In this document: one piece after another, positions 1 through 10,171 of the stretch
Numbering within the stretch: position 1 is the first letter of the stretch
Layout of the letters: each line of letters begins with the position of its first letter
Virus record (IMG/VR): IMGVR_UViG_2541047122_000013
Strand: one strand, 5' to 3'
Length of the DNA: 10,171 nucleotides
DNA from: a virus
Lineage: Duplodnaviria > Heunggongvirae > Uroviricota > Caudoviricetes
Position numbers and translations under genes: made by a program
Notes under the pieces: generated by a model
Database searches by the model: none
The model's input: the letters and a program-made list of their open reading frames with translations, nothing else
Told to the model about the DNA's origin: nothing

Positions 1-98
1 TTGTGGGTGATCTTCAACTGGGATAGCTACCGTAGCCGTGTAACAGGTAAAGAGTATTAATCCCCGTTTCTGGCGGTATACTGCGACACAATTCCACC

Positions 99-845
99 TT
101 GAGTAATGAGGATGCGGAACTGACAGCGGCGCGTATTGCTGCGGCGCTGGGACTGTATATCCGTAAAGGTGACGGACAGGACTATGAAGATCCGGGGAGC
201 AAAGAGACCGAGCGGGAAGTCCATATCACCCCGGGTATTATTTATGACGATTTGCGCAAGGGCGAGGATATCGGCATGGTCAAATCTGACCGTCCCAATC
301 CCAACCTTGAAACTTTCCGCAACGGCCAGTTGCGTGCAGTGGCAGCAGGCAGTCGTCTGAGTTTTTCCAGTGCGGCGCGTAACTATAACGGCACCTACAG
401 CGCCCAGCGGCAGGAGTTGGTCGAGTCCACGGATGGTTACCTGATCCTGCAGGACTGTTTTATTGGCGCGGTAACCCGCCCGGTGTACCGGACATGGCTG
501 AATATGGTGGTTGCGGCAGGTCTGCTGAAAATTCCGGCGGATGTGGAGATGAAAACGCTATATAACGCGACGTATTCCGGTCCGGTGATGCCGTGGATCG
601 ACCCGGTTAAGGAAGCTGAAGCCTGGAGAATTCAGATCCGGGGTGGTGCAGCGACAGAATCTGACTGGGTGCGTGCTGGTGGGCGCAATCCGGATGAGGT
701 CAAACGTCGCCGCAAGGCTGAAATTGATGAAAACAGCAGACTGGGGCTGGTCTTTGATACTGACCCCGTCAACGACAAAGGAGGCAACAGTGCCGGAACT
801 GAACGACAGTATCAGCGCGACACCGAAAGCCAGCATGAAGAATAA
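99..845 (+). CDS. Portal protein, lambda gpB family, C-terminal ~250 residues only (reading frame closed upstream; truncated or frameshifted)
   Basis: Translation (…RPNPNLETFRNGQLRAVAAGSRLSFSSAARNYNGTYSAQ…) resembles the C-terminal third of lambda portal gpB as I recall it (…LLRYIAAGLGVSYEQLSRNY…YS…). It sits directly upstream of the head protease gene, as portals do. The same frame has stop codons at 24-26 (TAG), 33-35 (TAG) and 48-50 (TAA), and the first start-like codon is TTG at 99 with no Shine-Dalgarno, so the ~280 N-terminal residues expected for a portal are not contiguous. The start coordinate is therefore nominal. Confidence 0.7.
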   Translation: MSNEDAELTAARIAAALGLYIRKGDGQDYEDPGSKETEREVHITPGIIYDDLRKGEDIGMVKSDRPNPNLETFRNGQLRAVAAGSRLSFSSAARNYNGTYSAQRQELVESTDGYLILQDCFIGAVTRPVYRTWLNMVVAAGLLKIPADVEMKTLYNATYSGPVMPWIDPVKEAEAWRIQIRGGAATESDWVRAGGRNPDEVKRRRKAEIDENSRLGLVFDTDPVNDKGGNSAGTERQYQRDTESQHEE

Positions 846-2817
846 ATCCTGGTTCAGGATGCAGGCTGGGGGGCCGGGTGACGCGGATATTTATATTTAT
901 GACGAGATTGGTTTCTGGGGAGTTACCGCGAAGCAGTTTGTCAGCGAACTGAATGCACTGGGTGATATCACCCACATTAATCTCCATATCAATTCACCGG
1001 GTGGCGATGTCTTTGAAGGCATCGCCATTTTTAATGCCCTGAAAAATCAGGGGGCGACCATTACCGTGTATGTGGATGGCGTTGCCGCCTCGATGGCATC
1101 TGTGATTGCGATGGCCGGTGATACGGTCATTATGCCGGAAAATGCCTTCATGATGATCCATAAGCCATGGGGATTCAGTGGCGGGGATGCTGAGGATATG
1201 CGCAGTTATGCCGATTTGCTGGATAAAGTCGAATCGGTACTGTTGCCAGCCTATGCGCAGAAAACCGGAAAAACCACCGATGAAATTGCCGCCATGCTGG
1301 CGGATGAAACCTGGATGTCCGGTGCCGAATGTCTGGCACACGGATTTGCTGACCAGGTGACACCCGCTGTTGAGGCAATGGCATGTATTCAGTCAAAACG
1401 TACAGAGGAATTTAAAAAGATGCCGGAATCCATTCGAAACATGATTACTCCGCCACGCAACAGTGCTCCACGCGTACAGGATGATGGACCTGCAGCCTCC
1501 CGGACGCCAGTGCAGGCAGCAGCACCTGTGGTGGATGAAAACAGTATCCGTGCGCAGGTACTGGCAGAGCAAAAAGCGCGTGTAAACGGTATTAATGATC
1601 TGTTTGCCATGTTTGGCGGGCGTTATCAGACGCTGCAGGCTCAGTGTCTTGCCGATCCTGAATGTTCGCTGGAGCAGGCCCGCGAAAAGCTGTTGAACGA
1701 GATGGGGCGCGAGTCCACGCCATCTAATAAAAATACCCCGGCTCATATTTATGCCGGAAACGGTAATTTTGTGGGGGATGGGATCCGCCAGGCGCTGATG
1801 GCGCGTGCCGGATTTGAAAAAACCGAACGTGATAATGTCTACAACGGGATGACCCTGCGTGAATATGCCCGTATGTCACTGACTGAACGGGGTATTGGGG
1901 TTTCCAGTTATAACCCGATGCAGATGGTCGGTGCGGCGTTCACACACAGTACGTCTGACTTCGGTAATATTCTGCTGGATGTTGCGAACAAAGCCATTCT
2001 GCAGGGCTGGGAAGATGCCCCTGAAACCTATGAACAGTGGACGCGGAAAGGTCAGTTGTCTGATTTTAAAATTGCCCATCGTGTGGGTATGGGGGGCTTC
2101 AGTGCTCTGCGTCAGGTGCGTGAAGGGGCGGAATATAAATACGTCACCACCGGAGATAAACAGGCCACTATTGCACTGGCGACCTATGGCGAGCTGTTCA
2201 GTATCACCCGTCAGGCCATTATCAATGATGATCTGAATATGCTGACCGATGTCCCGATGAAACTGGGCCGTGCGGCGAAATCCACTATTGCCGATCTGGT
2301 TTATGCCATTCTGACGTCTAACCCGAAAATCTCCACAGATAATGTAAGTCTGTTCGATAAAGCGAAACATGCAAACGTACTGGAGAGCGCTGCAATGGAC
2401 GTGGCATCGCTGGATAAAGCCCGCCAGTTGATGCGCGTTCAGAAAGAGGGGGAGCGTCATCTGAATATTCGTCCTGCGTTCGTACTGGTACCGACGGCGA
2501 TGGAGTCTGTTGCTAACCAGGTCATTCGCTCCTCAAGTGTCAAGGGGGCTGACATTAACGCCGGTATTATTAACCCGGTGAAAGATTTTGCGACCGTTAT
2601 TGCAGAGCCTCGTCTTGATGATAACAGCCAGACCACCTTCTACCTGGCTGCGTCAAAAGGCTCCGATACGATTGAAGTGGCTTATCTCAACGGTGTGGAT
2701 ACGCCATATATTGATCAGATGGAGGGCTTCAGTGTGGATGGCGTGACAACGAAAGTGCGTATTGACGCCGGTGTCGCGCCAGTTGATCACCGCGGTCTGG
2801 TGAAATGTACGGCGTAA
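790..2817 (+). CDS. Prohead protease (ClpP/S14-like) fused to major capsid protein (protease-scaffold-capsid single ORF)
   Basis: One uninterrupted frame. The N-terminal part has ClpP-type motifs: IYIYDEIG, INSPGGDVFEGIAIFNAL, an active-site-like GVAASMASVIAMAGD and MMIHKPWG. A Pro/Ala/Gln-rich linker follows, then ~400 residues with major-capsid character (…GVSSYNPMQMVGAAF…TFYLAASKGSDTIEVAYLNG…). Start chosen at GTG 790 because of the strong SD AAAGGAGG at 777-784 with 5-nt spacing. An in-frame ATG at 835 (MKNKSWF…) is an alternative start. The frame is also open back to 643 inside the portal gene. Stop is TAA 2815-2817. Confidence 0.8.
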   Translation: MPELNDSISATPKASMKNKSWFRMQAGGPGDADIYIYDEIGFWGVTAKQFVSELNALGDITHINLHINSPGGDVFEGIAIFNALKNQGATITVYVDGVAASMASVIAMAGDTVIMPENAFMMIHKPWGFSGGDAEDMRSYADLLDKVESVLLPAYAQKTGKTTDEIAAMLADETWMSGAECLAHGFADQVTPAVEAMACIQSKRTEEFKKMPESIRNMITPPRNSAPRVQDDGPAASRTPVQAAAPVVDENSIRAQVLAEQKARVNGINDLFAMFGGRYQTLQAQCLADPECSLEQAREKLLNEMGRESTPSNKNTPAHIYAGNGNFVGDGIRQALMARAGFEKTERDNVYNGMTLREYARMSLTERGIGVSSYNPMQMVGAAFTHSTSDFGNILLDVANKAILQGWEDAPETYEQWTRKGQLSDFKIAHRVGMGGFSALRQVREGAEYKYVTTGDKQATIALATYGELFSITRQAIINDDLNMLTDVPMKLGRAAKSTIADLVYAILTSNPKISTDNVSLFDKAKHANVLESAAMDVASLDKARQLMRVQKEGERHLNIRPAFVLVPTAMESVANQVIRSSSVKGADINAGIINPVKDFATVIAEPRLDDNSQTTFYLAASKGSDTIEVAYLNGVDTPYIDQMEGFSVDGVTTKVRIDAGVAPVDHRGLVKCTA

Positions 2818-2840
2818 ACGTCGCAGACAACAACTCTGAT

Positions 2841-2860
2841 GGCCCGTAAGGGCTTTTTTT
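2841..2860 (+). terminator. Putative intrinsic terminator after the capsid gene
   Basis: Short GC stem GCCC (2842-2845) / GGGC (2850-2853) with loop GTAA, followed immediately by a run of 7 T (2854-2860), 24 nt after the capsid stop. The stem is only 4-5 bp, so it is probably weak or partial. Confidence 0.4.
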
Positions 2861-2871
2861 GTACCTGAAAT

Positions 2872-2890
2872 CAGCCCCTGAACGGGGCTG
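2872..2890 (+). other. Stem-loop immediately upstream of the SD of the next gene (possible mRNA processing or stability element)
   Basis: CAGCCCC (2872-2878) pairs with GGGGCTG (2884-2890), loop TGAAC. There is no T-run after it. It abuts the SD GGAGACAG (2893-2900). Confidence 0.3.
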
Positions 2891-2903
2891 TGCGGAGACA
2901 GTT

Positions 2904-3227
2904 ATGGCAAAGAATTTTGTAGAAGAAGGAAAAACGGTGGCGATTGTTGCCAGTGCAGCCATCAGCAGCGGAGATCTGGTGCAGGTGGGCGATGTTTTTG
3001 CGGTGGCGCTGACCGATATTCCACAGGGTGAAACAGGCGACGGCATGACCGAAGGTGTGTTTATGCTGCCTAAGCTGAAAACGGATGACATGAAAACGGG
3101 TAAGAAGGTTTATCTGAAGTCAGGAAAAGTTCAGCTGACTAACAGCGGCTCTGATCCGCTGGTCGGGGTTGTCTGGGCAGATGCCGGAACCAGTGCAGAA
3201 GAAGTGCCGGTAAAACTCAATGTCTGA
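2904..3227 (+). CDS. DUF2190-family small phage head protein (putative capsid decoration/cement-like protein)
   Basis: 107 aa, MAKNFVEEGKTVAIVASAAISSGDLVQVGDVFAVALTDIPQGETGDGMTEGVFMLPKLK…VGVVWADAGTSAEEVPVKLNV. The Gly-rich beta-type pattern and position just after the major capsid gene are typical of DUF2190 proteins. SD GGAGACAG lies 3 nt upstream of ATG 2904. The TTG at 2859 in the ORF track sits inside the terminator T-run and is unlikely to be the start. Confidence 0.65.
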   Translation: MAKNFVEEGKTVAIVASAAISSGDLVQVGDVFAVALTDIPQGETGDGMTEGVFMLPKLKTDDMKTGKKVYLKSGKVQLTNSGSDPLVGVVWADAGTSAEEVPVKLNV

Positions 3228-3495
3228 TCCCTTTTCCCGGCTGGCAGCGCGTATGGATGCTATCACGGTCAGAAAGATGGGAAAGACAGCCTCGATTAAT
3301 GATGTCGATATGACTGTGATCCCGGGAGAAACACTGGCAGAGCTGAATGCTCTGTCCGGACCTGCGGTCTCTCTGGTGGTGTTTTCTTCGGGATACCGCC
3401 CACGGCGCGGGGATCGCGTTGTTTATGACGGACAACAATGGACGGTCACACGGCATGAACGCTTTAACGGTAAGCCAATGATCTTTATTGAGTAA
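3220..3495 (+). CDS. Head-tail joining protein, gpFII-like
   Basis: 91 aa. The N-terminal region (FSRLAARMDAITVRKMGKTASI) and an RRGD motif resemble lambda gpFII as I recall it. Position immediately before the Z homolog matches the lambda order FII-Z. The start overlaps the upstream stop (ATGTCTGA). Confidence 0.6.
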   Translation: MSDPFSRLAARMDAITVRKMGKTASINDVDMTVIPGETLAELNALSGPAVSLVVFSSGYRPRRGDRVVYDGQQWTVTRHERFNGKPMIFIE

Positions 3496-3506
3496 AGAGG
3501 TGTGGG

Positions 3507-4085
3507 ATGAAGGGGCTTGAGAATGCCATCCGCAATCTGAACAGCCTTGATACCCGTATGGTGCCACAGGCCAGCGCATGGGCGATAAACCGTGTGGCAC
3601 AGAAAGCGGGCTCGGTTGCCACCCGGCAGGTTGCCGGGAATACCGTTGCGGGAGATAACCAGGTGAAAGGGATCCCCCTGAAACTGGTTCGTCAGCGTGT
3701 CCGGGTGTTTAAAGCCAGTCCGTCAGGAAAAATGACGGCCAGGATCCGCGTTAACCGGGGCAATCTGCCCGCCATTAAGCTGGGGACAGCCCGGGTCAGA
3801 CTGGCCCAGCGTGGTGGAAAACTGCAGTACCGTGGCAGTGTGCTGAAGGTGGGTAAATATCTTTTCCGGGATGCGTTTATTCAGCAACTGGCGAATGGTC
3901 GCTGGCATGTGATGCGGCGTATTGATGGCAAAAATCGTTACCCCATTGATGTGGTGAAAATCCCGCTGTCCGGACCGCTGACACAGGCATTTGAAGATGC
4001 CCGCGACCGCATCATTGCTGCGGAAATGCCGAAACAGCTGGGGTATGCACTGAAACAACAACTGAGGTTATGGCTGACCCGATGA
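3507..4085 (+). CDS. Z: Minor tail protein Z (tail completion)
   Basis: 192 aa, the same length as lambda gpZ. Conserved blocks: KGLENAIRNL…AINRVAQKA…NGRWHVMRRIDGKNRYPIDVVKIPL…LGYALKQQLR. SD AAGAGGTG lies upstream of ATG 3507. Confidence 0.85.
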   Translation: MKGLENAIRNLNSLDTRMVPQASAWAINRVAQKAGSVATRQVAGNTVAGDNQVKGIPLKLVRQRVRVFKASPSGKMTARIRVNRGNLPAIKLGTARVRLAQRGGKLQYRGSVLKVGKYLFRDAFIQQLANGRWHVMRRIDGKNRYPIDVVKIPLSGPLTQAFEDARDRIIAAEMPKQLGYALKQQLRLWLTR

Positions 4086-4483
4086 ACCGACATACACAAA
4101 TCCGCCAGGTCGTACTGGCACGCCTTCGGGAACAGTGTGGAGACAGCGCCACGTTTTTTGACGGGCTTCCGGCATTTGTTGATGCGCAGGAACTGCCTGC
4201 CGTGGCGGTGTGGCTGAGTGATGCTCAGTACACCGGAAAAATGACGGATGAAGATGACTGGCAGGCTGTTCTGCATATTGCTGTCTTCATCCGGGCACAG
4301 GCACCGGATTCAGAGCTGGATATGTGGATGGAGAGCACCATTTTCCCGGCCCTGAATGATGTATCGGCACTTTCCGGACTCATCGACACCCTGATCCCAC
4401 TCGGTTTTAACTATCAACGTGATAATGAGATGGCCACCTGGGCGATGGCGGAAATCACGTACCAGATCACGTACACGAATTAA
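4082..4483 (+). CDS. U: Tail terminator protein U
   Basis: Translation …ATFFDGLPAFVDAQELPAVAVWLSDAQYTG…PDSELDMWMEST…ITYQITY matches lambda gpU blocks (ATFFDGRPA, PAVAVYL, PDSELDAWMES). Start taken at ATG 4082, which overlaps the Z stop as ATGA. An in-frame ATG at 4070 is an alternative start that would add four residues. Confidence 0.8.
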   Translation: MNRHTQIRQVVLARLREQCGDSATFFDGLPAFVDAQELPAVAVWLSDAQYTGKMTDEDDWQAVLHIAVFIRAQAPDSELDMWMESTIFPALNDVSALSGLIDTLIPLGFNYQRDNEMATWAMAEITYQITYTN

Positions 4484-4493
4484 GGAGGTGGTA

Positions 4494-5237
4494 ATGACCA
4501 CGCCAAATCCACTGGCAAAGACGAAAGGTGCGGGGACGACGTTCTGGATGTATACCGGCAACGGCGATGCGTTTGCGAACCCTTTGTCGGACACTGACTG
4601 GCTGCGTCTTGCGATGGTGAAGGATCTGCAACCTGGCGAAATGACCGCTGATGCAGAAGATGACACTTATCTCGATGATGAAGATGCAGACTGGAAAACG
4701 ACAACCCAGGGGCAGAAATCCGTTGGTGATACTTCGGCGACGCTGGCCTGGCGTCCGGGTGACAGCGGGCAGAAAAAACTGGTTCAGTTGTTCGACTCCG
4801 GTGAAGTCTGCGCGTTTCGTATCAAATATCCCAACGGCACTGTTGATGTTTTCCGCGGCTGGCTGAGCTCACTGGGTAAAACCATTGCCTCAAAAGACGT
4901 GATGACCCGCACAGTGAAAATCAGCGGTGTGGGGCGTCCATATCTGGCAGAGGAGGGCACTGAAACTGTGGGCGTTACCGGGCTGACGGTGGCACCGGCA
5001 TCCGCCAGTGTCAATGTGGGAGCAACCACCACGCTGACCTTTACAGTAAAACCTGACGGAGCCAGTGACAAAGCGATCAGTGTGCATTCGACAGATCCAC
5101 AGACAGCCACTGTGACCCTGAACGGACTTGTGGCCACGGTGAAAGGCGTGAAGCAGGGCAGCGTCAGCATTGTGGGCATGACCGCTGACGGGAATTTTGT
5201 GGCTGTGGCTGCGGTGACTGTCAGCGCTGCAGGTTAA
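4494..5237 (+). CDS. V: Major tail tube protein V with C-terminal Ig-like (Big_2-type) domain
   Basis: 247 aa. It is collinear with lambda gpV: NPLAKTKGAGTTFWMYTGNGDAFANPLSDTDW…YLDDEDADW…YPNGTVDVFRGWLSSLGK…RTVKISGVGRP. The C-terminal ~90 residues are Thr/Val/Ser-rich beta-type (TVAPASASVNVGATTTLTF…). Strong SD AGGAGGTG precedes ATG 4494. The ORF-track start at 4419 is an upstream extension that overlaps U. Confidence 0.9.
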   Translation: MTTPNPLAKTKGAGTTFWMYTGNGDAFANPLSDTDWLRLAMVKDLQPGEMTADAEDDTYLDDEDADWKTTTQGQKSVGDTSATLAWRPGDSGQKKLVQLFDSGEVCAFRIKYPNGTVDVFRGWLSSLGKTIASKDVMTRTVKISGVGRPYLAEEGTETVGVTGLTVAPASASVNVGATTTLTFTVKPDGASDKAISVHSTDPQTATVTLNGLVATVKGVKQGSVSIVGMTADGNFVAVAAVTVSAAG

Positions 5238-5257
5238 CAGGACGATACTCATCATTT

Positions 5258-5281
5258 GCCCCGGTTATCCGGGGCTTTTTT
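5258..5281 (+). terminator. Intrinsic-terminator-like hairpin between V and G
   Basis: Perfect 7-bp GC stem GCCCCGG (5258-5264) / CCGGGGC (5269-5275) with tetraloop TTAT, followed directly by T6 (5276-5281). It lies 21 nt after the V stop. Confidence 0.55.
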
Positions 5282-5294
5282 GCAGGTGGAGAAC

Positions 5295-5684
5295 ATGATG
5301 TTTCTGAAACAGGGCACGTTTAATTATGAAAAGCAGTCCGTGGTGCTCAGTGAGCTGTCCGGGCTGCAGAGAATTGAATATCTGGCGTTTGTTCAGCAGC
5401 GAACGGCAAAGTTTGATGCCGAAGAGGGAGAACTGCCGGAGGCTGAACGACAGATTGCTTTTCTGCGGATGGGGATGGATATCAATGCCTGGCTGGTTTC
5501 CCGCTCACTGTGGAATGCGGAACAGTCTCAGGATGTTGAGACGCTTTGCGCATCCGTTATTACAACATGGTCGTATGATGCCCTGGGAGCGGGGGCGGAG
5601 ATGGTTCTGTCGCTGAGCGGTATGGGAGCCATTGAGAATGCCGGGGATTTGGAGCATGAGGTGCTGACGCCGGAAAAGTCCTGA
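5295..5684 (+). CDS. G: Tail assembly chaperone G
   Basis: 129 aa (MMFLKQGTFNYEKQSVVLSELSGLQRIEYLAF…). It resembles lambda gpG (MFLK…LSELSALQRIEHLA…LSGM). SD GGTGGAG precedes ATG 5295. ATG 5298 is an equally plausible start. The TTG 5256 of the ORF track lies inside the terminator hairpin. Confidence 0.8.
   Translation: MMFLKQGTFNYEKQSVVLSELSGLQRIEYLAFVQQRTAKFDAEEGELPEAERQIAFLRMGMDINAWLVSRSLWNAEQSQDVETLCASVITTWSYDALGAGAEMVLSLSGMGAIENAGDLEHEVLTPEKS
5672..5678 (+). other. Candidate -1 ribosomal slip site for G-T fusion (GGAAAAG)
   Basis: The T frame is the -1 frame relative to G and is open only from 5660 (TGA at 5657-5659). G stops at 5682-5684. A G-to-T shift must therefore occur within 5660-5684, and the only slippery-looking sequence there is G GAA AAG. 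Confidence 0.45.
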
Positions 5685-5692
5685 CGCGGGAA

Positions 5693-6022
5693 ATGCAGTT
5701 TGTCATGCGGCTTGCCCGGGAGTTCCGGCGGGCAGACTGGCGGCGGATGCTGTCGGAAATGTCGGCCACTGAGCTTGGTGAGTGGGGCGATTATTTCCGG
5801 ATGCAGAGCTTCAGTGATGTGTGGATGGATGCGCAGTTTGCCTCGCTGAAGGCATTGATCGTGAGAATGGTGTCCGGTAGCAGTGATGCTGCGGTGGCTG
5901 ATTTCAGCCTTTTACCGGAAGAGAACGGGATACCGGAGCGAACGGACGAAGAACTGATGCATCTTGGGGAAGGTATTTCCGGAGGTGTGCGTTATGGACC
6001 AGATAGCCAACCTGGTCATTGA
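5693..6022 (+). CDS. T: Tail assembly protein T segment, expected to be expressed as a G-T fusion by programmed -1 frameshift
   Basis: This ORF is in the -1 frame relative to G, lies immediately downstream, and has no SD of its own. The arrangement matches the conserved G/GT pair upstream of the tape measure gene. Coordinates are those of the ATG-defined ORF; the T reading frame itself opens at 5660. Confidence 0.7.
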   Translation: MQFVMRLAREFRRADWRRMLSEMSATELGEWGDYFRMQSFSDVWMDAQFASLKALIVRMVSGSSDAAVADFSLLPEENGIPERTDEELMHLGEGISGGVRYGPDSQPGH

Positions 6023-9000
6023 TTTGGGGATTGATGCGGCAGAGTTTAAAAATGAAATTCCCCGTATCAAAAACCTTCTGAATGGTGCAGCCAGCGATGC
6101 AGAACGGTCTTCTGCCCGTATGCAGCGTTTTATGGAGCGTCAGACTCAGGCCGCCCGGCAGACAATGCAGGCGGCTTCTTCGGCTGCAACAGCCGCATCC
6201 GTCCATGCGCAGACGGTGGAGAAGAGCGCACAGGCTCATGAACGCATGGCCCGCGAGGTGGAGCAAACCCGCCAGCGTATGGAGGCACTGAGCCAGAAAA
6301 TGCGCGAGGAACAGGCGCAGGCCATGGCTCTGGCGGAGGCTCAGGATAAAGCGGCTGCTGCGTTTTATCGTCAGATTGACAGTGTGAAACAGGCCGGTGC
6401 GGGGCTGCAGGAATTACAGCGTATTCAGCAACAGATCCGACAGGCCAGAAACAGTGGCGGGATTGGTCAGCAGGATTATCTGGCGCTGATTTCTGAGGTT
6501 ACGGCGAAAACCCGTGTTCTTACACAGGCTGAGGAAGAGGCTACCCGACAGAAAGTGGCGTTTATCCGTCAGCTTAAAGAGCAGGCAACCCGCCAGAATC
6601 TTTCTTCTTCTGAGTTGCTTCGTGCTAAGGCTGCCCAGCTGGGGGTAAGCAGTGCTGCAGAAGTGTATATCCGCAAAATGGAGCAGGCAGGAAAAGCCAC
6701 GCATTCGCTGGGTCTGAAAAGTGCAGCAGCCCGTCAGGAGATAGGCGTTCTGATAGGTGAACTGGCCCGCGGCAATTTAGGTGCGCTGAGGGGATCCGGA
6801 ATAACGCTGGCTAACCGTGCCGGGTGGATAGACACACTGATGTCACCGAAAGGCATGATGCCAGGAGCGGTTATTGGCGGTATTGCCGCGGCTGTCTATG
6901 GTCTGGGTAAAGCCTGGTATGACGGTCAGAAGGAGGGGGAAGAATTTAACCGCCAGCTGTCGCTGACGGGGCATTATGCCGGAGTCACTGCCGGGCAGCT
7001 GTGGACGCTCAGTCGTGCTATTTCCGGGAATGGTATCACGCAACATGCTGCAGCCGGTGCGCTGGCTCAGGTGGTGGGGAGTGGTGCATTTCGTGGAAAC
7101 GATATCGGTATGGTGGCGAGAGCTGCCGCACAGATGGAGCGATCGGTTGGCCAGTCGGTCAGCGATACCATAAATCAGTTTAAGCGGCTGAAGGATGATC
7201 CTGTAAATGCCGCGAAGGCTCTGGACAATGAGCTGCATTTTCTTACTGCCACTCAGCTTGAGCAGATACGCGTCCTTGGGGAGCAGGGGCGGTCCAGTGA
7301 TGCTGCACGGATAGCCATGTCTGCACTGGCAGAGGAAACCGGTCGGCGTACTGCGGATATTGATAATAACCTCAATGCGCTTGGCAGTACGCTGAAGTAT
7401 CTGTCTGATTTGTGGAGTCGTTTCTGGGATGCGGCCATGAATATTGGTCGTGAAGACTCGCTGGATGAACAGATTGCCGCTTTACAGGAGAAAGTGTCGC
7501 GGGCGAAAAGACTCCCCTGGACGGCATCATCTTCTCAGGTTGAATACGATCAGCAGCGTCTTAACGATCTTCAGGAGAAAAAACGCCAGAAGGATTTGCA
7601 GGATGCAAAAGAGCAGGCAGAGCGGAATTATCAGGAGCAACAGAAACGCCGTAATGCTGAAAATGCTGCACTGAACCGGATGAATGAAACGGAAGCAGCA
7701 CGACATCAGCGTGAAATAGCGCGTATTAATGCCATGCAGTACGCCGATCAGGCTGTCAGGGATGCGGCGATACAACGTGAAAATGAACGTTACGAGAAAG
7801 CCCTGGCATCCGGTAAGAAAAAAACACGCGAAACCCGTAATGATGAGGCCACCCGGTTATTGCTGCAGTACAGTCAGCAACAGGCACAGGTGGAAGGACA
7901 GATTGCTGCTGCCAGACAGTCAGCAGGCATTGCCACGGAAAGGATGACAGAAGCGCGTAAACAGCTTCTGGCTCTGCAGCAGCGCATCAGCGACCTGGAC
8001 GGGAAAAAACTGACGGCAGATGAAAAGAGTGTGCTGGCCCGTAAAGATGAACTGATTCAGGCACTGACGCTGCTGGATGTAAAACAGCAGGAGCTTCAGA
8101 AACAGACGGCACTCAACGAGCTGAAGAAAAAAACAATTCAGCTGACCAGTCAACTGGCTGAAGAAGAGCGCGCTCAGCGTCAGCAACATGACCTGGATAT
8201 CGCCACGGTGGGTATGGGTGATCAGCAGCGACAGCGATATCAGGTACAACTGAGTCTTCGCCAGAAATACCAGCAACAGCTGGAGCAGTTGAGGCGGGAT
8301 AGTGAGCAGAAAGGGACATATAACACGGATGACTACAGAAAGGCCGAGCAGGCGCTGACGGAGAGCCTGAACCGACAACTGAATGAGAATCGCCGTTACT
8401 GGCAACAGCTTGAAGTTGTACAGGGTAACTGGAAAAACGGAGTCCTGCGTGCATTTCAGGATTTTACCGTGGATGCAGATAATACGGCAGAAACAGCAGA
8501 ACAGGTGTTCTCGTCAGCCTTCAGCAACATGGGAAATGGCCTGGCAACTTTTGTCACTACCGGCAAACTCAATTTCAAATCCTTCACCTCTTCTGTGCTG
8601 TCAGATATGGCGAAAATCCTGGCGCAGGCAACCATGATGAAATCGATAAAAGGGATTGGCAGTGTACTGGGATTTGATCTCAGCAGCCTTTCCCTGAATG
8701 CCAATGGGGGGATTTATCAGTCTGCTGATTTGAGTCGTTACAGTGGCACGGTGGTTAACCGTCCGACGTTTTTTGCTTTTGCAAAAGGCGCGGGTGTGAT
8801 GGGGGAAGCGGGACCTGAAGCCATTCTGCCATTGCGTCGTGGTGCTGACGGTAAGCTGGGGGTTGTGGCGGATATTGGGGGTTCAGGTATGGCGATGTTT
8901 TCCCCGCAGTACAACATCGAGATCAATAACGATGGCACGAACGGGCAGATAGGTCCGGCTGCCCTGAAGGCGGTTTATGACCTCGGGAAAAAAGCGGCAG

Positions 9001-9059
9001 CGGACTTTATGCAACAGCAGGCCCGTGATGGTGGTCGGTTAAGTGGAGCATATCGGTAA
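5994..9059 (+). CDS. H: Tail tape measure protein H
   Basis: 1021 aa. Long Ala/Gln/Glu/Arg-rich coiled-coil-like stretches. A hydrophobic Gly-rich segment (GMMPGAVIGGIAAAVYGLG). The C-terminal block GGIYQSADLSRYSGTVVNRPTFFAFAKGAGVMGEAGPEAILPLRRGADGKLGV is the lambda-family tape-measure C-terminal signature. SD GGAGGTG (5981-5987) precedes ATG 5994, which overlaps the 3' end of T. Confidence 0.9.
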   Translation: MDQIANLVIDLGIDAAEFKNEIPRIKNLLNGAASDAERSSARMQRFMERQTQAARQTMQAASSAATAASVHAQTVEKSAQAHERMAREVEQTRQRMEALSQKMREEQAQAMALAEAQDKAAAAFYRQIDSVKQAGAGLQELQRIQQQIRQARNSGGIGQQDYLALISEVTAKTRVLTQAEEEATRQKVAFIRQLKEQATRQNLSSSELLRAKAAQLGVSSAAEVYIRKMEQAGKATHSLGLKSAAARQEIGVLIGELARGNLGALRGSGITLANRAGWIDTLMSPKGMMPGAVIGGIAAAVYGLGKAWYDGQKEGEEFNRQLSLTGHYAGVTAGQLWTLSRAISGNGITQHAAAGALAQVVGSGAFRGNDIGMVARAAAQMERSVGQSVSDTINQFKRLKDDPVNAAKALDNELHFLTATQLEQIRVLGEQGRSSDAARIAMSALAEETGRRTADIDNNLNALGSTLKYLSDLWSRFWDAAMNIGREDSLDEQIAALQEKVSRAKRLPWTASSSQVEYDQQRLNDLQEKKRQKDLQDAKEQAERNYQEQQKRRNAENAALNRMNETEAARHQREIARINAMQYADQAVRDAAIQRENERYEKALASGKKKTRETRNDEATRLLLQYSQQQAQVEGQIAAARQSAGIATERMTEARKQLLALQQRISDLDGKKLTADEKSVLARKDELIQALTLLDVKQQELQKQTALNELKKKTIQLTSQLAEEERAQRQQHDLDIATVGMGDQQRQRYQVQLSLRQKYQQQLEQLRRDSEQKGTYNTDDYRKAEQALTESLNRQLNENRRYWQQLEVVQGNWKNGVLRAFQDFTVDADNTAETAEQVFSSAFSNMGNGLATFVTTGKLNFKSFTSSVLSDMAKILAQATMMKSIKGIGSVLGFDLSSLSLNANGGIYQSADLSRYSGTVVNRPTFFAFAKGAGVMGEAGPEAILPLRRGADGKLGVVADIGGSGMAMFSPQYNIEINNDGTNGQIGPAALKAVYDLGKKAAADFMQQQARDGGRLSGAYR

Positions 9060-9388
9060 TGGAGACGTTTCACTGGAAAGTGCGCCCGGATATGAATGTG
9101 GTATCAGAGCCGAAAGTGGTGACAGTGAAGCTGGGCGATGGTTATGAACAGCGTCGTGCGGCGGGACTGAATAACCAGTTGTCGACTTACAGCGTGACGA
9201 TACGTGTTCGTAAATGTGAACACCCATCTTTAAAAGCCTTTCTGGAACGGCACGGTGGCGTCCGTGCATTTCAGTGGACGCCACCTTATGACTGGAAACC
9301 GATCAGGGTGGTTTGTCGTAAATGGTCGGCAAGCGTGGGGGCGCTGTGGGTAACCATAACGGCAGATTTTGAACAGGTCGTGGCATAG
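9059..9388 (+). CDS. M: Minor tail protein M
   Basis: 109 aa, the same length as lambda gpM, with matching blocks: METFHWKVRP…GDGYEQR…AGLN…TYSVT…HGG…WTPPY…W…ADFEQVV. The start overlaps the H stop (TAATG). Confidence 0.9.
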   Translation: METFHWKVRPDMNVVSEPKVVTVKLGDGYEQRRAAGLNNQLSTYSVTIRVRKCEHPSLKAFLERHGGVRAFQWTPPYDWKPIRVVCRKWSASVGALWVTITADFEQVVA

Positions 9389-9397
9389 GAGGCTCTG

Positions 9398-10095
9398 ATG
9401 CAGGATATTCCACAGGAAACACATCATGAGACGACACGCCTCACTCAGTCAGCCCAGGCGGTGCTCTGGGAAATCGATCTGACAGAGGTCGGTGGTGAAC
9501 GTTATTTTTTCTGTAATGAGCAGAACGAAAAAGGTGAGCCGGTTACCTGGCAGGGGCGGCAGTATCAGGCATACCCCATTCAGGGGACGGGATTTGAACT
9601 GAACGGCAAGGGCAGTTCTGCCCGTCCGACACTGACGGTTTCTAACCTGCACGGCATGGTCACGGGGATGGCGGAAGACCTGCAGAGTCTGGTCGGCGGA
9701 ACGGTGGTCCGGCGTAAGGTTTACGCCCGTTTTCTGGATGCGGTGAACTTCGTCAACGGAAACAGCGACGCCGATCCGGAGCAGGAGGTGATCAGCCGCT
9801 GGCGCATTGAGCAGTGCAGCGAACTGAGCGCGGTGAGTGCCTCTTTTGTACTGTCCACGCCGACGGAAACGGACGGCGCTGTTTTTCCGGGCGTATCATG
9901 CTGGCCAACACCTGCACCTGGACCTATCGCGGCGATGAGTGCGGTTATCACGGTCCGGCGGTCGCGGATGAATATGACCAGCCAACGTCCGATATCACGA
10001 AGGATAAATGCAGCAAATGCCTGAGCGGTTGTAAGTTCCGCAATAACGTCGGCAACTTTGGCGGCTTCCTTTCCATTAACAAACTTTCGCAGTAA
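9398..10095 (+). pseudogene. L: Minor tail protein L (tail tip assembly, Cys-rich C-terminal domain), disrupted by a 1-nt frame break near 9887-9892
   Basis: ORF 9398..10024 encodes an N-terminal part that is nearly identical to lambda gpL as I recall it (MQDI…LWEIDLTEVGGERYFFCNEQNEKGEPVTWQGRQYQ…) up to …DGAVFPG. The conserved C-terminus GRIMLANTCTWTYRGDECGY…KCSKCLSGCKFRNN…LSINKLSQ is in the -1 frame (ORF 9814..10095). Joining the two at CCGGG/CG gives 164 + 68 = 232 aa, the length of intact gpL. SD AGGAGG precedes ATG 9398. Confidence 0.8.
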
Positions 10096-10100
10096 ATTCC

Positions 10101-10171
10101 ATGACACAGACAGAATCAGCGATTCTGGCGCACGCCCGGCGATGTGCGCCAGCGGAGTCGTGCGGCTTCGT
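10101..10171 (+). CDS. K: Tail tip assembly protein K, N-terminal 23 codons (continues beyond the window)
   Basis: ATG 10101 lies 5 nt after the L stop. The translation MTQTESAILAHARRCAPAESCGF matches my recollection of the lambda gpK N-terminus. The frame is open to the window edge. Confidence 0.7.
   Translation, partial: MTQTESAILAHARRCAPAESCGF

Follow-up and report, generated by a model that had tools for sequence, protein, structure and literature searches.

The window analysed here is a stretch of 10,171 bp and corresponds to the complete draft contig AVRL01000023.1 of E. coli Bd5610_99 (assembly GCA_000462365.2). At its left end, host chromosomal DNA runs directly into the interior of a prophage portal gene, of which only the C-terminal 49% is present, without a usable start. 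Because the window is the whole of AVRL01000023.1, both of its ends are contig ends. The two parent sequences, the exact junction with its non-random microhomology, both contig boundaries and the lack of this join in the other genomes and collections searched were established directly, and we infer from them that the join was made in vitro or in silico and not in the cell. The left end is probably a chimeric contig end, an artefact of assembly or library preparation, and not a result of prophage decay.

The portal gene is present as a C-terminal remnant

The mechanical ORF list of the window contains a 248-aa ORF from TTG 99 to 845. Its reading frame (frame 3) is closed by TAG 24-26, TAG 33-35 and TAA 48-50, frame 1 is closed by TAA 58-60, and frame 2 by TGA 8-10, TAA 41-43 and TAA 104-106. 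All of these stops, which had been listed in the original prediction together with a TTG 99 lacking a Shine-Dalgarno motif, were found in the window sequence, and no such motif was present 5' of TTG 99 (cacaattccaccTTG).

An O157:H7 prophage with an intact 500-aa portal (locus L002, 3242-4744) was used for comparison, and residues 256-500 of this portal were identical to residues 4-248 of the ORF at 245 of 245 positions. By this identity and by its match to PF05136 (Phage_portal_2), the plus-strand segment 108-845 represents codons 256-500 of a 500-aa lambda-family portal, without a start codon of its own. The match (E = 3.6e-24, 86 bits, cut-off 32.9) places the remnant in the family but covers only model positions 226-354 of 354, whereas two intact portals cover positions 3-354. 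The remnant also falls short of the full length of about 500 aa. It has neither its own start with a ribosome-binding site nor a position 3' of a terminase and a small head-tail joining gene. The earlier claim that the portal is present only as its C-terminal part was thus borne out by both the residues and the model positions covered, and the remnant as written would be unable to encode a portal.

When window 1-1000 was compared by megablast with 5426 complete E. coli genomes, annotated portal genes were matched at 99.9%, in every case from query position 101 onwards, and a search of the phage collection with the window gave the same pattern. The NCBI annotation of the remnant in AVRL01000023.1 covers 339-845 only. 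No record of the 248-aa product was found on look-up. Portal products of 189 and 168 aa are on record, the versions from other strains being derived from frameshifted or contig-cut portals, none of which adjoins dnaC. A scan of positions 1-900 detected no sigma-70 consensus promoter, a result that says nothing about expression of the remnant.

The first 109 nt of the window are host chromosome

Window 1-109 belongs to the E. coli core chromosome and comprises the 3' end of dnaC, the dnaC-yjjA spacer and the start of yjjA. With window 1-130 as query, positions 1-114 were matched in 5420 of the 5426 complete E. coli genomes, at one place in each, with the annotation "dnaC | yjjA". In O157:H7 PV15-279, the match ran from the final 60 nt of dnaC across the spacer into the start of yjjA. 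Positions 1-60 (plus strand, frame 1) are the last 19 codons of dnaC, LWVIFNWDSYRSRVTGKEY, followed by its TAA stop, and are identical to the dnaC 3' end in chromosomal locus L001 (dnaC at 2323-3060). Positions 61-105 (plus strand) are the spacer, which matches L001 3061-3105 exactly and is single copy in each genome. The 500 nt of dnaC directly upstream of the stub are single copy too, in 5425 genomes. The normal, uninterrupted dnaC-yjjA sequence reads …GAGTAATGATGATGAAAACTG….

TAA 58-60 is the dnaC stop codon, and the triplets at 24-50 that read as stops lie within the dnaC coding sequence but not in its frame, so that the three frame-3 stops are uninformative about the portal. TTG 99 likewise lies within host-derived DNA.

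It had been proposed that a full-length portal carries a frameshift or indel close to the window edge. Nothing beyond the closed reading frames speaks for this proposal. Window 1-105, however, has no portal similarity in any frame and is exact chromosome instead, and the 105 nt that the window has before position 106 leave no room for the 765 nt that a complete portal would require there. When the window, the chromosome and the intact portal were aligned three ways, no portal sequence in any frame was found upstream of 106, which refutes the proposal, and we consider its remaining probability negligible. The companion suggestion, that the 5' part had been deleted or replaced, holds as a description of the sequence, since 109 nt of dnaC/yjjA DNA from the host stand in its place. 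An IS element or an attachment-site boundary at the break was rejected: no IS or tRNA sequence was found there, and the upstream DNA is dnaC/yjjA. To our knowledge, there is no lambdoid attachment site at yjjA.

The junction lies at a short microhomology

In the three-way alignment, the window matched the chromosome exactly up to position 109 and the portal exactly from position 106. The junction is therefore the tetranucleotide ATGA (106-109), which is common to the chromosome (yjjA ATG region) and the portal (codons 255-256); the portal-derived bases start inside codon 255. Around the junction, the chromosome reads …CCACCTTGAGTAATGATGATGAAAACTG…, the window …CCACCTTGAGTAATGAGGATGCGGAACTG… and the portal …GCCCTTAAGGAGTATGAGGATGCGGAACTG…. 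An imperfect microhomology extends over positions 101-122, where the chromosome (GAGTAATGATGATG-AAAACTG) and the portal (GAGT-ATGAGGATGCGGAACTG), each with a single gap, match in 18 of 22 columns.

For comparison with the junction, 20,000 breakpoint pairs were drawn at random from the two loci. Of these, 1.9% had an exact overlap of at least 4 nt and 0.5% a local similarity as high as that observed (p ~0.005). As such overlap and similarity are rare among random pairs (p ~0.005-0.02), the join was guided by microhomology. Non-random microhomology is as expected for template switching. It also marks real illegitimate recombination in vivo, which counts against an artefact, and microhomology at a host-phage breakpoint is what a deletion by illegitimate recombination would be expected to leave.

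The two parent loci are not neighbours. In complete O157:H7 genomes, dnaC-yjjA and the portal lie megabases apart, with portal copies at 1.76 and 2.95 Mb in TR01 and dnaC at 5.56 Mb in PV15-279. The junction was found in none of the 5426 complete E. coli genomes, which include hundreds of O157:H7. A join between non-adjacent loci that is absent from relatives is what a chimeric contig end should display. Exact 44-nt and 30-nt junction patterns had no match in the species-representative genome, metagenome and viral contigs searched, and the predicted reciprocal junction had none in the collections searched; as these collections lack Bd5610_99, both results are weak evidence.

The yjjA ATG at 106 opens an ORF of five codons (ATG AGG ATG CGG AAC TGA, 106-123), whose frame is not that of the portal remnant. 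A real junction would destroy yjjA, and the signals upstream of this gene would then lead into the portal fragment.

The prophage is a hybrid with an intact counterpart

Three segments make up the window. Positions 1-109 are host chromosome. Positions 106-1433 are 100% identical to the head module of an "A-type" O157:H7 prophage (TR01, 1.76 Mb), and positions 1373-10171 correspond to a "B-type" prophage with NleB/NleC-family genes downstream (L013-L017), with 100% identity from 1373 apart from the contig-end differences described below. By the positions of the differences, the A/B crossover lies within a 61-nt stretch, 1373-1433, common to both types. It falls in the intact gene for a ClpP-like prohead protease/major capsid fusion (790-2817, plus strand; 675 aa from GTG 790, or from 835 in the NCBI annotation), which is accordingly a hybrid of two O157 prophage types. 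Exactly this 675-aa product was found in three other contigs only (L021, L022 and one more), where the portal is intact (500 aa). The hybrid looks like a rare but real recombinant prophage and not an assembler error.

The same hybrid prophage, in ABSLUM020000066.1, differs from window 106-9765 by three substitutions and has an intact 500-aa portal and an intact terminase. The portal is also intact in the Logan assembly of SRR9495440. An intact counterpart of the hybrid prophage therefore exists, in ABSLUM020000066.1, and, if the left contig end is chimeric, the portal in the real Bd5610_99 genome is probably intact too, as it is in this close match from another strain.

The portal side of the junction belongs to a module that is exactly repeated over at least 8 kb in O157:H7 TR01 (L002 and L034, with the same protein accessions). 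Contigs of other draft assemblies end inside the portal gene, at positions that correspond to window 304-327 (L028, L030-L033).

Several further observations concern this prophage family. In other loci (L003-L011), the portal gene is split into ORFs of 259-307 aa and 189 aa, and across many independent short-read assemblies of O157-like genomes the portal gene is a hotspot of repeat boundaries and assembly trouble. In a widespread O157:H7 prophage that carries the tail genes of the window (L013-L016, 3271-4852), the portal is split into ORFs of 374 aa and 111/120 aa; 7090 blocks of the collection are indexed as carrying the identical tape-measure protein of this prophage. This 374 + 111/120-aa split looks like a genuine inherited portal lesion of a widespread lineage, unlike the break in the window. 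In the window itself, a Phage_TAC_2 ORF (5298-5684) and an adjoining Phage_tail_T ORF (5693-6022) precede the tape-measure gene (5994-9059), as is usual for the G/G-T tail chaperones of lambda, for which a programmed -1 frameshift is expected.

The right contig end carries two private differences

The second lesion in the window is in tail gene L, whose frame is broken into 9398-10024 plus an ORF at 9814-10095. The break is a private 1-nt deletion at 9891 (plus strand), from CCGGGACG to CCGGGCG, 281 nt from the right contig end. Its 208-aa frameshifted product (ERC72972.1) is recorded in AVRL01000023.1 only. At 10098, the window has T where L017 has C, and T was found at this position in 0 of the 5426 complete genomes. 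From 2077 to the end, the window differs from L017 at 9891 and 10098 only, the preceding 7.8 kb being 100% identical. The chance that both private differences would fall in the last 281 nt is about (281/8095)^2 = 0.001. The deletion at 9891 and the T at 10098 are probably consensus errors of the contig end.

An inherited lesion was considered for the L frame break and rejected, since the 208-aa L products of other genomes come from different single-base shifts and the exact product is private to this contig. In those genomes, the shifts lie 12-17 codons earlier and reach the same out-of-frame stop. Equal length of 208 aa consequently does not imply the same lesion, as different frameshifts reach the same stop.

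With both the portal break and the L frame break at contig ends, unreliable ends are indicated more than prophage decay. Signs of decay elsewhere amount to the one L frame break, and everything else is 100% identical to intact relatives. The original prediction had taken the two oddities together as a sign of either a degraded prophage or a sequence with indel errors. The second part is close to the reading favoured here, that of unreliable contig ends; the first is disfavoured by the location of the oddities and by the 7.8 kb of perfect identity.

Origin of the junction

The contig stops only 109 nt into single-copy host DNA, and no repeat accounts for the stop. A short foreign stub ending without a repeat is what a chimeric contig end should show. 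Neither a continuous host flank past the junction nor a junction inherited by relatives was found; of a cryptic prophage remnant left by a deletion, both would be expected. In the absence of a repeat at the stop, there must have been reads leading on from dnaC in two ways, into yjjA as normal and into the portal. The simplest reason for the assembler to stop is thus a branch downstream of dnaC.

On the reading we favour, the short microhomology is where about 109 nt of single-copy dnaC-yjjA DNA from Bd5610_99 itself would have become attached to the interior of the portal gene. This would most likely have happened by template switching during library preparation, or because the assembler made a wrong join at a contig end bounded by a repeat. 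The chromosomal and the portal parent are each 100% identical to sequence of O157:H7 type, which points to parents from one genome and not to contamination. The 109-nt host overhang is longer than a typical Illumina read of 2013, and for this reason a single chimeric read gives no simple account of the stub.

That the junction is a genuine microhomology-mediated rearrangement, formed in vivo and present in at least part of the sequenced Bd5610_99 culture, is possible but in our view doubtful. The same tentative standing applies to the specific form in which the geometry is that of an inversion and the dnaC-yjjA spacer is fused to portal codon 255 of a hybrid Sp3/CP-933K-like prophage. If true, it would be a non-homologous structural variant joining a prophage to a core gene, as opposed to the usual homologous prophage-prophage inversions of O157:H7.

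A real junction could be subclonal: illegitimate recombination would have joined the dnaC-yjjA spacer to portal codon 255 in part of the culture, the assembly graph would have branched at dnaC and the contig would have stopped there. The non-random microhomology, the O157:H7-type identity of both parents, which places them in one genome, and the stop in single-copy DNA, which fits a branch, are all consistent with such an event. The strands, however, would be incompatible with a viable simple deletion if the prophage occupies the same site as its closest relatives. In PV15-279, dnaC is matched on the minus strand at ~5.56 Mb, and the related prophages in TR01 are on the plus strand at ~0.9 and 1.76 Mb and on the minus strand at ~2.95 Mb, a comparison that mixes the two genomes and assumes that their records share numbering and orientation. 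A join to the plus-strand copies would need a megabase inversion within one replichore, and a join to the minus-strand copy a deletion of ~2.5 Mb that would remove oriC, which we take to lie between dnaC (~5.56 Mb) and the minus-strand prophage (~2.95 Mb) on the E. coli map. The failure to find the reciprocal junction, in collections that do not contain Bd5610_99, and the clustering of errors at the other contig end, which suggests a technical cause, also count against a subclonal event, and we regard it as unlikely.

Less likely still, and in our estimate improbable, is a junction that is both real and clonal. The window would then hold a prophage remnant that has lost its early region, terminase and portal 5' half together with yjjA through a deletion or inversion, leaving head and tail genes beside dnaC. 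The deposited sequence has exactly such an arrangement, which would be a case of classical cryptic-prophage decay; deletion endpoints of illegitimate recombination typically carry microhomology, and a second lesion that inactivates the prophage could be seen in the L frame break. A split portal (374 + 111 aa) also occurs in related prophages of thousands of O157 genomes. With a clonal junction, however, the contig should have extended by kilobases through single-copy dnaC, dnaT and beyond, and this one stops after 109 nt. Moreover, the junction is in no other genome, and the remaining 10 kb are free of decay, being 100% identical to functional-looking relatives except at the contig end.

Implications

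As deposited, the record invites reading as a truncated portal or a degraded prophage, and NCBI annotated the fragment of 168 aa as a "portal". Artefacts of this kind carry over into calls of prophage completeness and structural variants, and into pseudogene counts, that are based on draft O157:H7 assemblies. Before the reads have been checked, neither the truncated portal nor the L frame break should count as a sign that the prophage is degraded. On the favoured reading, that of a chimeric contig end, the break is not a real feature and there is nothing new here biologically. A real junction would be of modest interest, as one more private rearrangement by illegitimate recombination, inactivating one of many lambdoid prophages and deleting the start of yjjA. 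Literature searches for the accession and for the name of the strain found nothing relevant.

Comparison with known systems

The closest known counterpart of the remnant is the lambda-family portal (gpB; PF05136) of O157:H7 lambdoid prophages, for example WP_000974554.1, whose residues 256-500 are 100% identical to it. The order of genes downstream of these portals is as in the window, with a ClpP-protease/capsid fusion, head-tail joining genes and tail genes. In contrast to these prophages, the window lacks portal residues 1-255, the start codon, the ribosome-binding site and the upstream W-like and terminase genes.

Illegitimate recombination at short homologies forms the lambda gal/bio specialised transducing phages and cryptic-prophage deletions. 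These likewise have a host-phage junction at a few bases and have lost the phage genes on one side. Events of the lambda gal/bio type, however, join a prophage to DNA beside its attachment site, whereas the strand geometry of the window fits no simple deletion and its contig has no continuation into a host flank. The microhomology is the one respect in which the window is like such recombination.

Chimeric contig ends in short-read drafts of prophage-rich O157:H7 genomes resemble the window more closely in being bounded by multi-copy lambdoid modules, with a single-copy stub of about one read length, a private junction and consensus errors clustered at the other end. The window differs from them in that its join lies at a microhomology, 4 nt exact within 18 of 22 matching columns, that is equally typical of a biological event.

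What the first reader, a model, noticed from the sequence alone, without database searches (positions are those of the whole stretch)
5660..5700. G/G-T -1 frameshift arrangement with a slip site that differs from the lambda heptamer
The G and T frames have the conserved geometry (T in -1, no SD, immediately upstream of the tape measure gene). The overlap window that permits frameshifting is only 25 nt (5660-5684). It contains GGAAAAG (G GAA AAG) rather than the lambda G GGA AAG. The A-site AAG-to-AAA slip is the classic efficient one, but the P-site re-pairing (GAA to GGA) is imperfect, so efficiency and mechanism may differ. The site sits 2 codons before the G stop, which could itself stimulate slippage.
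Basis: partly seen in the sequence, partly recalled or inferred. Interest (0 to 1): 0.5.

Follow-up and report, generated by a model that had tools for sequence, protein, structure and literature searches.

The report
Lambda-type G/GT tail chaperone frameshift site
This is the programmed −1 ribosomal frameshift site that lets a lambda-like E. coli prophage make a small amount of a G‑T fusion tail-assembly chaperone; its slip sequence GGAAAAG differs from phage lambda's GGGAAAG by one base. That variant is already annotated in phage N15 and turns out to be the commonest form in this gene family, so the finding is real but ordinary.

Summary
G (5295/5298–5684) is overlapped by a −1 frame that opens at 5660. 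The only plausible slip site in the 25-nt overlap is G_GAA_AAG (5672–5678), one sense codon before the G stop. T continues to 6022 and overlaps the tape measure gene.

G and T are bona fide lambda G and T family members. The heptamer sits at the position homologous to lambda's G_GGA_AAG, and the slip-site-to-T-domain register is conserved.

GGAAAAG is not an oddity:
- The N15 GenBank record annotates this very heptamer as the slippery sequence for the −1 frameshift.
- It is present in phi80, mEp043, Gifsy-1 and many prophages.
- In an unbiased survey, 48 of 70 family representatives end in …E‑K, against 4 in …G‑K.
- The A_AAG core is nearly invariant.
- The synonymous base before GAA is G in 24 of 26 lineages.

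ATG 5693 has the weakest Shine-Dalgarno of 12 starts in the window and is not conserved in relatives.

I found no conserved downstream RNA structure. An upstream SD-like GAGGTG is clade-specific and unproven.

Verdict: a real, conserved, already recognised kind of recoding site. Databases still annotate T as a stand-alone protein. Efficiency on this heptamer appears unmeasured in its native context.

The parts
4494..5237 (+). Major tail protein V (context: gene immediately upstream of G), with a C-terminal Ig-like domain
   Evidence: Pfam PF16461 Phage_TTP_12 plus PF02368 Big_2. RefSeq annotation of an identical O157:H7 prophage copy.
5258..5281 (+). Intrinsic-terminator-like hairpin plus T-run between V and G
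   Evidence: GCCCCGG-TTAT-CCGGGGC followed by TTTTTT. Annotated as a terminator in phage Ayreon. An analogous feature lies between genes 13 and 14 of N15.
5295..5684 (+). Gene G, tail assembly chaperone. Zero frame, 129 aa from ATG 5295. RefSeq starts it at ATG 5298 (128 aa).
   Evidence: Translation. PF06894 at 7.8e-39 and TIGR01674 phage_lambda_G at 5.7e-56. SD duplex -7.0 kcal/mol.
5657..5659 (+). TGA stop in the -1 frame that sets the 5' limit of the permissive window
   Evidence: Read directly from the sequence. The -1 frame translation is open from 5660.
5658..5663 (+). SD-like GAGGTG ending 8 nt upstream of the heptamer. A possible stimulator; inferred, not shown.
   Evidence: Anti-SD duplex -9.2 kcal/mol, in the top 5% of windows in its own G gene. 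Similar elements occur in the Salmonella and Symbiopectobacterium relatives. They are absent from N15, phi80, mEp043 and the close relative L114.
5660..5684 (+). 25-nt overlap in which a -1 shift leads from G into T
5672..5678 (+). Slip heptamer G_GAA_AAG. Zero frame reads Glu-Lys; the -1 frame reads GGA AAA.
   Evidence: Homologous position to lambda G_GGA_AAG. Same heptamer annotated as the slippery sequence in N15. Conserved in 16 of 24 lineage clusters. The synonymous base at position 0 is G in 24 of 26.
5682..5684 (+). G stop codon TGA (context TGA-C), one sense codon (TCC) after the heptamer
5678..6022 (+). T segment, -1 frame. Read from GTC 5678 after the slip; 114 aa plus the stop at 6020-6022.
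   Evidence: Translation. PF06223 and TIGR01715 phage_lam_T at 2.3e-39, starting at fusion residue 133. 38% identity to lambda T and 43% to N15 gp15, in register from the slip site.
5693..5695 (+). ATG used by database annotation as the start of a stand-alone 109-aa T. Probably not a real start.
   Evidence: Annotated so in cdtI, Ayreon (later start) and RefSeq E. coli. SD duplex only -2.2 kcal/mol, the weakest of 12 starts. The Met is not conserved in relatives.
5994..9059 (+). Tape measure gene H (context). Its start overlaps the T 3' end by 29 nt.
   Evidence: PF06791, PF24622 and PF09718. RefSeq annotation. SD GGAGGTG at -13.3 kcal/mol.

Best explanation
This is the programmed -1 ribosomal frameshift site of a lambda-type tail assembly chaperone gene pair.

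Most ribosomes translate G (5295/5298-5684) and stop at TGA 5682, giving the 128/129-aa chaperone. A small fraction slip back one base when peptidyl-tRNA-Glu is on GAA (5673-5675) in the P site and Lys-tRNA is on AAG (5676-5678) in the A site.
- tRNA-Lys re-pairs perfectly on AAA (5675-5677).
- tRNA-Glu re-pairs on GGA (5672-5674) with a G.U mismatch at the middle position.
- Reading then continues with GTC 5678 in the T frame to 6022.

The product is a 241/242-aa G-T fusion with the junction ...TPEK-VLTREMQ.... By analogy with lambda, the G part binds the tape measure protein and the T part recruits the major tail protein, and the low G-T:G ratio is set by the slip frequency.

Shown here: the anatomy, the family membership, the homology of the site and its conservation.
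Inferred: that slippage occurs, its frequency, and the relative contribution of the two tRNAs. The driver is most likely the tRNA-Lys slip on A_AAG, with the P-site re-pairing contributing partially.
For: - Frames, overlap and heptamer are as described.
- G matches TIGR01674/PF06894 and T matches TIGR01715/PF06223. The genes lie between V and H.
- The heptamer is at the position homologous to lambda's proven site. The T alignment is in exact register from the slip site.
- N15's record annotates GGAAAAG as the 'slippery sequence for -1 translational frameshift'. Gifsy-1's T homologue is annotated as made by translational frameshifting.
- Across 358 loci and 24 clusters, GGAAAAG predominates in 16 clusters. 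It lies on both deep branches of the tree.
- Among full-length 50%-identity representatives from 1.84 billion proteins, 48 of 70 end in E-K at 0, 1 or 5 residues from the C-terminus. All five E-K cases whose DNA I checked read GAA AAG.
- The A_AAG core is 98% conserved, against 57% for the upstream flank.
- Position 0, a third base of Pro/Ala/Leu/Val codons, is G in 24 of 26 against 44% expected. The binomial P is 3e-7; the lineages are not independent, so this overstates significance.
- ATG 5693 has the weakest SD in the window and is not conserved.
- Literature: A_AAG is the most shift-prone tetramer in E. coli (PMC4066793). NNA_AAG sites such as IS1222 G_CGA_AAG are used productively (PMC5009743). 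Lambda needs only a ratio of about 30:1 (PMC5009743).
Against: - There is no experimental evidence for this locus or, as far as I could find, for this heptamer in its native context.
- In a reconstituted E. coli system, AUG_GAA_AAG was chosen as the unfavourable control. It gave mainly zero-frame product, unlike G_GGA_AAG (PMC6924986).
- In reporters, tetramers without a stimulator were barely above background: 0.147% against 0.112% (PMC4066793).
- No conserved downstream structure was found here.
- The upstream SD-like element is not conserved family-wide.
- Some relatives use heptamers with essentially no P-site re-pairing, such as A_GCA_AAG. The contribution of the P-site tRNA is therefore uncertain.
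Confidence: 0.85

Rival explanations
1. T is made on its own. It would start either by direct initiation at ATG 5693 or by termination-reinitiation after the G stop 8 nt upstream. No frameshift is then needed.
For: - All database records for this module annotate a separate T ORF from an ATG.
- The 109-aa protein is on at least 1000 contigs, while the fusion is absent from a 15-billion-protein collection.
- ATG 5693 lies only 8 nt after TGA 5682-5684, a distance compatible with reinitiation.
Against: - The SD duplex is -2.2 kcal/mol, the weakest of 12 starts in the window.
- The Met is replaced by I, L, R or V in relatives. Annotated T starts differ arbitrarily between phages.
- Conserved T residues (V/A-L-x-x-E-x-x-F) and the TIGR01715 match begin upstream of the ATG, directly after the heptamer.
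- In lambda the function requires G and T in one polypeptide (PMC5009743).
Confidence: 0.07
2. A frameshift does occur, but purely as a single-tRNA slip of tRNA-Lys on the tetramer A_AAG. The three bases before it (GGA) would be irrelevant to slippage and conserved only for coding reasons.
For: - A_AAR is the only invariant part of the site. Positions 0-2 read GGA, GGG, GGC, AGA, AAA, CCC or AGC in different relatives.
- A_GCA_AAG sites allow no P-site re-pairing.
- Hexamer NNA_AAG sites are known to work (PMC5009743).
Against: - Position 0 is a synonymous third base in five different codon families, yet it is G in 24 of 26 lineages.
- Where it is not G it often restores an X_XXY pattern, as in A_AAA_AAG and C_CCA_AAG.
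- In-phase A_AAG occurs 12 times elsewhere in the window's genes, so the tetramer alone gives no specificity.
- Tetramers alone are barely shifty in reporters (PMC4066793).
Confidence: 0.3
3. The shift happens one codon earlier, so that GGA and AAA are decoded in the -1 frame and the fusion carries Gly-Lys (…TPGKVLTR…). This would explain why the -1 frame always reads Gly-Lys in the family.
For: The -1 frame reads G-K-[V/A/I] in nearly all relatives, whatever the zero frame encodes. For lambda the two models give the same peptide, so the lambda protein data cannot separate them (my own knowledge of Levin et al. 1993; not checked here).
Against: The preceding codon varies (CCG, GCG, CTG, TTG, GTG) and its tRNA cannot re-pair in the -1 frame. 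Some relatives read S-K or P-K in the -1 frame instead. The conservation of GG is equally explained by P-site re-pairing.
Confidence: 0.05
4. The heptamer is there by chance or as a decayed site. This widespread prophage module, often cryptic, would no longer make G-T.
For: GGAAAAG is not rare in the window. Many carriers are resident prophages, some with damaged genes, such as the split portal gene in O157:H7 MB41-1.
Against: - The identical site is present in plaque-forming phages: Ayreon, mEp460, cdtI, phi80 and N15.
- It is 100% conserved in 152 loci of this cluster.
- It is retained across lineages whose G proteins are only 35-40% identical.
Confidence: 0.03

Closest known systems
Phage lambda G / G-T programmed -1 frameshift (Levin, Hendrix & Casjens 1993; Xu, Hendrix & Duda 2004, 2013, 2014; as summarised in PMC5009743)
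   Same: - Same gene families (TIGR01674, TIGR01715).
- Same gene order V-G-T-H.
- T lies in the -1 frame without its own start.
- The slip site is at the homologous codon pair, and the register from slip site to T domain is the same.
   Different: - The heptamer is G_GAA_AAG instead of G_GGA_AAG: one G-to-A change at position 3, giving zero-frame Glu instead of Gly and a P-site middle-position G.U mismatch.
- The G stop follows after 1 codon instead of 5.
- The overlap is 25 nt instead of 64 nt.
- G is only 36% identical and T only 38% identical.
Phage N15 genes 14/15 (NC_001901), with an annotated 'slippery sequence for -1 translational frameshift'
   Same: The heptamer GGAAAAG is identical, in the same phase and at the same aligned position. 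T is 43% identical from the first residue after the slip.
   Different: N15 has the lambda-like geometry, with 5 codons to the G stop, and no SD-like element upstream. The annotation is a prediction; I found no measurement.
Salmonella prophage Gifsy-1 STM2596/STM2595
   Same: It is the closest annotated relative outside E. coli, with G 55% identical. It has the same ccG GAA AAG TCC TGA ending. Its T homologue is annotated as produced by translational frameshifting.
   Different: The record still lists T as a separate CDS, and the upstream sequence differs.
NNA_AAG hexanucleotide / A_AAG tetranucleotide -1 sites (Licznar et al. 2003; IS1222 G_CGA_AAG; B. subtilis cdd A_CGA_AAG; cited in PMC5009743 and PMC4066793)
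   Same: The tRNA-Lys slip AAG to AAA is the driver, the preceding codon re-pairs imperfectly, and the level is low.
   Different: Those sites depend on a strong downstream pseudoknot or hairpin for useful levels. None is detectable here. GAA is read by a tRNA with restricted wobble, unlike CGA.
E. coli dnaX A_AAA_AAG with an upstream SD-like stimulator and a downstream hairpin
   Same: AAG is in the A site. In this window there is an SD-like GAGGTG at a comparable distance upstream: 8 nt here, about 10 nt in dnaX (PMC6924986).
   Different: There is no downstream hairpin and the P-site re-pairing is imperfect. A low level is expected rather than 50-80%. The SD-like element is not conserved in the family.

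Membership tests
Lambda-type G/G-T tail assembly chaperone with programmed -1 frameshift | Two short ORFs located between the major tail (tube) protein gene and the tape measure gene | tested here: met
   V 4494-5237, G 5295-5684, T to 6022, H 5994-9059.
Lambda-type G/G-T tail assembly chaperone with programmed -1 frameshift | The upstream ORF belongs to the lambda gpG family | tested here: met
   PF06894 at 7.8e-39. TIGR01674 equivalog at 188 bits against a cutoff of 74.
Lambda-type G/G-T tail assembly chaperone with programmed -1 frameshift | The downstream ORF belongs to the lambda gpT family | tested here: met
   PF06223 at 2e-14. TIGR01715 equivalog at 134 bits against a cutoff of 77. 38% identity to lambda T.
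Lambda-type G/G-T tail assembly chaperone with programmed -1 frameshift | T is in the -1 frame, overlaps the 3' end of G, and has no conserved start codon or ribosome binding site of its own | tested here: met
   Frames. SD -2.2 kcal/mol. Met 5693 is not conserved.
Lambda-type G/G-T tail assembly chaperone with programmed -1 frameshift | A conserved slippery sequence in the overlap, in the correct phase | tested here: met
   G_GAA_AAG at 5672-5678. Conserved in relatives and homologous to the lambda site.
Lambda-type G/G-T tail assembly chaperone with programmed -1 frameshift | A G-T fusion protein is actually produced at a low ratio to G (about 1:30 in lambda) | not testable with these tools
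   This needs a reporter assay, western blot or mass spectrometry. The predicted fusion is not in the protein collection.
Lambda-type G/G-T tail assembly chaperone with programmed -1 frameshift | Both G and G-T are required for assembly of tails of correct length | not testable with these tools
   This is a genetic test in a plaque-forming member such as Ayreon or mEp460.
Canonical tandem-slippage heptamer X_XXY_YYZ | The first three bases are identical (XXX), so that the P-site tRNA re-pairs at positions 1 and 2 | tested here: not met
   The bases are GGA. After the shift, tRNA-Glu faces GGA with a middle-position G.U mismatch. PMC6924986 describes it as unfavourable.
Canonical tandem-slippage heptamer X_XXY_YYZ | Bases 4-6 are identical (YYY), so that the A-site tRNA re-pairs | tested here: met
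   AAA at 5675-5677, with AAG to AAA for the single E. coli tRNA-Lys (PMC5009743).
NNA_AAG / Z_ZZN single-tRNA slip sites | An A_AAG tetramer in phase | tested here: met
   5675-5678. Invariant or A_AAA in all relatives.
NNA_AAG / Z_ZZN single-tRNA slip sites | Dependence on a strong downstream RNA structure 5-9 nt after the site | tested here: not met
   The downstream fold is no better than shuffles (z -1.3 and -0.2). RNAalifold on 9 relatives gives -8.8 kcal/mol with a covariation term of 0.05.
dnaX-type stimulated -1 site | A Shine-Dalgarno-like element 6-17 nt upstream of the shift site | tested here: inconclusive
   GAGGTG at 5658-5663 gives -9.2 kcal/mol, in the top 5% of its own gene. 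It is absent in N15, phi80, mEp043 and L114.

The most novel reading that the evidence does not exclude
The textbook lambda heptamer G_GGA_AAG is the exception in its own gene family. The predominant, and possibly ancestral, G-T slip site would be the non-canonical G_GAA_AAG, a sequence used in vitro as a 'non-slippery' control. It would work in vivo without any conserved RNA stimulator, driven by the tRNA-Lys slip and tolerating a second-position G.U mismatch of the P-site tRNA-Glu. These natural Glu-Lys sites, unlike lambda's Gly-Lys, would let a single junction peptide show on which codon the ribosome shifts.
Probability: 0.5. Interest if true: 0.4.

Novelty: already known. Interest (0 to 1): 0.25.

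Why it matters
For annotation: this module is present in about a third of complete E. coli genomes (1848 of 5426). It is everywhere annotated as G plus a stand-alone 109-aa T. The real second product is almost certainly a 241/242-aa G-T fusion that no database holds.

For recoding biology: the family gives a natural series of slip sites at one homologous position. The series runs G_GAA_AAG, G_GGA_AAG, A_GAA_AAG, G_GCA_AAR, A_GCA_AAG, C_CCA_AAR and A_AAA_AAG. All presumably deliver a similar low G-T:G ratio.

That series is a ready-made test of how much P-site re-pairing matters. It covers second-position mismatches, which the published thermodynamic model of -1 frameshifting did not include (PMC6787027). 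None of this changes the view that the site itself is an ordinary member of a well-known system.

Tried and rejected
- Downstream stimulatory RNA structure. Folds of 5679-5740 and 5679-5800 are no more stable than shuffles. The consensus fold of 9 relatives has no covariation support. Rejected.
- Upstream SD-like element as a compensator for the weaker heptamer. It is strong in the window, Salmonella and Symbiopectobacterium lineages. It is absent in N15, phi80, mEp043 and the close relative L114. Kept only as a clade-specific possibility.
- Stop-codon proximity as a required stimulator. The same heptamer works at 0, 1 or 5 codons from the stop. Not required.
- Natural in-frame G-T fusions P0032 and P0046 as evidence for the fusion product. 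They are deletion fusions, not slip products. Uninformative.
- Transcriptional slippage. A run of four A is far shorter than the runs of more than 7 cited for this mechanism (PMC3711429). Rejected.
- Internal initiation in the -1 frame downstream of GAGGTG. There is no ATG, GTG or TTG in that frame before 5693. Rejected.
- Literature search for a measurement of GGAAAAG in a phage G-T context. None was found in the held library. Xu et al. 2004, Licznar et al. 2003 and the phi80 genome paper are not held.
- The genome-contig scan gave only 13 loci. Several viral scans returned mostly identical copies. Diversity came from divergent queries and from the representative-protein search.
Full report
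**What is in the sequence.**
The window is the head-tail module of a lambdoid E. coli phage or prophage.
- The G-T region is 99.9% identical to phage Ayreon and about 98% identical to mEp460 and cdtI.
- Near-identical copies occur in 1848 of 5426 complete E. coli genomes, including O157:H7.
- Gene G runs from ATG 5295 (RefSeq uses ATG 5298) to TGA 5682-5684. It ends ...GAG GTG CTG ACG CCG GAA AAG TCC TGA.
- The -1 frame has a TGA at 5657-5659 and is then open from 5660 to the stop at 6020-6022.
- The permissive overlap is therefore 5660-5684, 25 nt.
- T overlaps the start of the tape measure gene (ATG 5994) by 29 nt.
- The predicted fusion is 241/242 aa with the junction ...TPEK|VLTREMQ....

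**Is it more than chance?**
The heptamer alone is not.
- GGAAAAG occurs 5 times in the window against 1.5 expected.
- The two other plus-strand copies are in the phase GGA_AAA_G.
- In-phase A_AAG occurs 12 times in the window's genes.

The signal lies in phase, position and conservation, as set out below.

**Family membership and homology of the site.**
- The fusion protein matches PF06894/TIGR01674 (lambda G) and PF06223/TIGR01715 (lambda T) well above the curated cutoffs. The neighbours are lambda-type Z, U, V, H and M.
- Lambda reads gcG GGA AAG tgt at the aligned place.
- The T-frame peptide after the heptamer aligns without gaps: residue 5 to residue 5 of lambda T (38% identity), and residue 1 to residue 1 of N15 gp15 (43%).
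- The window's site is therefore the lambda site with a single G-to-A difference at heptamer position 3.

**The heptamer is already recognised.**
- The N15 record NC_001901 carries a misc_feature 'slippery sequence for -1 translational frameshift' at 10027-10033. Read out, it is GGAAAAG.
- Gifsy-1's T homologue ends in the same ccG GAA AAG TCC TGA. It is annotated as part of the chaperone 'by translational frameshifting'.
- The records for this window's own phage group, and RefSeq for E. coli, still list a stand-alone T from an ATG.
- The 109-aa T is on at least 1000 contigs. The predicted fusion is absent from a 15-billion-protein collection.

**Survey of relatives.**
I called G, the -1 overlap and the heptamer in 358 loci. 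These gave 138 distinct fusions and 24 clusters at 85% identity. The sample is biased by my choice of queries.

| Heptamer | Clusters | Examples |
|---|---|---|
| GGAAAAG (sole or predominant) | 16 | window clade, Salmonella Gifsy type, N15, phi80, mEp043, Klebsiella, Enterobacter, Providencia, Symbiopectobacterium, Superficieibacter |
| GGGAAAG | 4 | lambda, Stx2a phages, a Serratia/Symbiopectobacterium group |
| GGCAAAA followed by TAG | 2 | — |
| AAAAAAG | 1 | an Stx1 phage |

Single variants GGCAAAG and AGAAAAG also occur.

- On a neighbour-joining tree GGAAAAG lies on both deep branches. GGGAAAG appears in at least two separate places.
- For an unbiased view I searched a G profile against 1.84 billion cluster representatives. 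That gave 119 hits, of which 70 are full length.
- Of those 70, 48 end in ...E-K at 0, 1 or 5 residues from the C-terminus. Only 4 end in G-K, 4 in A-K and 4 in P-K.
- I checked the DNA of ten of the 70.
  - Four of the five E-K cases read G_GAA_AAG; the fifth reads A_GAA_AAG next to a stop.
  - The P-K cases read C_CCA_AAR.
  - The A-K cases read A_GCA_AAG.
  - The one G-K case read G_GGA_AAG.

**Conservation pattern.**
Anchored on the heptamer, 24 representatives show:
- 98% identity for A_AAG;
- 93% for the heptamer;
- 57% for the 30 nt upstream;
- 72-78% downstream, where the T domain starts.

Position 0 is the third base of a Pro, Ala, Leu or Val codon. It is G in 24 of 26 lineages, where the window's own codon usage predicts 44%. 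The binomial P is 3e-7, which overstates significance because the lineages are related. Where position 0 is not G, the site often restores an X_XXY pattern, as in A_AAA_AAG and C_CCA_AAG.

This argues that P-site re-pairing is under selection. The A_GCA_AAG sites show it is not indispensable.

**T is not independently initiated.**
- ATG 5693 has an anti-SD duplex of -2.2 kcal/mol, the weakest of 12 starts in the window. G has -7.0, H -13.3 and V -16.6.
- The Met is I, L, R or V in relatives.
- Conserved T residues begin right after the heptamer.
- Reinitiation 8 nt after the G stop cannot be excluded for this locus alone. It cannot hold for the family.

**Stimulators.**
- No downstream structure stands out (z -1.3 and -0.2), and none is conserved.
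- GAGGTG at 5658-5663 pairs with the anti-SD at -9.2 kcal/mol, 8 nt before the heptamer. That is in the top 5% of windows in its own gene. Similar elements occur in the Salmonella and Symbiopectobacterium relatives, but not in N15, phi80, mEp043 or L114.
- The G stop is 1 codon away here, and 0 or 5 codons away elsewhere.
- Both features may modulate efficiency in this clade. Neither is a family requirement.

**Mechanism and literature.**
- E. coli's single tRNA-Lys pairs better with AAA than with AAG. A_AAG is the most shift-prone tetramer, and NNA_AAG sites are used by IS1222 and occur in B. subtilis cdd (PMC5009743; PMC4066793).
- Against high efficiency, a reconstituted-system study used AUG GAA AAG as the unfavourable control. 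The reason given was that tRNA-Glu would face GGA with a second-position mismatch. It gave mainly zero-frame product (PMC6924986).
- Tetramers without a stimulator are barely above background in reporters.
- Lambda needs only a ratio of about 1:30, so a weak site may be exactly what is selected.
- The published thermodynamic model did not cover second-position mismatches (PMC6787027).
- I found no measurement of this heptamer in a phage G-T context. Xu et al. 2004 and Licznar et al. 2003 are not in the held library.

**Verdict.**
The site is an ordinary member of the lambda-type G/G-T frameshift system. Its heptamer has been annotated in N15's GenBank record and is in fact the majority form in the family.

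Two things remain open:
- how efficient G_GAA_AAG is in vivo;
- how much the mismatched P-site tRNA contributes.

The practical consequence is an annotation gap: the fusion protein is missing from databases for a module carried by a third of E. coli genomes.

Noticed in passing
window 5258-5281: A strong intrinsic-terminator-like hairpin (GCCCCGG-TTAT-CCGGGGC plus T6) lies between the major tail gene V and G. It is annotated as a terminator in Ayreon, and an analogous one sits between genes 13 and 14 of N15. It probably lowers G/T/H expression relative to V.
   Followed up: partly
P0046 (212 aa) and P0032 (215 aa), from public assemblies: These are natural or assembly-derived in-frame deletion fusions of G to T. 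The P0046 junction SYDA|GKVLTREMQ joins G residue ~96 to the -1 frame 'GK', apparently through the GATGCC/GACGCC microhomology. P0001 is a G with an internal tandem duplication.
   Followed up: partly
L093, L110, L111 (Ewingella and metagenome); L369, L371; L277, L364-L367, L372: Relatives in which the slip motif abuts the G stop directly: ctG GCA AAA TAG, atG GGA AAA TAG and ctG/ttG GAA AAG TAG. These look like stop-codon-adjacent versions of the same site.
   Followed up: partly
L393, L394 (A_GCA_AAG); L388, L395 (C_CCA_AAA/G); L278 (A_AAA_AAG): Further heptamer types occur at the homologous G/T junction. A_GCA_AAG allows no P-site re-pairing at all.
   Followed up: partly
window 5326-5616 (+), -1 frame relative to G: A 96-codon open -1 frame lies inside G, starting next to an in-phase T_GAA_AAG (5329-5335). 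A slip there would give an aberrant product, not T. It was not examined further.
   Followed up: no
window 5994-6022: The T 3' end and the tape measure gene start overlap by 29 nt. The strong SD of H (GGAGGTG, -13.3 kcal/mol) lies inside the T coding sequence.
   Followed up: partly
L004 1-590 (O157:H7 strain MB41-1), corresponding to about window 256-845: In this RefSeq copy the portal gene is annotated as two separate CDS, which suggests a disrupted portal in that resident prophage. The window's own ORF 99-845 was not analysed.
   Followed up: no
window 643-2817: A single long ORF is annotated in RefSeq as a ClpP-like prohead protease / major capsid protein fusion.
   Followed up: no
L085 (MAG labelled Bacillota) and L088 (MAG labelled Proteobacteria, soil): Metagenome-assembled genomes with unexpected taxonomic labels carry G 99% and 94% identical to this E. 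coli prophage module. This probably reflects contamination or mis-binning.
   Followed up: no

What the first reader, a model, noticed from the sequence alone, without database searches (positions are those of the whole stretch)
9398..10095. The gpL homolog is split by a single-nucleotide frame break in a short homopolymer context
The N-terminal 164 codons and the Cys-rich C-terminal 68 codons of an otherwise well-conserved gpL homolog lie in frames offset by -1. The junction is at TTTTTCCGGGCG (9882-9892), where one base appears to be missing relative to an intact CCG GGN CGT ATC reading. In lambda, gpL is needed for tail tip assembly, so a true frameshift would mean a defective tail and hence a cryptic or decaying prophage. 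The alternative is a homopolymer sequencing or assembly error. A programmed frameshift is not known for L.
Basis: partly seen in the sequence, partly recalled or inferred. Interest (0 to 1): 0.6.

Follow-up and report, generated by a model that had tools for sequence, protein, structure and literature searches.

The report
One-base gap in prophage tail gene L
A lambda-type tail-tip gene (L) in a short draft E. coli contig lacks one base and so reads in two frames; no other sequence searched has this gap, and it is most likely an ordinary sequencing or assembly error, or else a private inactivating mutation.

Summary
The L gene at 9398-10095 is 698 nt, against 699 nt in its intact relatives. 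One base is missing between 9891 and 9892 (CCG GG- CGT versus CCG GGA CGT).

Putting an A back gives a 232-aa protein that aligns end to end with lambda tail tip protein L. As deposited, the gene encodes 164 native residues plus a 44-aa out-of-frame tail. All four Fe-S cysteines (173, 182, 205, 212) are lost.

The window is a whole 10,171-bp contig of a draft assembly (E. coli Bd5610_99). The gap was not found anywhere else:
- 5,426 complete E. coli genomes
- 90 phage records
- 120 IMG/VR loci
- JGI metagenome contigs and GTDB representative genomes

Programmed frameshifting is therefore not supported. The arrangement is not conserved, there is no slippery heptamer, and there is no downstream RNA structure.

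From 1373 onwards the contig matches O157:H7 prophage Sp3 except at three positions. The only two changes private to this contig both lie in its last 280 nt. The other contig end carries 105 nt of unrelated chromosomal DNA.

I favour a consensus error (about 0.6) over a real pseudogenising mutation (about 0.37). Only reads or Sanger sequencing can decide. It is ordinary either way.

The parts
9398..9889 (+). L gene, codons 1-164 (M1 to P164), in the native frame
   Evidence: Translation. Pfam PF05100 matches profile positions 1-137. Identical to O157 Sakai Sp3 gene ECs_0839.
9890..9892 (+). Frame break. The Gly165 codon has lost its third base: the window reads GG|C where relatives read GGA C or GGG C. 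The gap lies between 9891 and 9892.
   Evidence: Alignments. Codon tally across 120 IMG/VR loci.
9892..10095 (+). L gene, codons 166-232 plus stop, in the frame offset by -1. This is the iron-binding C-terminal domain with Cys173, 182, 205, 208 and 212.
   Evidence: Translation. Pfam profile positions 131-206. Cys positions. Lambda ligands Cys173/182/205/212 are reported in PMC10721106.
9893..10024 (+). Out-of-frame tail (VSCWPTPAPG...NAANA, 43 codons plus stop) of the 208-aa product as deposited (ERC72972.1)
9882..9891 (+). T5 run (9882-9886) followed by CCGGG. This is the only conceivable slip site and it is not a canonical X XXY YYZ heptamer in the L frame (GTT TTT CCG GGC).
   Evidence: Read directly from the sequence. 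Downstream RNA fold has z = +1.17.
9059..9388 (+). Upstream neighbour: M homolog (109 aa), intact
   Evidence: PF05939. Synteny with Sp3 and ESBL 15.
10102..10171 (+). Downstream neighbour: start of the K homolog (C40 peptidase), cut by the contig end. A private T at 10098 lies in the L-K spacer.
1..105 (+). Core chromosomal DNA (3' end of dnaC, start of yjjA) joined to the inside of a phage portal gene. This bears on the quality of the contig.

Best explanation
The L gene of an O157:H7 Sp3-like lambdoid prophage is recorded here with one base missing: the third base of the Gly165 codon, most likely A. The gap is private to this one draft contig, AVRL01000023.1 of E. coli Bd5610_99. Most likely it is an error in the consensus sequence near the end of a short, repeat-bounded contig, and the gene in the real strain is an intact 699-nt L. 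Nothing is being 'done' by the break. As deposited, translation would simply run into the wrong frame after Gly165 and stop 43 codons later.
For: **The gap and what restoring it gives (shown).** There is one gap column against intact L genes. A restored base gives a full-length 232-aa gpL.

**The window is a whole draft contig (shown).** It is the complete 10,171-bp contig of assembly GCA_000462365.2, and the exact 208-aa product occurs on that contig only.

**The gap was found nowhere else (shown).**
- No complete E. coli genome matched an 80-nt or a 50-nt query spanning the junction without a gap. There were 7,238 L-like places in 3,929 genomes.
- None of 90 phage records.
- None of 120 IMG/VR loci.
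- No exact junction match in IMG/VR, GTDB representative genomes or JGI metagenome contigs.

**Private changes cluster at the contig end (shown).** From 1373 to 10171 the contig differs from Sakai Sp3 at only three positions. The C at 5489 is shared with strain ESBL 15. The gap after 9891 and the T at 10098 were seen in no other sequence searched. Both lie in the last 280 nt of the contig. The chance of that for two changes placed at random is about 0.001, but this is a post hoc figure.

**Other oddities in the contig (shown).**
- The other end carries 105 nt of dnaC/yjjA chromosome fused to the middle of a portal gene at a 4-nt microhomology. The contig does not extend further into that unique DNA, which is the pattern of a chimeric read tip.
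- The contig switches between two different O157 prophages within 61 shared nt, a mosaic seen in no complete genome.

**Inferred.** Contig ends at repeat boundaries have low or mixed coverage, so errors gather there.
Against: - The gap is the only frame-breaking indel in 10 kb. Longer homopolymers in the same gene, such as the T6 at 9506-9511, are read correctly. There is therefore no sign of a general indel-error problem.
- The missing base is probably a lone A, which is not the classic homopolymer miscount.
- Being unique is equally expected of a recent real mutation.
- Sp3 in O157 Sakai already has a portal pseudogene, so L may be under relaxed selection.
- The sequencing platform and the reads are not available to me.
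- The end-clustering argument is post hoc.
Confidence: 0.6

Rival explanations
1. The deletion is a real, recent, strain-private mutation that turns L into a pseudogene. The product keeps the N-terminal hub domain but loses the whole iron-binding C-terminal domain. This prophage then cannot build a tail tip on its own and is a decaying element, unless a co-resident lambdoid prophage supplies L.
For: - The deposited sequence says so, and the rest of the 10 kb has no other frame-breaking indel.
- All four Fe-S ligands (Cys173/182/205/212) lie beyond the break.
- The nearest relative, Sakai Sp3, is already defective, with an annotated portal pseudogene.
- Broken L genes are common. Five of 105 complete IMG/VR L loci are disrupted, three of them by 1-nt deletions. 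Nine other frameshifted L products share the 90% identity cluster, with breaks at other sites.
- If the junction at 105/106 is real, the prophage also lacks its terminase and the N-terminus of its portal.
Against: - All Sp3 copies listed from complete O157:H7 genomes have an intact 699-nt L.
- The gap sits 280 nt from a contig end, next to the only other private change.
- The contig shows other signs of assembly trouble.
Confidence: 0.37
2. The break is bypassed during expression. Either a -1 ribosomal slip occurs (tRNA-Phe on the T5 run, giving gpL P164S, or tRNA-Gly from GGC to GGG, giving wild-type gpL), or RNA polymerase slips on the T5 run. Some full-length L would then be made, as programmed or leaky recoding.
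For: - The downstream frame is the -1 frame.
- A U5 run lies 5 nt upstream of the break, so P-site tRNA-Phe could re-pair perfectly one base back (sequence).
Against: - The two-frame arrangement was found in no other L gene searched. A programmed signal would be conserved, as the G/GT arrangement in this same window is.
- There is no X XXY YYZ heptamer in the L frame.
- The 80 nt downstream fold no better than shuffled sequence: z = +1.17, with 178 of 200 shuffles folding at least as well.
- From established knowledge, T5 is too short for efficient transcriptional slippage.
- The flanking sequence is the same as in intact genes, so nothing has evolved around the break.
Confidence: 0.02
3. L works here as two separate polypeptides: the N-terminal hub domain (residues 1-165 plus the junk tail), and the C-terminal iron-binding domain re-initiated at ATG 9898 (MLANTC..., 65 aa).
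For: An in-frame ATG lies at 9898-9900, just after the break. [quoted passage not shown]
Against: - There is no recognisable Shine-Dalgarno sequence before 9898.
- No split L gene turned up among the relatives examined; all 100 IMG/VR loci that read through are single 232-aa ORFs.
- The 43 junk residues would remain attached to the N-terminal piece.
Confidence: 0.01

Closest known systems
Bacteriophage lambda tail tip protein L (gpL; PDB 8iyk chain L; Pfam PF05100 Phage_tail_L)
   Same: With one base restored the protein is 232 aa and aligns 1-232 with lambda gpL (E = 3.8e-148). It scores 332 bits on PF05100. It has Cys at 173, 182, 205 and 212, which are the [4Fe-4S] ligands in lambda. It sits between M and K homologs.
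   Different: As deposited, the reading frame breaks at codon 165. The encoded product is 208 aa and lacks the whole iron-binding domain.
L gene of prophage Sp3 of E. coli O157:H7 Sakai (ECs_0839, NP_308866.1), with the same gene in EDL933 and other O157:H7 genomes
   Same: Every one of the 698 bases is identical, and the flanking 8.7 kb is identical except at two positions.
   Different: Sp3 has the A of GGA (699 nt, intact). Sp3 also has C rather than T in the L-K spacer, and a different, degraded portal region.
Other frameshifted L genes in public assemblies, for example EFX10900.1 (O157:H7 G5101) and ENC79833.1 (E. coli P0299917.7)
   Same: Each has an apparent one-base loss that throws the C-terminus into the same wrong frame. 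Six of the nine share the same stop and the same 208-aa length.
   Different: Their breaks are at other sites, most often the T4 run at 9844-9847 and others a few codons later. They are independent events or errors, not a shared allele.
The programmed -1 frameshift of the tail assembly chaperones G/GT in lambda-like phages
   Same: Both involve two frames offset by -1 within a tail gene cluster. The same window carries the G/T pair (5298-5684 and 5693-6022).
   Different: Relatives are annotated with the same separate G and T genes. The L break has no counterpart in any relative and no slippery heptamer.

Membership tests
Lambda gpL / Phage_tail_L (PF05100) | Sequence match to the family profile above the curated cut-off | tested here: met
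   The restored protein scores 332.4 bits and the two pieces score 217.3 and 99.8 bits, against a cut-off of 25. Match to lambda gpL has E = 3.8e-148.
Lambda gpL / Phage_tail_L (PF05100) | Four conserved Cys that bind the [4Fe-4S] cluster, in one polypeptide with the hub domain | tested here: not met
   The cysteines are encoded at 173, 182, 205 and 212 of the restored sequence (PMC10721106). They lie in the other frame, so the 208-aa product as deposited has none of them.
Lambda gpL / Phage_tail_L (PF05100) | Position in the tail gene order H-M-L-K-I-J | tested here: met
   The order is tape measure 5994-9059, M 9059-9388, L 9398-10095, then the start of K at 10102.
Programmed -1 ribosomal frameshift | The two-frame arrangement is conserved among homologs | tested here: not met
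   It was found in 0 of 5,426 complete E. coli genomes, 0 of 90 phage records and 0 of 120 IMG/VR loci. There were 0 exact junction matches in three contig collections.
Programmed -1 ribosomal frameshift | Slippery heptamer X XXY YYZ at the shift site | tested here: not met
   The L frame reads GCT GTT TTT CCG GGC GTA. No heptamer of that form spans the break.
Programmed -1 ribosomal frameshift | Stimulatory RNA structure downstream | tested here: not met
   The segment 9893-9972 folds at -23.2 kcal/mol against a shuffle mean of -27.1, z = +1.17.
Sequencing or assembly artefact | Seen in one assembly only, and absent from independent sequences of the same element | tested here: met
   The exact product is on one contig only. 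Every listed complete O157:H7 genome whose Sp3 L gene matches the window has the extra base.
Sequencing or assembly artefact | Not supported by the raw reads | not testable with these tools
Prophage pseudogene (real decay) | Other inactivating lesions in the same element | tested here: inconclusive
   All other genes in the window are full length. The portal is cut at 105/106 by a junction that may itself be an artefact.

The most novel reading that the evidence does not exclude
The break is real, and the cell still makes some working L. This would happen either by a low-level -1 slip of tRNA-Phe on the U5 run just before the break, or by supply of L from a co-resident lambdoid prophage. The element would then still contribute to particle formation or gene transfer despite a 'dead' tail-tip gene.
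Probability: 0.03. Interest if true: 0.35.

Novelty: already known. Interest (0 to 1): 0.07.

Why it matters
It matters little. A frameshifted tail gene in a draft prophage contig is routine: about 3-5% of L loci in IMG/VR are broken in some way. If the gap is real, it only says that one Sp3-like prophage in one strain cannot make its own tail tip. If it is an error, the deposited protein ERC72972.1 (208 aa) is wrong and should be a 232-aa gpL. The practical lesson is that single-base frame breaks near the ends of short draft contigs should not be read as biology without checking the reads.

Tried and rejected
1. **Programmed or leaky frameshift.** Rejected. The arrangement is not conserved, there is no slippery heptamer, and there is no downstream structure.

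2. **Collapsed-repeat consensus error.** The idea was that two co-resident L copies differing as GGA and GGG at this codon produced the gap. The second lambdoid prophage of O157 that I could examine (TR01, 1.77 Mb) has a much more divergent L, reading CCTGGTCGC here, so it could not be collapsed with this one. This has no support, but it cannot be tested in strain Bd5610_99 itself.

3. **Same allele elsewhere.** The exact protein look-up found one contig only. The members of its 90% cluster break at other sites. Junction pattern scans of viral, genome and metagenome contigs found nothing.

4. **Positive control for the pattern scans.** It was replaced by a flanking 30-mer from the window, which found 120 or more loci.

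5. **Literature on the strain or accession.** Nothing relevant was found. One search was a malformed query.

6. **The single record at 99% or better.** It was not listed, but it covers less than 80% of the query. The 50-nt junction query then showed no record at 99% or better.

Full report
**1. What is in the sequence**

ORF 9398-10024 encodes 208 aa. It reads as a gpL-type protein up to ...TDGAVFPG and then turns into unrelated sequence (VSCWPTPAPG...). ORF 9814-10095 lies in the frame offset by -1. From RIMLANTCTW onwards it reads as the Cys-rich end of gpL. Pfam PF05100 (Phage_tail_L) matches the first ORF on profile positions 1-137 and the second on positions 131-206.

Aligning the 698 nt with L genes from phage records gives a single gap column in the window, between 9891 and 9892. 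The window reads CCGGG-CGTATC where the intact genes read CCGGGACGTATC or CCGGGACGAATC. The top hits in the phage collection and in complete E. coli genomes span 699 nt against the window's 698. With an A put back, the gene encodes 232 aa that align 1-232 with lambda tail tip protein L (PDB 8iyk_L, E = 3.8e-148).

**2. Which base is missing**

The L gene is identical at all 698 positions to the L gene of prophage Sp3 of E. coli O157:H7 (Sakai ECs_0839 and many other O157:H7 genomes), which reads GGA at codon 165. The simplest reading is loss of a lone A that follows a G3 run.

Across 120 L loci from IMG/VR, the codon is GGA in 84, GGG in 34, GGT in 1 and GGC in 1. It is always in frame. A G4-to-G3 contraction is possible but less parsimonious. 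'Homopolymer context' is therefore only loosely true.

**3. Where the window comes from**

The exact 208-aa product is recorded on a single contig. That contig is the window itself: AVRL01000023.1, 10,171 bp, from draft assembly GCA_000462365.2. The protein record ERC72972.1 names the strain as E. coli Bd5610_99. I found no paper on the strain or the accession.

**4. Is the break shared with anything?**

It is not. The searches were as follows.
- An 80-nt query across the junction hit 7,238 L-like places in 3,929 of 5,426 complete E. coli genomes. Every full-length match needed a gap.
- A 50-nt junction query gave no record at 99% identity or better.
- The same 80-nt query against 50,697 phage records matched 90 records, none without the gap.
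- An exact junction pattern found nothing in IMG/VR, in GTDB representative genomes or in JGI metagenome contigs.
- As a control, a flanking 30-mer from the window found at least 120 IMG/VR loci. All 120 have the extra base.

The nine other members of the product's 90% identity cluster are also frameshifted L proteins. Their breaks lie elsewhere, mostly in the T4 run at 9844-9847 and others a few codons later. They are independent events. Six of the nine share the 208-aa length only because the wrong frame ends at the same stop.

**5. Consequence if the break is real**

[quoted passage not shown] 2013). The restored protein has Cys at exactly these positions. All of them lie after the break. 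The deposited product would keep the N-terminal hub part and lose the entire iron-binding domain.

That gpL is required for tail-tip assembly is established knowledge about lambda. I did not test it here.

**6. Programmed frameshift?**

Three tests fail.
- The arrangement is not conserved in any relative (section 4).
- The L frame reads GCT GTT TTT CCG GGC GTA, with no X XXY YYZ heptamer.
- The 80 nt downstream fold no better than shuffled sequence, z = +1.17.

A basal -1 slip of tRNA-Phe on the U5 run is conceivable. It would give gpL with P164S. Nothing suggests it is more than noise. In contrast, the window also holds the usual G/T pair in frames offset by -1 (5298-5684 and 5693-6022), and the relatives are annotated with the same pair.

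**7. Real mutation or error?**

This cannot be settled without reads, but the context leans towards error.

- (a) From 1373 to the end, the contig differs from Sakai Sp3 at only three positions: C5489, the gap, and T10098.
  - C5489 is shared with strain ESBL 15.
  - The gap and T10098 were seen nowhere else. The best complete genomes differ from the window at both sites (99.6% over 9700-10171). The L-K spacer TAAATTCC is absent from the 48 IMG/VR loci where the spacer could be extracted.
  - Both private changes lie in the last 280 nt of the contig. For two changes placed at random in 8.7 kb, the chance is about 0.001. This is a post hoc figure.
- (b) The other contig end is odd. Bases 1-105 are the core chromosomal dnaC/yjjA region, 99% identical in essentially every E. 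coli genome. They are joined to the middle of a portal gene at a 4-nt microhomology. The contig stops only 105 nt into that unique DNA. This looks like a chimeric read at a contig tip.
- (c) Bases 101-1433 match a second O157:H7 prophage (TR01, 1.76 Mb) with one mismatch. The contig then switches to Sp3 within 61 shared nt. No complete genome has this combination.

Against the error reading:
- This is the only frame-breaking indel in 10 kb. The other alignment gaps against relatives are compensated pairs in the divergent first 1.1 kb, an in-frame 6-nt difference, or one extra base in Sakai's own degraded portal region.
- Longer homopolymers nearby are read correctly.
- The lost base is probably not inside a homopolymer.
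- Sp3 is already defective in Sakai, where the portal is an annotated pseudogene, so a real lesion in L would be unsurprising.

Broken L genes are also not rare. Five of 105 complete IMG/VR L loci are disrupted, three of them by 1-nt deletions.

One specific artefact idea was that two co-resident L copies differing as GGA and GGG were collapsed into one consensus. It has no support. The second O157 prophage I could inspect has a much more divergent L.

**8. Verdict**

I put about 0.6 on a consensus error, 0.37 on a real private pseudogenising deletion, and about 0.03 on any form of recoding or split-gene function. Either way this is an ordinary feature: a known gene (lambda gpL family, O157 Sp3 allele) with a one-base gap in one draft contig. 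It has little interest beyond flagging the deposited 208-aa protein as probably wrong.

Noticed in passing
window 1-114: The first 105 nt are core E. coli chromosome (3' end of dnaC and start of yjjA, 99% identical in essentially all complete genomes). They are fused to the interior of a phage portal gene at a 4-nt microhomology (ATGA, 106-109). This is either a chimeric read at the contig tip or a real deletion junction that removes the terminase and the portal N-terminus.
   Followed up: partly
window 101-1500: Bases 101-1433 match a different O157:H7 prophage (TR01, about 1.76 Mb) with one mismatch. Bases 1373-10171 match Sp3 (about 0.91 Mb) with three differences. The switch lies within 61 shared nt inside the protease/capsid fusion gene. 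No complete E. coli genome has this mosaic, so it is either a recombinant prophage or an assembly cross-over.
   Followed up: partly
window 10098: The T in the L-K spacer (TAAATTCC) is private to this contig. All O157 Sp3 copies and 34 of 48 IMG/VR loci read TAAATCCC. It lies 4 nt before the K start codon and 74 nt from the contig end.
   Followed up: partly
window 5298-6022: The tail assembly chaperone pair G (5298-5684) and T (5693-6022) lie in frames offset by -1, with GGAAAAG just before the G stop. This is the usual lambda-like G/GT arrangement. The slip site itself was not tested.
   Followed up: no
window 9844-9847 (T4 run) and the few codons after it: Nine other public assemblies (for example O157:H7 G5101 and E. 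coli P0299917.7) have L genes frameshifted at these other sites into the same wrong frame. Six of them give the same 208-aa length. This region of L repeatedly appears broken in draft data.
   Followed up: partly
L030, L071, L120 (IMG/VR loci); L003 (CP025902.1, 'phage 500465-3'): These are further L genes with 1-nt deletions. L030 has 11 deletions (a low-quality sequence), L071 has 2, L120 has 1 in an A5 run, and 500465-3 has 1 at alignment column 273. Together they give a base rate of roughly 3-5% broken L genes in prophage-derived records.
   Followed up: partly
L004 (Sakai Sp3) 1867-3448: In O157:H7 Sakai the Sp3 portal region is degraded, with an annotated portal pseudogene and a 'hypothetical protein' that aligns with portal sequence. 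The closest relative of this element is therefore already defective.
   Followed up: no
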